Source: Nitrospirota bacterium
GTDB lineage: Bacteria > Nitrospirota > UBA9217
Assembly: GCA_963790205.1 (NCBI GenBank)
Contig: CAWBNQ010000001.1
Location: forward strand, 288,001-352,000
Direction: 5' to 3'
Length of the DNA stretch: 64,000 nt
Shown here: positions 1 through 64,000 of the stretch, piece by piece
Position numbering within the stretch: position 1 is the first letter of the stretch
Layout: each line of letters opens with the position of its first letter
Made by a program: the position numbers and the translations under genes
Notes under the pieces: generated by a model
Database searches by the model: none
Seen by the model: only the letters and a program-made list of their open reading frames with translations
What the model was told of the DNA's origin: nothing

Positions 1-5
1 AGGCC

Positions 6-392
6 ATGAAAAAAATGGGGCCTGTCATCCGGGCGGCGCGGCAGGAAGAGCTCGAGGAGGGGCAGCAGCGCCGCTCGGCGTCAAGCCGGATGCGCCAGCT
101 CAAGCGCGGCACAATCAAGATCACCGAAGAGCTCGACCTGCACGGGTTCATGAAGGACGAGGCGCTTGTCCGGCTGGACCGCTTCATCGCGTCGGCTTTC
201 GGCCGCGGACAGAAGGCCGTGCTCGTCATTACCGGCAAGGGCATCAATTCTCCCGAAGGGCCGGTGCTGCAGGGAGCGGTAGCAGCCTGGCTGCGCGAGA
301 AGGGGAAGGGGCCGGTCGCCGAGTTCGCCCCGGCCCCCCGCGACCGGGGGGGCAGCGGCGCCTTTGTGGTGTTTATCCGGCAGAAGGGCTGA
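6..392 (+). CDS. Smr/MutS2 C-terminal domain protein (probably 5'-truncated by the window)
   Basis: Smr motifs LDLHG, VITGKG and GGSGA in the translation. Confidence 0.85.
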   Translation: MKKMGPVIRAARQEELEEGQQRRSASSRMRQLKRGTIKITEELDLHGFMKDEALVRLDRFIASAFGRGQKAVLVITGKGINSPEGPVLQGAVAAWLREKGKGPVAEFAPAPRDRGGSGAFVVFIRQKG

Positions 393-423
393 AAAGAAAG
401 GGGCGGGCTGCGGTAATTGTTCG

Positions 424-885
424 TCAGTGTTTCTGATCACACAATGCGTCTGAGGAGCGGGAAAGCGCCGAATTCTTGCCAAGGTCTTTGCATCCGCGGG
501 AGCCCCCGGCCGGCGCCTCCTGTGCGCGGCCTCCCGAGGTATCCTCCGGCGCGACACCCTCGGGACAGCCCTGCGTTTCATGGATTTTTTTCATTTCACG
601 ATACGTAATGATAAACCCATGGGGCGATGACCGCTCCTCGTTTTTGACATGATGATAAAAATCGCACTTCCAGCACCCCGGGAATTTCTTCGCCGTTGTT
701 TCCCGCATTAAGTCCGGACACAGCGAATTATCAATGGTCCAGCACGCCCTTCCGGCGTTTTCCCCGCCATGAACGCCGTTCAGCTCCTCATAAACGGAGA
801 CAGGACACACGCCGGAGCCTGTTGCCGAGCGCCCTCCCGGATGGCGGCCGCACTTCATATATTCCCAGCAATTCAGCTTTTTCAT
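424..885 (-). CDS. Cys-rich two-CW domain-type protein
   Basis: NCWEYMKC...C...GRACW...C...CWKCDFY pattern. Confidence 0.7.
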
Positions 886-1120
886 TATGCCCCTGCGTCA
901 GTTCCCGGAATACCTTGCCGGTTGTTCACTGATGTTCGGACCGCGCCTTTTTACTCTCGCCCTCAGTATGCATACAATAATGCCCGCGGTAAATCGCCCG
1001 AGACGGGTATTTTCGGGGTATATGCAAAATACAACGACGCAGGTCAAGACCGCGCCCGAAGATCCGGGACGGCTCCGGCGATGCGCGCTCCTTTTCGTCA
1101 AAGCCGGGCTGATTGTCCTG

Positions 1121-1149
1121 TTGACAATTGGGCCGCCCGGCATTACAAT
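1121..1149 (+). promoter_or_regulatory. sigma70 promoter for icd
   Basis: TTGACA (1121-1126), 17-bp spacer, TACAAT (1144-1149); SD AAGGAG at 1181. Confidence 0.7.
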
Positions 1150-1194
1150 CCTGTGCAATCACAGCACACTGCCAACCTTGAAGGAGAGACAACC

Positions 1195-2388
1195 GTGGCG
1201 ATAACCGTAAAAAATCCGATCGTCGAGATGGACGGCGACGAGATGACGCGGATCATCTGGAAGATGATCAAGGACAAGCTGCTCCTGCCTCATCTTGCGC
1301 TGGACCTCGACTATTACGACCTCGGCGTCAAGCGCCGGGACGAGACCGACGACCAGGTGACGATCGATGCAGCGAACGCGGTCAAAGAACACGGCGTGGG
1401 GGTGAAATGCGCGACCATAACGCCGAACGCGGCGCGGGTCAAAGAATACAGCCTCAAGCAGGCATGGAAGAGCCCGAACGGGACGATCCGTTCCATCCTC
1501 GACGGCACGGTCTTCAGAAAGCCGATCATCGTCAGGAACATCCCGCCCGCGGTGCGGAGCTGGAAGAAACCGATCTCGATCGGCAGGCACGCCTACGGCG
1601 ATATCTACCGGTCCGTTGAGTTCAAGGTCCCCGGTGCCGGGACGGCGGAGCTCGTGTTCACGCCCGCGGCCGGAGGCGAACGGGTATCGCTCCCCATTCA
1701 CGAATTCAAAGGCCCCGGCGTGGTCATGGGCATGCACAACACGGAGAAATCGATCAGGAGCTTCTCACGCGCCTGCATCAACTATGCGTTGGGAGAAAAG
1801 TGCGACCTCTGGTTCGGCGCAAAGGACACCATATCCAAGACCTATCACGCGTTCTTCAGGGAAGTCTTCGACCAGGAGGCCGGGGCAAAGAAGGCCGAGT
1901 TCGAGAAGGCCGGGGCCAGATACCGCTACATGCTGATCGACGACGCCGTGGCGCAGATCATGAAAGCGGAAGGCGGGATGCTCTGGGCCTGCATGAACTA
2001 CGACGGCGACGTGATGAGCGACATGGTGGCCTCGGGCTTCGGCAGCCTGGGCCTGATGACGTCCGTCCTCGTCTCGCCCGAAGGCAAGTACGTTTACGAG
2101 GCGGCCCACGGCACGGTCATGCGCCACTATTACGAGCACCTCAAGGGGAACCCCACGTCGACCAACTCCGTTGCCTCCATCTTCGCCTGGACCGGGGCCA
2201 TCGCGCGGCGCGGAGAGCTTGACGGCACGCGCGACGTTGTCGAGTTCGCGCGAAGGCTGGAAGCCATCGTGGTCAGGACCATCGAGGACGGGACCATGAC
2301 CAAGGACCTCGCCGCGATCGCCGAGCCGAGGCCGGGCAAGTACGCGCTCACCGAGGAGTTCATCGATGCGGTCGCGAAACAACTTTGA
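1195..2388 (+). CDS. icd: NADP-dependent isocitrate dehydrogenase (type II)
   Basis: [30 protein letters not shown] and EAAHGTV motifs; GTG start after SD. Confidence 0.95.
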
Positions 2389-2429
2389 TCTGCCTTCAAT
2401 AACCCGATTTCTTCCGCGCATCCGCGGCG

Positions 2430-2864
2430 CTATTTGCAGTTGCCGACCCTCCTGCCGCTGACGTGTTGCACCATCTTCGACGAGCCGTGCTTCTTGTCAG
2501 GGGTCAGCATGGTCAGGGTGCCCTGGTAGGATGTTGATCCCTTGTAGAGCATTTCTCCGCTTCCCGTGCTGCCGTTCTTGCACTGCATGTTCCAGGTCAC
2601 TTTGCCGCCTGAAACAACGTAGTCCTTGACCGTGCAGTCATTTTTTTTGCCCGGGGAATTGGGGACCGTTCTTTTCGGGTCCTTCAGGTCCTCTTTGGTG
2701 ATGCACTGGGTGAACACGATCGGCGGCATGGGGAAGGGCGCACCCGGCATGTCCATTTTCATGGTAACCTCCCATTTCCCCTCCTGCATGGCGGCTGGCG
2801 CGGCGAACAGTGCTGCAGCGGGCAGGGCTGCGATGAACGCGATGATCAATCCGGTCTTCTTCAT
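2430..2864 (-). CDS. Secreted DUF3617-like protein
   Basis: Signal peptide, G.WEVT motif, TQCIT...C...C, C-terminal GRRVGNC. Confidence 0.75.
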   Translation of the reverse strand: MKKTGLIIAFIAALPAAALFAAPAAMQEGKWEVTMKMDMPGAPFPMPPIVFTQCITKEDLKDPKRTVPNSPGKKNDCTVKDYVVSGGKVTWNMQCKNGSTGSGEMLYKGSTSYQGTLTMLTPDKKHGSSKMVQHVSGRRVGNCK

Positions 2865-3241
2865 GGCAATATCTCCTTTCTCGTGTTTTGTAAAGCATAG
2901 CGGACGCGTCCTTTCCTGTCAACAGCCGATGCTACGCCGCATTCTGAAGTCTTCATTCTTACTTCATACTTCCTTACTTCGAAATCTGATTTCCCTCCTC
3001 CCGAAAACCTTCAGGAATTTCGAAGCGAAAACTCAGGGAATCCCCGATGCCGATTTTCTTACGCCTCCGCCGTCTTTGCTTGATTTTTCGGGATAAGTGT
3101 ACTATCCTCGTGGTGAACAGAATAAGGAAGAAGTGGGAATTAAGAAGGATGAAATAAAGAGAGGTTCATTTTCATGCTTCTTAATTCTTAATTGATGTAA
3201 ACATAATTCCTAATTCATACTTCTTAATTGGAGGTTGCTTC

Positions 3242-3727
3242 ATGAACACGAATAAGCCGTCTCGCACTGTTCCTTTCATCTTCGGATTGGTACTGGGTGT
3301 CCTGGGCGCGGTCTTCCTGCCCAACTACGTGCGGCCCTACATCCCCGAGTGGGTGACGGGCAAGGCGCCTGTCGTCGTCAAAGGGACCGTCACGGCCAAG
3401 CTGAAAAAAGACCATGCTCTTCTTCTGACCGTGGATACGCCCGACGGCGTGCTTTTGGCCACCTTCAAGAAGAAGGTCGACGAGATCAACCTTCTGGTCA
3501 ACGAGAAAGACGAGCTCGAATTTACCCTGCCGAAGTACATGCCCTTTATCGACGACCCGAAGATCATACGGGTTGTAAAAGAACAGCCGGCGGCCCCCGG
3601 ACCGGCCCCTGAAGCCAAGCCTGCGGATAAAAGCACAAAGGAAGTTAAACCCAGGCGGCGGGAGAAACCGCAGGCCGCTCCCCCGGCTCCCGGCGCAACA
3701 GAAATGAAACCGAAGGAGAACAAGTAA
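3242..3727 (+). CDS. Hypothetical membrane-anchored protein
   Basis: GGAGG SD, N-terminal TM segment, Pro/Lys-rich tail. Confidence 0.7.
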   Translation: MNTNKPSRTVPFIFGLVLGVLGAVFLPNYVRPYIPEWVTGKAPVVVKGTVTAKLKKDHALLLTVDTPDGVLLATFKKKVDEINLLVNEKDELEFTLPKYMPFIDDPKIIRVVKEQPAAPGPAPEAKPADKSTKEVKPRRREKPQAAPPAPGATEMKPKENK

Positions 3728-3848
3728 GAAGGGAAAGCAAGTATGAAGTAAGAATGCAGAAGTAGGAAATTTGTTTTCTTAATTCATAATACTTACTTCT
3801 TAATTTTGTTTAATGAAGGGCCGATAATATTCTGGAGATCATCAAGCA

Positions 3849-3945
3849 TTTGTCCACAGACCTTATGATTAACGCAGATGGATTCTGGTTTAAAAGGAAG
3901 ACTTGCTTTTTCTGCGTGCTCTGCGACATCTGCGGATAAAATAGG
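3849..3945. repeat. REP-like palindromic unit (CCACAGA...ATCTGCGG family)
   Basis: Similar to the unit reconstituted from 3958-3969 plus 5393-5485; related motifs near 14382 and 18091. Confidence 0.6.
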
Positions 3946-4049
3946 TTCTGGAAGAAGTTTGTCCACAGACCTTATGATTAAAAAGGCAAGTCTGACTTAA
4001 GGTATATTAGGTCTATCCCGGACCAAAATACACCAAAAGGAGACTTGCC

Positions 4050-5120
4050 ATGAATAACGTTAGCAGACTCGATTTCACTGGTCAACAAATTTATGTCGGT
4101 ATGGACATTCATAAGAAAAGTTGGAGCATCAGTATTTTTACCGATCAGTTCGAGCATAAGACCTTTTCACAACCTCCGGAGGTCGGGGTGCTGGTAAACT
4201 ATCTCAAACGCAATTTTCCGGGTGCAGCCTATAAGTCGGTCTATGAGGCCGGTTACTCCGGTTTCTGGATACATGACCGGCTTCAGGAGCGAGGCATACA
4301 ATGTCTCGTGGTCAATCCGGCGGATGTGCCCACAAAAGACAAAGAGCGCGCAGGCAAGACCGACCGGGTGGACTGCCGCAAGCTAGCCCGGAGCCTCAGA
4401 AACGGCGACATCGAAGGGATCTATGTCCCTACGCGACCAAAAGTCGAGGACCGCAGCCTCCTTCGTACTCGAAATAGCATGGTAAGGAAACAAACTCGCT
4501 GCAAGAACCAGATCAAGTCGATCCTGAGCTTTTACGGTATCGACATACCGGACGATTTCATCAACGGTTACTGGTCCAAACGCTTCATCAATTGGATCGA
4601 GTCCGTACAAATGGAGCGGGCCAGCGGCAACCTATCACTCAAGATACACTTAGACGAGCTTAAGCATCTTCGGCATATCATTGCCGAGATGAACCGGGCG
4701 ATCCGCGCCCTGGCCAATTCGGACGACTATCGGAACAATGTCCGGATACTTAAGACCGTGCCGGGAATCAGTACCTTGACCGCGATGATGCTCTTGACGG
4801 AGCTGTATGACATCAATCGTTTCAAGACGCTCGACAAACTCTGCAGCTACGTTGGCCTTATCCCCGATACCGATTCCAGCGGGGAAAAGGACCTTAAAAC
4901 CGGCATGACCGGCAGGCGGAACGCCCAGCTTCGCTTCGTCTTGATCGAAAGCGCTTGGACGGCGGTGCGAAAAGACCCTGCCCTAATGATGGCGTTCAAT
5001 GAGCTGTGCAAACACATGACAAAGACCAAAGCTATCGTTCGGATCGCCCGGAAGCTGTTAAACCGCGTCCGGTACGTTTTAAAGAACCAACAAGAATACA
5101 CTACGGCGGTTGTTCAATAA
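4050..5120 (+). CDS. IS110 family transposase/recombinase
   Basis: RuvC-like DEDD (GMDIHK, YEAG, KTDRVD), VPGI HhH, SYVGLIP...DSSG catalytic Ser region. Confidence 0.95.
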   Translation: MNNVSRLDFTGQQIYVGMDIHKKSWSISIFTDQFEHKTFSQPPEVGVLVNYLKRNFPGAAYKSVYEAGYSGFWIHDRLQERGIQCLVVNPADVPTKDKERAGKTDRVDCRKLARSLRNGDIEGIYVPTRPKVEDRSLLRTRNSMVRKQTRCKNQIKSILSFYGIDIPDDFINGYWSKRFINWIESVQMERASGNLSLKIHLDELKHLRHIIAEMNRAIRALANSDDYRNNVRILKTVPGISTLTAMMLLTELYDINRFKTLDKLCSYVGLIPDTDSSGEKDLKTGMTGRRNAQLRFVLIESAWTAVRKDPALMMAFNELCKHMTKTKAIVRIARKLLNRVRYVLKNQQEYTTAVVQ

Positions 5121-5368
5121 AAAACCGATATTTATAGCCGATCTTAAACCCGTGTTTCACCGTGGGTATCGTCTTGCGTAATCTACAGCGGATCGAAAGA
5201 TGCCGTCTGTGCTTCCACAGACTACGAACCCACGCCTTCATAATTAATCAAGGCAATGCAGCGTTTTCTTCATCAACGAAGACTGTCTGCTCATAGAAGA
5301 TTGGGTTTGAAGATTGCGTTCGCTATAAATCGCTCCTTAATAAAAGAGATGCGTTTATGCCAAAAGAA
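5121..5368 (+). ncRNA. Putative bridge/seek RNA of the IS110 element
   Basis: Two stem-internal loop-stem domains (about 5161-5234 and 5237-5311) whose loops contain GTAATCT/TCCACAGA (target) and AAGG/CATAGAAGA (donor). Confidence 0.75.
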
Positions 5369-5496
5369 AGACTTGCTTTTTAACATAGAAGATTACACAG
5401 ATCACACAGATGAATGCTTGGGTTTTAAATCCAGAAGTCTTTTGGTTTTATCTGCGGCCATCTGCGCCATCTGCGGATAGATAGGTCTGAATTTTG

Positions 5497-5685
5497 ATGT
5501 CAAAGAGCCCATTTGTAGATGAAGAGCTGTGCATAGGCTGCGGCCACTGCATGGAAGTTTGTCCCCAGGTTTTCGAGCTCATCAACGAGAAGTCGAACGT
5601 GATCGGGCCGGACAAGTGCGGCACCTGCAACTGCCAGGAAGCGATCGATACCTGCCCGGTGCAGGCGATCAGCTGGGAGGAGTAG
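5497..5685 (+). CDS. Ferredoxin (single cluster)
   Basis: CIGCGHC...CP and CPVQAI motifs, 62 aa. Confidence 0.9.
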   Translation: MSKSPFVDEELCIGCGHCMEVCPQVFELINEKSNVIGPDKCGTCNCQEAIDTCPVQAISWEE

Positions 5686-5709
5686 GGGGCGAAGAGGAAT
5701 AACCCTATC

Positions 5710-6120
5710 ATGAAAAAACAAGTCGAGTATCTGCAGAAGCTGTTTTACGACATCTGGAATGATTTCGGAAGCGTCTATCTCATCGTAAAATACTCAGACA
5801 GATCCAGCATCGGCAAACGCGGTTTTACCGAAGAAGAGAAGAAGCAGGGACTCATCCTCGTCTTTAACAACAAGACCGGCAATACGCTGGACTGGGATGC
5901 CGAGGGAAACCTCACCTGCGTCCTCGCCTTTGGTGAACGGAAAGAAGAGCTCTCCATCCATCACGATGACCTGCTGGGCGTGTTCTCGTCGGAAGCAGGA
6001 GTGCAGTTTCTGAGAGGCGATGCGAGCAAAGAACCGGCGGCAGCACCCGGGACGGATGCCGTGCAGGGTGACGATAAACAGGTCGTTTCGATGAGCAGTT
6101 TTAAAAAAAGAAAGAAATAG
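5710..6120 (+). CDS. Hypothetical protein, possibly SspB-like
   Basis: Clean ORF; tail VVSMSSFKKRKK resembles the SspB VVSLDxFRKK tail. Confidence 0.55.
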   Translation: MKKQVEYLQKLFYDIWNDFGSVYLIVKYSDRSSIGKRGFTEEEKKQGLILVFNNKTGNTLDWDAEGNLTCVLAFGERKEELSIHHDDLLGVFSSEAGVQFLRGDASKEPAAAPGTDAVQGDDKQVVSMSSFKKRKK

Positions 6121-6697
6121 ATCGCAGGCGGGATATATTATAAAGCGTAAGCAGGTAAGAGTAGGATTTATGAAGTAAGAAATTTTTCATAATTCATAAT
6201 TCTTACTTCGTAATTCTTAATTGTTGTGAGTGAAGGGCTGATATGCCGCCTGTAAAATAAGAGGTTGCCTTATTTTAGTTTTTGTGTAAAATCTAAAATA
6301 ACCAGCATGCTTGTTTTAGCATAACACGCTAGCCGCTGAAAAAGTCCTCTTGAAGAAGGAAGGCGAATTTTAGGGACGTTGATACCCAGCGTGCAAAAAG
6401 TTTTCCCGTACTTCGAAGGCTGGCAAGAAGATGTTGTTGTTGAAATGGCGTGAAGAGAAAAGGCCGAGAGGAAGAGCTCATGCCGTCGGCGACATCGGCA
6501 TATCCACGATCACCTTTGCGGAACTTCGCTACGGCGTCTCCAAGAGCCAGCACATCCAAAAAAAACCAGCAAGCCCTCGATGAGTTCATTCTCCCCCTCG
6601 AAATCGCGGACTTCGATGAAAAGGCGACCCAGGAATACGGAGCAATCCGGGCAGCGCTCGAAAGAGCAGGGTGAACTGCACCCCTGAGTTTGGACAG

Positions 6698-7519
6698 TTA
6701 GCTTAGAGTAATCGGACAGGGTGCTTTTTGAATCTGATTTATCAGCATTGCCTCGTATTCAGTTGGAGGAACGTAATCCAGTGAGGCATGTAGTCGTTCC
6801 TGATTATACACTTGCTCGATGAAGTATGGAAGCCGTCTGAGAACGTCATCCAGGGTCCGGTATTCCCAGAGATAGACTTCCTCGGTCTTTACGGTTTTCA
6901 TGAAGCTTTCGGCGAAGGCGTTGTCGTACGGATTGCCACTCCGAGACATGCTAATCTGGAAACCATGGCTTTTTAGCTCGTCGATGTAGTCATGAGCTGC
7001 ATACTGTACTCCTCGGTCCGAATGGTGAATCGCGCCGGGAAGGGGGTTTCTGCTCTGGATCGCCATCCGAAGCGCTGAGAGGCTCAATGCCGTGTCGATA
7101 TTCCGTGAGATGGCATATCCAATTGCTTTCCGCGAACAGAGATCCAGAATAACCGCCAGGTATACGAAGCCGACTGCGATCCGGATATAGGTGATATCGG
7201 CAACCCATACCTGATTGAGGCTGGTTACCCGCAGGTCTTTAGTCAGGTTCGGATATACGGGATAAGGATGGTTGCTGTCAGTGGTTCTGACGAAGCGCCT
7301 GGTTTTCTTGACCAGAAGGCCCTTTTCCCGCATGATCCGGTGCACTTTTTTGTGGTTTACCGGGACAGCTTCCCGATGCAGCTGACGAGTGACTTTCCGA
7401 TACCCGGCTTTCGGGAACTCTTCGGTGATTTCCTCGATCCGGTTGACCAGGACCTGGTCCTCAGGGAGCAGTTCCTGTTTCTTTGAATTATAATAGTAGC
7501 TGCTTCGAGGGAGCTTCAT
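6698..7519 (-). CDS. IS3 family transposase OrfB (rve DDE)
   Basis: WVADITYI, HHSDRGVQY, DNAFAES motifs. Confidence 0.95.
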   Translation of the reverse strand: MKLPRSSYYYNSKKQELLPEDQVLVNRIEEITEEFPKAGYRKVTRQLHREAVPVNHKKVHRIMREKGLLVKKTRRFVRTTDSNHPYPVYPNLTKDLRVTSLNQVWVADITYIRIAVGFVYLAVILDLCSRKAIGYAISRNIDTALSLSALRMAIQSRNPLPGAIHHSDRGVQYAAHDYIDELKSHGFQISMSRSGNPYDNAFAESFMKTVKTEEVYLWEYRTLDDVLRRLPYFIEQVYNQERLHASLDYVPPTEYEAMLINQIQKAPCPITLS

Positions 7520-7869
7520 GAGTTCGCACCCCCTCGTGACGGTTTTGATAAGGTCTCGGTGGTCGGTAATGAACTGCCTTTTTTTCGGGACTGATCGAAG
7601 CTCTGATGCAGCGCTTTTTTTAAAAACTCATTTTCCAGGTGAGCTTTTCCGAGCGCCTGCTCCAACTGGCCGATACGTTCTTCCAAAGCAGCTTCTTTGG
7701 CAGAGTCGGCCTCGAAGCTGTTTTTGATAAACTGCTTCCTCCAATGATACAGAAGCCCGGAGGAAATGCTGTGTCTCCGGCAGAGCTGGGCCGCAGTGCT
7801 GACCCCGCTCAAGTATTCTTCAACAACTTGGCGCTTGAATTCGGTACTGAACTTCCTCTGTTTGCTCAT
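7516..7869 (-). CDS. IS3 family transposase OrfA (HTH)
   Basis: RKFSTEFKRQVV HTH; A7G slippery motif for -1 frameshift. Confidence 0.9.
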   Translation of the reverse strand: MSKQRKFSTEFKRQVVEEYLSGVSTAAQLCRRHSISSGLLYHWRKQFIKNSFEADSAKEAALEERIGQLEQALGKAHLENEFLKKALHQSFDQSRKKGSSLPTTETLSKPSRGGANS

Positions 7870-8297
7870 GACAAGATCCTTTCTGCCCCTCGGGGCTGAA
7901 GATCCTGTCCGACATTCTAACATATTTGTCTAAACGGAGGGGGTCAGTTCAGGGAAGCCCACCGGATCAATGGGCATGCTGATAGGAGCGCACGCTTTTC
8001 GCTCTCGGCGCGACTCTTGTTACCAATAACACCAAAGAGTTTAAGCAAATAAGGAACCTGAAGATCGTAGATGGAGCGCGTAGCCGGCTTAGAGGACATT
8101 CTAGGCCAGGTCTTTGACGTTTAAACACCCAAGTCAGGGCTATAGTGTTTGCCTTTCGCGTTTTCGCTCGGAATCCCCCGCGACCTCTCAGGGTTGCGCC
8201 GCTGTTGACACCTGCCCGTTCCTGACCTATATTTCCCCGAAAGAATTGATGCAAGCCGCATGATGCTCACCTGACAACAGGATCCTGTGATAGAGAG

Positions 8298-9647
8298 GTG
8301 TCAACCATGAGAACAGGCCGCAAAACCGGTCTCACCCGGCTCCAGACGATGTTCACGGAGATCTTCGGACTTGGCCGCGCGGCAGCGCTCAGCGCCGCGC
8401 TTTTGGTCAGCCTGGTCACGATCGGCGCCGTATTCTGGTTCTTTTATTCGGCCCCTCCGCGCACCCTTATCATCACGAGCGGCCCCGAGGGCAGCATCTT
8501 CCGGATGAATGCCGATAAGTACCGCGTCATACTGGCGCGAAGCGGGGTTACGGTGAAGGTCCTTCCGTCCCAGGGCTCGCTGGAAAATCTCAAGAGGCTT
8601 GCAGACCCTTCGTTCAAGGCCGACATCGGGTTCGTCCAGGGCGGAGTGGCCGAGGGGCTGGCTGTCGACAAGCTGGCTTCGCTCGGGAGCGTTTCCTATG
8701 AACCGCTCCTGGTCTTTTACAGAAGCTCGCGGTCTCTCGATCTGCTTTCCCGGCTGAACGGCAAGCGGCTCGCCATCGGTCCGGAGGGCAGCGGAACGCG
8801 GTCCCTGGCCCTGGTCCTGCTCGCTGCCAACGGCATCGAACCCGGCGACGCGACCGCGCTCACGGACCTCGACGCTGAAGACGCGGCAAAAGCGTTGATC
8901 GAAGGCAGGGTCGACGCCGTGTTCCTGATGGGGGACGCCGCCTCGCCGCAGACCATGCGCACGCTCCTGCGGACCCCCGGGATCCGGCTTTTCGATTTCA
9001 CCCAGGCCGATGGTTATACGCGCCGCATTGGCTACTTGAACAAGCTGGATCTGCCGAAGGGCTCCATCGATTTCGGCAGGGACATACCGGCGCACGATGT
9101 CTCGCTGATCGGCCCCACGGTCGAGCTCATTGCGCGGGCCGACCTGCACCCCGCGCTGTCGGACCTGCTGCTCGAAGCCGCGCGTGAAGTGCACGGAAAA
9201 CCCGGCCTGTTCAAGCGCCGGGGCGAGTTCCCGGCCCCGCTCGAACACGAATTCCCCATAAGCCCCGATGCAGCGCGCTTCTACAAATCAGGCAAGAGCT
9301 TCCTCTACCGGTACCTTCCCTACCGGCTGGCAAACCTGGTGAACCGCTTCCTCATGGTGGCAGTGCCCATGGTCGTGGTACTGCTCCCGGGACTTCGGAG
9401 CATACCCGCGCTCTATCGCTGGCGGATCAGGCTGCGCATCTACCGGTGGTACCGTGCATTGCTGATGCTCGAACGGGACCTTATCGCGCGGCCGGCGGCC
9501 GGGGAGCGGGAAAAGATCCTCGGCCTGCTCGATCATATCGAAGAGCAAGTCAACAAAATGAAGGTGCCGGCGGCCTTCGCCGACCAGTTCTATGTGCTCC
9601 GCGGCCACATCGATTTTGTCCGCGGCCGTCTCTTGAAAAGCGCGTAG
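8298..9647 (+). CDS. TAXI-family TRAP solute-binding protein, membrane-anchored
   Basis: GSLENL, YEPL, AIGPEGSGTR motifs; N- and C-terminal TM segments. Confidence 0.85.
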   Translation: MSTMRTGRKTGLTRLQTMFTEIFGLGRAAALSAALLVSLVTIGAVFWFFYSAPPRTLIITSGPEGSIFRMNADKYRVILARSGVTVKVLPSQGSLENLKRLADPSFKADIGFVQGGVAEGLAVDKLASLGSVSYEPLLVFYRSSRSLDLLSRLNGKRLAIGPEGSGTRSLALVLLAANGIEPGDATALTDLDAEDAAKALIEGRVDAVFLMGDAASPQTMRTLLRTPGIRLFDFTQADGYTRRIGYLNKLDLPKGSIDFGRDIPAHDVSLIGPTVELIARADLHPALSDLLLEAAREVHGKPGLFKRRGEFPAPLEHEFPISPDAARFYKSGKSFLYRYLPYRLANLVNRFLMVAVPMVVVLLPGLRSIPALYRWRIRLRIYRWYRALLMLERDLIARPAAGEREKILGLLDHIEEQVNKMKVPAAFADQFYVLRGHIDFVRGRLLKSA

Positions 9648-9770
9648 CGTCCCAAGCATCCTACCAGGGGCGTCTTAAGGCGCCCGTTATACGGTTATAC
9701 AGGTCTTTACTCTTTACATTCCCCATTTTCTCATAAACGGCTTATTCGTCATGGCGTGAAGCAGCGCTCG

Positions 9771-11846
9771 TCACGAGTATGGAGACACGAAGCAGGTGCC
9801 TAACCCCTTCGACGCCTGTTCCTTATGCACTGCTTTCTGCAGTTCTTGCCCGCTGGATTCAAGCAGGCTGGAAACGGACATTTGCTCCCAATTACCGACA
9901 TGCATAAGCCTGACCACTCTGTTGGCAATGCTCTTTTTCTCATCCGGCGTGATAACCACGCAGGATATGCTTTTGCGGCAATATCCGGAATAGCTGCAGC
10001 CGGTATTATGACACTTGTCATTATCGACGGTTATGCTTTTGGACAAATTCCTCGGCCGGTCGACATTGCAGCCTTTAATCACTGCGACATGATAGGCAAG
10101 GAGCTGCAGCGGTACAACGGTGACAAAAGGAACGAGCGCGGGATGTGTCGAGGGCACCACGATCATGTCGTCCGCCGTGTCGCGGAAGGAGGCGGGTGAA
10201 TCCGTGACCACAATGATCCTTCCTCCCCTCGCTTTCACCTCCGCGATGTTCGACAGCATCTTTTCGTGCAGGCCGTCGATCGTTGCCAAGAAAACGACGG
10301 GGACCCCCTCCTCGATCAGCGCGATGGGGCCATGTTTCATTTCTCCCCCCGGATATCCATCAGCGTGAATGTAGGCGAGCTCCTTCATCTTGAGCGCGCC
10401 TTCGAGCGCAATGGGGTAGTTGATCCCCCGGCCGACGTACAGCATGCTCTTCGCGCCCGCCAGGGTCTTTGCGATCTCCTTGACCTTTCCATCGGTTTGG
10501 AGCGCCTGTCGAATGAGCCTCGGCAGATCGAGCAGGAATGGTTTGAGCGTCTGGATCTCGAGGTCGCTGAGCCTGCCTTTCCTGGCGCCCAGGGCAATAC
10601 CCAGGAGGCTCAGGGCGGCAAGCTGAGCGGTAAAGGCCTTGGTGGATACCACGCCGATCTCCAGCCCCGCGCGCGTGTAGAAGACCGAATCAGCCTCGCG
10701 CGTGGTCGTGCTGCCGACGACATTGCAGATCGTCAAGGTCCTCGCTCCTTTTTCCTTTGCTACGCGTTGAGCTGCGAGGGTATCGGCTGTTTCTCCTGAC
10801 TGCGTAATGGTGATGAGCACCGTTCCTTTCGGGACGACCGGGCACAGGTCCCGGAACTCCGAGGCGATGTCCACGGCCACGGGGATGCGCACGAACTTCT
10901 CGATCATATACCGGCCGACGAGACCCGCATGGTACGACGTCCCGCAGGCCGCGATATGGAGCCGGCGGAGGTCCTTGATGGCGCCCTCGAAGCCCATCTC
11001 ATCCATGAGCCTGTTCGTGTCGTCGGTCCACTCCCGCAGGGTATCCATGACGCCCTGGGGTTGCTCGTATATCTCCTTGAGCATGAAATGATCGTATCCC
11101 TGCTTCTCAGCCATTGCAGGCGTCCAGTTATTCGTTACGATTTTTCCTTCAAGCCGCAGGGGCTCCAGAGATTCGACCTGCTTCAGCTCGACCCCGCCGC
11201 TCCTGAGGAGGGCCATGTGCCGGTCTTCGAGATAGATGAAGTTCTTCGTATAGGGGAGGAGCGCGGCAACGTCGGATGCGATGTACTGTGCATCCGCGCC
11301 AATTCCAATGACGAGCGGGCTGCCGCTGCAGACCGCGAACAGCGTATCCGGCGTGCCTTCGTGCATGATCCCCAGAGCATAAACCCCGCGAAGGTGCGCG
11401 ATCGCCTGTCGGATCGCCTCATCGATAGGGAGACCGCGGTCAAGGTAGCCGGCGATGAGCTGAGGCACTACCTCCGTGTCCGTCTGGGATGTGAAAACAT
11501 GTCCTGCTGCCGTCAATTCGGTCCTCAACTCGCGGTAATTTGCAATGATGCCATTGTGCACCACGGAGACGCCTTTCACGGTGTGCGGATGGGCATTGGC
11601 TGTGGACGGCGCCCCATGGGTGGCCCATCGCGTGTGGCCGATACCGATCGTAATGGCCGGCAACGGGGTCGGCAGCATCTTCTGAAGGTCCTGCAGCTTG
11701 CCTGGAGTCTTGTAAACCTCGATTCCCGATCCGTTCTTAAATGCAATTCCCGACGAATCGTAACCACGGTACTCCAAACGGGTAAGGCCATCAAAGAGAA
11801 TCTGCAAAGAATCCTTTTCCCCAACATATCCGACGATTCCGCACAT
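9771..11846 (-). CDS. glmS: Glutamine-fructose-6-phosphate transaminase with C-terminal extension
   Basis: MCGIVG, LEYRGYDS, GHTRWATHG, SQSGETADT-like, EMKHGP, PRNLSKSITV followed by ~80 extra aa. Confidence 0.92.
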   Translation of the reverse strand: MCGIVGYVGEKDSLQILFDGLTRLEYRGYDSSGIAFKNGSGIEVYKTPGKLQDLQKMLPTPLPAITIGIGHTRWATHGAPSTANAHPHTVKGVSVVHNGIIANYRELRTELTAAGHVFTSQTDTEVVPQLIAGYLDRGLPIDEAIRQAIAHLRGVYALGIMHEGTPDTLFAVCSGSPLVIGIGADAQYIASDVAALLPYTKNFIYLEDRHMALLRSGGVELKQVESLEPLRLEGKIVTNNWTPAMAEKQGYDHFMLKEIYEQPQGVMDTLREWTDDTNRLMDEMGFEGAIKDLRRLHIAACGTSYHAGLVGRYMIEKFVRIPVAVDIASEFRDLCPVVPKGTVLITITQSGETADTLAAQRVAKEKGARTLTICNVVGSTTTREADSVFYTRAGLEIGVVSTKAFTAQLAALSLLGIALGARKGRLSDLEIQTLKPFLLDLPRLIRQALQTDGKVKEIAKTLAGAKSMLYVGRGINYPIALEGALKMKELAYIHADGYPGGEMKHGPIALIEEGVPVVFLATIDGLHEKMLSNIAEVKARGGRIIVVTDSPASFRDTADDMIVVPSTHPALVPFVTVVPLQLLAYHVAVIKGCNVDRPRNLSKSITVDNDKCHNTGCSYSGYCRKSISCVVITPDEKKSIANRVVRLMHVGNWEQMSVSSLLESSGQELQKAVHKEQASKGLGTCFVSPYS

Positions 11847-11930
11847 GATTTCTCCCTCGAATTGCCAGTTCTCATAACGTTAGCGTCGACAACGGCATTG
11901 CTATCCTGAATATGACCTGTACCAGATTAA

Positions 11931-11947
11931 AGCAAGAAGGATGCCGA
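11931..11947 (-). promoter_or_regulatory. Putative sigma54 (-24/-12) promoter for glmS
   Basis: Minus strand reads CGGCAT-CCTTC-TTGCT (GG-N10-GC). Confidence 0.55.
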
Positions 11948-12199
11948 ATTGACAACGGCCGAGGTCAAAGGGCGATAAAATTCCTTAAAACCTTTATTTC
12001 ATTTATTTTTAATAAGTTATCAGCTTGTCATCATTATCATGAGAACATACTAGAAGAGCGAAGGAAATACACCTTTGACCTCTCATTTCTCATTTCGCGG
12101 AGAATGGCACGTAAGGAATCATCAGTTTTTGCAATGAGTGAATTCAAAGTATGCAAAAAAAATCAGGATTTTAATTAATTTTTAAATACACTATTGTGA

Positions 12200-12257
12200 T
12201 GTATCCAAGTGATACAATATATGGCTTTACTTATAAAATGTGTATCCAATATATACA
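12200..12257. promoter_or_regulatory. Paired palindromic operator/UAS sites
   Basis: TGTATC-caagt-GATACA (12200-12216) and TGTATC-caata-TATACA (12241-12257), 41 bp apart in an AT-rich region. Confidence 0.5.
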
Positions 12258-12482
12258 ATAAAATAAAAGATCAACACTGGTGAACGAAAATAGCCAGGAC
12301 CGATTCAATTTTTCTAAAGATGTGGGAGGGCCAGCCACTGCTGGCCTTCCCACTACTCTACCTATATCTATTCTCGTATATATTATATTTATATTATATT
12401 CTCGCGACCTTCATGTCCTCCCGTTGTTCTCCCAAACCTGTCCCGGACAAGCCGGAACCAAAAATCTTGGAACCGCCAAGAA

Positions 12483-12632
12483 ACATCTCAGGGTCCCCAT
12501 TTAAAGGGTACGGTCGAGCGAGATGAATCAGTTCTAAATTTATAGTTCTTAGTTCAATCCAAATAATCTTTCTCGCAGAGCCTTTTCGTCATCCTCATCA
12601 TTACCCTTGCCGCAGTATCGTTCCGTTCGGTG
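12483..12632 (+). repeat. Co-oriented intergenic repeat, copy A
   Basis: ACATCTCAGGGTCCCCATTTAAAGGG...GAGCCTTTTCG...TTGCCGCAGT, shared with copies B-E. Confidence 0.7.
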
Positions 12633-12916
12633 CATGTTCCTCGACCAGTTCAGGACAAGCTTTCCTTGCAGATGCGCTGCGGACAATAACGTTACGAATC
12701 GTAGCGCATGCGTTCTGTCATGTGCGGATGCATCAGCTCTGCGACATTGTGTTGCCTTGACACATGAGCCGGGTACCTCTATTATTTAAGTAGGAGTATT
12801 TGGAGAAGGGCAATTCTGTTTTATGCCCGGGAGGGGTTTACTGAAAAAAAGACCATCTTGTTCATAGCTCCATGCAGGCCGGTTCCGGGACAACATGCTC
12901 GCGCAGGAGGTGCCTC

Positions 12917-13591
12917 ATGAGAAAACCAAGAGTCATTATCTTCTATGACGGGGCGGAGACGAAAAAAGCATTGAAGCGGTTCTTCGATGCCAGGGGCTAT
13001 GAAAGGACGGTTGTTGCGCAATCTGAGTTCTGCCCTTTCTACGCGTCACCCGGCACCGGCGGCCGCGTTTGCTGCGACATCGTCGTTGTGGTGGAAAAGG
13101 GGCAGCGCAAGAACGCCGATGAGATCCTCATTTCACAGACCTATCATGACTGTAGACTGAAACCCTCCAATAGAGCGATCATCTCGGATGTGCCCGGCGC
13201 CGGCCAGAGGGATGTTGTTAAGGCGATGGGAGCCGTGGTCTTTCGCAATCCCCTGGATATCGGCGAATTCGAGGCTTGGGTCCAGAGCTGCCGGACGCTG
13301 ATGGATCTTTCCATACCGCTCGTGATCAGGCGCAAAGTACTGCGCCGGACCTGTCCCGCTGACATGAAGATCCACTATCGTGTTCTGAAGAGGGGTGAAG
13401 TTCTCCAGGCCCGTGCGCTGAACGAGAGCTCCTGCGGCATCTGTATCAAGACGCGGCACACGTTGAAACCCCGGCAGGTGATCCACCTGTGGTCGGAGGA
13501 GCCCCCGCTCTCTGAAGACGCCGAGGTACGTTGGATACAGAAGGTCGAGGACGGAACGCACCTCATCGGTCTTACGTTCTGCGTTGCCTGA
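12917..13591 (+). CDS. PilZ domain protein with degenerate N-terminal receiver-like domain
   Basis: RRKVLR and NESSCGICI (PilZ RxxxR / DxSxxG-like), EVRW; AGGAGG SD. Confidence 0.75.
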   Translation: MRKPRVIIFYDGAETKKALKRFFDARGYERTVVAQSEFCPFYASPGTGGRVCCDIVVVVEKGQRKNADEILISQTYHDCRLKPSNRAIISDVPGAGQRDVVKAMGAVVFRNPLDIGEFEAWVQSCRTLMDLSIPLVIRRKVLRRTCPADMKIHYRVLKRGEVLQARALNESSCGICIKTRHTLKPRQVIHLWSEEPPLSEDAEVRWIQKVEDGTHLIGLTFCVA

Positions 13592-13607
13592 GAACATCAA
13601 GGGAAGA

Positions 13608-13755
13608 AATCTCGTAGGGTCACCCATTTGAAAGCTCCCTGTCAAGTGCAAAAGCCCACTCCATGGCGAGAAAATGAAATTTTCGCGTCGATGTTTAGGC
13701 AGTTATCGATTTCTTTACCGTTAGTATTCGTTTTTAAAATACAGTTATGTGCTTC
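13608..13755 (+). repeat. Co-oriented intergenic repeat, copy B (diverged)
   Basis: AGGGTCACCCATTTGAAA...GGCGAGAAA...; tail TTTTAAAATACAGT.ATGT shared with copy C. Confidence 0.6.
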
Positions 13756-13906
13756 TCAAGAGCAGGGCATGGGCACTGAAGAACCCTGTCGCGGCAAATA
13801 GTCTTTGCGCTGCGCAGATCGTCCTTGACGAATAGGTCCCCTGGCAGTATTATCCTCCTGTCCATAATGACAGCCTGGCTGCATGAACCGTTGTGCCGAG
13901 GATAAC

Positions 13907-14341
13907 ATGGGAAATGACCTGAACGATGGGAAGTTAAGAAGCACGCGTTTGCGAAGGTGGCTATACGTGTCCAGCGCCGTTATCCTGCTGGCCGGTATCG
14001 CAAGCGCCGTCCTGATTTACGTGGCGGCCATGAATGATTCAGCAGGAGATTCGGGTTACGAAATCGTCGGCGGGTTCGTGTACCCGGGCGGGGGAGGGTA
14101 TACCAAGAGCTACGTCCATGATTTGCAGCTTTACGGCGGGAACGCGGCAATGCTTGCGGATCAGTTCATGCGCTGGTTTGCCGGGCTGTGGCGCGGGACA
14201 ACGCTCGCATACACCGTGGCCTGCATCGCCCTCCTGCTGTCGTTCGTTGTTTTCGTCATCGCCAATAACGTGCCGATCCGCTCAAAAGCCGACGTCCGTT
14301 GTGAGGACGACCCTGACAAAAGCGAGTCAATTCCGGAGTGA
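13907..14341 (+). CDS. Hypothetical two-TM membrane protein
   Basis: Two hydrophobic segments; YVHDLQLYGGNA motif. Confidence 0.65.
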   Translation: MGNDLNDGKLRSTRLRRWLYVSSAVILLAGIASAVLIYVAAMNDSAGDSGYEIVGGFVYPGGGGYTKSYVHDLQLYGGNAAMLADQFMRWFAGLWRGTTLAYTVACIALLLSFVVFVIANNVPIRSKADVRCEDDPDKSESIPE

Positions 14342-14559
14342 GCGCATTCCCCGCGGGTCCTGTAAACCTGCAAACGGCCTTGCCGCAGATTAATGCGGAT
14401 AAGAGCCGGATAAAATCGGATTTTTTCCGGAAAGCGGTTCACCCCCGGATGATGGGCTGTAACGAATATTGGCTCTCTTTTCATCCGCTTTTATCATAAT
14501 GTTAAATCCGATTCTTCCGTGTCTAAATGCTCTTTTTGGTGCAAACGGACCTTCACTGG

Positions 14560-14594
14560 AAAAGGGGACCTGAAATGATCAGGTCCCCTTTTTT
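14560..14594. terminator. Bidirectional intrinsic terminator
   Basis: AAAAGGGGACCTGA-aatga-TCAGGTCCCCTTTTTT between convergent genes. Confidence 0.8.
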
Positions 14595-14629
14595 CATCAA
14601 AACCGGTCGCCAGCGAGCGGTGCTTTTTT

Positions 14630-15814
14630 TCAGTAACCCAAGGCAGCTCCTGCCCCGGGTATAACCTCCCCCATCGCCGGTGCGGACCCGGCGCTTATCG
14701 ATCCGAACAGGTTCAGCCCTTTTCGCGAGCCGGCGGTAAAGTAAAGCGTTGTCGTCGGGCCGGCCAGGCCTCCGTTGCCGAAGCCCAGGCCGTGGAGACC
14801 CGGGACCGCGATCGGCTCGCTCCCGCCGTCCTTCAGAAGGCCCAGGTAGGAACCGGACGCGGCATCGAACGCCGCGATCTCTCCGCTTCCCGAATTGGCG
14901 ACGAGCAGCGTGCCGCTGTACTTTCCAAACCCCGCCCGAGGCGCCATCGCGATTCCCCAGGGCGCGTCGAACCAGGGACCGCGTTCGAGCCGCATGAGGA
15001 GTCCGCCGTTTGCGTCAAAGACATCGACATATCCCAGGCCGCGGCCTGATACCGCCGTCCGTCCGTCCGATCCGACCATCGCAAAAGTGATCCAGATCTC
15101 GCCATTAATGTTCTGCACATTATAGGGAGCAAATCCGTACGGAAGGTCCGGGTCGCTAAAAGCCCCGGCCTCGAGGGTAAGAGGACCGAAGTCCGGTCCG
15201 AAAGCGTCAACTCTTCCCTGGCCGAAGTTCGCAACGTAAAGAACGTCCCGGCCGTCCGTCGATGCGAGGGCCGCTCCGGTATAGACCGCCTCCGGCGAGT
15301 TGTCCTGGACCACGACGGCTTCGTAGCGGTCCTGCTCGCTGTTCCATCCCGCGATGCTGCCGTCCCGGGTCACGAAGATGAACCGGCTCGGCACGGCAGG
15401 GGCAAGCTCGAAATCCTCGGCGCCGTTATACACGATGCCCGTTGGCGTCGAATAATCATTGACGCCGCCCGGTGTCACCGGAATAGTCACCACGAGCGGG
15501 TCGAGGCCGGGAAAGGTCCCTCCGTCTTCGCTGTATACGGTTGCTCTTCCCTTGCCCTCATCAGCCACCCACCAAGGGCCCCCTTCGGTATCGGCCGCCA
15601 TTCCCCAGCAGTTGACAAGAGAGGAATCCGAGCTTCCTGCGGCCGGGCCCATGACGTTGGAGACGAGGTTTGTCAACGTGTATCGCTCTCCCGCTTCCTT
15701 TGCCCGGGCCTGCGACGCAAACAGGATACAGAGGACCGCGACCAGCACCCGAAAAATAACAGCCGCTGCGCCTGTCTTGACGCTGCTCGATATTCCTATA
15801 AAGTAATACTTCAT
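14630..15814 (-). CDS. TIGR03118 family secreted beta-propeller protein
   Basis: TNLVS, LVNCWG, PTGIVYN, FAPYNVQ, APWGIA and LYFTAG motifs. Confidence 0.85.
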   Translation of the reverse strand: MKYYFIGISSSVKTGAAAVIFRVLVAVLCILFASQARAKEAGERYTLTNLVSNVMGPAAGSSDSSLVNCWGMAADTEGGPWWVADEGKGRATVYSEDGGTFPGLDPLVVTIPVTPGGVNDYSTPTGIVYNGAEDFELAPAVPSRFIFVTRDGSIAGWNSEQDRYEAVVVQDNSPEAVYTGAALASTDGRDVLYVANFGQGRVDAFGPDFGPLTLEAGAFSDPDLPYGFAPYNVQNINGEIWITFAMVGSDGRTAVSGRGLGYVDVFDANGGLLMRLERGPWFDAPWGIAMAPRAGFGKYSGTLLVANSGSGEIAAFDAASGSYLGLLKDGGSEPIAVPGLHGLGFGNGGLAGPTTTLYFTAGSRKGLNLFGSISAGSAPAMGEVIPGAGAALGY

Positions 15815-15944
15815 GCTCACAACGTCGCCTCTCGCAAACGATCGGATCCATGTTCTCTCTCTGATTATATGATACCTCCCTTTTTTGAACGAATTCAGAG
15901 ATTGTCGGCAGTACGAACAAAGGAGGACCCCCAATCTTCTGCGA

Positions 15945-16146
15945 ACATCTGAGGGTCATCCATTTAAAAGGTACCTGACAAACGAAAAAAGCTATCTTGT
16001 GGCGAGAAACGGAACATTTCTCGCCGAGCCTTTTCGTTATCTTCATCCGTACCATTGCCGCAGTTTCCTTCGGTTTCGGTGTCAGTCTTAACTGCACCAG
16101 TCTTTATTGTTGACATTCGACTTTTAAAATACAGTCATGTACTTTC
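15945..16146 (+). repeat. Co-oriented intergenic repeat, copy C
   Basis: About 6 mismatches to copy E over the ~120-bp core. Confidence 0.8.
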
Positions 16147-16180
16147 CCCATTATAATAAGTATTGGGGTCGCTTCTTAGG

Positions 16181-16309
16181 GGGCTGTTGCCCAAACTATT
16201 TTTTGTCACCCTGAGCAAAGTGAAGGGTCTGCAATCATATTGTAAATGCGAGATTCTTCGCTGCGCTCAGAATGACATTTTGGGCGCAAAGTGATTTGGG
16301 TAACAGCCC
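16181..16309. repeat. MITE-like element
   Basis: Terminal IRs GGGCTGTTGCCCAAA / TTTGGGTAACAGCCC enclosing a TGTCACCCTGAGC...GCTCAGAATGACA hairpin. Confidence 0.65.
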
Positions 16310-16405
16310 GTTAGTGCTTGGCATGACTTCTGGAGTGAGCGCTAGCGAGCGGACACGGTAATGTTCCAACCTTAAGAATCGAGCTCCCGATGTCAAGGGA
16401 AGCTC

Positions 16406-16473
16406 AATGCTGGAGCGAGCGCATTCTCCGCGGATGCCTATCCGAACCTTCATTTGCTGCAGGGAGCTTCAAT
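16406..16473 (+). repeat. ~68-bp dispersed repeat (IS200/IS605-end-like)
   Basis: GAGCGCATT.CCGCGG...GAACCTTCATTTGCTGCAGGGAGCTTCAAT; other copies at 14329, 51101, 51842, 63924(-). Confidence 0.7.
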
Positions 16474-16514
16474 GATCACATGCACAATGTCCAAGTGCAA
16501 AAAGGAGACGCACA

Positions 16515-16640
16515 ATGGGAAACAAGGGCGGCAGGAAGGGCAAGGAAAAGAGCCGGAAGCAGAAAACTGCTCGAGCCGGAGTCATTTCTGCCGGAACAAA
16601 AGGAGAAGCTCAAGAACAGCCGGGTAGACTTCTCGCTTAA
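16515..16640 (+). CDS. Small Lys-rich peptide (41 aa)
   Basis: AAGGAG SD, MGNKGGRKGKEKSRKQK...; below the ORF-track cutoff. Confidence 0.35.
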   Translation: MGNKGGRKGKEKSRKQKTARAGVISAGTKGEAQEQPGRLLA

Positions 16641-16650
16641 ATAACAGAGA

Positions 16651-16855
16651 ACCATGAGGTCTCCCATTTAATCGTCACTCTGGGTTGAATTCCCCGCCGC
16701 TTGCGGCGTAATGGGTTTTGATACGGTTCTTAATACCTCGCTGCTTGCGGCGAGGAAGTTTATTGGGCACCGTCAGGCAAAATGAATCAGTTCTTGATTT
16801 ATAGTTTTTAGTTCACTCCAGCCAATCTTTCCAACCGAGCCCTTCCGGTATCCTT
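16651..16855 (+). repeat. Co-oriented intergenic repeat, copy D, with ~95-bp nested insert
   Basis: CCCATTTAA [insert 16672-16764] GGGCACCGTCA...ATGAATCAGTTCT, matching copy A. Confidence 0.65.
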
Positions 16856-17178
16856 GAACCTCCTAAATCAGATCTTTGATATTTGACTTTTCTCTTTTCC
16901 TTGTGGGTAAGGTAAAGCCTTCTTCCCGTCTTCATCTCCTTCTTTGCAATTGAGCGCGTTGCGCCCTTGATGCCAACCTCTTCTGATGAAAAGATATCGC
17001 TGTCTGAAGTAATATCAATTCAACAAGTGTATGCACTTTACAATTACGTCAAACTACGGCGACCTGAAAAAAGACTTGCAATGTGCGAGCACGTGTGATA
17101 CCATTATTTATGGTATGTGCTAATTTAACTAGTCTAGACGCTTTCCTCCGGCTTTGCGTTTCTGAAAGGAGGCTTGCA

Positions 17179-18057
17179 ATGAAGAGGATCATCAATACGC
17201 TTCTGGCTATAGCGGCAGTCCCGGCCGTGCTTACCGGCTGCGCGGGCGGGGCCATGGTGAAGAAGGACGATCTCGCCGAGACCGGCAGGATCGCCATTGT
17301 GAGCGTTGTTATGCCCCGCATAGCGGACACCGCCCGGGAGAGCAACCGGGCCGCGCTCCAGGCCTTGGTGGAGCGGGCGCTTGTACGCGCCCAGGCCGAC
17401 CTGAAGTCCGTGCGCAGCTGGACGGTCGTCGATCCGGCCGGCTACAAAGGCTCGCAGGCGGTCATGTCCTTCGGCGCGGTTTCCGACGAAGAGCTCGCAG
17501 CCCTGTTCCCGTCGGGCGAAAAGCGCAAGACGGCCAGGGGGACGATCGCGCGGGAAGTATCGCAGTGGAAAGAGACCTTCATCGGCGCGAAAGCCCTGCC
17601 GATCGTTCCGCATTCGGGACTGGTGCCGAACAGGAGTGAGAAAACGGATCCCGCAATGATCCCGCCCATCATGCAGAAGCATGCGACCAGGCTGTGCAGC
17701 GAGCTGAACGTCGATGCCGTTGCCTTCGTTCACGTTCTGGCGAGCATCACCCATCCGAGGCCCAAAACCTTCATCGTGAGCGGCAACCGGACCGACGGCA
17801 CCCTTCATGTGGCGCAGACCATGGTGATCGTGGACAAGACGGGCCGGATCATCGTTGATATGGGATGGCCGGCACTCGATGAACATGCCAGGACCAGGGA
17901 CCTGCTCCCCCTGTACGCCGGCTCGGGGCAGGACGCGGTAAAACAGGAAAACATCGATCTGGGCGATCCCAGGAACAAGATCATGCAGGCGTTTTTCCTG
18001 TTGATCGATGAAACGGCCGCGGACATGGTCAAAGGCCTCAAAAAGGCCGCCAACTAG
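17179..18057 (+). CDS. Hypothetical lipoprotein
   Basis: AGGAGG SD; lipobox LTG-C. Confidence 0.8.
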   Translation: MKRIINTLLAIAAVPAVLTGCAGGAMVKKDDLAETGRIAIVSVVMPRIADTARESNRAALQALVERALVRAQADLKSVRSWTVVDPAGYKGSQAVMSFGAVSDEELAALFPSGEKRKTARGTIAREVSQWKETFIGAKALPIVPHSGLVPNRSEKTDPAMIPPIMQKHATRLCSELNVDAVAFVHVLASITHPRPKTFIVSGNRTDGTLHVAQTMVIVDKTGRIIVDMGWPALDEHARTRDLLPLYAGSGQDAVKQENIDLGDPRNKIMQAFFLLIDETAADMVKGLKKAAN

Positions 18058-18194
18058 GCACCGGCTGTTTCGGAGGATGCAAGGGCATAATCCGCAGATT
18101 ACACAGATAGGTCGTAAAAGTAAGAAGTAAGAAGGCATAAAAAAATTTCCTAATTCTCATTTTCTCACTTCTTAGTTGCAGTTTTTGAGGTTCG

Positions 18195-18956
18195 ATGGTG
18201 AAAAAACAAAATTGCATTGCCTTTGTCCTGCTGTTGTTCGTGACGGGGAGCTCCGCCCGGGCCGCCGACGGTCCGCTCATCATCTCCGGTTCGACAACCT
18301 TCCAGAAGCGTATTCTTGAACCCGTGCAGGCCGCGCTCGAGAAAAAGACCGGAACGAAGCTGGAGATCAGAGGCGTGGGAACGATCAAGGGCCTCAAGGA
18401 GCTCATTAAGGGCGAGGCCGCGGTTGCCATGGTTTCCGCCCCGCTGGATATTGCTTTCCGGGAATCCGGAGTGCCCGAGGAGGGGACCTACCGGGAGCAC
18501 GTTATTCTAAAAGACATCATCGTCCCCATCGTCCACCCCAGGAATCCCGTGAGATCCCTCTCCTGGGAGCAGCTCGCCGGCATCCTCAGCGGAAAGATCG
18601 TCAACTGGAATACCGTGGGCGGTCCGGACCAGCACATCGTGGTCGTTGTTCCACCCAGGAGTTCGGGCACGCGGACGTTCCTGCAGGAAACGGTGATGAA
18701 CAGCGGCGATTTTGTCGGAAGCGCTTTCGCGGCCGTGACGACTCGGGAAGAGATCGACATCGTCGCGCAGTCGCCCCTCGTCATCGGCGTGCTCTCGGAA
18801 GGGTTCGTCAAAATGAATCCGGGCAAGGTGAAGGTCGTCAAGATCAAGCCCATTATCAGTCAGCTCAGCATCGTCACCAAAGGAGAACCGTCCCGGGAAC
18901 TCCTGGCTGTCATCAACTTCCTGAAATCCGCAGCAGCAAAAAAATATTTCAAATAA
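18195..18956 (+). CDS. PstS-like substrate-binding (PBP) domain protein
   Basis: ISGSTT, IVHPRNPV, LSGKIVNW..VGG, SSGTR motifs; signal peptide. Confidence 0.85.
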   Translation: MVKKQNCIAFVLLLFVTGSSARAADGPLIISGSTTFQKRILEPVQAALEKKTGTKLEIRGVGTIKGLKELIKGEAAVAMVSAPLDIAFRESGVPEEGTYREHVILKDIIVPIVHPRNPVRSLSWEQLAGILSGKIVNWNTVGGPDQHIVVVVPPRSSGTRTFLQETVMNSGDFVGSAFAAVTTREEIDIVAQSPLVIGVLSEGFVKMNPGKVKVVKIKPIISQLSIVTKGEPSRELLAVINFLKSAAAKKYFK

Positions 18957-19055
18957 GAACGGATCTATAGGGTTACCGGTTCAATTGCTGCAGGGAGCTT
19001 CAACAAGGCCCCTAACTCCTGACGCGAAAATACTGGACCGGCCAGGAAGGCTCAG

Positions 19056-19212
19056 ACATCTTAGAATCACCCATTTAAAGGGCACCGTCAAGCGAAAAAA
19101 GCTATCTTGTGGCGAGAAGCAGAACGTTTCTCGCCGAGCCTTTTCGTTATCTTCATCCGTACCATTGCCGCAGTTTCATTCGGTTTCGGAGTCAGTCTTC
19201 ACTGCACCAGTC
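19056..19212 (+). repeat. Co-oriented intergenic repeat, copy E
   Basis: Near-identical to copy C. Confidence 0.8.
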
Positions 19213-19839
19213 ACCCGTCGGGATTAAGATCATTGGTGAAGCTCTTTATCCATGACCCTTTCCGCCTATGGCGGACCAGAAAATCTTACGCTCCATGCCG
19301 TGTCCAGAAGTTTGTACGAGTCTTAGGGTTGTTAACCAGCCCCAAGGTGGCTCGCGTCGTGGGCAGTAAAGACGCTGATAACGCTATAAAAGGGGGGATG
19401 GATTACCAATCAGGTCTCGTGGTTTTGCCAACCCTAGGAAGGTTCACCGTCCCAGCCAGCCTATGAACTTTCATTGTGTAAAGAGCTTCTCCGGCAGAAA
19501 GGACACTCCATCTCTCATGATGCAGTACGCTGCCCGTGCCAGCTTGTGTGATAAGGCTTGATGCGTTATCATGGCATTAGTCTTTTGTCTCTTGCGCTGG
19601 TAATATGCCTGGCTTCCGGATAATAGCGCCGGGCAATCTCGGCAGCTTTGGAAAAGGCCCAGGCCAGATACTTATTGCCGATTTTCTTGTTCCCTTTGCC
19701 GCTCTTTTTATCGTTGCTGATCCACTTGGTCGAAACTTTCCGGCAGTAGGAACAGTATGAACTGACCCCCTCCGTTTAGACAAATATGTTAGAATGTCGG
19801 ACAGGATCTTCAGCCCCGAGGGGCAGAAAGGATCTTGTC

Positions 19840-20193
19840 ATGAGCAAACAGAGGAAGTTCAGTACCGAATTCAAGCGCCAAGTTGTTGAAGAATACTTGA
19901 GCGGGGTCAGCACTGCGGCCCAGCTCTGCCGGAGACACAGCATTTCCTCCGGGCTTCTGTATCATTGGAGGAAGCAGTTTATCAAAAACAGCTTCGAGGC
20001 CGACTCTGCCAAAGAAGCTGCTTTGGAAGAACGTATCGGCCAGTTGGAGCAGGCGCTCGGAAAAGCTCACCTGGAAAATGAGTTTTTAAAAAAAGCGCTG
20101 CATCAGAGCTTCGATCAGTCCCGAAAAAAAGGCAGTTCATTACCGACCACCGAGACCTTATCAAAACCGTCACGAGGGGGTGCGAACTCATGA
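19840..20193 (+). CDS. IS3 family transposase OrfA
   Basis: Identical protein to copy 1; A7G slippery site at 20088-20095. Confidence 0.9.
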   Translation: MSKQRKFSTEFKRQVVEEYLSGVSTAAQLCRRHSISSGLLYHWRKQFIKNSFEADSAKEAALEERIGQLEQALGKAHLENEFLKKALHQSFDQSRKKGSSLPTTETLSKPSRGGANS

Positions 20194-21011
20194 AGCTCCC
20201 TCGAAGCAGCTACTATTATAATTCAAAGAAACAGGAACTGCTCCCTGAGGACCAGGTCCTGGTCAACCGGATCGAGGAAATCACCGAAGAGTTCCCGAAA
20301 GCCGGGTATCGGAAAGTCACTCGTCAGCTGCATCGGGAAGCTGTCCCGGTAAACCACAAAAAAGTGCACCGGATCATGCGGGAAAAGGGCCTTCTGGTCA
20401 AGAAAACCAGGCGCTTCGTCAGAACCACTGACAGCAACCATCCTTATCCCGTATATCCGAACCTGACTAAAGACCTGCGGGTAACCAGCCTCAATCAGGT
20501 ATGGGTTGCCGATATCACCTATATCCGGATCGCAGTCGGCTTCGTATACCTGGCGGTTATTCTGGATCTCTGTTCGCGGAAAGCAATCGGATATGCCATC
20601 TCACGGAATATCGACACGGCATTGAGCCTCTCAGCGCTTCGGATGGCGATCCAGAGCAGAAACCCCCTTCCCGGCGCGATTCACCATTCGGACCGAGGAG
20701 TACAGTATGCAGCTCATGACTACATCGACGAGCTAAAAAGCCATGGTTTCCAGATTAGCATGTCTCGGAGTGGCAATCCGTACGACAACGCCTTCGCCGA
20801 AAGCTTCATGAAAACCGTAAAGACCGAGGAAGTCTATCTCTGGGAATACCGGACCCTGGATGACGTTCTCAGACGGCTTCCATACTTCATCGAGCAAGTG
20901 TATAATCAGGAACGACTACATGCCTCACTGGATTACGTTCCTCCAACTGAATACGAGGCAATGCTGATAAATCAGATTCAAAAAGCACCCTGTCCGATTA
21001 CTCTAAGCTAA
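20190..21011 (+). CDS. IS3 family transposase OrfB
   Basis: Identical protein to copy 1. Confidence 0.95.
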   Translation: MKLPRSSYYYNSKKQELLPEDQVLVNRIEEITEEFPKAGYRKVTRQLHREAVPVNHKKVHRIMREKGLLVKKTRRFVRTTDSNHPYPVYPNLTKDLRVTSLNQVWVADITYIRIAVGFVYLAVILDLCSRKAIGYAISRNIDTALSLSALRMAIQSRNPLPGAIHHSDRGVQYAAHDYIDELKSHGFQISMSRSGNPYDNAFAESFMKTVKTEEVYLWEYRTLDDVLRRLPYFIEQVYNQERLHASLDYVPPTEYEAMLINQIQKAPCPITLS

Positions 21012-21869
21012 CTGTCCAAACTCAGGGGTGCAGTTCAGTAGTTGCCCACTTGCGCAAAGAGGCTGATCGGGCCGGCCTCAAGCATGATGGTAAGCCCCAG
21101 CGTTTTCCCCACTCCCCGCAGGGTGAGAATATTTTTGTATGGTTCGCGCAGTTCCATTCTCGCTTCGATGGCGTTTTCGACGGCTTTGATCTGGCGTGTC
21201 AGGAAACCTGTGGATTCTTTGCTGATCTTGCCGGCCAATGCCAAGTCTTCGTCCTGATCAAGAAGAGGCGCAACGCGATCCGAATTCAATGCCTTGACAT
21301 CATTCGTCTTGAGCCGGAACCCGTTGTTACGGAAATGATGTTCTGCAAACTGATGATGAGCGAAGTCCTGAGCTTTACGAGATGCCTTCGTTTGCGCAGC
21401 AAGTCGCGGATCGGTCGATCTTCTTTCGGATAAATGTAGCCTTCGGCAGGATCCTGAGCCGCAGCATCTCGGCCGGCCAGAAAGCATCGTGCTGATCGTC
21501 TTTATACTTGAGCTCCACAGGGTTTGCGAGATGCACTTTGTATCCTTCCGCCATGAGTGCATCCACCAACCGGTACCAGTTGTACGTGGACTCGATGACG
21601 ATGCCAATAATCGCATCTTTGCATGGTGCGAGGGCCAACAGAATTTGTTCCGGATCATTCAGCGACTTTTTCTTAAATACCTGCTTACCAGTTTCATCGA
21701 TGATCGCCAGATAACTGTTGCTTGAATGTCAATCAATTCCTGTGTACAATCTCATAAAGCACCTCCTGGGTTAAGATTGGCCTCTTTCTCTTCTACTGTC
21801 CAGCCATACCGCGGTGCTGTTTATCGTATAATCTTCTGACCCTTAATCTTCCAATTCCCGGAGCGAGAG

Positions 21870-23189
21870 ATGCGCGACGTGATAGCCGTAACCCCGAACA
21901 TGACCAAAAGCCGGAGACATCCCCCCGGGCTGTATGTCCTCTTTTTTACGGAAATGTGGGAGCGGTTTTCCTACTACGGGATGCGGTCATTGCTGGTCTA
22001 CTACATGATCAAGCACCTGCAGTTCACGCAGGAACGGTCGTCCGAGATCTACGGGCTCTATACCGGGTTTGTCTACTTCACTCCGCTCTTCGGCGGCATG
22101 CTCGCGGACCGGCTCCTGGGGCAGCGTAAAACGGTGATCGTGGGAGGGGTGCTCATGGCCATCGGGCACTTCCTGATGGCTGTTGAAAGCCTGTTCTTCC
22201 CGGCGCTCGTCTTCCTGATCCTTGGGAACGGCGCGTTCAAGCCGAATATCTCAACGCAGGTCGGGGCGCTTTACCCTCCTGGCGACCATCGCCGCGACCG
22301 CGCGTTCAGCCTGTTCTACATGGGCATCAATCTCGGCGCGTTCTTTTCGCCGCTCGTGTGCGGGACGCTGGGCGAGAAGGTCGGGTACCACTGGGGCTTT
22401 GCAGCAGCCGGCGTCGGCATGGTGATCGGGCTTCTTGTTTATCTCAGGGGCCAGAAGCACCTGGCCCCTGATCTCATTATGCAGAAAAAGGGATCCAAAA
22501 CACAGAAGTCCTCGGAGCCGATGACGCGCGAGGACTGGCTCAAGATCGGCGCGATCTTCGTCATGATGGCCCTCTCCATCGTTTTCTGGAGCGTGTACGA
22601 GCAGCAGGGCAACACCATGGCGCTCTGGGCGGACGCCAATACCGACCGGATGATCCTGGGCTTTGAGATGCCTGCCTCATGGTTCCAGGCGTTCAATCCG
22701 CTCATGATCTTCATGTTCGTTCCCTTGCTGAACCTGTTCTGGAGTTGGCAGGACCGCCGCGGAAAAGAACCTTCGAGCATCGCCAAGATGGGGATCGGCT
22801 GTATGTTGCTTGCCGCGGCCTTCCTGGTCCTGATCCCGCCGGCCCGTGAACTGGCAGTGAATCCGAAGGCGAGCCTCTGGTGGCTTACCGCCTGCACGTT
22901 CGTGCTCACGCTGGGCGAGATCTATCTTTCCCCCATCGGCCTCTCGCTGGTGACCAGGATCGCTCCTGTCCGGATCGTCTCCATGATGATGGGCGTCTGG
23001 TTCCTCTCGAGCTTTTTCGGCAACTTCCTGTCGGGATATCTGGGGACGTTCTGGGAGAAAATGCCCAAGGAGAATTTCTTCCTGCTGATGTTCACCCTGT
23101 CCTTTGCCGCGGGCCTGGCGTTCTTTGTCCTGCTTACGCCGCTCAAAAAAGCGATCGGCTACGACGAACAGGCCGCAGCTGACGTGTGA
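21870..23189 (+). CDS. POT/PTR family peptide:H+ symporter
   Basis: EMWERFSYYGM, GAFKPNIS, FYMGINLG motifs. Confidence 0.92.
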   Translation: MRDVIAVTPNMTKSRRHPPGLYVLFFTEMWERFSYYGMRSLLVYYMIKHLQFTQERSSEIYGLYTGFVYFTPLFGGMLADRLLGQRKTVIVGGVLMAIGHFLMAVESLFFPALVFLILGNGAFKPNISTQVGALYPPGDHRRDRAFSLFYMGINLGAFFSPLVCGTLGEKVGYHWGFAAAGVGMVIGLLVYLRGQKHLAPDLIMQKKGSKTQKSSEPMTREDWLKIGAIFVMMALSIVFWSVYEQQGNTMALWADANTDRMILGFEMPASWFQAFNPLMIFMFVPLLNLFWSWQDRRGKEPSSIAKMGIGCMLLAAAFLVLIPPARELAVNPKASLWWLTACTFVLTLGEIYLSPIGLSLVTRIAPVRIVSMMMGVWFLSSFFGNFLSGYLGTFWEKMPKENFFLLMFTLSFAAGLAFFVLLTPLKKAIGYDEQAAADV

Positions 23190-23196
23190 TAGAAGC

Positions 23197-24142
23197 TCAA
23201 ATCCTTTGTTTCCCCGGCAGCAGTGCAAATAGCCTTGTAATGAGCTCGGGCAGTATGGTCATGCCCAGCTTTGTCAGCTCCTGGCGCAGGAACGCGAGCC
23301 ATTCGATGTAGTACCTGACCGGGAAAGTTCGATTGGCGACGATCACTGTGATCAAAACGAGCGCGAGTGCAAAGATCCTGCCGAGGAAGGGAAAAGCGCC
23401 CTTTACCAGCCCCTTGGTCCCGCGCCGGTTGTTCGCGGCCTTGATCCGCTCCCAGAGCGGCTCTTTTCTATAGTCATCGAGGCTGACGCGCAGCGCATCA
23501 TAGGCGCCGAACAGCCAGAGAAAGGGGACCAGCGGCGCGTACAGCGCGGTCATTGCAAAGCCCCCTTCCACAATGGAGCGGGCATCCGAAGCTTCGAGAG
23601 AGGGCCAGAGCAGCAGGGTGCGGGGATCGAGACGATTGCGAAGAAGGCGAACACGGACACTGCGGAAAAGAAGGCGCCCTTGACCGGCTGGCCGTTCAGG
23701 AACTGGCCCCAACCCGGAACAAGCAGGGAGCAGAGGCTAAGGATAGACATGGTTCTGTATCCCGGGAACCGGGTCGCTCTCGAGCGGGCCGCCGTGCGGT
23801 AAGCATCGCCCGCAATGGAGCTTCAGAAGGCCAGTATGGTGAAGAACAGGAGCTCGGCGGACAGGAAGGATCGGGAAGAGGGGGTCTGGCGGGCTCGCAG
23901 GAAAAGAAGCAGCTGATCGCTGAATATCACGGCAGCAACGCTCCCGACGAACAGCGCGACCAGCAGCACTTGGAAGACGAGGGCCTTGCCGTGCTCTCGT
24001 TGTAGCTCTGCCCGGCCCCCCCCCACCAGCAGGGACAGGGTATAGGCCCGTGCGGGGCTTCTCTCGATGCGGGGAACCGCTGCCCGGTCTTTCGGGGTTT
24101 CAGGTACTCGTCGGGGTCCTTTATCTCCCAGACCTTGTCCAT
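23197..24142 (-). pseudogene. Frameshifted membrane protein (fragments with PGWGQFLNGQ motifs)
   Basis: Four overlapping hydrophobic ORF fragments; may be sequencing indels. Confidence 0.5.
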
Positions 24143-24390
24143 GCTCTTCTCCGGTTCTTATTATATTAGGGAGTTATGCAGGAAGTCAGTCAGGCATGAG
24201 AAATAATAAAATTTGTTTTCAGCGAACAATATGGTTTGTCCATTTCTGATCATCCTGTTTGGGCCGGACAAGGGCTCTTCAGGCGGGACGATCGGTCCGA
24301 GGCTTCTGAGATCCCTGACACGCCGCGCCTGTCTTCGTATATACTTAAAGCGTCAAGCTCTCTACTTCTCTACTCTTGATGGAGGTTTGT

Positions 24391-24771
24391 ATGAAAACCC
24401 TGTCCAAGTTTCTCGTGTTGTGTCTCGTCCTCGGTCTCGTCGGCTGCACGACGGTGGCTGCCTTCAAACTCCCCCCGGGGACGGAGATGAAGGTCATGAA
24501 CCGGGAAACCGACTTCAAATCCGGTACGGTCGAGACGTCCCCCTTCCCCTGGAAAGCGACGGCCGGGATAGACTACGAGCTTCTGAGAAGGGGCAAGGTC
24601 GTCAAGTCGGGAAAACTACCTGCCAAGTTCAGGGTCGTATCGATATTCTGGCCGCCCATTTACGCCATCATCGCCTGGCCCATGGGGTTCCAGTATGAGT
24701 GTTACGACCTGACCCGAGGGGAACCGCGGGAATGTCCCGCCCTCGCGCCGGCGAGGAAGAAGCAGAAGTGA
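24391..24771 (+). CDS. Hypothetical lipoprotein
   Basis: GGAGG SD; lipobox LVG-C. Confidence 0.75.
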   Translation: MKTLSKFLVLCLVLGLVGCTTVAAFKLPPGTEMKVMNRETDFKSGTVETSPFPWKATAGIDYELLRRGKVVKSGKLPAKFRVVSIFWPPIYAIIAWPMGFQYECYDLTRGEPRECPALAPARKKQK

Positions 24772-24863
24772 CCGCGACGGCCCGCGCGCTGCTCGAGCGG
24801 AATCGGAGCGGTTCAGGGAAGCGATTGATTCAGGACCACGCGGAGCCGACAGGCGTAAAGAGC

Positions 24864-25073
24864 ATGATCGAGTTCAAGCTGGAAGCCAGGGAATATATCG
24901 AGCTCAACGACCTCTTGAAGGTCACGGGGCTGTTCGCCAGCGGCGGCATGGCAAAGACGGCGATCTCGGAAGGCCGCGTCACGATCGACGGACGTCCTGA
25001 ACTGCGCAGGCGATGCAAGGTCCGAAGGGGTCATGTGGTGGGCCTTGAAGGTCGTACGGTCGCTGTTACGTGA
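24864..25073 (+). CDS. S4 domain RNA-binding protein (YaaA/YbcJ-like)
   Basis: YIELNDLLKVTG..SGGMAK...G.V.IDG..E.RRR.K. Confidence 0.85.
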   Translation: MIEFKLEAREYIELNDLLKVTGLFASGGMAKTAISEGRVTIDGRPELRRRCKVRRGHVVGLEGRTVAVT

Positions 25074-25217
25074 TCATCAGCTTAAACCTCCCTGGCCCCA
25101 AGTCCCCTCCCGCTTGACTTCGCCTCTCCCGCCTGCTACCTTATTCTGCAGAGCCTGCAGGAATGTTCCCGCATCCCGCGGCGAAGGCATTCCAAGGCCA
25201 TGGGGCGTCAGGAATCC

Positions 25218-26534
25218 ATGTTCACGCCGGTCCTGCTGCTGAAATACATCGAACATCAACTCAACGGCTTCCGGCCCGCGGAATCGCTGGAGGTCCTCCG
25301 CCTCCGGAAGTTCCGGAGGCTCGCATCGTTCGTGAAGGAGCGTTCGCCTTACTACGCCCGCCTGATCCGAGAGAACGATATCGACCCCCGCAACTGCGTG
25401 CCGGAAGACTTCCCGGTACTGACCAAGCGGATGCTCATGGAGCATTTCGACGAGATCGTGACCGCGCCGGGGATCAGCAAAGAGGGAATAGCCGGGTTCC
25501 TGTCCCGGTCGCGGGACCCCCGGGAGCGCTACCGGGGCAACATAGTGCTCCACACCTCGGGCTCGTCGGGAGAGCTCGGCTATTTCGTCTATTCGCCGGC
25601 TGACTGGGCGCGGGGCATCGTGCAGTTCTCCCGCGGTCATCCCCATTCTCCGCGAAGAAGAAAGGCCGCCTACTTTGGCGCGGTCCAGGGCCACTTTGCC
25701 GGCGTCACGCAGTTCCTCACCATGGAACGATCGTTCCTTCGGCTCCTGTACCGCGTCCGCTGCTTCGACATCAACGATCCGCTCAGGGGGGCGATCGACG
25801 GCCTGAATGAATTCCAGCCCGATATCCTGACCGGCTATCCCTCGGGCCTGCTCATGCTCGCCAGGAAGCAGCTCTCCGGCGAGCTCAGGATCAGGCCGTC
25901 ATCGTGCGAGTTTGGCGGCGAACCGCTCGCGGCCGCGGACCGGCAGGTGATCGAGGCGGCATTCGGTGTTTCGGTCCTGAACTTCTATGCCAGCACCGAG
26001 CACCTGCTCATGGCCGCAGGCCGATCGGGCTTCCGCACCATGGTCCTCTGCGAGGATGACCTCATTTTTGAGCCGCACGATGACCATACCTGCGTGACGA
26101 ACCTCTTCAACAGGACGCTGCCGCTGATCCGGTACCGCATGGAGGACGTGCTCCGACTCCTGCCGGACCAGGGCAGAGGCTCTCCCTGCCAGACCATCGG
26201 GGACGTGGTCGGCAGGATGGAGGAGGCGCCGCTGTTCCTGAACCGTCACGGAGCTGAGGACTTCATCAATCCGCTCGTCCTCGTCGAGTTCCACGCGCGG
26301 CACCTGAAAAGATTCCAGGTCCGGGTCACCGGCCCGGCGTCCTTCCGGTTCCGCGCGGTGCTGGAGGAAGGTCTCGCTCCTTTGATGCGGGACGCAGTCT
26401 TCCGCGAGATCGAGAAGGGGCTTCAGGACATTCTCCGCCAGAAAGAGATGGAGAATGTTCGCTTCGAAATCGAAGAAGTGGACGATCTCCCGGTGGACCC
26501 GCGGACGGGAAAGTTCAAGCTTATTACGCGATGA
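25218..26534 (+). CDS. Phenylacetate-CoA ligase-like adenylate-forming enzyme
   Basis: TSGSSG, YASTE, LPLIRYRMED, TGKFK motifs. Confidence 0.85.
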   Translation: MFTPVLLLKYIEHQLNGFRPAESLEVLRLRKFRRLASFVKERSPYYARLIRENDIDPRNCVPEDFPVLTKRMLMEHFDEIVTAPGISKEGIAGFLSRSRDPRERYRGNIVLHTSGSSGELGYFVYSPADWARGIVQFSRGHPHSPRRRKAAYFGAVQGHFAGVTQFLTMERSFLRLLYRVRCFDINDPLRGAIDGLNEFQPDILTGYPSGLLMLARKQLSGELRIRPSSCEFGGEPLAAADRQVIEAAFGVSVLNFYASTEHLLMAAGRSGFRTMVLCEDDLIFEPHDDHTCVTNLFNRTLPLIRYRMEDVLRLLPDQGRGSPCQTIGDVVGRMEEAPLFLNRHGAEDFINPLVLVEFHARHLKRFQVRVTGPASFRFRAVLEEGLAPLMRDAVFREIEKGLQDILRQKEMENVRFEIEEVDDLPVDPRTGKFKLITR

Positions 26535-27607
26535 TCGACAGTAAGCATCTTAGGGTTAAGGTTGGCATCTTTTCCCAAGAACATACCAGAATTAATTAGA
26601 TTCTGGCATGCTCTTGAGGTGCCCTTTATATGGTTATACAGGTCTTTAATGTTTGACTGTACGCTTCACTCTGATATTCTCGACTATAAGCAAGTTCAGG
26701 GTTCAGTTATCAGTCGGCAGTCGATAAAGGAGTCGAAGAGACATCAGCCTTCATCCATCAATGAAGCACACCCTTTCCCTGGCTGTTACCGTACAGGCTC
26801 AAAAAAAGACACGGTTGTATGGTAACCCCTCGTCCTTTTTCAGCTCAAAAATAATCTTCAGAACTGCCCGGATAAGAAATCTTCCGTTCTGAACAAGCCT
26901 CAGGACAATTTTTTAACGAGAGGTCTCTTAAGCGCGAATGTCCTCGCCTCGAATGCCGCGATTCGTCAATACCCCCGCAGTTCCCGGCTGTGGTGACAGC
27001 CCTTCCCTGTGGTGCTATAGTTTTTAAAAATAGGACAATATTTATCCTGATAAGGGGCTTGGTATCGGCATGCCAGGCCGAGGGTGCAAATATACGATTA
27101 AAAAATTTAAAAAGGAAACGTTCCTTCTGCTCTCCCTGGAGGGTGCGGGACGCTTACCAACGTAGAGGCCAGCCGATAATCGGAAGGAGACGAGAGGCGT
27201 TGTATTAAAGAAGACGGGGGCTTTTATCGGTTTGGAGAATAGGCTTGATCAAAACATCGCGTCCTCAATCGGAGTAGAGGGACATCATTTCAAGGTTATA
27301 CTGGCAAGGTCTTCGGAAATTTTATTTTTCGCGATATAAGATTCAATCTCGCCCTGATGGTCGCTGTAGTAGCTCAGCGAGTCAAACACCCGTTGACCAT
27401 CCGCATATGCGTTATTCAGTCCGGGACAAATACTCATTGAAGTTTCCGTTTAGCCATATCGTACAGGTCCGCGGCCCTTGCCGCAGCAGACCCTGCAGAC
27501 CCTGCGGTGTCCGCGGCATGCGGACCTCTATACCACCTATATACCAGTTGACATTGACTTTTATAAAATGTTAATATCAACATAAATTTGGCGTACGGGG
27601 AGCCCAG

Positions 27608-28900
27608 GTGGCAGGGGAAAAAATACTGAACATAGATGACAGCCCGACCGTCCAGCGGCTGATCGAGATGATCCTCTCGTCGCAGGGCTATCAGGTCCTC
27701 CTTGCCTCGGACGGCGAGGCGGGCATCGCCAAGGCCAGGGCGGAAAAGCCTGCAGTCATTCTCGTGGACTTCGTCATGCCAAAGATGAACGGCTTCCAGG
27801 TCTGCAAGACCCTTAAGGAAGACCCGGAATTCAAGGACACCCCCATCATCCTGGTGACCTCCAAAGGCGATACGATCGGCAGCAAGTTTGTCGACGTCCT
27901 CGGCATTACCGAATACTTCACCAAGCCTTTTCAGCCGGAAGAGCTTCTCGCCAAGATACGGGAAGTCATAGACAAAAAACCGGCCTCTGCGCCATCCCCT
28001 CCCGGGATCGAGTCCGGCAAACCTGCCGCAATGCCGGTGCCTTCAGCGCTGCCGTCCGGACTGGAGAACATGGTCCGGCAGCTCGTGGAAAAGGCGCTTG
28101 ACGAATTCATCCATACATCACTTCCGGAATTGATCCGGCGGGAGCTCGCCCAGGCCCCGCCGTCGTCCCAGGCCCCGCCGCCGACCCGGGCAGGCATCCA
28201 GGGCAATCTTTCCAGCTGCCGGATCGTCGAAGTAATGCAGATGCTCGGGCTCCAGCGTCAGACCGGCAGGCTCGCCCTCTCCCGGAGCGGCGACGGCGCT
28301 GACATTTATTTTCGCGACGGCGCGGTCGTCTGCGCAACGTCAGCCCGTAACGGCGGCAAGCTCGACGTCGCGGGACTGCTCAAGAAGACGTGCAGGCTCG
28401 AGGAAGACAGCATCCGGCACGTACTGCGCATTGCCGAAATGACCGGGCAGCCGATCGACACCATCCTTGCCCAGGAAAGGATGGTCGACACCCGGACGTT
28501 CTCGAAGAACCTCAGACGTCACACCGAATCAGCCGTTTATAAAACCATGGCGTGGCGGGACGGGGATTTTTTCTTCGAAAAGACGGCGCCGCCGGTCTTT
28601 GAGATGCCGTTGCAGATCAAGGTGGACGACCTTCTCCTGGAGGGCGCGCGGCGGGCCGATGAATGGACCCTGATCGAGCAGAAGATCCCCACTTTCGACC
28701 TGGTGTTCGAACCCATGATCGGAAACGCCGAAGAGCTCACGACACGCGGCATGAGCGACATCGACCTCAAGGTTTTCTCGCTCATCGACGGCAGGCGCAC
28801 GGTCCAGGACATTATCGATGATGCCTGTCTGGGCGACTTCGACGTGGCGAAGAGCATGTTTATCCTGCTGTCGGTCAATCTGATACGGATAAAAAAATAG
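27608..28900 (+). CDS. Response regulator with DUF4388/PATAN-like domain
   Basis: N-terminal REC; GIQGNL...EVMQML...TGRL; LLLEGARRADEW. Confidence 0.85.
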   Translation: MAGEKILNIDDSPTVQRLIEMILSSQGYQVLLASDGEAGIAKARAEKPAVILVDFVMPKMNGFQVCKTLKEDPEFKDTPIILVTSKGDTIGSKFVDVLGITEYFTKPFQPEELLAKIREVIDKKPASAPSPPGIESGKPAAMPVPSALPSGLENMVRQLVEKALDEFIHTSLPELIRRELAQAPPSSQAPPPTRAGIQGNLSSCRIVEVMQMLGLQRQTGRLALSRSGDGADIYFRDGAVVCATSARNGGKLDVAGLLKKTCRLEEDSIRHVLRIAEMTGQPIDTILAQERMVDTRTFSKNLRRHTESAVYKTMAWRDGDFFFEKTAPPVFEMPLQIKVDDLLLEGARRADEWTLIEQKIPTFDLVFEPMIGNAEELTTRGMSDIDLKVFSLIDGRRTVQDIIDDACLGDFDVAKSMFILLSVNLIRIKK

Positions 28901-29009
28901 GACCCGCGGAAGAGCCCGAACCCGCAGGAATCAAAAGGAAAACTTGACAGTACAAAAGAAATATGTTAATTTCCGTCTATTCATTGCACCGTGAAAAAAG
29001 GAGAAAACA

Positions 29010-29369
29010 ATGGCCAAAATACTCATAGCGGACGACAGTTTGTCAGAGCTCCAGATCTTCCAGGCAGCTCTGCAGCCGACCGGCCATACGCTCGTGTCCG
29101 TCATGGACGGCGAAGCGGCGGAGGCGAAGGTCAAGTCCGAGAAGATTGATCTGATCATCCTGGATGTCATCATGCCCAAAAAAAACGGTTTCCAGGTCTG
29201 CAGGGACATCAAGAGCAATGAGCAGTACAAGAACATACCCGTCATCATGGTAACGTCGAAGGACCAGGAGAGCGATAAGTTCTGGGGCATGAAACAGGGC
29301 GCCGATGAGTATTTGACCAAGCCGTTCAAGCCGGAAGACCTGCTGAAGGTCGTGAAAAAGTACATCTGA
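29010..29369 (+). CDS. Single-domain response regulator (PilH/CheY-like)
   Basis: DVIMPKKNGFQVCR, DKFWGMKQGADEYLTKPF. Confidence 0.9.
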   Translation: MAKILIADDSLSELQIFQAALQPTGHTLVSVMDGEAAEAKVKSEKIDLIILDVIMPKKNGFQVCRDIKSNEQYKNIPVIMVTSKDQESDKFWGMKQGADEYLTKPFKPEDLLKVVKKYI

Positions 29370-29387
29370 CCCGGGAGGGGTGCCCGT

Positions 29388-29880
29388 TTGGCCGAAATTG
29401 ACAATGACGTCACCGCCGAGGTGATCGATTTACTGCCGGAGGAGGAGATTACGGGTATGCCTCTTCAGTATGGGCGAGGACCTTTATGCCGTTCCGGTCG
29501 AACTGCTGACCGAAATCATCATTTCCCAGAAGATTTTTCCCGTCCCAGCCACACCGCCCCACGTCCTCGGGGTCATTAACCTGCGAGGCAACATCGTTCC
29601 GATCGTTGATATACGCCCCGCGCTTTCCCTGCCGCGGCAGTCAACTCCAGGCCAGATCGCAATCATAAAACAGGGCGCAGCGATCATCGGTATTGTCGTG
29701 GATAATGTCTCCGAAGTGGTTGCCGTGCCCCTCACCAAGGTGCTCGCCATCCCCGCGGACGCCGGCGGCCAGGCGGAAAAGGGCCGCAGTCGTTTTTTAA
29801 AGAGCCTCATTCAGCGTGAAGGAGGCGTTGCCGCGCTCCTTGACGTTCAACGGATTTTGGAAGAAATCAAGCTGGAGTGA
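29388..29880 (+). CDS. cheW: CheW/PilI coupling protein (apparent +1 frameshift near 29450)
   Basis: GVINLRGNIVPIVD; removing one base gives a continuous ...RVCLFSMGEDLYAV. Confidence 0.85.
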
Positions 29881-29926
29881 TTGTTCCCGGGCGCTCAAAC
29901 CATTCTGTCATGAAGGAGCAGACGCT

Positions 29927-31802
29927 ATGAAGATCAGAAACCCTTTTTATCGCCTGAGCATAAGAACGAAGATCGTGCTCATGATCCTGGGGATGTCCGT
30001 CATCTTCGGGTCCGGAATCCTTGTCTTCATCTATAACCAGATCCAGGTCACTCTTCGCAATGAGGCGATCAACAAGACGCTGATTCTGGCGGACGGCCTC
30101 AGCGTGAAGGCGGCGGAGCCCGTACAGGTCGAGGACCTCAATGCCCTCCAGTTCCTCCAGGGCGAGGCGATCAGCCAGCCCGACGTGGCCTACTGCTTCA
30201 TCAAGGACGGGCGCGGACGGGTCATCTCTTCCTCCTTCGAGGGGAATGCGGTGCCGCCGGTGCTCCAGACAATAAACACGCTGACGCCCGGCACGCCCTT
30301 CGGACCGCAGAGCGCGGTCGTCACGCTCAAAGACGGCACGATCGAGGTCATCGATATCGCTTCCCCGATCGGAGGCGGGACGCTCGGCACGGTGCATGTC
30401 GGGCTCAATATGACCCAGATCAAGAGCAACATCAGGGGTCTTCTGCTCAATATTATGCTGGTCGGCGTCGGCGCGCTCTTCCTGCTGACGGTCTTTACCA
30501 TGTGGCTCGCCACGAGGACCGTCGCCCCGGTGAAGGATCTGATGCTCGTTGCCGAGGCCCTCGGCCGGGGCGACCTGACGAAAAAGGCGAATGTGAAGAG
30601 GGGAGACGAACTCGGTCAGTTGGGCGAGACGTTCAACAGAACGATCGACCGGCTCCAGGGCCTGATCCAGACCGAGACCGACCGGGACCAGATGCAGCAC
30701 CAGGTCATGGACCTGCTCTCGGTGGTGAGCACCGCCGCGGAAGGCGATCTTACCGTGAAGGCGGAAGTGACCGCCGACGCCCTCGGTTCCGTGGCGGACG
30801 CCTTCAACCTCATGATCACCGGTCTTATGTCGCTCGTGACCCAGGCAAGCAACGTGGCGAACGAGATCCAGCGCTCCACCTCGGGCATTCTCCATTCGGC
30901 CGAGCGCATGCGGGTCGGCGCCGAGCAGCAGACGTCCCAGATCCGGACCGCTTCGGAATCGGTGCATGACATGTCCGTGACGACGCAGCGTATGGCCCAA
31001 AACGCCGATGCCGCGACCCAGACGTCGCTCAAGGCCACCCAGGCGGCGGTCAAGGGCGGCAGCGTCCGTGGCCGAAACCATCAAGGGTATGCAGCGCATC
31101 CGCGCCACGGTGCAGTCGACCGGGAAAAAGATCAAGGGCCTCGGCGAACGCTCGCTCGAGATCGGCGCCATCATCGAAGTGATCAACGAAATCGCGACCC
31201 AGACGAACCTGCTGGCGCTGAACGCCGCGATCGAGGCTGCCCGCGCCGGAGAGCAGGGCAAGGGCTTTGCCGTGGTTGCCGATGAAGTGCGGAAACTCGC
31301 CGAACGCGCCGCCCGCGCGACGAAGGACATCACCGGCCTCATCAAGGGCATCCAGGTTGAAACGAGCGAGGCCGTGACCGTCATGGAAGAGGGCACGCGC
31401 GAGGTGGAAGAGGGCACCAAGCTGGCCGACCAGGCAGGCGCCGCGCTCCGCGAGATCGAACAGATCGTAAAACAGACCGCCGGCCTCGTGACGGACATTA
31501 CGAAGGCGGCGGGAGATCAGGTGAAGGCAACCCACAATGTGGTGGGCACTATGGACAGCATCCTGAAGCTGACCCAGGAAACATCACACGGCGTGCAGGA
31601 CACCGTGACGACCATCAGCGGCCTTGCAGCCCTCACGAAACGGCTGCACGAGGCCATCGGCAGGTTCAAGCTCGGCAAGGAGGCCGCCGCACAACAGCCG
31701 GAGCCGGCCGCGAGCGAGCTTCCGACCCTTGAGAGTTTCCCCCCCATGGCGGAAAACGTGACGACGAGCGATGAGGAGATCAAGCTCGGCTTCCTTGAAT
31801 AG
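29927..31802 (+). CDS. Methyl-accepting chemotaxis protein (PilJ-like), apparent +1 frameshift near 31061
   Basis: 2 [43 protein letters not shown]. Confidence 0.9.
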
Positions 31803-31810
31803 ACGGCATT

Positions 31811-34570
31811 ATGGCTGCGCCCTTCGACAAATCAGGCATTATCGAATTTTTTCTTGTAGAGGCCGGAGAACACATCCAGAACCTCAATAAGGGACTGCTG
31901 TCCCTTGAAAAGGACCCTTCCGACGGCGCCATGATCGATGAGTTGTTTCGCGCCGCGCATACGCTCAAGGGCTCGGCCGCCATGATGGGCTTCCAGGGGA
32001 TCAGCGACGTGGCGCACACGGCCGAGGACATGCTCGGCCAGTTCCGTTCGGGCTCCCTCCCCATCCGGAAAGACACGCTGAACTTTCTCTTCGACAGCGT
32101 GGATGCAGCCAAGCTCATGGTTGACGGAGTAGCATCGGGAAAGTCCGAAGACGCCCTCGTCGTCGGCAGCATTACTCAATCGTACAAAGACATTATCGAA
32201 AAAAATCGGTCAGCTCCGGCGGAGCTGTCGCCGTCGTCGCGGACCGCCGCTCCGACAGCAGAGAAAGCCGCGACTGCTTCGTCCCCACCGGCGGCGCCTT
32301 CAGTATCGTCGCCGGTTTCGGCGCAGCCGGACGTCCCTCGGCACAAAGACGATCTTGACAGGGCATGGGAAGAGACCTTTGGCGTGGACGCGGAAGAACC
32401 CATCCTCGTCGAGCCGCTGCCGGAGGAGCCCGGGATACGGGAAGCTCCCGAGCCCCCGGTAATAAGCACGGCTCCGGTCGCGGAAATGCCGCGCCATGAG
32501 AATGCCGCTCCCCCTCCTTCGCCCCCTGCCGAAACGCCCGCACCGGCATTGCAGGCGGCCGGGGAACAGGCAGTGTTGTCTCCGGGGCCGGAGGGCCCAG
32601 ACGCACCGACTGAGCCCGTCGAGGCTTCGCTGCAAGAGGAGCTCGAAGAGGCGAAGAAGGCCGGGGTCCATGAAAAAAGGAGTGTCGGCAGGCGCGCGAG
32701 CGACACCGCCGATATCGAGAAGCAGTTTATCCGCGTCAATATCGAGCGGCTCGACAACCTCATGAACCTTGTCGGCGAGATGATCGTCAACAGGAACCGG
32801 CTCGCCCGCCAGGTTGACTTCATTAAGACGCTCCGGGAAGAACTTGCTTTCAGCCAGAACCGCCTGCTTCACGAGATCAAGCAATTCGAGGAAAAATACG
32901 AGTATACGCTGAACTACGGGGTGCCGGGTCCGCAGGTCGTCGAACCGTCGAACGACTTTATGGAGCTCGAGTTCGACCGGTACGACGACTTCAATCTCCT
33001 TTCGCGAAAACTCACGGAGATCACGAACGACACGAACGAGATCATGATGGAACTCGCGGGATTTTTCGACTCCTTCGAACTCGATACGGCCCGCATTGCG
33101 ACCATTACGACCAATCTCCAGGACGAGATCACCATGGCCCGCATGGTGGAGGTGGACCGGCTCTACCAGATGTTCCAGCGTCCGGTCCGCGATCTGTCCC
33201 AGGACGAGAACAAGCAGGTCAACATGGTGGTGTCCGGCGGCGAGACCAAAATCGACAAGACGATCTTCGAGATTATCTCCGACCCGCTCATGCACATGGT
33301 ACGAAACGCCATTTCCCACGGCATCGAGTCCGTGGACGAGCGCAGGCGGCTCGGCAAGGAGCCGGCGGGGTCGCTTATTCTGAAGGCCCGCCACGAAGGA
33401 AACAGCATCATCCTCGAAATAGAAGACGACGGCTGCGGCATGGACCCCGGGGTTCTCAGGAAGACCGCCGCGGACAAAGGATTTATGAGCTTTGCGGAGG
33501 CCCAAAATCTGAGCGACCTTGATGCCCTGAATTTGATCTTTCGCCCCGGCTTCTCAACGGCTAAAACCGTGGGCAAGGTTTCCGGCAGGGGCGTGGGCAT
33601 GGATGTGGTTTCCAACCACCTCGCGAAGATCAACGGCAGGATCGAGATCAAGACCGAAAAGGGCGTGGGCACCAAATTTCTCATCCGGCTCCCGCTTACG
33701 CTCGCCATCGCACAGGCGCTCATCGTGAAGTTCAGGGACCAGGAGCTGGCCGTGCCCATGAACCTCGTTGAGGAAACGACACGGTTCTCGTTCAAGGAGG
33801 TCCAGCGGGCGGCCGGCGAAGAGATGGTGAACCTGCGCGGCACGCTCATCAGGCTCCTCAGGCTGAACGAGCTGCTGGGGATGGGCAAGTTGCCGAGGAA
33901 AGAAGAGACGTTCCGCCATCCCACCCTGATCCTTGCCATGGCCGAAAAAAAGATCGCTCTTATGGTGGAGGACATTATCGGCCGGGAGGAAATCGTGGTG
34001 AAGTCCCTCGGCGATTACCTGAAGGGCGTCAAACTGTTTTCCGGAGCCACGATCTCGGGCGAAGGCAACGTGCGTCTCATTTTGAACGTTTCCTCGTTGT
34101 TCGGCGAAGAGGCCGCGGTGGCGACGAAGGCCACCTTTGCGGCAGTCAGGGAGGCGCCGCCGCCGGAGTCGGCGGTGCGACGGAAGCCGAGGGTTCTTGT
34201 TGTGGACGACTCCATCAGCATCAGGAAATATGTGCAGCGTTTCCTCGACCGTACGGGCTATGAAGTGGAAACGGCGCCGGACGGCATGGAGGCGCTCAAT
34301 ATCATGGGCAGGATCAAGTTTGACGCGGTGATTACCGACCTGGAAATGCCGGTCATGCACGGGTATGACCTGATTGCCGAAATGAAGCGGAACCCGGCAC
34401 TCATGAACATTCCCCTGATCGTGCTGACCTCGAGGGCCGGCGAGAAGCACCGGCAGAAGGCAATCGATATGGGCGCCCTGGACTACCTCGTAAAACCCTT
34501 TGAGGAACAGGAAATGCTCGGGGCGCTCAAAAAACTCCTGAGCGGAGTCGCTCTTGCGCATCGCCCATAA
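31811..34570 (+). CDS. cheA: CheA/ChpA hybrid kinase (Hpt-HATPase-CheW-REC)
   Basis: AHTLKG, HMVRNAISHGIE, SGRGVGMDVV, C-terminal REC. Confidence 0.95.
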   Translation: MAAPFDKSGIIEFFLVEAGEHIQNLNKGLLSLEKDPSDGAMIDELFRAAHTLKGSAAMMGFQGISDVAHTAEDMLGQFRSGSLPIRKDTLNFLFDSVDAAKLMVDGVASGKSEDALVVGSITQSYKDIIEKNRSAPAELSPSSRTAAPTAEKAATASSPPAAPSVSSPVSAQPDVPRHKDDLDRAWEETFGVDAEEPILVEPLPEEPGIREAPEPPVISTAPVAEMPRHENAAPPPSPPAETPAPALQAAGEQAVLSPGPEGPDAPTEPVEASLQEELEEAKKAGVHEKRSVGRRASDTADIEKQFIRVNIERLDNLMNLVGEMIVNRNRLARQVDFIKTLREELAFSQNRLLHEIKQFEEKYEYTLNYGVPGPQVVEPSNDFMELEFDRYDDFNLLSRKLTEITNDTNEIMMELAGFFDSFELDTARIATITTNLQDEITMARMVEVDRLYQMFQRPVRDLSQDENKQVNMVVSGGETKIDKTIFEIISDPLMHMVRNAISHGIESVDERRRLGKEPAGSLILKARHEGNSIILEIEDDGCGMDPGVLRKTAADKGFMSFAEAQNLSDLDALNLIFRPGFSTAKTVGKVSGRGVGMDVVSNHLAKINGRIEIKTEKGVGTKFLIRLPLTLAIAQALIVKFRDQELAVPMNLVEETTRFSFKEVQRAAGEEMVNLRGTLIRLLRLNELLGMGKLPRKEETFRHPTLILAMAEKKIALMVEDIIGREEIVVKSLGDYLKGVKLFSGATISGEGNVRLILNVSSLFGEEAAVATKATFAAVREAPPPESAVRRKPRVLVVDDSISIRKYVQRFLDRTGYEVETAPDGMEALNIMGRIKFDAVITDLEMPVMHGYDLIAEMKRNPALMNIPLIVLTSRAGEKHRQKAIDMGALDYLVKPFEEQEMLGALKKLLSGVALAHRP

Positions 34571-34583
34571 TCTCGCTACCATT

Positions 34584-34994
34584 ATGAATGAAGGCACACG
34601 ATTTCTTATCGTATCACTCGGGGGCGAGAGCTATGCCATGCCGATCACGCGGCTGCTGGAGATCGCCGTGCCGCAGGCCATCAGGAAGGACGCAAACCTG
34701 ACGGAGGTGTTCGAAGGAAAGTTTGAATTCCGGGGCAAGTGGATCCCGGTATTGAATATCAAAAAAATTTTCCGGATCCCGGGCAAGCCGGGTACGTCGC
34801 TCCTGGTGGTCAAGAGCGCGAAAGGCGTTCTGGGGATGCTGGTCGACGCGGTCATGGAGATCATCGACACGGCGCAGAAGCCCGTTCCCGTGCCCAAGGG
34901 CGTCATGAACCCGACGCTGCGGTATTTCGACGGCATCTTACGGTACCGGGACGATTTGATCCTGCTTTTGAACGAGGACGGATTGCTGCCATGA
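34584..34994 (+). CDS. cheW: CheW domain protein
   Basis: FRGKWIPVLN, GMLVDAV. Confidence 0.8.
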   Translation: MNEGTRFLIVSLGGESYAMPITRLLEIAVPQAIRKDANLTEVFEGKFEFRGKWIPVLNIKKIFRIPGKPGTSLLVVKSAKGVLGMLVDAVMEIIDTAQKPVPVPKGVMNPTLRYFDGILRYRDDLILLLNEDGLLP

Positions 34995-35440
34995 AGAGCA
35001 GCTATCTGCTGTTTTTGCTTGGCGAACGGCTGTTCGGCGTAAAGCTCGTGGGCGCGATCGAGATCCTGCCCTGGCGTCCGTCCCGCAGGGTGCCGTTGTC
35101 CTATTCTTACGTCGAAGGACTGCTGGACTACCGGGGGACCGTGTATCCGGTGCATAACCTGGCGCAGCGGTTGGGCCTGGGCAAGCCGGGGCCGATCGGA
35201 TTCATTGCAGGCCGGAATGAGCCCGTAACGAATGGACAGAGCATCATCCTGCTTGAAGAAAACAGCGTGCCCTTCGGCATCGTGGTGGACAGCGTCATGC
35301 GGATGATGAGCCTCGAAGAGCCTGCCGTTGCTCCGGAAAAGGCGCCGGGCGTTGATCCGAAGTATGTCAAGGGGTTCTCGTACGAAGGGGACCAGGAAAT
35401 CGTGATACTCGACTTTGAAAGGTTGCTCCATGCCGATTAA
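34991..35440 (+). CDS. cheW: CheW domain protein
   Basis: GLLDYRGTVYPV, GIVVDSV. Confidence 0.8.
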   Translation: MKSSYLLFLLGERLFGVKLVGAIEILPWRPSRRVPLSYSYVEGLLDYRGTVYPVHNLAQRLGLGKPGPIGFIAGRNEPVTNGQSIILLEENSVPFGIVVDSVMRMMSLEEPAVAPEKAPGVDPKYVKGFSYEGDQEIVILDFERLLHAD

Positions 35441-36572
35441 GATTTTATTAGCGGACAAAAGCATCACCATCCAGAAGGTGGTGGAGATGCTGTTTTCAGG
35501 GAAAGAATACGAGGTCCTCTGCGTGAGCGACGGAGAAACGGCGCTCAGCGAGGCGCAGCGGATCATGCCCGACGTGGTGCTTGCGGACATCGATCTGCCG
35601 CGCATGGACGGATACCGCTTTGCCGCACGGCTCAAACAGGAAGCCGCGCTTGCCCGGACGCCGGTGATTCTCATGATGAGCAGAGACGATGTCTTCGACG
35701 CGAACAAGGCGGGCCAGGCGTCGGTCGTCGACCATATTGCGAAGCCCTTTGAGTCCCAGGAACTCATCGGCAAGGTGAGGAAAGCGGTCTCCGCGGCTTC
35801 GCCGCCGCCTGCCGAACCGGCTGCTGCGGCGCGCCCCTCCGCTGCACAGCCGCAAAAACCGCCGGTAGCGCCGCCTGCTTCCGTTGTTTCAACAAAACCG
35901 GCTGCCGGGCCCAAGGAGGCGCCGCCCGCGGACATCTTCGATATTATCCAGGAGGCGCCCACGCATGCTGACCTTAAACGGACTGCTACTCCGCCGCCCC
36001 CGGAGGAGGAAGGCGTCTACGAGGTTGAGCCCGTGGTCGAGGTCGAGGAACCGCTGGCCCGTGAATCGGCGCGCGCCCTGCCCGTAGGCGAAAAAGCCAT
36101 GGAAGAGATGCGGGCCGGGCTGGGGCTGGGCGGGAAGGCCGGGCAGGCGCAACCGGAGATCGTGAACTTCGAGTCCCTCGACATGGCGACGGCCGCGGCC
36201 GGCGAATACCAGCCGCAGCAGACGCCGCCGCGACGTTTCGCCCCGGACTCGTTCGCGCCGCGCGAATATGTCCCGCCGCCTCCCGAGCCCGCGACCGCGG
36301 CGCCGGCGGCTTCGATGTCTGATGAGAGACTGCGAAGCATCGCTGAAGAGACCACCTCGCGGGTGGCGCGTGAGTATTTTACAAGCGCATCGCCGGACCG
36401 ACTGCCCACGGTGTCCGAGGAGATGGTTCGCCGGGGAATAGAAGAAGCGGCCTCGAAGATCGTACGCGAGCTAGCGCGCGAAGTGATCGAAAAAGTGGCC
36501 TGGGAAGTGATCCCCGACCTTGCCGAGATGCTGATAAAGGCCGAGATCGAACGGCTTAAAGTCGAGACATAG
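35430..36572 (+). CDS. RomR-like response regulator
   Basis: REC, Pro/Ala-rich linker, C-terminal REVIEKVAWEVIPDLAEMLIKAEIERL. Confidence 0.75.
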   Translation: MPIKILLADKSITIQKVVEMLFSGKEYEVLCVSDGETALSEAQRIMPDVVLADIDLPRMDGYRFAARLKQEAALARTPVILMMSRDDVFDANKAGQASVVDHIAKPFESQELIGKVRKAVSAASPPPAEPAAAARPSAAQPQKPPVAPPASVVSTKPAAGPKEAPPADIFDIIQEAPTHADLKRTATPPPPEEEGVYEVEPVVEVEEPLARESARALPVGEKAMEEMRAGLGLGGKAGQAQPEIVNFESLDMATAAAGEYQPQQTPPRRFAPDSFAPREYVPPPPEPATAAPAASMSDERLRSIAEETTSRVAREYFTSASPDRLPTVSEEMVRRGIEEAASKIVRELAREVIEKVAWEVIPDLAEMLIKAEIERLKVET

Positions 36573-36577
36573 AAGAT

Positions 36578-36708
36578 AAAGCTCACGATCCAAGCTCCAA
36601 ATCCCAAATAAGCTCCAAAACGCCAAACATCAAATTTCAAACGTTTTGAATTTGGTTCTTGGATATTGGAATTTATTTGGGATTTGTAATTTGAGGTTTG
36701 TGATTTTA
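36578..36708. repeat. Imperfect heptamer-based palindrome
   Basis: CAAATCCCAAATAA ... TTATTTGGGATTTG arms; same family at 51030-51215. Confidence 0.65.
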
Positions 36709-36771
36709 GTCAGGGGACAAGTTCCCCTCTTTTTATTCCTGTTGAGATCGAAACGAAGGAGAATACCGGGG

Positions 36772-39483
36772 ATGTCTTCACGAGAACTGCCCAAAGCCTA
36801 TGAGCCGAAATCCGTCGAAGAGCGGTGGTACGCCTTCTGGCTGGAAAAAAAATATTTCCACGCCGACGAGAACGCCGGCGGCACGCCGTACTGCATCGTT
36901 ATTCCGCCCCCGAATGTCACCGGCCAGCTTCACGTCGGCCATGCCTTTGACAACACCCTCCAGGACATTCTTATCCGGTGGATGCGCATGTCGGGAAGGA
37001 ACACGCTCTGGATGCCCGGAACGGACCACGCGGGCATTGCCACGCAGAACGTGGTCGAGCGCCAGCTTGCGAAGGAAAACATCGACCGCCATAGCCTCGG
37101 AAGGGAAAAGTTCATTGACGAGGTCTGGAAGTGGAAAAAAGAGTACGGCGGCAGGATCATCAGCCAGCTCAAGCGCCTGGGCGCGTCCTGCGACTGGGAG
37201 CGCGAGCGCTTCACCATGGACGAGGGCCTGTCGCGCGCCGTGCGCGAGGTCTTCGTGCGGCTTTATGAAGAGGGGCTCATCTATCGCGGCGAGCGGCTCA
37301 TCAACTGGTGTCCGCGCTGCCATACGGCGCTCTCGGACATCGAGGTGGAACACGAGGACGAAAAGGGCAAGCTCTACCATATCGCCTATCCCTTGAGCCA
37401 CGACCACACCATCCGCCTCACCGTGGCAACGACGCGTCCTGAGACCATGCTGGGCGACACGGCCGTTGCCGTGCACCCGCTCGATCCGCGGTATAAGGAC
37501 CTGATCGGCAAGACCGTCGATCTTCCGCTCACGAACAGGAAGATCCCGATCATCGGCGACTCGATCCTCGTTGACCTCGAGTTCGGCACCGGCGCGGTCA
37601 AGGTGACCCCCGCGCACGATTTCAACGATTATGAGGCGGGCCAGCGCCAGAAGCCGGAACTCCCGCGCATCAAGATGCTCGACGACAAGGCCCAGGTCCT
37701 TTCCGACATCCCGGACGCGCTCCCCGACGTGCTCAGGCAGATCGCGGGAAAGCCGGCCAAGAAAGCGCGCGGCATGGTGGTCGAACTGCTCCAGGAGCGG
37801 GGCTACCTCGTCAAGGCCGAAGACCACGCCCACTCTATCGGCAAGTGCTACCGGTGCAAGTCCGTGGTCGAACCCTATCTCTCGCCGCAGTGGTTCGTGA
37901 AGACCGGCCCGCTTGCCGAACCGGCGATCAAGGCCGTTGAAGACGGGCGCATCCGGTTTTTCCCCAAAGGCTGGGAGAACACCTATTTCGACTGGATGCG
38001 AAACATCAAGGACTGGTGCATCTCCCGCCAGATCTGGTGGGGCCACCGCATCCCGGCGTGGTACTGCGACGAGTGCGGCACGATCACCGTGAGCCGGACC
38101 GACGCGACGGCCTGCTCGAAATGCGGGAGCGGCAACCTCCGGCGGGAAACGGACGTGCTCGACACGTGGTTCTCCTCGGCGCTCTGGCCCTTTTCCACGC
38201 TCGGCTGGCCCGACAGGACCAAGGAGCTTGGCTTCTATTATCCGACGTCCGTCCTCGTCACGGGCCTCGACATCATATTTTTCTGGGTCGCCCGGATGAT
38301 CATGATGGGGCTCCACTTCATGGACGAGGTCCCCTTCAGGCACGTGTATATCCACGCGCTCATCCGGGACGCCGAGGGGCAGAAGATGAGCAAGTCCAAG
38401 GGCAACGTCATCGACCCGCTTATCATGCTCGAACAGTACGGCACCGACGCGTTCCGGTTCACGCTAGCGGCCTTTGCCGCCCAGGGCCGGGACATCAAAA
38501 TGTCCACGGAGCGCATCGAAGGCTATCGGAACTTCGCGAACAAGATCTGGAACGCGAGCCGGTTCGTGATGATGAACCTGGAAGAGGATTTTTCTCCAAG
38601 CGCCGGGCTCCTGACCCCGGACTCATCGCTTTCCGACCAATGGATACTCTCGCGCCTGAATTCGGTCTGCAAAGAGGTCCAGGCCGCGCTCACGGACTAC
38701 CGGTTCAACGACGCGGCATCGGCGCTTTATCAATTCATCTGGCACGAGTACTGCGACTGGTACCTGGAGCTCTCCAAGCCGGCGCTGATGGGCGACGTTG
38801 GCGCAGCATCCCGCAAAGCGACGCAAACAGTGCTCGTCCATGTGCTGGAAACAGCGCTCCGGCTTCTGCATCCGCTCATGCCGTTCATCACGGAGGAGAT
38901 ATGGCAGACGCTGCCCCAGGAAGTCAGAAGTCAGAAGTCAGAAGTCAGAAAAGAGTCAATAATGGTGTCGGCGTATCCTGTCGCGGATGAGAAGATGATC
39001 AATGCCGAGATCGAACAGGACATGCAGATGGTCATGGACCTGATCATGGCGATACGGAACATCCGCGGTGAGATGAACATCGCTCCGTCCATGCAGATAC
39101 GCGCCATCGTAAAGGTTGAGAATGCAATACTCGGTGAGCATCTTGAAAAAAGCGCCGGCTATGTCAAGACTCTCGCGCGCCTGAGCGAGCTGCGCATCGG
39201 CGTGTCCGAAGCCAAGCCGAAAGCGGTTGCCACCGGCGTTGTCAAGGGCGCGGAGGTTTATGTGCCGCTTGAGGGCATCATCGATCTCACGCAGGAGCGC
39301 GACCGGCTTATGAAGGAGATCGCGAAGGTCGCCAAGGACATCGAAGTGTTCTCGAAAAAGCTTTCGAACAAGAACTTCGTGGACAAGGCGCCGAAAGAAG
39401 TTGTGGAAAAGGACACAGCGAAGCTTGAGGAGTTCAAAGTAAAACGGGAGAAGCTCGAGCAGAGCCTGAAGGTGCTGGGATAG
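36772..39483 (+). CDS. valS: Valine--tRNA ligase
   Basis: PPPNVTG.LHVGH, KMSKS, WCISRQIWWGH. Confidence 0.98.
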   Translation: MSSRELPKAYEPKSVEERWYAFWLEKKYFHADENAGGTPYCIVIPPPNVTGQLHVGHAFDNTLQDILIRWMRMSGRNTLWMPGTDHAGIATQNVVERQLAKENIDRHSLGREKFIDEVWKWKKEYGGRIISQLKRLGASCDWERERFTMDEGLSRAVREVFVRLYEEGLIYRGERLINWCPRCHTALSDIEVEHEDEKGKLYHIAYPLSHDHTIRLTVATTRPETMLGDTAVAVHPLDPRYKDLIGKTVDLPLTNRKIPIIGDSILVDLEFGTGAVKVTPAHDFNDYEAGQRQKPELPRIKMLDDKAQVLSDIPDALPDVLRQIAGKPAKKARGMVVELLQERGYLVKAEDHAHSIGKCYRCKSVVEPYLSPQWFVKTGPLAEPAIKAVEDGRIRFFPKGWENTYFDWMRNIKDWCISRQIWWGHRIPAWYCDECGTITVSRTDATACSKCGSGNLRRETDVLDTWFSSALWPFSTLGWPDRTKELGFYYPTSVLVTGLDIIFFWVARMIMMGLHFMDEVPFRHVYIHALIRDAEGQKMSKSKGNVIDPLIMLEQYGTDAFRFTLAAFAAQGRDIKMSTERIEGYRNFANKIWNASRFVMMNLEEDFSPSAGLLTPDSSLSDQWILSRLNSVCKEVQAALTDYRFNDAASALYQFIWHEYCDWYLELSKPALMGDVGAASRKATQTVLVHVLETALRLLHPLMPFITEEIWQTLPQEVRSQKSEVRKESIMVSAYPVADEKMINAEIEQDMQMVMDLIMAIRNIRGEMNIAPSMQIRAIVKVENAILGEHLEKSAGYVKTLARLSELRIGVSEAKPKAVATGVVKGAEVYVPLEGIIDLTQERDRLMKEIAKVAKDIEVFSKKLSNKNFVDKAPKEVVEKDTAKLEEFKVKREKLEQSLKVLG

Positions 39484-39501
39484 CGGCTCCGTCCGGGAAT
39501 T

Positions 39502-40323
39502 ATGGAACAGATAAAAAAACTTATCGAGCACGCTCTTGCCGAGGATATCGGGTCAGGGGACATAACCACGGAGGCGATCATTCCCGAGACCTCTACCTCC
39601 TCGGCAGTCATGCTCGCAAAACAGGAGCTGGTGCTCGCGGGGCTCGATGTCAGCCGCGAGGTGTTTCTCCACCTCGACCCCGGCATTCAATTTACGGCCT
39701 ATGCAAAGGACGGCGAGAGGATGCACGCCGGCACGGAAATAGCCCGCCTGTCGGGAAACACGAGGGCCTTGCTCACGGGCGAGCGCGTGGCGCTGAACCT
39801 GCTCCAGCATATGTCGGGCATCGCGACGCTGACGGCCAAATACGTCGAGAAGGTTTCGGGCACGAAAGCCAAGATCCTCGATACGCGAAAGACGCTCCCC
39901 GGCTTGAGGCAGCTCGAGAAATATGCCGTGCGAATGGGCGGCGGGAAGAACCACCGCATGGGTCTGTATGATATGGTGCTGATCAAGGACAATCATATCA
40001 AGGCAGCGGGCGGCATCGCACAAGCGATTGAGGCGGCAAGAAGAAAGTCCGGTCAGTTCAAGATCGAAGTGGAGACCAAAAACCTTGAAGAAGTGCGTGA
40101 GGCCCTGGCCGCGAAAGTGGACATCATCATGCTCGACAACATGCCGATAGATACCATGCGCGAGGCGGTGAAGCTGATCAACAGCCGTGCGTTGGTCGAG
40201 GCGTCGGGCAATGTGACGCTCGACACCGCATGGCATATTGCGGAAACCGGGGTCGATTTCATTTCCTCGGGGAGCCTGACGCATTCCGCCCCGGCCGCGG
40301 ACATCAGTATGAAGATAAAGTGA
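39502..40323 (+). CDS. nadC: Nicotinate-nucleotide pyrophosphorylase (carboxylating)
   Basis: DTRKTLPG, NHRMGLYD..LIKDNH, MLDN. Confidence 0.97.
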   Translation: MEQIKKLIEHALAEDIGSGDITTEAIIPETSTSSAVMLAKQELVLAGLDVSREVFLHLDPGIQFTAYAKDGERMHAGTEIARLSGNTRALLTGERVALNLLQHMSGIATLTAKYVEKVSGTKAKILDTRKTLPGLRQLEKYAVRMGGGKNHRMGLYDMVLIKDNHIKAAGGIAQAIEAARRKSGQFKIEVETKNLEEVREALAAKVDIIMLDNMPIDTMREAVKLINSRALVEASGNVTLDTAWHIAETGVDFISSGSLTHSAPAADISMKIK

Positions 40324-40426
40324 CAGGGGGCGGGGTTCAGGGTCAAGGGTTCGGGAACCGCAGGGATTCCGGGTTCTTCTCCGGACCCCCGTACCCCGGC
40401 CCCTGCACCCTGAATTACTTATGTTT

Positions 40427-41398
40427 ATGTACAAAGACAAGATACTGAACCTTCTGCGGCAATCCCGCTCCGGCTTTCTGTCCGGAGAAGAGCTGGCGAT
40501 GAAGCTCGGCATCTCGCGTACCATGGTATGGAAGCACATCAAAGCGCTGGAAGGCGAGGGGTTCGGGATCGAGGCAGTGCCGTCCCAGGGATACCGGATC
40601 ACCTCGGTGCCGGACCTTCTTCGGCAGGACGACATCAAGCGGGGGCTCAAGACACGGTCCATGGGCAAGGAAATTCACCTCTACGCCGAAGTCGTGTCCA
40701 CCAACATCCTGGCCATGGAGATGGCATCGAAAGGCGCTCCTGAAGGCACGGTGCTGATCGCCGAAACGCAGACGGGTGGGAAGGGCAGACTGGGAAGAAA
40801 ATGGATATCCCCAAAGGGTAATCTCTACTTCAGCGTGGTCCTGCGGCCGGACCTCCCGACGCACAAAGCACCGCTCCTTACGCTGATGGCGGCCGTGGCC
40901 GTGGCCTCGGCCATCAGAAAAACGTGCGGTGCGCAGGCCGTCATCAAGTGGCCGAATGATATTCTGGTATCCGGCAAAAAGGTCAGCGGCCTACTGACCG
41001 AAATGAGCGCCGAACCCGACCGGATCAGACACATCGCGCTCGGTATCGGCGTGGATGTGAACATGCCGCTCGGCGAGCTGCCTCCCGAGGTCCGCGAAGG
41101 CGCGACGACCCTTGCTGCGGAAGCAGGAAAGAAAATCGACCGGACGATGCTCCTTCAGCAGATCCTTCGTGAGCTTGACAGCAGATATCGGGTTTTGCTG
41201 CAGGACGAGGCCGAGGTATTAAGGGAGTGGGAAGAACTCAACGTGACCATCGGGAGAAGGGTATCGGTAAGCGGCCCGAGGGAAGCGCTGGAAGGCCTGG
41301 CGCAGGGGATTGATCGCGAAGGGAGACTTATCGTCAAGCTCGATGACGGCAGTCTTCGACAGGTCGCAGCGGGAGATGTGACGATCCTGAAAAAATAG
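40427..41398 (+). CDS. birA: Bifunctional biotin ligase/repressor
   Basis: N-terminal HTH, GKGRLGRKW, KWPND. Confidence 0.95.
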   Translation: MYKDKILNLLRQSRSGFLSGEELAMKLGISRTMVWKHIKALEGEGFGIEAVPSQGYRITSVPDLLRQDDIKRGLKTRSMGKEIHLYAEVVSTNILAMEMASKGAPEGTVLIAETQTGGKGRLGRKWISPKGNLYFSVVLRPDLPTHKAPLLTLMAAVAVASAIRKTCGAQAVIKWPNDILVSGKKVSGLLTEMSAEPDRIRHIALGIGVDVNMPLGELPPEVREGATTLAAEAGKKIDRTMLLQQILRELDSRYRVLLQDEAEVLREWEELNVTIGRRVSVSGPREALEGLAQGIDREGRLIVKLDDGSLRQVAAGDVTILKK

Positions 41399-41487
41399 TC
41401 GAGGGATAACCGCCGGCCGTCACCAGTCGGCAGTCATGACCCTTGACTGAAGACTTTCGACTGACGACCGAACACTTTGGAGGAACA

Positions 41488-42252
41488 ATGCTCTTAGCAA
41501 TCGACATCGGCAATACGAACGTGGTCCTCGGCGTGTTCGACCAGGAGAAGCTCGTCGAGAACTGGCGCGTGGGCACCAACACCCAGATCACGCCCGATGA
41601 GTACGCGATGATCTTCAAGGACCTGTTCGGCTTTGCGGGGCTCGAGTTCAAGCAGATCACAGGCGTCATCATCTCCACGGTCGTGCCGCCGCTCCTGCCG
41701 GTGATGATCGAGATGTCCAGGAAATATTTTCATCTCGAGCCCATGGTCGTGACGCACGAGCTCAAGACGGGCATCACCATGCGGTACGATAATCCGAAGG
41801 AGGTGGGCGCGGACCGGATCGTGAACGCCGCGGCCGCCTACAAGCTTTACGGCGGCCCGATCATCATTGTGGACTTCGGCACGGCCACGACGTTCTGCGC
41901 TGTCACGAAAAACGGCGAATACCTGGGGGGGGCCATCACGCCGGGCGTGAAAATATCGGCCGAGGCCCTGTTTCAGCGCGCATCGAAGCTGCCGCGGGTC
42001 GAGCTGGCGAAGCCTGCAAAGGTCATCGGCGCCGATACGATCAGCGCCATGCAGTCCGGGATCATCTATGGTTATGCCGGGCTGGTGGACGGTATCGTGG
42101 AGCGGATGAAGAAGGAGCTTTCGATGGAGGCCAAGGTGGTGGCAACAGGCGGCCTGGCGGACCTGGTCTCGCCGGAGACGAAAACGATCCAGGAAATAAG
42201 ACCACATCTGACCCTCGAAGGGCTGCGTCTTTTGTACGAGATAAACCGTTGA
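41488..42252 (+). CDS. coaX: Type III pantothenate kinase
   Basis: IDIGNTN, GADR, VDFGTATT. Confidence 0.95.
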   Translation: MLLAIDIGNTNVVLGVFDQEKLVENWRVGTNTQITPDEYAMIFKDLFGFAGLEFKQITGVIISTVVPPLLPVMIEMSRKYFHLEPMVVTHELKTGITMRYDNPKEVGADRIVNAAAAYKLYGGPIIIVDFGTATTFCAVTKNGEYLGGAITPGVKISAEALFQRASKLPRVELAKPAKVIGADTISAMQSGIIYGYAGLVDGIVERMKKELSMEAKVVATGGLADLVSPETKTIQEIRPHLTLEGLRLLYEINR

Positions 42253-42395
42253 AATATCAGACGGCTGTTCAATGCGTTCTCAAAGCTCTCTTGCTCCCTT
42301 CCCGAGAAAAATGGTATGCCTTGTTGGCACCCCACCTTGACGATTCACCTGTTTTATGATATTTTTGCTTTACTGAGTCTTTTTGGGGAGAGCGG

Positions 42396-42776
42396 ATGAA
42401 GATCCTTGTTGTTGACGACGAAGAAGGCGCACGGGAACTTTTTCATACCATACTGACCGATGAAGGCTACGAGGTTTCCCTCGCCAGCAGCGGCGAGGAA
42501 GCGCTCGCCCTGTTCAAGGCCAATGCTTTTCATCTCATCGTTACGGACATAAAGATGCCGGTGATGGACGGCCTGCAACTTTTGCAGGAGATCCGCAAGA
42601 CCGGCTCCAAGACCGACGTGATCATGGTCACCGCCTACGGCGAAGTGGAGAGCTACCTCAAGGCCATGAGCCTGGGCGCGGCGGAGTATATCAACAAGCC
42701 CATTCGCATCAAGGAACTCAAGCGGATCGTGCACAAGGTCCTGACGGAGCAGAAGGCGAGATCGGGTGGCAACTGA
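42396..42776 (+). CDS. Single-domain response regulator
   Basis: VVDD, TDIKMP, KP motifs. Confidence 0.9.
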   Translation: MKILVVDDEEGARELFHTILTDEGYEVSLASSGEEALALFKANAFHLIVTDIKMPVMDGLQLLQEIRKTGSKTDVIMVTAYGEVESYLKAMSLGAAEYINKPIRIKELKRIVHKVLTEQKARSGGN

Positions 42777-43801
42777 TGTCACGACTGCGCAAGGACCCCA
42801 TCGTAGGCCGATGGATCATTATCTCCAACGAACGGTCCAAGAAGCCCCAGGACTATTCTTTTGAAGAACCCATAGACGACGTCACCCCGGCCGAATGCCC
42901 GTTCTGCTCCGGCAACGAAGCAAAGACCCCCCCCGAGATCGCATCGTTCCGCGCCGAGAAGACCCTTCCCAATGCAACAGGCTGGTGGGTGCGCGTCATC
43001 CCGAGCAAGTTTCCGGTCCTCCATATCGAAGGCAGCCTCGAGCGCGAGGGGAGCGGCATCTACGATTGGATGAACGGCATCGGCGCTCATGAGATCATCG
43101 TCGAAAGCCCCGAGCACGCGCTCCGCCTCGAAGACCTGCCCGAGAGCCAGGTCGAGAAGGTCCTGTGGTCCTACCGCGACCGCATTCTCGACCTTGAGCG
43201 CGACAGCCGTCTCCGGTACGTGCTCGTTTTCAAGAACCAGGGCTGGACCGCCGGCTCGGTCCTGAACCATCCGCATTCCCAGATCATCGCCACGCCGGTC
43301 ATCCCCAAGTTCGTGAAGGAAAAGCTCGACGGCGCCAAGTCCTATTACGATTACAAGGAGCGCTGCATCTTCTGCGACATCATCAGGCAGGAGCTCTCGA
43401 GCCAGGAGCGCGTGGTCGAAGAGACGCGCCACTTTCTCGTCATCGTGCCCTATGCCCCCCGCTTTCCCTTCGAGACCTGGATCTACCCCAAGAAGCACCT
43501 CTGCTCCTACGTGGACATCACGAAGGAAGAGATCATGGATTTTGCGCGGACGCTCCGCACCACGCTGAAGCGTCTCAGCAAGGTGCTGAACAACCCGCCC
43601 TACAACTACATGCTCTATACCGCGCCGAACCGCGTGCCGCGCCGGGGCCACTGGCACACCCTGAACGACGACTTCCACTGGCACCTGGAGATCATGCCGC
43701 GGCTCACCCGCGTCGCGGGCTTCGAGTGGGGCTCGGGCTTCTACATCAACCCCACGCCGCCGGAAGAGGCGGCGAAGTATCTGCGGGACGTGAAGCTGTA
43801 A
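42776..43801 (+). CDS. galT: Galactose-1-phosphate uridylyltransferase family
   Basis: CPFC, HPHSQ, HWHLEI, AGFEWGSG. Confidence 0.92.
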   Translation: MSRLRKDPIVGRWIIISNERSKKPQDYSFEEPIDDVTPAECPFCSGNEAKTPPEIASFRAEKTLPNATGWWVRVIPSKFPVLHIEGSLEREGSGIYDWMNGIGAHEIIVESPEHALRLEDLPESQVEKVLWSYRDRILDLERDSRLRYVLVFKNQGWTAGSVLNHPHSQIIATPVIPKFVKEKLDGAKSYYDYKERCIFCDIIRQELSSQERVVEETRHFLVIVPYAPRFPFETWIYPKKHLCSYVDITKEEIMDFARTLRTTLKRLSKVLNNPPYNYMLYTAPNRVPRRGHWHTLNDDFHWHLEIMPRLTRVAGFEWGSGFYINPTPPEEAAKYLRDVKL

Positions 43802-43879
43802 ACCCCGGCGCCCTATCGAGCTAACTCCCCTGCGTCACTGCCAGCTTATCTGATAATGATTGTCCGTTTAGGTTTCCGC

Positions 43880-44215
43880 CGCAAAGGGCCGCCGCGAATA
43901 TGTTTACCGCAAGCGCTGAAATGAAAAACCCCGACATCCATCCCTGAAAACAGCACTGTCATCCGCAACGATATCCTATTGCCCAAAGGCCCCTTTTCCT
44001 GTATAGTCCTATTCGAAAGGGGCTTGCGGATTTGTCCGGACTTGCCGCTTTTCATCCGAACAATCCTCGAAACAGGCACCACGCCCCGAATCAAGCCGTC
44101 TGTATAGCCCGACTTTAAAGAGAAAATCATTTGAAACCCCATAGGCTGCGGCGCTCAACAGCTTAGTCCAACCAGCTTCTTTCTGGTAATGCGCACAGAA
44201 AGAGGCCTGAACATT
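43880..44215 (+). repeat. Diverged copy of the IS91-type transposase 3' tail, downstream non-coding region and right end
   Basis: Colinear similarity with 46593-46925 (KGPPRI codons through GCTTAGTCCAAC and the hairpin). Confidence 0.85.
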
Positions 44216-44543
44216 ATTTTAGAATTTCCGTGAGATATGCGCTTGCGAACATAACAAAAATAATGCAAGCAATTCCCTAGCGGGCATGTATTTTGCTAAA
44301 CTCTATAATTCCGGAAATCCAGAATTATAGAGGGGGCTACACAATTCCTTGTTGAACTAAGCCGCTGCGCGGCGGTGTTATTCGCATTCCAATAAGTCTC
44401 TCTACAATTCATCCCCGCATATCTCGATAGATTTTCTTCGTCTCGCTCCTTGCTTCATAATCCTGACCGTTCTACAATCTTCTTTCGCATCACCATCGGC
44501 GTCATGCCGTTGGAATTTCGATTCAACGGAAGGAGATTATGCA

Positions 44544-45401
44544 ATGGAAACGTTCAAAGAACAGATGCAGGGCGACATGGTGCTTCGAGGATTAGCCCCG
44601 AAGACGCAATCATTGTATCACCGGGCGGCGCGCGATATGGAACGCCATTTTAAAAAACCGCCCGACCTTTTGGAAGACGGCGATGTCAAAGCGTATCTGC
44701 TTTACCTCGTCCGGGATAAGAAGGTATCGCTATCCACCCTGAAGATAACTTACAGCGCGCTGCGGTTCCTCTATGAAACGACGCTGGGCAAAGGTTGGGT
44801 GATGGACAAGATTCCCTATCCGAAGACGACCAAGACACTTCCTATCGTTCTCGAACGGGAGGAGGTACAGGCCATGTTCGAAGCCACTCCCAGCCTGAAG
44901 CAGCGCGTGATGCTGATGGTGACCTACTCGGCAGGGCTCCGGGCGAGCGAGACCGCCCGGCTCAAGATCACGGACATCGACAGCAGCCGTATGCTGATAC
45001 GCGTGGACCAGGGCAAAGGCAAAAAAGACCGGTATACCCTTTTATCCCAGGTAGCGCTGGAAGCGCTTCGGGAATACTGGAAAGAATATAGACCGACGCA
45101 TTGGCTCTTTCCGGGAGAAAAGCCTGAAAACTACATTTCCATTAGCACCGTCCAAGAGGCGTTCAAACGCGCGAAGAAAAAAGCCGGCATCACGAAGCCG
45201 GCAAGTTGTCACACGCTTCGGCATAGCTTCGCCACACACCTGCTGGAGTCGGGAGCTGATCTGCACTATATTCAGCTTCTGCTCGGCCATGCGTCGGTGA
45301 GAACGACCACTATTTATCTCCACGTGAGCAAAAAGAACCTCTCAAAGATCGTGAGCCCTCTGGACTTAGGCCCCTTCTTAAATCCTCCACAAACCTCGTA
45401 G
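44544..45401 (+). CDS. Tyrosine recombinase (N-terminal SAM-like domain)
   Basis: GLRASE, KGKKDR, HTLRHSFATHLLE, LLGH, TTIYLH: full R-K-H-R-H-Y set. Confidence 0.95.
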   Translation: METFKEQMQGDMVLRGLAPKTQSLYHRAARDMERHFKKPPDLLEDGDVKAYLLYLVRDKKVSLSTLKITYSALRFLYETTLGKGWVMDKIPYPKTTKTLPIVLEREEVQAMFEATPSLKQRVMLMVTYSAGLRASETARLKITDIDSSRMLIRVDQGKGKKDRYTLLSQVALEALREYWKEYRPTHWLFPGEKPENYISISTVQEAFKRAKKKAGITKPASCHTLRHSFATHLLESGADLHYIQLLLGHASVRTTTIYLHVSKKNLSKIVSPLDLGPFLNPPQTS

Positions 45402-45422
45402 CCTGCACACGCGACACCCGCG

Positions 45423-46616
45423 GTGTACACGCGAGATAGCCTACAGATCGAAGTCGCGGACATCTTTCGCCGGTACGGTCCTCTTTACCGGAACGCTCAT
45501 CCCATGCCCTTGAATCGTCTTCGCGCCATGCGGGCGATCGAGACCTGCCGCACCGCCGACCAAGGCGGTCACGTGGACGAATGCGAGCACTGCGGGACAA
45601 AAGTGATCTCGTACAACTCCTGCAGAAACCGGCATTGCCCCAAGTGCCAGTTCCTTAAAAAAGAGCAGTGGATCGAGGCCCGGGAAGAAGACCTGCTTCC
45701 CATTCCTTACTTCCATGTCGTTTTTACCATCCCCGATAAACTCAATCCCCTTGTGCTCCGGAACCAGGAGGCCCTCTACGGGATCCTGTTCAAGGCCGTT
45801 TCGGAAACCCTGACGGAACTCTCGAATACGCAGAAACACTTGGGCGCGGAAATCGGTTTTATCTCGATCCTGCACACCTGGGGACAGAACCTTATGGATC
45901 ATCCGCATCTCCACAACATCGTCACCGGCGGCGGATTGTCCAAGGGCGGACGGAAATGGAAATCATGCAAGAATGGCTTTTTCCTTCCCGTCAAGGTCAT
46001 GTCGAAACTCTTTCGGGGGAAGTTTCTCGCTTATCTGAAAAAACTCCGTGCCGAGAACAAACTTGTCTACCCCGGCGTCGTAAGCCATCTTGCGTCGCCG
46101 GGAGTTTTCAAGGCCTTCATCGCCGATTTGTACAAGAAGCAGTGGGTCGTCTATTGTAAGCCGCCGTTCGACGGAACAAAAGGCGTTCTTGAGTATCTCG
46201 GCAGATACACCCACCGTATCGCGATCAGCAATCACCGGCTCGTGAAGATGATGGACGACAAGATCTCCTTCCGGTGGCGCGACTACGCGGACAGCAACAA
46301 AAGCAAGATCATGACCGTGGACGCCGATGAGTTCATCCGGCGGTTCCTGCTTCATGTCCTGCCCGACCGGTTTGTCAAAATCAGGCATTACGGTCTGTTG
46401 GGAAACAGATGCCGCAGAAAGAAACTCGACCAATGCAGAGAGCTTCTGGCCTGCGTTGATCAGAACGAGGCGGAGCAGAAGACTGAGACGTGGCAGGAAG
46501 CTTTGCTCAGGATCGCCGGCATTGACGTGGCCAAATGCCCTGCCTGCGGCGAACGCAGAATGCGCACAATCGAGATCATGCAGCCCGCGCGCTGCAAAGG
46601 ACCGCCGCGAATATGA
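45423..46616 (+). CDS. IS91 family (Y2 HUH) transposase
   Basis: Zn-binding C..C...SCRNRHCPKC, HUH motif HPHLH, YLGRY, C-terminal CPAC. Confidence 0.95.
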   Translation: MYTRDSLQIEVADIFRRYGPLYRNAHPMPLNRLRAMRAIETCRTADQGGHVDECEHCGTKVISYNSCRNRHCPKCQFLKKEQWIEAREEDLLPIPYFHVVFTIPDKLNPLVLRNQEALYGILFKAVSETLTELSNTQKHLGAEIGFISILHTWGQNLMDHPHLHNIVTGGGLSKGGRKWKSCKNGFFLPVKVMSKLFRGKFLAYLKKLRAENKLVYPGVVSHLASPGVFKAFIADLYKKQWVVYCKPPFDGTKGVLEYLGRYTHRIAISNHRLVKMMDDKISFRWRDYADSNKSKIMTVDADEFIRRFLLHVLPDRFVKIRHYGLLGNRCRRKKLDQCRELLACVDQNEAEQKTETWQEALLRIAGIDVAKCPACGERRMRTIEIMQPARCKGPPRI

Positions 46617-47113
46617 TTACCACAAGCACTGAAATGAACAACCCGACTCCGACATCCATCCCCGAAAAAAGTCACGTCTTTCGCAACGATACCCTATTGC
46701 CCAAAAGCCCTTTTTCCTGTATAGTCTTTTACGAAAGGGGCTTGCGGAGCAGTCCGGAATCGCCGCTTTTCACCCGAACAAGTCTCACGCCCCTGCCAAT
46801 GCTGTCTCCGCGGACTTCGTTTTAAGCTGACAAATCATTTGAAATCCCATAGCGACGTGGCGCGCAACGGCTTAGTCCAACCAGCTTCTTTCTGAATAAA
46901 GCGTTCAGAAAGAAGCCTTAACATTGGCTCCGGGATAAATCAACTCACCGCCAACCAGCAGTACAAGCTGACAATGACCGCTTAACTTCCAGAGGGAGGA
47001 GCGTGAGAATTACATATATGTTAATCTCGGCTTCTTCAGATTAGACAATCATAGTATTGCTCATGAGACAGTTTAAATATCCGGTGATTTGATTCACCCA
47101 GGAATGATGAAAA

Positions 47114-47377
47114 ATGAAATTATTTTTAGCGATAATTTTAATAGCCCTACTAGCTATTGGCGTAATCTTAGTTTCTCGTTGGATGTTTAGAGGAATCAAG
47201 TCAGAGAAAATCAGATTGTTCTTAATCATGTTTATGGGCTTCGCGATATTTTTTAAGGTCGGCATCATTTTAAGTTACTTTATTAGATCTCCTCACGTTT
47301 TAATTGCATTACCAATAGTTACCGGCAGTACAGGTGCCCTAATAGCATTCATTTCGTATAAATATCAGTCAAAATGA
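47114..47377 (+). CDS. AT-rich small membrane protein (cassette-like)
   Basis: 87 aa, 3 hydrophobic segments, much lower GC than flanks. Confidence 0.65.
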   Translation: MKLFLAIILIALLAIGVILVSRWMFRGIKSEKIRLFLIMFMGFAIFFKVGIILSYFIRSPHVLIALPIVTGSTGALIAFISYKYQSK

Positions 47378-47383
47378 AAATGC

Positions 47384-47442
47384 TTCCAACATGCGCATCC
47401 ACAGCGACGCGCCAAAGGCGGCGCGTGACGCGCGCGTTCAAT
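47384..47442 (+). other. attC-like recombination site (59 bp)
   Basis: TTCCAAC ... GTTCAAT; inner boxes GCGCATCCAC / GTGACGCGC with one unpaired base; GC-rich central stem; 7 bp after a stop codon. Confidence 0.6.
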
Positions 47443-47479
47443 GTCTTTTGGAACTCTTGATATCGGAAGGTACACAGAG

Positions 47480-48109
47480 ATGGGAATAACAATATACGCG
47501 TCGGGGAAAATTAACAGCATAGACGACATTCCGCGTTTGATCGACGACCTGAAAGGGGCCTCCGAGGAATGCGATTGGAAATATCACATCATAAATGACG
47601 ACTTTGCCGTGCAGCCGAACGCGGCATTGGCTCCGTACAATGCGAGCGATCGTGCGATCACGATAGAAGGGTCCCTCGGGTTGAAAGGGATCATTTTGAA
47701 CGTGGATCCGAAAGCGGAGCCGTTCGCCGTCTTGTTCGATTGCAACGGAGTGCTGACGGACATGATGCAGCAGCTGTCCTGGATCAACGACAATGAGCAG
47801 GGAGAACGTTTTACCTCTTGCAAGATGCAGTTTGCGGACATCGACGCTCACATCCACATTGTTGAACTCCTGGACAGTCTCAAGAAGAAATATATTTCAG
47901 ACCTCTTCGTGAGCGATGAAGGCGCATATTGGGAGAGTCGCGAACGCAGGCTGTTGGCGGAAAAACGGGTCGCCCTGGGGCACTACCTGCGCCATGCCGA
48001 AAAGGTGATCGGCAGCATCGAGGTTTCAAGCGCCGCCGCTCGTGACGCCGAAAGTATTGCCGCGCGGATCGAGGAGGCGTTGCTGAAATCGGAGAAGGAA
48101 GACGGATAA
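47480..48109 (+). CDS. Hypothetical protein
   Basis: Clean ORF MGITIYASG..., VSDEGAYW motif. Confidence 0.75.
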   Translation: MGITIYASGKINSIDDIPRLIDDLKGASEECDWKYHIINDDFAVQPNAALAPYNASDRAITIEGSLGLKGIILNVDPKAEPFAVLFDCNGVLTDMMQQLSWINDNEQGERFTSCKMQFADIDAHIHIVELLDSLKKKYISDLFVSDEGAYWESRERRLLAEKRVALGHYLRHAEKVIGSIEVSSAAARDAESIAARIEEALLKSEKEDG

Positions 48110-48125
48110 TACCTTTCGCAGCGTC

Positions 48126-48356
48126 TCATAGACCGGCCTGATAGGACAGGACGTCTTCCGCTTCCTTGTTGAGCTTTGCCGATTTTTTGTTGAGGATTTC
48201 AAGGTCGGCGAGGTCGCGTTTTCTGTGAACCCTGCGTTCGATATACTCCCTGACGGCTTTTTCAATAAATTGCGACGTGTACATTTTGCCGCCGAAATCC
48301 TCGTTGATGTTCTTCATCAACTTTGAGTCGAGCGTTATGGAAATCTTAATTTTCAT
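48126..48356 (-). CDS. Ribbon-helix-helix (CopG-like) antitoxin
   Basis: KIKISITL...SQFIEKAVREY. Confidence 0.7.
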   Translation of the reverse strand: MKIKISITLDSKLMKNINEDFGGKMYTSQFIEKAVREYIERRVHRKRDLADLEILNKKSAKLNKEAEDVLSYQAGL

Positions 48357-48424
48357 AGTATGAATATACTACCCAATATCTACCGTATCAAGCATTCCTT
48401 GGCAGTGTTTCTCTCCCACCTTTG

Positions 48425-50363
48425 CTACTTCGACTGCGCCCTCGTATAGTTCAACATCCCGCCTGCAAGCAGGATATCCCGCTGCCTCGCGCTGAGCGAG
48501 GACTTGAGCGTAATATTCTTGCCACCCGAGGTCTTCAATACGAAGTCCGCGCCCTTCGCAAGGACTGCCTTGATGTCCCTGATCTCGACCTTATCGTTCG
48601 CGCCAACTGCATCATAGTCCGCCTCGTTCGCAAAGGTGAGCGGCAGGATGCCGAAGTTGATGAGGTTGGCAGCGTGGATGCGCTCGAAGGATTTGGCGAT
48701 AACGGCCTTGACTCCCAGATACATGGGGCAGATGGCTGCGTGCTCCCGGCTTGATCCCTGGCCGTAGCTTGCTCCGGCGATGACGATATTGTGGATTCCC
48801 GCCTTTTTGTTCTCAAGCGCCTTCTTCGAGAACGCCGCGTCAACGCCCTCGAATACGAACTCGGCGTACTTCGGGAATGTTCGACCGGTATTTCAACCGT
48901 GATCCGGCCGGCATGATATGGTCGGTGGTGATCTTATCGCCGACCTTGATCGCGACCATGCCTTTGATCGTTTCCCGAAGCGGCTCGGCAGCGGGTGGGT
49001 CGCCGATGTTCGGGCCGCGGTAGACCGTGACGGAAAGCGGGTCTTTCGACGGCGGCAAAATCATGCTGTCGTCGATCCAGAACTGGTCCGTTATTGCAAC
49101 GCTCGGATAGGGAATGCCGAGGTCGCGGGGGTCGGTGATCCCGCCGGTGAGGGCAGCGGCCACGGCGCTTTCAGGGCTCGCGAGATAGACTTTCGCGCTT
49201 TTTGTGCCTGAACGTCCCTCGAAATTCCGGTTGCTCGTCCTGATCGAGACGGCGTCGGTCTTCGGGGCCTGGCCGGCGCCGATGCAGAAACCGCAGGTAG
49301 CTTCGAGCACCCGCGCGCCGGAGGAGATGATGTCGGCCAGCGCGCCGTTTTTGGCGATCATCTCGAGGACCTGGCGCGAGCCGGGGGCCACGCCGAAGCT
49401 TACGTTCGGGAAAACCCTTCTGCCTTTGAGCATCGAGGCCACGATCATCAGATCGCGATACGATGAATTCGTGCAGGAGCCGACCATGACCTGGTCGACC
49501 TGTGTGCCGGCAAGCTCCTTCACCGTCCCGATATTGTCCGGAGAATGCGGCTTGGCCATGAGCGGTTCGACCTTGCCGAGGTCGAGCTCGATTACCCGGT
49601 CGTACTTCGCATCGGGATCGGCCAAAAGCTCAGTCCACTCGGCGTCTCTGCGCTGGGCTTTCAGAAACGCTCGTGTTACCTCATCGCTCGGGAAGATCGA
49701 CGTGGTGACGCCGAGTTCGGCGCCCATATTGGTGATCGTTGCGCGCTCGGGCACGGTAAGCGACTTCACCCCTTCGCCCCCGTATTCGATCACGCTTCCC
49801 ACGTTGCCTTTGGTCGTGAGCATTCGGAGGATCGTGAGAATGACGTCCTTGGCCGAAACCCACGGCTGAAGCCTGCCGATCAGATTCACCTTGACGACCC
49901 GGGGACAGGTAAGATAGAAGGGCCCGCCGCCCATTGCCACTGCCACATCGAGACCGCCCGCGCCGATGGCGATCATGCCGATGCCTCCACCGGTGGGCGT
50001 ATGAGAATCGGAGCCCAAAAGCGTCCCGCCCGGCCGTCCGAAGCGCTCGAGATGGACCTGATGGCAGATGCCGTTTCCCGCCTTCGAATAGTAGATGCCG
50101 TAGCGCGACGCCACGGTCTGTAGATAGCGGTGGTCGTCGGCGTTCTCGAATCCGTCCTGAAGCGTGTTGTGGTCCACGTAGCTCACCGAGAGCTCCGTCT
50201 TGGCCCGCGGAACGCCCATGGCCTCGAATTGAAGATACGTCATGGTGCCGGTCGCGTCCTGGGTCAGCGTCTGGTCGACCCTGATCGCAATCTCAGTCCC
50301 GGCTTCGAGCCTGCCTTCGGCCAGATGGGCTTCCAGAATTTTGTAAACGAGGTTCTTTCCCAT
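48425..50363 (-). CDS. Aconitate hydratase (apparent +1 frameshift near 48874)
   Basis: QDATG, DHN, GSDSHT, GSCTN, CGFCIG, SNRNFEGR, TTDHI; GQGSSREH and C-terminus in another frame. Confidence 0.9.
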
Positions 50364-50561
50364 GCGGAGACTCCTTCGTAAGATGAAACGTCCGCGACAT
50401 TATATTTCAAGAGCAGGGATAAGGCAACTGGAAATTGCTTCACCGCGTCCGTCTTGACACGAGCCGCCCTGCAAAGATAAAAAAAATGTGCTATAGTAAT
50501 TCCATGTGACTTCGGCAGCTACAACCATTTCCCATCTTAGACAGGGCAAAGGAGGCGCAGC

Positions 50562-50987
50562 ATGGTACAGAAAGCGAGTCCCAAACTCACGGAGCTCTTA
50601 AACAAGGCAATAGCAGGGGAACTGCAGGCAATCGTTCAGTATATGTGGCATCATGTCATGGTGAAGGGCATGAACGCCGGATCCCTTTCCGGTGTATTCG
50701 ACAAGGTAGCCATGGACGAGATGAAGCATGCCGAAAAGATCGCCGAGAGGCTGTTCTATTTCGACGTGAACCCCACGACCAAGCCGAACCCGATCGCAAC
50801 GGGCGGCGACCCCACCCAGATGCTCAAGGCCGACACCACGGCAGAGGAAGAGGCGATCGCTCTGTATAAGGACATCATCAAACAGGCCGCTTCGGAGGGC
50901 GATGAGACCACGCGGCTCCTTTTTGAGGAGATCCTTTCCGAGGAAGAAGGCCACCACGATACGTTTACCACGCTTTTGGGACAGTAA
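50562..50987 (+). CDS. Bacterioferritin/ferritin-like protein
   Basis: ELQAIVQY, DEMKHAE, EEEA, EEEGHH di-iron motifs. Confidence 0.88.
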   Translation: MVQKASPKLTELLNKAIAGELQAIVQYMWHHVMVKGMNAGSLSGVFDKVAMDEMKHAEKIAERLFYFDVNPTTKPNPIATGGDPTQMLKADTTAEEEAIALYKDIIKQAASEGDETTRLLFEEILSEEEGHHDTFTTLLGQ

Positions 50988-50988
50988 A

Positions 50989-51028
50989 ACGTCGAATGGG
51001 GCCGGAAGCGTCCGGCCCCATTCGACGT
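50989..51028. terminator. Perfect 18-bp hairpin between convergent genes
   Basis: ACGTCGAATGGGGCCGGA-agcg-TCCGGCCCCATTCGACGT; no U-tract. Confidence 0.55.
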
Positions 51029-51222
51029 AAGCACCAAATCTCAAGCATCAAATCCCAAATAAATTTCAAGCCACCAAAAAACAAATTCCAAACGATTGTC
51101 GAATTCCAGGTAACCGTATTCCCGCGGTGCTGATACGAACCTTCATTTGCTGCAGGGAACTTCAATTGAAATTTAGACTTTATTTGGGATTTGCGATTTG
51201 TTATGTGGAATTTGCCCGCATC

Positions 51223-51684
51223 CTATGGCATCTTGAATTCCTTGCCAACGATACGCACCGTGAGCACGGGGCACGGGGCCTTGCGCACGACCTTTTCCGC
51301 AGTGCTGCCGAAGAGCATATGGTCAATACCGGTCCTGCCGTGAGTGCCGATGACGATCAAATCCGTGTCCTTCTCCTTGGCTGTCTTGATGATCTCCACA
51401 AAGGGCACGCCGCGAACGACCAGCTTTTCGACCTCTTTGACTTTTGACGAGACCTCAGTGGCCCACTTGTCCATTTCCTTCCCCGCGCTTTTTTGCATGT
51501 CCTCAACGAGATCGGTCACCGAGAGCGATGAAGGGATGTACCATTCCGCGATACTGATGTCCTGGATGACATAGAGGAGGATGAGTTTGGCCTTGTAGTC
51601 GCGAGCTAAAGAAACGGCATGGTCCATCGCCGCCCGGGCGCCGTTGGAAAAGTCCGTCGGGAACAGAATGGTTTTGATCTGCAT
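51223..51684 (-). CDS. Universal stress protein
   Basis: [15 protein letters not shown]...[16 protein letters not shown]. Confidence 0.95.
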
Positions 51685-52046
51685 GGAAGCCTCCTCGCCC
51701 CTGCTGTCTGTGCTAAGTTCTAAGTTTAGCTCCTGTCCGGCGCGCTGTCAAACGAAATAAGCATGACCGAACGCCCGCTCGTCACCCTACACAGTGTAAT
51801 GGTCCTGCCGCATATCTGCGCGGTGCATTGCGATGATACGTGAATTCCGGAGTGAGCGCATTCCCCGCGGATGCCTATACGAACCTTTATCCGATGCAGG
51901 AAGCTGCAATATTTGCTTGACTGGCAGGCGATGCCTCCCTACAATGGAAGCATCGGTTTTGGGAGCGCTGAATGCGCAGCCCGCCATGCGCGAGCAGTCC
52001 TGTTGTTGCATAACCGTGCAACCACAGGGCGCCAAAGGATCAAGAA

Positions 52047-55000
52047 ATGGACCTGCATCAAATCATCAGTTATCCGCTCTACGCAGGAGGTGTCCTTGAA
52101 ATAATTCTCGGGATCGCTCTTCTCAAGAAGGCGCCTCGCCAGGGCCGGGCCATACAGGCGTGTGCGGGTCTTTTTTTTGCCGCGGCCGCTTTCGTACTGT
52201 TCACGGCCATATCGTATTCTCTCGAAGCCGAGGGACGAGGCTACAACTTCTTCAATCGCGCCTCCTGGATCGGCTGGTTCATGATCCCCGCGGGCCTGCA
52301 GTTCGCCTACTATATGGAGGACGAGAACAGCCCCGCCGCGCGCATCGTAGGCTATGTCCTCTATCCGTTCTGGGGCCTGGTCTTCGCGCTTACCATGCTC
52401 ACCGACCTGGTGGAACCGGGAGACCCGTCGCTGATACCCTTTGTTAGCATCGACGGCCCGCTGGAAAAACCCCTGCGGATCCTCGGCTCCCTCATGGCCA
52501 TATGGCTCCTTGTTGAGCTCTACCGCGCCAAAAACCGGATGAGCGGCAACAAGAAAGCGCAGTTCAACCTGTTCTTTTACGGCACGCTCTTCTTCAACAT
52601 CGGCTGTATCCTGATAGCGGGCGTCCTCCCGCTTTTCTGCGCGATCAACCCGGCGTTTACCGCTTTCTTCAGCCTCCCCTGGGTGGTGATCACGTATTAC
52701 GCGATCACCCGGCACCGGCTCTTCGATCTGCGGCTCCTGGTTTCCCGTGCGCTGAACATTACGATTCCGTCGGTCCTGTTCTCCGCCCTCCATCTTGTCC
52801 TGTTCAAATTATTATCGCCATCCCTCGGAGACTCCCTCGCGATCCTGCTTTCGCTGGCGGTCATCGGGTTGATCTTTTTCGGGACCCGGTTCAGCAGGAC
52901 CGTGCAGCAGTGGGTGCAGAAGCTGGTATTGCAGGACAAGTACGATTACCAAAGCGTCCTCAGGGAGTCCATTAAGGCCCTGGTTACGATCCTGAATCAG
53001 GACGAGCTCCTTGCCTATCTCATTCACAGCATAAAAAAAAGCATGGGCGTCGAGAGCATATGCCTCGCGCTCAAGATGGAGGGAGGCCGGATAGCCCAGC
53101 TCTATGGCGATGGAGCGCTTGCACAGGCGAAGCAGGACCGGCCCTTAAGCGATGACATGATTGAATGGCTGCGCCGGGTCAATCATGTCGTGGTCAGGGA
53201 TGAGCTTGAAAGCATGGAACCACGCGGCGAAAACCGTATGATGCAGGCATACCTGACGGAGCTGGGCGCCGAGATAATCGTGCCCCTGGTCTACAAGGGA
53301 GACATCAAAGGGGTCATCGTGCTGGGGCAGAAAGGGAATGGGGATCCCTATGTGCAGAGCGATATCGACCTTTTGGAATCGCTCGCCGGCCATGCCGCCA
53401 TCGCCATCGAGAATGCACGGTTGTACGAAGAGGCCCGGCGGACGAAAGAATCTTTTCTCGCAAGCGAGTCGAAGTTCCGCACGCTGGCGGACACTGCCGC
53501 CATAGCAATCTTTATCCATCAAGGGGGCAATTTTCTCTATGCGAACCGTACCGCTGAAATCATCGGAGGGTATACGATTGATGAATACCTGACCATGAAT
53601 TTTATGAGCCTGGTCCATCCCGATTATGTGGAAATGATCAAGACCCGGGCACGGGAGCGACTGGCCGGCGGCCAGGCGCCCCCGCAGTACGAATTCAAGA
53701 TCTTGAGGAAAAACGGCGAGGAACGGTGGGTCCTCATGACCGCGGGCGTCACGAATTATGAAGGAAAACCCTCGGTCCTCGGGACCCTCATCGATATCAC
53801 GGCGCGCAAGCTGGCCGAGGAAGAGCGGTACCAGGTGTCCCTGCTGATCGAGAACAGCTCCGACTATATTGCAATGTCGGATATGGACGGGCACATGCTT
53901 TTTGTGAACCAGGCAGGCCGAAAACTCGTGGGGCTCGACAGCAATGCCGACGTGAGAAAATTGACTGCCGACGATTTTTACTTTCCGGAAGATATTCCCG
54001 TGCTCCGGGAGAACAGACTGAATAATGACTGGCGAGGCGAGTTCAGATTAAGGCACTTTAAAACCGGCGCCCCTATCCCCATCGAGTGGTATATTTTTAA
54101 CGTCGCTGACAAAGAAACGGGGAGGCCGATTGCCCGCGCCGCTGTCATGCGCAACATCGCCGATTTGAAGCGCGCCAGGGAAGAACGGGAGCGCTATTAT
54201 CAGGAGCTGCAGGCAGCCACACAGTCCCTCCGGGAGAGTGAAGCCAAATTCAGGACGCTTGCGGAAACCACCACGGCAGCGATCTTCATTCATCAGGGAC
54301 AAAAGCTCGTGTATGCGAACTCAGCCGGCGAAACCATGATCGGCTATACGCGAGAAGAGCTGCTCCAAGAGGATTTTTGGGCGCTGATCCATCCTGACTA
54401 CCAGGAGCTCGCAAAAGTGCGGGGCCAGGCGCGCATGCGGGGAGAGCGCGTGCCGAAGGAATATGAATTCAAATTTTTGAGAAAAAACGGAGAAGAGCGC
54501 TGGGCCGCCACGACCGCAGGAGTCATAGAATATGGCGGAAAACCGGCCATTATTGCGACCCTTTTCGATATAACGGACTGGAAGCGCGCGGAAGAAGCCA
54601 AGGTTAAATTTTACGAGGAGAGCGTCAGGCAGTACCAGGAACGGATCGAAGAAGAGAAAAGACACCGTCTTGAAAAAGAGAAGATCCTCATGGACCTTCA
54701 CGACGGCATCGGCGGCATCACGACGAACATCAGTATTCTTTCGGAACTGGCACAGAAAGCGACGGACGGGGAAACCGTTCAAAAGACCCTTTCTACCATA
54801 TCAAGGCTTTCGCGGGAAGGGATATCCGAGATCCGAAGCTTCATGCACAGCCTCGACAGCAAGGAATTAAACTGGCGTACGCTTGCGGTTGAGTTGAGAA
54901 ACCAGGGCACCAACATGGTCGAGCCCCACAAAATTAAATTTGCGATAGAGACCTCCGTAGAGGACATGCAAGAGCAGCCGGGAAGCCTCATCTGGGTCAA

Positions 55001-55289
55001 TATGTTCAAGATCTATAAAGAGGCGCTGACGAATATCATAAAACATTCGAAGGCCACCTCGGCCAACGTGGCGTTTCGCGCCGGCCGGGACGGCATTTTT
55101 CTTGTTATTGAAGACAACGGAGTCGGTGTGCAGGGCGGCAGGACCGGCGGCAGGGGGCTGTCCCATATGAAAACGAGGGCCGGGGAAATAGGCGGAACAA
55201 TAATCATTGCCGCCGACCGGGGCACCCGGGTGAGCTTTGAGCTTCCCTTACCCTTAAAATACCCCGCTGAGGGTATGGTAATACAATAA
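52047..55289 (+). CDS. Membrane sensor histidine kinase (multi-TM, GAF, 3 PAS, HisKA_3)
   Basis: AIAIENARLY, PAS repeats, MDLHDGIG, EALTNIIKH, DNGVG. Confidence 0.93.
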   Translation: MDLHQIISYPLYAGGVLEIILGIALLKKAPRQGRAIQACAGLFFAAAAFVLFTAISYSLEAEGRGYNFFNRASWIGWFMIPAGLQFAYYMEDENSPAARIVGYVLYPFWGLVFALTMLTDLVEPGDPSLIPFVSIDGPLEKPLRILGSLMAIWLLVELYRAKNRMSGNKKAQFNLFFYGTLFFNIGCILIAGVLPLFCAINPAFTAFFSLPWVVITYYAITRHRLFDLRLLVSRALNITIPSVLFSALHLVLFKLLSPSLGDSLAILLSLAVIGLIFFGTRFSRTVQQWVQKLVLQDKYDYQSVLRESIKALVTILNQDELLAYLIHSIKKSMGVESICLALKMEGGRIAQLYGDGALAQAKQDRPLSDDMIEWLRRVNHVVVRDELESMEPRGENRMMQAYLTELGAEIIVPLVYKGDIKGVIVLGQKGNGDPYVQSDIDLLESLAGHAAIAIENARLYEEARRTKESFLASESKFRTLADTAAIAIFIHQGGNFLYANRTAEIIGGYTIDEYLTMNFMSLVHPDYVEMIKTRARERLAGGQAPPQYEFKILRKNGEERWVLMTAGVTNYEGKPSVLGTLIDITARKLAEEERYQVSLLIENSSDYIAMSDMDGHMLFVNQAGRKLVGLDSNADVRKLTADDFYFPEDIPVLRENRLNNDWRGEFRLRHFKTGAPIPIEWYIFNVADKETGRPIARAAVMRNIADLKRAREERERYYQELQAATQSLRESEAKFRTLAETTTAAIFIHQGQKLVYANSAGETMIGYTREELLQEDFWALIHPDYQELAKVRGQARMRGERVPKEYEFKFLRKNGEERWAATTAGVIEYGGKPAIIATLFDITDWKRAEEAKVKFYEESVRQYQERIEEEKRHRLEKEKILMDLHDGIGGITTNISILSELAQKATDGETVQKTLSTISRLSREGISEIRSFMHSLDSKELNWRTLAVELRNQGTNMVEPHKIKFAIETSVEDMQEQPGSLIWVNMFKIYKEALTNIIKHSKATSANVAFRAGRDGIFLVIEDNGVGVQGGRTGGRGLSHMKTRAGEIGGTIIIAADRGTRVSFELPLPLKYPAEGMVIQ

Positions 55290-55311
55290 ATTTTATGCTA
55301 AAGTGATCGTT

Positions 55312-55935
55312 ATGAAACTCATAATTGTCGAAGATGACCCCATTTTGCTTGAAAGCCTTAAACTGATCCTGGGCGGCGAGGCGGGGATAACCGTTGCCGG
55401 CGCCTTCAGCAGCGCGGAAGATGCATTGCGCGCGCTCAGGAAATCATCACCGGACGTCATGCTGACCGATCTCGGCCTGCCCGGCATGTCGGGGATAGAG
55501 CTTATCAAAAAAGCGAAAGACGACATGCCGTCGCTTGAGATCATGACACACACGGTCTTCGAAGACCGGGAAAACGTATTTGCCGCGATAAAAGCGGGGG
55601 CTTCGGGCTATATCCTTAAGGGCAGCAGCCCGCGGGAAATCGTGGAGGCAATCCACGAAATCCACAAGGGTGGCGCTCCCATGAGCCCGAAAATCGCCAG
55701 GAAGGTAATCCATGAGTTTCAGGATGAGAATGCAGAGGACCAGTATATCTTAAGCCAGCGGGAACGGGATATCGTCAAGTGCATCGAGCAGGGGCTCACC
55801 TATAAGGAAATATCCCTGCGACTCAAGATCAGCTCTCATACGGTACATACCCATATAAAAAATATCTACGAAAAACTCCAGGCCAAAGACCGGGGTGAAG
55901 CCCTTGTTAAGGCAAGAAAAACAGGAATTATCTAA
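55312..55935 (+). CDS. NarL/LuxR family response regulator
   Basis: REC plus LSQRE...TVHTHIKNIYEKL HTH. Confidence 0.95.
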   Translation: MKLIIVEDDPILLESLKLILGGEAGITVAGAFSSAEDALRALRKSSPDVMLTDLGLPGMSGIELIKKAKDDMPSLEIMTHTVFEDRENVFAAIKAGASGYILKGSSPREIVEAIHEIHKGGAPMSPKIARKVIHEFQDENAEDQYILSQRERDIVKCIEQGLTYKEISLRLKISSHTVHTHIKNIYEKLQAKDRGEALVKARKTGII

Positions 55936-56181
55936 CCGACGCATCCTCCTCCGCAGTTTAATCCGCCCCCGGACATCAATCGGCAGCCGCAGCAAACCCC
56001 TGGTTTTTCAATGATTCCCCTGATACCCTGAAAATACCCCGACCCGGCGATTTACATTCGCCGCCAGAGAGAGTAATAATTTCGACAGGCTGGTGGGGTG
56101 TGCTGAATCCATACCTGCCGCTTATCGTGCGACAGCCAGGAGTATGGCTACTGTCAGGCTGTTGATGTGCCGGAGGAGCTT

Positions 56182-56391
56182 ATGAAGCCAATCGAGAATA
56201 TTGACAACATTCAAAGAGAAATACGAGGAACAAGCCTGGAAAATTATCTTCTCATGGATGAACAAGAGAAGGATGTTGAAATCCAGAAAGCTGTCGCCCG
56301 TCTTCAAAAGCGTATTCAAGAAATACTGTATATACTCGAAAAGGACATGCCCCACGCGGGTGGTGTGAACGCCGGGAAGAAAAGCGGATAG
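56182..56391 (+). CDS. Small hypothetical protein
   Basis: GGAGG SD, 69-aa coiled-coil-like ORF. Confidence 0.55.
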   Translation: MKPIENIDNIQREIRGTSLENYLLMDEQEKDVEIQKAVARLQKRIQEILYILEKDMPHAGGVNAGKKSG

Positions 56392-56647
56392 CCTCCCGTC
56401 CCAGAGAGCACGCAGCCTTCCAGCACACCCCCTCCTGAGCAGACGCGGGACGAATCCGCCTGTTCTGCCAATGCCCTGCCTGCTACCCGTGATACGGTTT
56501 TGCCGCCTGATATGTCCCGCAGGAAGCGACAATGTAATCACGGTATGCCCGCCATCACGACCGTTCAAAAATACCACCCTGCGCTGCAAGTACCGACGCA
56601 AAGGTCAAAAAAGACAGTTATGCGCCCACCCGCGCGGAAAAAAGTGA

Positions 56648-56676
56648 TTGACAATTTTTTCTCAGGCTGTTATAAA
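56648..56676 (+). promoter_or_regulatory. sigma70 promoter for ilvE
   Basis: TTGACA, 17 bp, TATAAA; ATG 10 nt downstream. Confidence 0.7.
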
Positions 56677-56685
56677 TGTCGCTCT

Positions 56686-57627
56686 ATGCTTCAGGCCACC
56701 GAGAAAATATGGATGAACGGCTCGTTCGTGAAGTGGGACGAGGCCAAGGTGCATATCCTGACGCACTCGCTCCACTACGGCACCGGGGTTTTTGAGGGCA
56801 TCCGCTGCTACAAGACCGATGCCGGTCCGGCGGTATTCAGGCTTCAGGAGCATGTGGACCGGCTCTTCGACTCGTCCCACATCCTGCAGATGCAGATCCC
56901 GTTCAACCGCGAGGCCGTGGCCGAGGCAATTCTTGAAACCATCCGTGTGAACAAGATCGACGCGTGCTACATTCGGCCCCTCGTCCACATCGGCTACGGC
57001 GCCATGGGGGTCTTTCCCAAGGAGAATCCTGTTCAGGTCTCCATCGCCGTCTGGCCCTGGGGCAGCTATCTCGGTGAAGAGGGGCTCAAGAACGGCATCC
57101 GCGTCAAGATTTCGTCCTTCATCCGCCCCCACGTGAATGCCACCATGGTGCGTTCCAAGACCACGGCCAATTATGCAAACTCGCTCCTGGCGAAGCGCGA
57201 AGCGCTCAAAGACGGCTACGACGAGGCCATGCTGCTCGATACCGACGGCTACGTTGCCGAGGGGAGCGGCGAGAACGTATTCATGGTGCGGAAGGGACTG
57301 ATCAAGACGCCGCCGCTCACCTCCATCCTTGAAGGCATCACGCGGGACACGATCATGCAGCTCGCCACGGAGCGCGGCATGCGCCTTGTGGAAGAGCGTT
57401 TCACCCGGGACGAACTCTATATCGCCGACGAAGCGTTCTTTACCGGCACGGCGGCGGAGATCACGCCGATCCGGGAAGTCGACAACCGGCAGATCGGAAA
57501 AGGCAAGCCCGGCCCGGTCACGGAAGAGCTTCAAGCCACGTTTTTCGACATCGTGCACGGGCGGGACAGCCGGCATGCAGACTGGCTCACGTACGTATCT
57601 GCAAAGCAGCCGGCGATGAAGAAATAA
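56686..57627 (+). CDS. ilvE: Branched-chain amino acid aminotransferase
   Basis: [31 protein letters not shown]. Confidence 0.95.
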
Positions 57628-57734
57628 TATCTCTGCCACAGGGCACCCGGAGGTCACAGAGATAAAAATCAAGATTGTTAATCCGGTTTTCTCCGTGTTC
57701 CCTGTGAACTCTGTGCCAAAGCGTTTTAACAAGT

Positions 57735-57819
57735 GCCGAAGTGGTGGAATTGGTAGACACGCACGTTTGAGGGGCGTGTGGGGCAACCCATGGGGGTTCG
57801 AGTCCCCCCTTCGGCACCA
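57735..57819 (+). tRNA. tRNA-Leu (anticodon GAG)
   Basis: GCCGAAG/CTTCGGC acceptor, long variable arm, GGTTCGAGT T-loop, encoded CCA. Confidence 0.97.
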
Positions 57820-57875
57820 TTTTTTTCCGCCTCCGGCAGCGCGGCACGCCATCTCGTTTTCCTGAATTCATCAGA

Positions 57876-59495
57876 ATGAAAACTCACCTCTCTATAGCGA
57901 CAAGAGGCTTAATCCTCTGCATGGTTCTTTTGCTTCCTGCCGCATCATTCTCCCAGGAACCCGTCAGCAATACTCCTCTCGGCATTATTTCCGTACCGCT
58001 CGCAAACGTGCATCAAGAACCGTTGCCCAAATCCGGCCTGGTGACGCAGGTGCTCATGGCCGACGAGGTGCGCATCCTTGAGAAGCAGGACTACCGCTAC
58101 CGGATCTCCATTCCGGACCAGGACAATGTCGAGGGCTGGATCCAGCAGGAGGCTGTTTATATTCCGAAGGACAAGGGCCGCCACTATCTCAACCCCGAGC
58201 GCTCCTGGATCGTGATCGCCGTGCCCAAGACAGAAGCGCTTATCCTCGACAAGACCGGCGATCACAAGGTCCCGCTCTACGCAGGAACGCAACTTCCGGT
58301 GCTCGAAAGAAAACCGGACGGTCTCAAGGTGCAGTTTCCTGACCGGTCCGTCGCGATCATCAAATCCGCCGACACAATGGCTGTAAAGCCCTCAGACCCG
58401 CTTGCCAATGACACCACTCCAGAAGATATCGCAAAGACGGCGCGAAAGTTCCAGGGCGTGCGCAATCTGGCGGGCGGCCTTACGGCACAGGGCATGGATA
58501 CTCGCGGCCTCATCTATATCGTCTACCGGATATACGGCATACCCATCGGGACAGAACGGGCGTCGTTTCAGACGACGGCCGAAAAAATAAATAAAAAGGA
58601 CCTCCATCCGGGCGATGTCCTTGTATTTTACGGCGAGAGCGAGGGCCTCTTCCTTGGAAACGGCAGGTTCCTTCAGTCTTCGAAAAAACATGCTGTCCAG
58701 GTCGCGGGCATTCATGACCGGAGGTATGCCAACGCTTTGCAGTACGGGCTGAGGATAATCGGCGCAGACCCGGATCAGCACAAGAGGCCGGCCGAGATGA
58801 CGGCGGATGAAATTCTTCTCACCCAAGCGAGGATCGCGCGGCTTTCTCTCGGTAAACGCATCTCCTACTGGGCCGGCCGTTTCATCGGCACACCCTACGA
58901 TCCCGATCCGCTCGGGTTGTATGTCCGCACGAACCGCATTGTTGCCGACGAGAAGGCAGACTGCATGTATCACGTCTTTCGGTCCGTCGAGCTCGCCCAA
59001 AGCAGCACGCCCGGCGAGGCAATCGACAAGGCGCTTGATCTTCGGTTCATGACCAAGGGGACGCTCGTCGACGGTCTTGTCACGAACTACGACCAGCGCT
59101 TTCAGTACGGCGAGGACATGGTCTACAGCGGCAAGTGGGGCAAAAATATCACCGCAGAGCTCGGCAGGACAAAGAAAATCGCAGGTTCTCGCGGCAGGGA
59201 CGAGGTAGATATCCTGCCGAAGAACGTCCTCGCAACGCGGGCCCTCCAGAAAAAGCTTCAGGATGGCGATATCGTCTACTGGGTCAAGGACCCGAAGAAG
59301 CGCGCTGTCGAAGAGATCGTGGCACATCTCTCCATTGTGCACATGAAAGCCGGCAAACCTTACGTGATCCACGCTGCAGGCGACAAAGACCGCGCGGACC
59401 GTCCGGGCGGCGGAGCGGTCAAGGAAGTCCTGTTCGCCGACTATGTGCGAAACATGCGCTTCGTCGGCGCCTTCGTGACCCGGTTCGAGCAGTAG
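57876..59495 (+). CDS. Secreted SH3 + degenerate NlpC/P60 + DUF1460-like cell-wall hydrolase
   Basis: Signal peptide, SH3-like repeats, GMDTRGL...LHPGDVLVF, then FIGTPY...ADCMYHV...HLSI...IHA. Confidence 0.75.
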   Translation: MKTHLSIATRGLILCMVLLLPAASFSQEPVSNTPLGIISVPLANVHQEPLPKSGLVTQVLMADEVRILEKQDYRYRISIPDQDNVEGWIQQEAVYIPKDKGRHYLNPERSWIVIAVPKTEALILDKTGDHKVPLYAGTQLPVLERKPDGLKVQFPDRSVAIIKSADTMAVKPSDPLANDTTPEDIAKTARKFQGVRNLAGGLTAQGMDTRGLIYIVYRIYGIPIGTERASFQTTAEKINKKDLHPGDVLVFYGESEGLFLGNGRFLQSSKKHAVQVAGIHDRRYANALQYGLRIIGADPDQHKRPAEMTADEILLTQARIARLSLGKRISYWAGRFIGTPYDPDPLGLYVRTNRIVADEKADCMYHVFRSVELAQSSTPGEAIDKALDLRFMTKGTLVDGLVTNYDQRFQYGEDMVYSGKWGKNITAELGRTKKIAGSRGRDEVDILPKNVLATRALQKKLQDGDIVYWVKDPKKRAVEEIVAHLSIVHMKAGKPYVIHAAGDKDRADRPGGGAVKEVLFADYVRNMRFVGAFVTRFEQ

Positions 59496-59672
59496 GCCTT
59501 TCCCGACGCGGATTGTCCTCACTTTCAGTTTGACATTTCCGCAACTTCTCTGTTATCCTCTGTCATATAATACGGTAGTCAGACCGGCGTCGGAAACCAG
59601 AAGTCGTACGGAATGTTCCTCTTCTGGTTTTCACTCCGCACTCCGTATTCCGCAACTCTTCAAAGGAGCCCC

Positions 59673-61206
59673 ATGCTCTCCAAAGTCATCAGTTCGGCAG
59701 TACTTGGCATCGACGCCTATTCTGTTGAAGTTGAAGTTGATATTGCGAGCAGGGGACTTCCCTTCTTCTCCACCGTGGGACTGCCCGACGCCGCCGTGAA
59801 AGAGAGCAAGGAGCGGGTAAGGGCCGCTCTCAAGAACACGGGCTTCGATTTCCCCTTGAAACAGGTCGTCGTGAACCTGGCGCCTGCGGACATCAAAAAA
59901 GAAGGCTCGGCCTTCGACCTTCCCATCGCCGTCGGGATGCTCATTGCCGAAGGCGTCCTGACCCAGGAGATGGTGAACGGCTTTCTCCTCGTGGGCGAGC
60001 TCTCGCTCGACGGCCGGGTCAAGCCCGTTCGCGGGCGCGCTCTCCATGGCCGTGCTTGCGAAGAAGGCAGGCTACCGCGGCATGGTGATCCCGGCGGACA
60101 ATGCCGAGGAGGCGGCCGTCGTCGAATCGGTGCCCATTTACGGCATGCAGACCCTGCCGCAGGTGGTGGAGTTCCTCTCCGGGAATGCCCTTGCCGAGCC
60201 CGTGCACATCAACATCCAGAGCGCCTTCGAAACCTACTCCGCGTACCAGGAGGATTTCTTCGAGGTAAAAGGACAGGAGCACGCCAAGCGCGCCATCGAG
60301 GTCGCCGCGGCGGGCGGGCACAACATCATCATGATCGGCCCGCCGGGCTCGGGCAAGACCATGCTCGCGCGAAGACTGCCGACCGTGCTTCCGCAGATGA
60401 GCTTCGACGAGTCGATCGAGACCACGAAGATCCACAGCATCATGGGCCTCCTCAGGAAAGGCCAGCCGCTCATCGCGACGCGCCCCTATCGTTCGCCGCA
60501 TCATACGATCTCCGATGCGGGCTTGATCGGAGGCGGCCAGATCCCGAAACCCGGAGAGGTGAGCCTGTCGCACAACGGCGTCCTCTTTCTGGACGAGCTG
60601 CCGGAATTCAAGCGAAATGTGCTCGAGGCGCTCCGCCAGCCGCTTGAAGACGGCCAGGTCACGATCTCCCGGGCCATAACGTCGCTTACCTATCCCGCGT
60701 CACTGATGCTGGTTGCCGCCATGAACCCCTGCAAATGCGGGTTCCACGGAGACCCCTTCCATCAGTGCCTCTGCACGCCTCACCAGATCCAGACCTACCG
60801 CTCCAAAGTCTCGGGCCCGCTCATGGACCGGATCGACATCCATATCGAAGTGCCGGCGATAAAATTCAACGAGATCTCCTCCGACACGCAAGGCGAGCCG
60901 TCGTCGTCCATCCGCCAGCGCGTGACGGGCGCCCGCGCCATCCAGCAGGAACGGTTCAGGAGCGACGGCATCTACGCGAACGCGCATATGAAGCCGCGGC
61001 ACATCAGAAAATACTGCAAGATCGACGCTGACTGCCAGGCCCTCATGGAAGCCGCCATGAACCGCCTGGGGCTTTCGGCCCGCGCGTATAACCGCGTCTT
61101 GAAGGTCGCCCGCACCATCGCGGACATCGAGGGCAGCGGCCGGATCGCGTCCGAACATGTCTCCGAGGCGATCCAGTACCGGAGCCTGGACAGGAGGGTG
61201 AGCTGA
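59673..61206 (+). CDS. comM: YifB/ComM Mg-chelatase-like AAA ATPase (apparent +1 frameshift near 60034)
   Basis: [36 protein letters not shown]. Confidence 0.9.
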
Positions 61207-61258
61207 AGTCCGTACCGGGCGCCTCGCCACCGCTTCCTTCCCGCACTGAAGATTCCTG

Positions 61259-61287
61259 TTGACATGGTTTCCCCGGACAGGTAGTAT
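61259..61287 (+). promoter_or_regulatory. sigma70 promoter for the MBOAT gene
   Basis: TTGACA, 17 bp, TAGTAT. Confidence 0.6.
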
Positions 61288-61325
61288 CCTGAAAAAAATC
61301 AACCATTCCCGCGGTTGTCCTCTCT

Positions 61326-62789
61326 ATGCTGTTCAACTCATACGAATACATGTTCGTTTTCCTGCCCCTGGCGGTCGTCATCTACTTTCTGCTCAACCGG
61401 CGCCGGTATACGAAGGCGGCCACGACCTGGCTCGTCCTCGCCTCGCTCGTCTTTTACAGCTGGTGGAACGTCAAATACCTGGCCCTGATCATCATCAGCG
61501 TCCTCGTCAATTTCGGCGCCGGCTCGGCACTGGCCGGCACGGGAAGGCGCCGTCCGGACGACCGCTCCCGGAAATACGTCCTGCTTGCCGGCATTCTTTT
61601 TAATATACTTCTGCTCGGCTACTATAAATATTCCGGCTTCTTTGTCGCCAACCTCAACGCTCTCACGGGTCTCAACATCACGCTGCAGAAGGTCATCCTG
61701 CCACTCGGGATCAGCTTCTTCACCTTTACCCAGATCGCCTATCTGGTGGACACGTATAAAGGCACTGCCCGTGAATACGATTTTCTCAATTATTCCCTGT
61801 TCGTCACGTTTTTCCCACATCTGCTTGCCGGGCCCATCATCCACCACAAGGAAATGATGCCGCAGTTTGCAAGCGTTCGCAACAAGGTCCTGAATTATCG
61901 GAACCTGTCGCTCGGCCTGTTCCTTTTTTTTATCGGCCTGTTTAAAAAGATCGTTATAGCGGACCAGCTCGCTCCGGTCGCAAATGCCGGGTTCGACGCC
62001 ATGAAGTCCCTGACGTTCGTCGAGGCCTGGGTCACGAGCCTGTCGTATACCCTTCAGCTCTATTTTGACTTCTCCGCATACACCGACATGGCGCTGGGCG
62101 CGGCCTTGCTGTTCAATATCAGGCTCCCGTTCAATTTCAATTCGCCGTACAAGGCCCTGGACATCGCCGATTTCTGGCGGCGCTGGCATATGACCCTGAG
62201 CCGCTTCCTCCGGGATTATATCTATATCCCGCTCGGCGGCAACAGAGAGGGGACCGTTAAAACGTACCGAAACCTGATGGCGACATTCCTCATCGGAGGC
62301 CTGTGGCACGGCGCGGGCTGGACCTTTATCTTCTGGGGCTTTTTGCACGGCGCCGGGACCCTGATTCACCGTGCCTGGTCCCGGATGAACGTCCGGCTGC
62401 CCCGCGTGCTCGCCTGGTTCATTACGTTCAACTTCGTGAACGTCGCGTGGGTTTTTTTCAGGGCCCGGTCGTGGCCGGATGCGATAAAAGTGGTGAAAGG
62501 GATGGCCGGGGTCAACGGCGTGATGCTTCCGCAGGGCGCTGCGGCAAAACTGGGCTTTATTCGGAAATACGGAGTAACGTTCGGCGAGATGTTCTTTAAG
62601 AATATCCACCACAACGCATGGGTTCTCCTCATAGTTTTACTGGCCGTCTCCGTCCTTGCGAAAAACTCCGATGAGCTGGCGAAAGAATTCCGGCCGGGGT
62701 GGACCTCCTTTGCGCTCGTTGTCGCAATCACGGTCTACTCGCTTTTGAGCATGGACAAAGTGTCCGAATTCCTCTATTTTAATTTTTAG
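61326..62789 (+). CDS. MBOAT family O-acyltransferase (AlgI/DltB-like)
   Basis: LPLGISFFTF, DFSAYTDMA, FWRRWH, GLWHG, FLYFNF. Confidence 0.95.
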   Translation: MLFNSYEYMFVFLPLAVVIYFLLNRRRYTKAATTWLVLASLVFYSWWNVKYLALIIISVLVNFGAGSALAGTGRRRPDDRSRKYVLLAGILFNILLLGYYKYSGFFVANLNALTGLNITLQKVILPLGISFFTFTQIAYLVDTYKGTAREYDFLNYSLFVTFFPHLLAGPIIHHKEMMPQFASVRNKVLNYRNLSLGLFLFFIGLFKKIVIADQLAPVANAGFDAMKSLTFVEAWVTSLSYTLQLYFDFSAYTDMALGAALLFNIRLPFNFNSPYKALDIADFWRRWHMTLSRFLRDYIYIPLGGNREGTVKTYRNLMATFLIGGLWHGAGWTFIFWGFLHGAGTLIHRAWSRMNVRLPRVLAWFITFNFVNVAWVFFRARSWPDAIKVVKGMAGVNGVMLPQGAAAKLGFIRKYGVTFGEMFFKNIHHNAWVLLIVLLAVSVLAKNSDELAKEFRPGWTSFALVVAITVYSLLSMDKVSEFLYFNF

Positions 62790-62820
62790 ATTGTGAATGT
62801 TAGATTGTGAATGTTAGATT

Positions 62821-63882
62821 ATGAATATGACCAAGCATAGGACGTGGGCGTTTGCGTTCCTGGCGGTCCTGGCGGCTTTTCTGGCGGCGAATTTCGTTAT
62901 CTGGAAAAGCTTTACCGCGGACATGCTGAATGCAGGGGAGTACGTTACTCCCGATCTCGTCCGGCTGGCGTATATTTCCGGATCGACATTGCGCAGAAAG
63001 GCGGGGTGCACGCTGCCGAAACGGCACATCGAAAGCGCGGAATTTTCAGGCCAGCGAGTGGACGTCCTGACGATCGGAGACTCCTTTTCCAATAAAGGAG
63101 AGGTCGGGCCGAATCAGCTCTATCAGGACTGGCTGGCAACGGAGCACAACCTGACGGTCGTGAATGTGCGTCCGCTCAACGGCCTGGACGAGTTCGAAAC
63201 CCTTATCGTGTTGCTGAACAGCGGCTACCTCGACCTGGTGCGACCGCGCGCGGTCATTCTGGAAACCGCAGAACGGTACTGCATCGGCAGATACACCGGG
63301 GGCGTTGATTTCGGCCTTACGAAACCGCGTGAAGAGATCGAAGAACAGTATGGAAGGCCCGAGGGAAAACACAGCCTGCCCGTAATGAGCTTTGTAAATA
63401 TGAGCAATGTCAAGTTCCTGGCCAACAGCATCCTGTACAAATTTTCGGCAAACGCGTTTTTTTCGCAGGTCTACATCAAAGACCTCTCCGCCCCGTTTTT
63501 CAGCGTTCCCCGGGCCCGGCGGCTGCTTTTTTTTCGCGAAGAACTGAGCAGCATCCCTTTCGCCACCGCGCGCTCGGTCGGGGTGCTCAATGAAAACCTG
63601 AATGTGCTGGCCCAACGAATGAAACAGAAGGGGATTACCCTCTATTTCATGCCGGCGGCGAACAAATACACCATCTACAGCGATTATATCGTCGATAATC
63701 CTTATCCCAGAAGCGTCTTTTTCGAACTGCTGCGCGGACTGCCGAAACACTATGTCTTTGTGGACACCAAAGCGATTCTGCTCGAGGAAGTAAAAAAAGG
63801 CGAGAAAGACGTTTACTATCCCGATGATACCCATTGGAGCTGGAAGGCATCGAAGAAAATCGCCGAGAGCATGAAGTTCTGA
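62821..63882 (+). CDS. AlgJ/AlgX-like SGNH O-acetyltransferase
   Basis: IGDSF, DTHWS; N-terminal anchor; follows the MBOAT gene. Confidence 0.8.
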   Translation: MNMTKHRTWAFAFLAVLAAFLAANFVIWKSFTADMLNAGEYVTPDLVRLAYISGSTLRRKAGCTLPKRHIESAEFSGQRVDVLTIGDSFSNKGEVGPNQLYQDWLATEHNLTVVNVRPLNGLDEFETLIVLLNSGYLDLVRPRAVILETAERYCIGRYTGGVDFGLTKPREEIEEQYGRPEGKHSLPVMSFVNMSNVKFLANSILYKFSANAFFSQVYIKDLSAPFFSVPRARRLLFFREELSSIPFATARSVGVLNENLNVLAQRMKQKGITLYFMPAANKYTIYSDYIVDNPYPRSVFFELLRGLPKHYVFVDTKAILLEEVKKGEKDVYYPDDTHWSWKASKKIAESMKF

Positions 63883-64000
63883 AGGTTGAAACATTACCGT
63901 ATTTGCACGCATTTCCCGAAACGAAATGAAGGTTCGCATAGGCATCCGCGGGGAATGCGCTCACCCAGAATTCACCTGCCCCGCACTCGACTGCGCCCAA

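Follow-up and report, generated by a model that had tools for sequence, protein, structure and literature searches.

The mechanism of RNA-guided recombination on which this work draws is set out, for IS621 and ISEc11 among others, in the available portions of four papers (PMC11208160, PMC11208158, PMC11187229, PMC13626964). A bridge RNA has been predicted in 93% of IS1111 elements, according to the accessible part of Durrant et al., and the part available of a 2026 preprint describes the scoring of guides for 32,190 bridge RNAs (10.64898/2026.10.21.760802). A screen of 72 orthologues in human cells detected activity in only 18. The ends of IS1111 elements follow a rule, by which the sub-terminal inverted repeats carry 7-bp and 3-bp extensions (PMC11187229, available text).

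Here we describe an IS1111-type IS110 element in a window of 64,000 nucleotides (the whole stretch of DNA analysed) from a Nitrospirota bacterium; positions are those of the window, on the forward strand unless stated otherwise. The tail of the element very likely encodes a two-loop bridge or seek RNA with four guides that would steer the recombinase. An earlier note on this DNA had proposed a bridge or seek RNA here, and the proposal is upheld by guide-flank covariation, compensatory stem pairs, intact catalytic residues and six identical copies; all six motifs that it listed were found where it had placed them. The mechanism was already published in 2024, and the element is a clear new example of it, the mechanism itself not being new. 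Our literature search returned no study of the element's clade, which closed or bioRxiv supplements may include among screened orthologues.

The element, its ends and its recombinase

The element occupies 3967-5389 (1,423 bp with one AG core counted), its ends being set from homologue junctions. Six full copies, identical over 1,425 nt, are present in the genome, together with a seventh that is split into halves on two contigs (G000 C11:1-737 and C3:1073710-1074430). Because the C3 half adjoins unrelated sequence, the seventh copy was probably interrupted.

The recombinase gene (4050-5120) is an intact reading frame of 356 amino acids with both IS110 domains (PF01548 and PF02371), and the protein scores above the cut-off of profile NF033542. 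In an alignment to IS621 and ISCro4, D19, E66, D105, D108 and S277 align with the catalytic residues of IS621, and the protein has the DEDD RuvC-like domain and the Tnp domain with a catalytic serine that define broad IS110 membership. The earlier note called the recombinase complete and likely active; the intact gene and the identical copies suggest that the element may have been active recently. The best named protein matches were ISHvo10 (28.5% identity), ISEc45 (26.0%), ISBth166 (24.9%) and IS4321 (20.9%), and in protein alignment none of the named elements compared exceeds 29% identity to the clade. In a 15-row tree with four named elements the deep forks were unsupported, and ISHvo10 and ISEc45 were not joined to the clade with support (58/47). 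The family took in 5,526 of 7,151 candidates at E ≤1e-30 and was found in 12 genomes among 401 from the phylum; of the titled records, those nearest to it come from Nitrospirota and Syntrophales MAGs. Two other IS110 families are present in the genome in two copies each (G000 C2:81259, C5:26460, C1:496675 and C1:230706), and their proteins are 24-27% identical to the recombinase of the element.

Imperfect sub-terminal inverted repeats were located from the sequence and by an inverted-pair search. The left repeat (3974-3993) begins 7 bp inside the end, core counted, and the right repeat (5369-5386) stops 3 bp short of the core, which are the extensions of the IS1111 group. The same extensions were counted in 108 of 108 and 85 of 85 homologue ends, although these counts were anchored on the very motifs in question and are not independent. 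As in the IS1111 group, the longer non-coding part lies 3' of the gene (~270 nt, against ~81 nt on the left). Joining of the ends yields a -35/17/-10 pattern, in which a predicted -35 within the right repeat (5373-5378) is separated by a 17-bp spacer from a predicted -10 (3973-3978), and of 54 distinct junctions from homologues, 50 show the same pattern. A scan of 3700-5600 for internal promoters and terminators gave three promoter-like sites, against 2.8 expected, and no terminators. A search for the circle junction in the element's own assembly gave two 13-nt matches, neither inside the element, and the circle joint was absent from the public contigs of four runs, contigs being prone to drop rare forms. 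In the one RNA run (X20) the RNA-library contigs that span the element are only those of a 90-95% relative; they demonstrate neither a discrete RNA nor transcription, and we rejected them as a sign of expression.

Insertion sites, core dinucleotide and target guides

All seven left and all seven right junctions of the element lie in the same 9-bp unit, which belongs to a family of REP-like palindromes ~85-90 bp long. Unoccupied palindromes of this family are also present in the genome, and in a related organism a single contig runs across the window's site in its empty form (5 differences in 48 nt). In the window, copy comparison places the left part of the interrupted palindrome at 3958-3966, and the right part, with 9-bp units on both arms, occupies 5392-5479. 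Repeat search also revealed a neighbouring REP copy (3849-3938) with an altered first unit, which opens with the element's left flank, core and first left-end bases, the palindrome resuming at a 6-base microhomology. This copy may have been left behind by an insertion since lost, or may be an artefact of assembly polishing; none of the public contigs searched spans the altered unit. The resemblance of 20 nt at 3892-3911 to the right end was discounted: because relatives' contigs match 3867-3938 (4 differences and 2 gaps), this stretch is probably native palindrome spacer. The window also contains a second palindrome family, A/T-rich, imperfect and intergenic (3121-3229, 3739-3808 and 6160-6222), and an IS3-type element on the minus strand (6698-7923) with rve and HTH_Tnp_1 domains, the end sequence of which occurs four times in the genome.

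The core dinucleotide was found to be AG, at 3967-3968 on the left (CT on the bottom strand) and 5390-5391 on the right. Homologue junctions are mostly AG (108 of 112 called on the left; on the right 72 of 85, with GG in 12 and AA in 1), while the base that follows varies in the 85 right junctions (A 44, G 29, T 10, C 2), which identifies AG as the core. The GA core of the earlier note was thus rejected as being off by one base, a misreading that arose because donor and target share an A in this genome, where all copies read AGA at both junctions. Where the right junction is GG, the guide is also GG in 10 of 12 cases. On the other strand AG is CT, the core of IS621 in the available text of PMC11208160, PMC11208158 and PMC13626964.

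The predicted target-binding stem-loop (5161-5234) carries two guides. The 5' guide was correctly recognised earlier as complementary to the target, but its extent was understated (5178-5184); it is 10 nt long (5175-5184) and complementary to the core and right flank. The 3' guide (5214-5220) is identical to the left flank and core. Among the element's own copies, the eight non-core bases of the 5' guide match at 8 of 8 positions in five of the seven and at 7 of 8 in the other two, including that of the window, and agreement between the 3' guide and the left flanks of these copies is limited to 3-5 of 6 positions. When the 240-nt tail was dinucleotide-shuffled 2,000 times, the lengths of the three main matches were reached in 181, 28 and 4 shuffles, and jointly in none.

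We compared guides and flanks across homologues. The set comprised 172 loci, 146 of them at ≥50% protein identity (124 unique), from which ends and guides were excised by motif anchors, so that loci without an end or anchor fall out; the left-flank test also omits L019, L120 and L121, in which the left end is mis-called or altered. One locus was taken per distinct guide, 84 loci per guide underlying the 43 and 54 distinct guides tested. The 5' guide matched the right flank at 6.15 of 7 positions (54 guides), against 3.41±0.14 under permutation (0/10,000), the best-scoring of three registers being taken for real and permuted pairs. For the 3' guide and the left flank the match was 4.53 of 6 (43 guides), against 1.98±0.17 (0/10,000). 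Within a clade of ≥81% protein identity, 12 distinct 5' guides still matched 6.83 of 7 positions, against 3.57 (0/10,000 permutations), and nine different 3' guides matched 4.33 of 6 (1/10,000). Homologues are kin and not independent, and the permutation values overstate significance; nevertheless, so many different guides on near-identical recombinases are, on sequence comparison, hard to explain without a guide function. The covariation of loop bases with flanks that the earlier note had proposed as a check is therefore present for both target guides. Because matching falls past -5 (from 56/88 to 26/84) and past +7 (from 56/84 to 28/84), the target comprises ~14 bp.

In two homologues (L080 and L146) the RNA is broken at the identical base, right after the 3' target guide, by foreign sequences that resemble each other, perhaps belonging to a further element with the bridge RNA gene as its target.

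Predicted RNA fold, donor loop and handshake bases

The tail folds better than its shuffles (z = -3.39). The best single-sequence fold pairs both target guides partly (mean unpaired probability 0.56 and 0.35), and opening them costs 3.6 kcal/mol, the median in 88 homologous loops being 2.5. Guides paired in the predicted fold were what the earlier note had said would count against it, and they are so paired in the single sequence; in the consensus of 72 sequences (drawn from 84 anchored distinct sequences), however, the target guides are open. Six of the 12 consensus pairs are compensatory, and no pairs were predicted for the donor domain. Counted as a named structure, a separate donor-binding stem-loop (predicted at 5236-5312) is 91% paired in its outer helix (UA 32, CG 25) and 98.6% paired in its inner helix. 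A multiloop donor domain closed by 5141-5151/5303-5314, suggested by the single fold, was rejected at 67% paired versus 91% for the separate stem, alignment gaps affecting both counts. On four of the five measures both named structures scored above every one of 500 shuffles, an excess that can follow from kinship among the sequences. An Rfam search of the RNA region brought no family near any gathering score.

Of the two donor guides claimed earlier, the 3' one (5292-5299), identical to the right end and core, follows the element end: its last two bases equal it in 82 of 82 loci (GA 50, AA 21, GG 11), although this agreement spans three clades and so represents few independent events. The 5' donor guide (5250-5253), complementary to the left end, is only 4 nt long and weak, matching at 3-6 of 6 positions (mode 4) in 33 distinct pairs. 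Homologues provided one perfect divergent case (L018, with a 6-of-6 change) alongside imperfect ones, and in one clade the guide is mismatched.

The predicted target-loop handshake dinucleotide (5221-5222) is the same as the one with which the left end of the element begins. Loop and left end both read AC in 91 of 96 loci and AT in two, with three other combinations; in homologues at 34-39% identity both read CA in 9 of 15 loop calls, the rest being CC, CG or GC. In the predicted donor-loop dinucleotide (5300-5301) the first base tracks the target, agreeing with its first post-core base in 33 of 54 cases versus 21.2 under permutation (1/10,000), and the second showed no covariation with the target (9 versus 7.7 permuted, 54 distinct). 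Wild-type IS621 passes from one to three handshake pairs, according to the available text of PMC11208158 and PMC13626964. By this rule, the element's Watson-Crick handshake pairs would rise from two to four on insertion, a direction favouring insertion. As a counterpoint, A5300 is able to pair with the donor already before exchange, a state reported to have lowered IS621 activity.

Several homologues depart from this layout. In four distant Bacteroidota (L033, L034, L035 and L046) the 3' tail contains two tandem target-loop-like units with different guides, the second of which matches the right flank in L035; a literature search listed no description of tandem target-loop units. Twelve homologues (L002-L004, L006-L010, L019, L088, L093 and L103) have ~190 extra structured nt 3' of the donor loop, making a right end of ~465 nt, and L073 has ~185 extra nt ahead of the target loop. 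The distant homologues L026-L055 also have AG as their core and obey the 7/3 rule at their ends, and their flanks may resemble integron attC ends.

Proposed mechanism and comparison with known systems

The sequence anatomy, copy number and covariation described above were established directly; for transcription, binding, the circle and the chemistry we infer the course of events from IS621 and ISEc11. The ends of the element would join into a circle, and the junction would create a promoter, the transcript of which would supply both the recombinase and the RNA. The first loop would open the ~14-bp target (~5 bases, core and ~7 bases) within the REP-like palindrome, while the second would hold the circle junction, and a recombinase tetramer would exchange strands at the core.

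It is conceivable, though in our judgement unlikely, that a processed target-loop RNA alone is the working guide, the protein recognising the ends mainly via the sub-terminal repeats and the donor loop being accessory. According to the available text, an 82-nt RNA sufficed for ISEc11 (PMC11187229) and target-loop-only RNA made up 90.4% of the transcripts of CazIS110-1, which nonetheless still required the full RNA in the same assay (10.1101/2025.10.25.684509, part available). The weak 5' donor guide and the ~18-bp repeats at the element's ends would fit such a mode; the conserved donor-loop scaffold, with its inner helix 98.6% paired, the 3' donor guide that tracks the element end in three states, and the 6-of-6 change of the 5' donor guide in L018 all speak against it. 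We likewise hold it improbable that base pairing is necessary yet insufficient, with a target hairpin or a palindrome-bound host factor gating insertion. A stem-loop gate has been described for ISPpu10 (10.64898/2026.03.19.712850, available text), and seven right junctions in one unit, most of them in full palindromes, despite a mismatched left guide, would be consistent with one here. Homologues with the same scaffold, however, use many unrelated flanks, and for at least one of the element's own copies (C1:804369) a second arm of the palindrome is not evident within 130 nt. We give hardly any credence to the matches being chance or duplication relics, with the protein alone picking the target: the 7-nt match by itself arises in 181 of 2,000 shuffles and the RNA matches no Rfam family, but among close recombinases the guides vary with their flanks while the surrounding scaffold stays constant, and this guide-flank covariation has already largely refuted such a reading.

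Under the preferred reading, that of a two-loop RNA with four guides, the element is a fully decodable candidate recombinase, the six identical copies of which suggest recent movement. With its homologues, it supplies naturally matched guides and targets for a clade distant from both IS621 and ISEc11, and it bears on whether IS1111-type elements employ a donor loop and handshake pairing. More speculatively, and with considerable doubt, the element could be the type member of a deeply diverged right-end bridge recombinase clade, which retains every part of the IS621 grammar, from the CT core to the two loops and the handshake, on a flipped substrate. If so, the 'reversed guide order' of IS1111 would be merely a flip, natural retargeting would have occurred at least 54 times in our sample, with one core base reprogrammed via the guide, and the two tandem target loops of a sister branch would allow one element to address two targets; the clade could then offer a compact, orthogonal genome-writing tool.

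Judged from its sequence, the element would work like both IS621 and the IS1111 seekRNA elements, and the structure of its ends, the position of its RNA and the order of its guides place it with the IS1111 group. As described in the available text of Siddiquee et al. 2024 (PMC11187229), ISEc11, ISPa11 and ISKpn4 share with it a long non-coding region 3' of the gene, a junction promoter, sub-terminal repeats whose extensions measure 7 bp and 3 bp, the GL-P----SG motif, and a guide complementary to the top strand placed 5' of a bottom-strand guide (here 5175-5184 before 5214-5220); with ISPa11 it also shares a REP target. It differs from these three, as far as that text describes them, in its evident second, donor-binding loop, its own RNA being predicted from sequence, and from the core IS1111 group in its distant recombinase (20.9% identity to IS4321). 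ISHvo10 (28.5%) and ISEc45 (26.0%), its best named matches, were compared by protein alone. Unlike IS621 and ISCro4/IS622, according to the portions available of PMC11208160, PMC11208158, PMC13626964 and 10.1101/2025.05.14.653916, the element carries its RNA at the right end and has long inverted repeats, the arrangement of target and donor with respect to the gene is flipped, and the protein similarity is weak (~30 bits). Read on the bottom strand, however, the element has the order of IS621 as given in that text: a CT core, an identical guide, then a complementary guide, and then the handshake bases.

Follow-up and report, generated by a model that had tools for sequence, protein, structure and literature searches.

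A mobile element coupling a tyrosine recombinase to an IS91-type transposase, with ends predicted to build an attC-like site when joined

The 64,000-nucleotide stretch analysed here (the window) carries a mobile element of 2572 bp (44352..46923, + strand), which runs from the TT of its left crossover to the A of its right crossover and encodes a tyrosine recombinase (YR) followed by an IS91-family Y2 HUH transposase (Tnp). Exactly this span is common to seven near-identical copies with differing flanks in the source genome, and all seven are cut N^TT at both ends; judged by this sequence comparison, the element is real and recently mobile. Probably, the element integrates when the YR exchanges one strand of the target with a circle of folded bottom strand, and the HUH protein copies that circle by a rolling-circle mechanism. 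The features are collected in Table 1.

Table 1. Features of the element and of its surroundings in the window
Feature	Position	Strand	Details
Right-end remnant of a second, diverged element	43877..44213	+	78% identical; promoter, ori-like motif, hairpin; also ends A^TT
Target left half, attI-type region of host integron	44216..44351	+	includes hairpin 44301-44332 and AA-TTCCTTG^; outside element
Left end, outer-stem arm TTGAACTAAGCCGCTGCGCG	44352..44371	+	pairs with 46861-46880 in joined form
terIS-like signal	44354..44373	+	GAAC (bottom GTTC), 3 nt, palindrome GCCGC-TGC-GCGGC; overlaps outer arm; 2 nt inside left end
Candidate promoter of YR-tnp operon	44450..44478	+	TTGCTT-17-TACAAT; inferred from sequence; conserved in close relatives
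Tyrosine recombinase (YR), Integron-like subgroup	44544..45401	+	285 aa, intact; PF00589 + PF13495
IS91-family Y2 HUH transposase/Rep (Tnp) with zinc-binding domain	45423..46616	+	397 aa, intact; PF04986 + PF14319
Predicted outward-facing sigma70-type promoter	46697..46725	+	TTGCCC-17-TATAGT; towards downstream cassettes
oriIS-like motif ATTTGAAATCCCATAG	46837..46852	+	internal, about 70 nt before right crossover
attC-like right end	46861..46923	+	outer arm ending GTCCAAC (46881), inner hairpin, 7-nt spacer CTTAACA, crossover A^TT
Inner hairpin of right end	46884-46896/46904-46916	+	perfect 13 bp stem
Target right half, gene-less mini-cassette TTGGCT...CGCCAAC	46924..46983	+	start pairs with own GCCAAC; similar element-free unit in locus L057
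Host attC site	47385..47445	+	after 87-aa cassette ORF 47114-47377

The first-pass annotation had drawn the element as 44301..46925 with symmetric hairpin+GTT ends. The features it listed are present, namely a 20-nt inverted repeat (44351-44370 / 46862-46881, 18/20 matching) and hairpins at 44301-44332 and 46884-46916, but the left hairpin belongs to the flank. Aligning the flanks of homologues, as that annotation had suggested, fixed the ends and the target rule, although not with the left hairpin as a part of the element. The symmetric-end model is ruled out by the seven-copy comparison, which also shows G44351 and the TT at 46924-46925 to be target-derived, and by the relative L057. The hairpin at 44301-44332 is assigned to target DNA because it precedes only three of the seven copies and stands free of the element in L057. 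Target-site duplication is absent: when the copy at C3:721569 is deleted at G^TT, an ORF of more than 1268 codons is restored, and a filled/empty pair in a second family (L128 and L133 filled, L132 empty) likewise has no duplication. The dinucleotide to the right of the element follows the target (TA in L008/L011 and L015, GT in L125), whereas the left one stays TT; it belongs to the element and changes together with the right outer arm (AA/TT in L114). An HUH-type boundary, TT^GAAC, is excluded by this change of the right-hand dinucleotide with the target.

The ends are asymmetric, and IS91-type ori and ter motifs survive just inside them. The terIS-like signal has the layout of an IS91 left end (CGAG, 3 nt, palindrome, in L115) and is kept in 22/22 element left ends examined, with an offset of 3 in 20; terIS tetranucleotides are catalogued in PMC13181058. 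The oriIS-like motif is similar to GGATTTAAATTCCTATCGAT^GAAC, the right end of IS91 in L115, and its core CCCATAG is conserved in relatives 30-37 nt before the outer arm. The tetranucleotide adjoining ori is not conserved among these elements; in IS91 the one beside ori is described as essential (PMC13181058). All 44 terIS-like motifs are preceded by an extra, element-derived TT, and 37 of 39 ori motifs continue into the outer arm (of the other two, one lies at a contig end and one, without a transposase, looks like chance), so that among these motifs no copy has IS91-type bounds, either starting at the ter tetranucleotide or ending at ori. This bears on classical IS91 rolling-circle transposition, in which the HUH protein would cut and join both ends and the YR would only resolve multimers or tune termination like Orf121. 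Such a reaction would suit the intact Y2-HUH protein, the retained signals and the missing duplication, and IS91 itself is reported to use a bottom-strand ssDNA circle as a functional intermediate (PMC13181058). Nevertheless, we judge it very unlikely given the bounds of the copies, the element-derived left dinucleotide, a triplet after the right end of TTR or TAR rather than GAAC/CAAG, and a junction that reads A^TT, not ori-ter.

The target consensus is yAA-N6-(G/A)^TTR, and attI, attC and RIT-type sites are among the targets. Across 40 distinct left flanks, which come from related elements and are not independent, the base at -1 is G in 31 of them and A in the other 9, and AA occupies -9/-8 in 21 against a background of 0.11, leaving 19 without it; the triplet after the right end is TTR in 31/33 and TAR in 2/33. 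A crude attC classifier did not discriminate among targets, and sites are named only where there is a clear AAC...G^TT hairpin or a neighbouring intI. The spacers of the targets are unlike the element's own CTTAACA, which fits the exchange of one strand. In the window, the region preceding the element (44216..44351) is 82-84% identical to those preceding the C6 and C3 copies; the former faces an IntI that scores over the cut-off (C6:109461) and the latter an IntI fragment (C3:526213). An attI-type target is found at three of the seven genomic copies, and the host has three IntI genes. AAC...GTT hairpins related to the host attC site of Table 1 lie at many other genome positions.

These surroundings would also suit a cassette mimic that depends on the integron integrase of the host for its movement and whose YR serves as a regulator, excisionase or dimer resolvase, the more so as relatives sit at attI beside intI (L081, L082) or at attC (L018, L090). 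We regard this as quite unlikely. ISAzo26 and elements from several phyla have the same architecture, also in genomes without IntI: no IntI over the cut-off is found in G041, a complete Alicyclobacillus chromosome with three copies, or in G043, with ten copies of one family plus others, and relatives also occur in Clostridium and rhizobial plasmids. On the evidence of these genomes, IntI is dispensable for elements of this architecture. Moreover, a cassette mimic would agree poorly with a crossover base that is usually A instead of G, with mostly perfect inner stems and with conserved catalytic residues in the YR. As for their spread, about 370 plasmid records match both proteins over nearly their full length at the E-value limits applied, and 245 IS91-XerD couples in 15 phyla are reported in PMC9208149. 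On a Vibrio plasmid, one intact relative (L117) is immediately followed by an arr cassette for rifampicin resistance.

The coupling of an intact YR gene to an intact Y2-HUH gene, as first annotated, is borne out by the domains of both proteins and by their catalytic residues. Across 22 linked pairs, YR residues R133, H223, R226, H249 and Y258 are conserved, with a single H-to-S at H223, as are Tnp H162-L-H164 and both of its tyrosines (Y258, Y262); YR K160 is not conserved, and the GKG lysine K158 aligns with IntI4. The Tnp scores 471 bits against NF033538 (cut-off 125). The YR reaches 204.6 bits against TIGR02249, below the cut-off of 265, and matches model positions 3-182 and 236-313; positions 183-235 stay unmatched, and the alignment to IntI4, its top PDB match, splits likewise. 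The earlier statement that this YR lacks the IntI-specific insertion is therefore upheld. Published work ties that insertion to attC recognition, and the Integron-like YR subgroup is described as taking in IS91 recombinases (bioRxiv 542381). In a YR phylogeny against IntI and Xer (41 rows), proposed in the first-pass annotation, the YRs of these elements tentatively group with IntI and other IntI-like proteins, away from XerC/D (support 88/81), but their placement relative to IntI is not resolved by the tree. The identities of YR and Tnp vary together (Mantel rho 0.75, 0/999), and the YR gene stands directly upstream of an IS91-type tnp gene, co-oriented with it, in the window, at 23/28 YR-related loci and at the ISAzo26 locus L108.

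The end-to-end junction (…AACA^TTGAAC…) exists in four metagenome assemblies, in two of them as element-only circular contigs. Three JGI metagenome contigs carry the A^TT junction: L075 is element-only with a 55-nt terminal overlap, L076 is element-only and circularly permuted, and L077, in which junction, element and flank are all present, could just as well be a tandem. The joint 46923->44352 occurs in one of four read runs examined (X1; depth 4.93 versus 7.62 for the body), while for the other three the junction is absent from the joints listed (15 of 24). Both the circular contigs and the X1 joint can also stem from collapsed head-to-tail tandems; among the 40 distinct genomic left flanks, none is the element's own right end. 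In viral contigs the A^TT junction gave no match, an uninformative result, and an ori-to-ter junction gave ten, all without YR or Tnp; these were rejected as element circles and are chance matches in phage genes.

The right end is attC-like and its partner arm is the left end, so that the full hairpin is predicted only when the ends are joined. Joined ends are predicted to fold into a long hairpin in 19 of 21 elements tried (bottom strand z -1.8 to -7.6), and for the window the fold is -34.6 kcal/mol at the junction versus -20.7 at the integrated right end. The bottom strand is more stable than the top in 17 of the 19 folding junctions. The pairing of the ends covaries: in the outer stems of 16 elements, compensatory pairs are found at positions 1, 2, 4, 10 and 12, and 12 mismatches become G-T on the bottom strand whereas none does on the top. 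Bulged or extrahelical bases in the stem are typical of attC; the inner stems of most relatives are 9-13 bp, mostly perfect and without extrahelical bases. The 3' base at the crossover is A (A^TT) in the window and in most relatives, with N^TT boundaries and AAC plus hairpin present.

It might be argued that the circle which the YR cuts out and inserts is double-stranded, either extruded as a cruciform or recombined despite heterology in the manner of Tn916/Tn554-type elements, and that the HUH protein is accessory or only replicates this circle like a mini-plasmid. The boundaries and the junction would suit any YR, including one without the IntI insertion, and a circle that replicates could account for the high depth of the junction in X1. 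We consider this unlikely, since all three junction contigs hold the element's own spacer with no flank-derived coupling sequence, the mismatch bias is one-sided towards the bottom strand, and a plain dsDNA site needs no long covarying hairpins.

Integration of a folded single strand, the reading we prefer, would proceed as follows. In the circle, the left end would pair with the right outer arm and, together with the inner hairpin, give the bottom strand a full site of the attC/attP(+) kind. The YR, for which we infer activity on ssDNA by analogy with XerC on CTXphi, would cut the bottom strand at AA^N and join it to a double-stranded yAA-N6-(G/A)^TTR site, whether attI, attC, an RIT/Xer-like site or a look-alike, and replication would resolve the junction. 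Integration would split the site, making the reaction nearly one-way, as for CTXphi. The HUH protein would nick at the CCCATAG origin and displace the bottom strand, giving copy-out spread, and in an integrated copy synthesis would end on reaching the terIS-like hairpin at the left. The suggestion in the first-pass annotation that ssDNA or circles supplied by the HUH enzyme are integrated by the YR at GTT/AAC sites had the anatomy wrong, but its core fits the N^TT boundaries, the junctions, the bottom-strand fold bias and the internal ori and ter. Two counterpoints should be noted: rolling circle from ori would reach the ter-like site before completing the circle, and with three IntI genes in the host, IntI help is possible in the source genome.

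The element heads cassette arrays and bears a predicted outward promoter, which in the circle would face the YR gene from the other side of the junction. In the promoter scan, sites were no more numerous than in shuffles (5 vs 3.3 +/- 1.9), and the candidate YR-tnp promoter was not listed; the outward promoter is proposed because its hexamers are conserved (many relatives and remnants have both, at a variable spacing), not for its scan score. An Rfam scan of 43000-49000 gave four weak matches, all below gathering.

We hold it an even question whether these elements constitute a widespread, undescribed transposon class, in which a rolling-circle replicator is joined to an ssDNA recombinase of integron type that has no IntI insertion. 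Such an element would be a gene cassette that moves autonomously, amplifies itself and exploits as a parasite the recombination sites of integrons and of other elements with tyrosine recombinases; its left end would switch between a terIS hairpin when integrated and an attachment-site arm in the circle, and its outward promoter would drive downstream cassettes. If true, the class would offer a living model of how Xer-like enzymes gave rise to integron integrases and of how attC sites originated, and a recombinase without the IntI insertion that handles folded ssDNA would bear on integron origins. Heading an array, the element may switch on or reshuffle cassettes, and a compact system of two proteins that puts ssDNA into a loosely defined site, with no need of homology, could serve as a tool. 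Now that the ends, a natural junction and a target rule are defined, short DNA substrates make the role of the YR testable.

YR+IS91 pairs are common, yet filed as ordinary IS91. As the first-pass annotation held, they are already catalogued with their mechanism undescribed: in the open-access literature we found no such mechanism and no paper defining the ends, junction, target or YR role of such pairs; subscription papers, ISfinder/TnPedia pages and supplements lay outside the search and may describe ends. ISAzo26 of Aromatoleum aromaticum EbN1 has the same gene pair (48% identical for YR, 50% for Tnp) and matching ends (TTGGACTAAACCGC; CCCATAG, outer arm, hairpin, A^TT), and ISShvi3 and rhizobial y4qK-type pairs are likewise IS91-family with an upstream tyrosine recombinase. 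With IS91, IS801 and IS1294 the element shares the Y2-HUH protein, a left ter-like tetranucleotide and palindrome, an ori-like motif downstream of tnp and the lack of target duplication; unlike them, it has internal ori and ter, N^TT boundaries and a yAA-N6-R^TTR target rather than CTTG/GTTC, and its Tnp is only about 27% identical to a classical rolling-circle IS transposase. Like integron gene cassettes, it has a crossover just 5' of TT, an AAC...TT core round a hairpin and a bottom-strand fold bias, and it sits at attI in cassette orientation. In contrast to these non-autonomous cassettes, it encodes its own recombinase and Rep, the former without the IntI insertion, the base before TT is mostly A, the 12-20 bp outer stem exists only in the joined form, and such elements appear in multiple copies in genomes without IntI over the cut-off. 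In CTXphi, according to PMC3089051, inverted half-sites pair in ssDNA and unmask the attachment site, one strand pair is exchanged, and the half-sites are non-functional after integration. The predicted half-site pairing and its covariation would suit a site like that of CTXphi-type elements (RstA replication, folded (+) strand attP, XerC exchange), but our element has no phage genes, carries its own recombinase where CTXphi relies on host XerCD and, unlike CTXphi at dif, appears to enter many targets, with seven unrelated genomic sites and 40 distinct flanks.

The first-pass annotation had correctly placed both genes and the repeats, as verified in the window sequence. In profile searches, the tyrosine recombinase (YR) carries two Pfam domains, one SAM-like and one catalytic, and falls under the cut-offs of the XerC, XerD and integron-integrase models, and the protein encoded downstream (Tnp, the HUH protein) is an IS91-family transposase well above cut-off. 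The YR aligns with the integron-integrase model solely at positions 3-182 and 236-313, and the alignment with its top PDB match, IntI4, splits in the same way. Since both alignments are interrupted there, the YR lacks the IntI insertion, in agreement with the earlier reading. Across 22 linked YR/Tnp pairs the catalytic residues are kept, with one H-to-S change as the single exception, and YR distances covary with Tnp distances (Mantel rho 0.75, 0/999 permutations, a figure inflated by kinship).

A copy search covering the whole genome (14 contigs, 4.34 Mb) returned seven copies of the element: three are identical over its length; in two, one base of the right outer arm is different; a sixth has 99.96% identity; and the seventh, longer by one base, is frameshifted close to where tnp ends. 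The sequence common to them begins with TT and ends with A, after which TT follows; immediately before the left TT, six copies have G and one has A. When the C3:721569 copy is taken out at G^TT, an ORF exceeding 1268 codons is regained, which means that this insertion neither duplicated nor removed any sequence. Comparing the flanks of homologous YR+IS91 pairs, as the first-pass annotation had proposed, fixed the ends at N^TT and gave a target rule. It also removed the upstream hairpin that had been read as the left end. This hairpin precedes only three of the seven copies, and its module occurs without an element in a relative, L057; of the three copies, the one on contig C6 faces an IntI gene over cut-off and the one on C3 an IntI fragment. 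The hairpin is therefore part of an attI-type target and does not belong to the element's ends. The window's own attI-type site has no intI gene, and its place is taken by a remnant, the diverged right end of a second element.

Coordinates of the element, its targets and neighbouring features (positions without prefix are those of the window; G000 is the window's own genome; L-numbers are related loci from genomes, plasmids and metagenome contigs)
Feature	Position or locus	Remarks
Element	44352-46923	
YR gene	44544-45401	
tnp gene	45423-46616	
Predicted outward promoter	46697-46725	
Conserved GC-rich stretch	46727-46775	GGGGCTTGCGG...TCCGGAA..GCCGC, right after the outward promoter; also kept by remnants; could be an RNA leader or a single-strand origin
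Upstream hairpin	44301-44332	
Conserved motif before attI-type sites	44283-44340; L057, L002, L004, L010	GGCAT...TGCTAAACT with covarying hairpin; possibly an extended -10 cassette promoter with structured leader
Right-end remnant of diverged sister element	43877-44213	fused just behind a galT-like gene; 43936-44123 matched with zero differences by a contig of sequencing run X1
Similar remnants	G000 C3:667496, C5:215456, C14:19585	
Short ORF	48110-48360 (-)	ribbon-helix-helix antitoxin appearance (by eye), where the cassette region ends
Right end immediately abutting 12 nt of left end	G000 C3:666990-666978	TTGGACTAAGCC, then AT-rich cassette-like ORFs; relic of a tandem or circle fragment
IntI beside the C6 copy	G000 C6:108782-110381	seemingly split, 208-aa N-terminal part and 311-aa catalytic frame, versus a 493-aa open frame for the C5 IntI; appears to be a frameshift or sequencing error
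Nested elements	L128/L133 (G043 C7)	first-family element interrupted between its promoter and ori by a second-family element in reverse orientation
Intact YR+IS91 element	L117:1070-3400	Vibrio alfacsensis plasmid; arr cassette with attC directly after
Target: attI adjoining intI	C6, L081, L082	
Target: attC	L018, L090	
Target: coding sequence of an intI gene	L003:737	
Target: palindromic ends near RIT-type recombinases	L008, L011, L108, L109	

Scanning a single genome from each species yielded 28 loci, 23 of which have tnp directly downstream. Close relatives are largely Nitrospirota MAGs, which makes a host from this phylum probable; the others belong to Thermodesulfobacteriota, Bacillota, Bacteroidota and Planctomycetota; plasmid records supply further examples (ISAzo26, rhizobial, Burkholderiales, Clostridium and Vibrio). 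The relatives examined share a left end of N^TT plus an arm and a right end consisting of CCCATAG, an outer arm ending in AA, 1-3 nt, an inner hairpin highly variable in length and sequence, about 7 nt, and ^TT. The same layout is seen in a second family with identities of just 37%/35%; ten copies of it were taken from genome G043, where a filled/empty site pair is available. Right-end-only remnants are frequent (in the window, on C3 and C5, and at no fewer than seven loci without a transposase in the 1.5 kb upstream), and often precede cassette-like DNA.

In the window's family, TT is preceded by one base at the left junction, where this base belongs to the target, and by another at the right junction, where it belongs to the element; hence the cut lies 3' of this base. 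At L008/L011 and L015 (TA) and at L125 (GT) the right-hand dinucleotide is not TT while the left one still is, which makes the right-hand dinucleotide target-derived. Together, these observations place the cut at N^TT, the cut position of integron and Xer-type recombinases. Of 40 distinct left flanks, 31 have G and 9 have A at position -1, and 21 have AA 7 nt ahead of TT (background 0.11); 3' of the right end, TTR is found in 31/33 and TAR in 2/33. Plain genes are also among the targets, and the 7-nt target spacers are unlike the element's CTTAACA. As established for integrons, a two-exchange reaction requires spacer identity, unlike a single exchange that replication resolves. CTXphi likewise uses a single exchange resolved by replication, with no spacer identity required, according to passages of PMC3089051.

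The joined form of the element exists. When four sequencing runs were compared with 43700-47500, a contig of X1 contained the joint 46923->44352 at depth 4.93, against 7.62 for the element body and 2.9 for one other left flank; the joints listed for the three other runs over this interval do not include it. A pattern scan found the junction in three JGI metagenome contigs. Two of them consist of nothing but the element: L075 has a terminal overlap of 55 nt, and L076 is circularly permuted. The third, L077, is a distant relative in which the hairpin is followed by the junction, the element and flank; the junction spacer is the element's own in all three. Collapsed tandems would give contigs of identical appearance, but a right end serves as left flank in 0/40 genomic flanks, and in L010 and L020 some 700 bp separate one copy from its neighbour.

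Junction folds were computed for all but two (L005 and L077) of the 21 elements tried. All 19 form a long interrupted hairpin (bottom-strand z of -1.8 to -7.6 against dinucleotide shuffles), and the bottom strand is stabler than the top in 17. For the window element, the computed energy is -34.6 kcal/mol for the junction versus -20.7 kcal/mol for the integrated right end. Over the first 12 positions of the outer stem in 16 elements (L020 and two circular contigs left out), we counted 172 Watson-Crick pairs, 12 C-A/A-C mismatches, which are G-T on the bottom strand, 8 other mismatches and no top-strand G-T. The crossover pair contributes 9 additional C-A/A-C mismatches, again bottom-strand G-T, and some stem changes are compensatory, for example AAGG/CCTT in L114 and TAGC/GCTA in L023. 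Coming from related sequences, these cells stand for about six independent positions.

IS91 itself (L115) has the right end GGATTTAAATTCCTATCGAT^GAAC and a left start of CGAG, 3 nt and a palindrome. The element carries ATTTGAAATCCCATAG 70 nt upstream of its right end, and GAAC, 3 nt and a palindrome 2 nt inside its left end. The bottom-strand tetranucleotide in 22 left ends is GTTC, GTCC, CTTG, GTAC or GTGC, of which the first three are listed for IS801/IS1294, IS1294b and IS91, respectively, in an excerpt of PMC13181058. Every ter-like motif in the 64 family genomes (44 of 44) is preceded by TT, and of 39 ori motifs, 37 run on into the outer arm. It follows that the HUH protein has probably retained recognition of ori and ter, yet is probably not the maker of the insertion joints. 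The same excerpt describes a bottom-strand circle as the functional intermediate of IS91; this is the strand favoured by the element's folding bias.

The host genome has three IntI genes, and IntI was found in one of five genomes tested. Given that G041, a complete Alicyclobacillus chromosome with three such elements, and G043, with more than 15, have no IntI over cut-off, the evidence favours the element's own YR as the recombinase. Our model builds on the ends, the target rule, the junction and the covarying pairing of the ends, all of which are seen at the sequence level. The HUH protein would copy the bottom strand by rolling circle from the internal ori, the junction would fold, and the YR would carry out a single-strand exchange into a double-stranded site. 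Integration would be nearly irreversible, because it splits the stem. The left end may alternate between the ter hairpin and the outer stem, and the predicted outward promoter could serve downstream cassettes and, in the circle, the YR gene.

The YR + IS91 gene pair is already on record. IS91 recombinases are placed in an Integron-like subgroup without the IntI insertion (bioRxiv 542381), 245 IS91-XerD couples are counted across 15 phyla (PMC9208149), and ISShvi3 adjoins an attC site (PMC9229058). Excerpts of PMC5737581, PMC7923331, PMC11322121, PMC11970703, PMC8876359 and PMC10288648 add no mechanism, and a search of open-access article texts returned no description of the ends or reaction of such elements. 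The window locus contributes a multi-copy, intact element together with natural junctions, a strand bias and an internal ori/ter layout. The element differs from classical IS91 in its ends and from integrons in that its YR is not of the IntI type, and it is predicted to work like a gene cassette or CTXphi.
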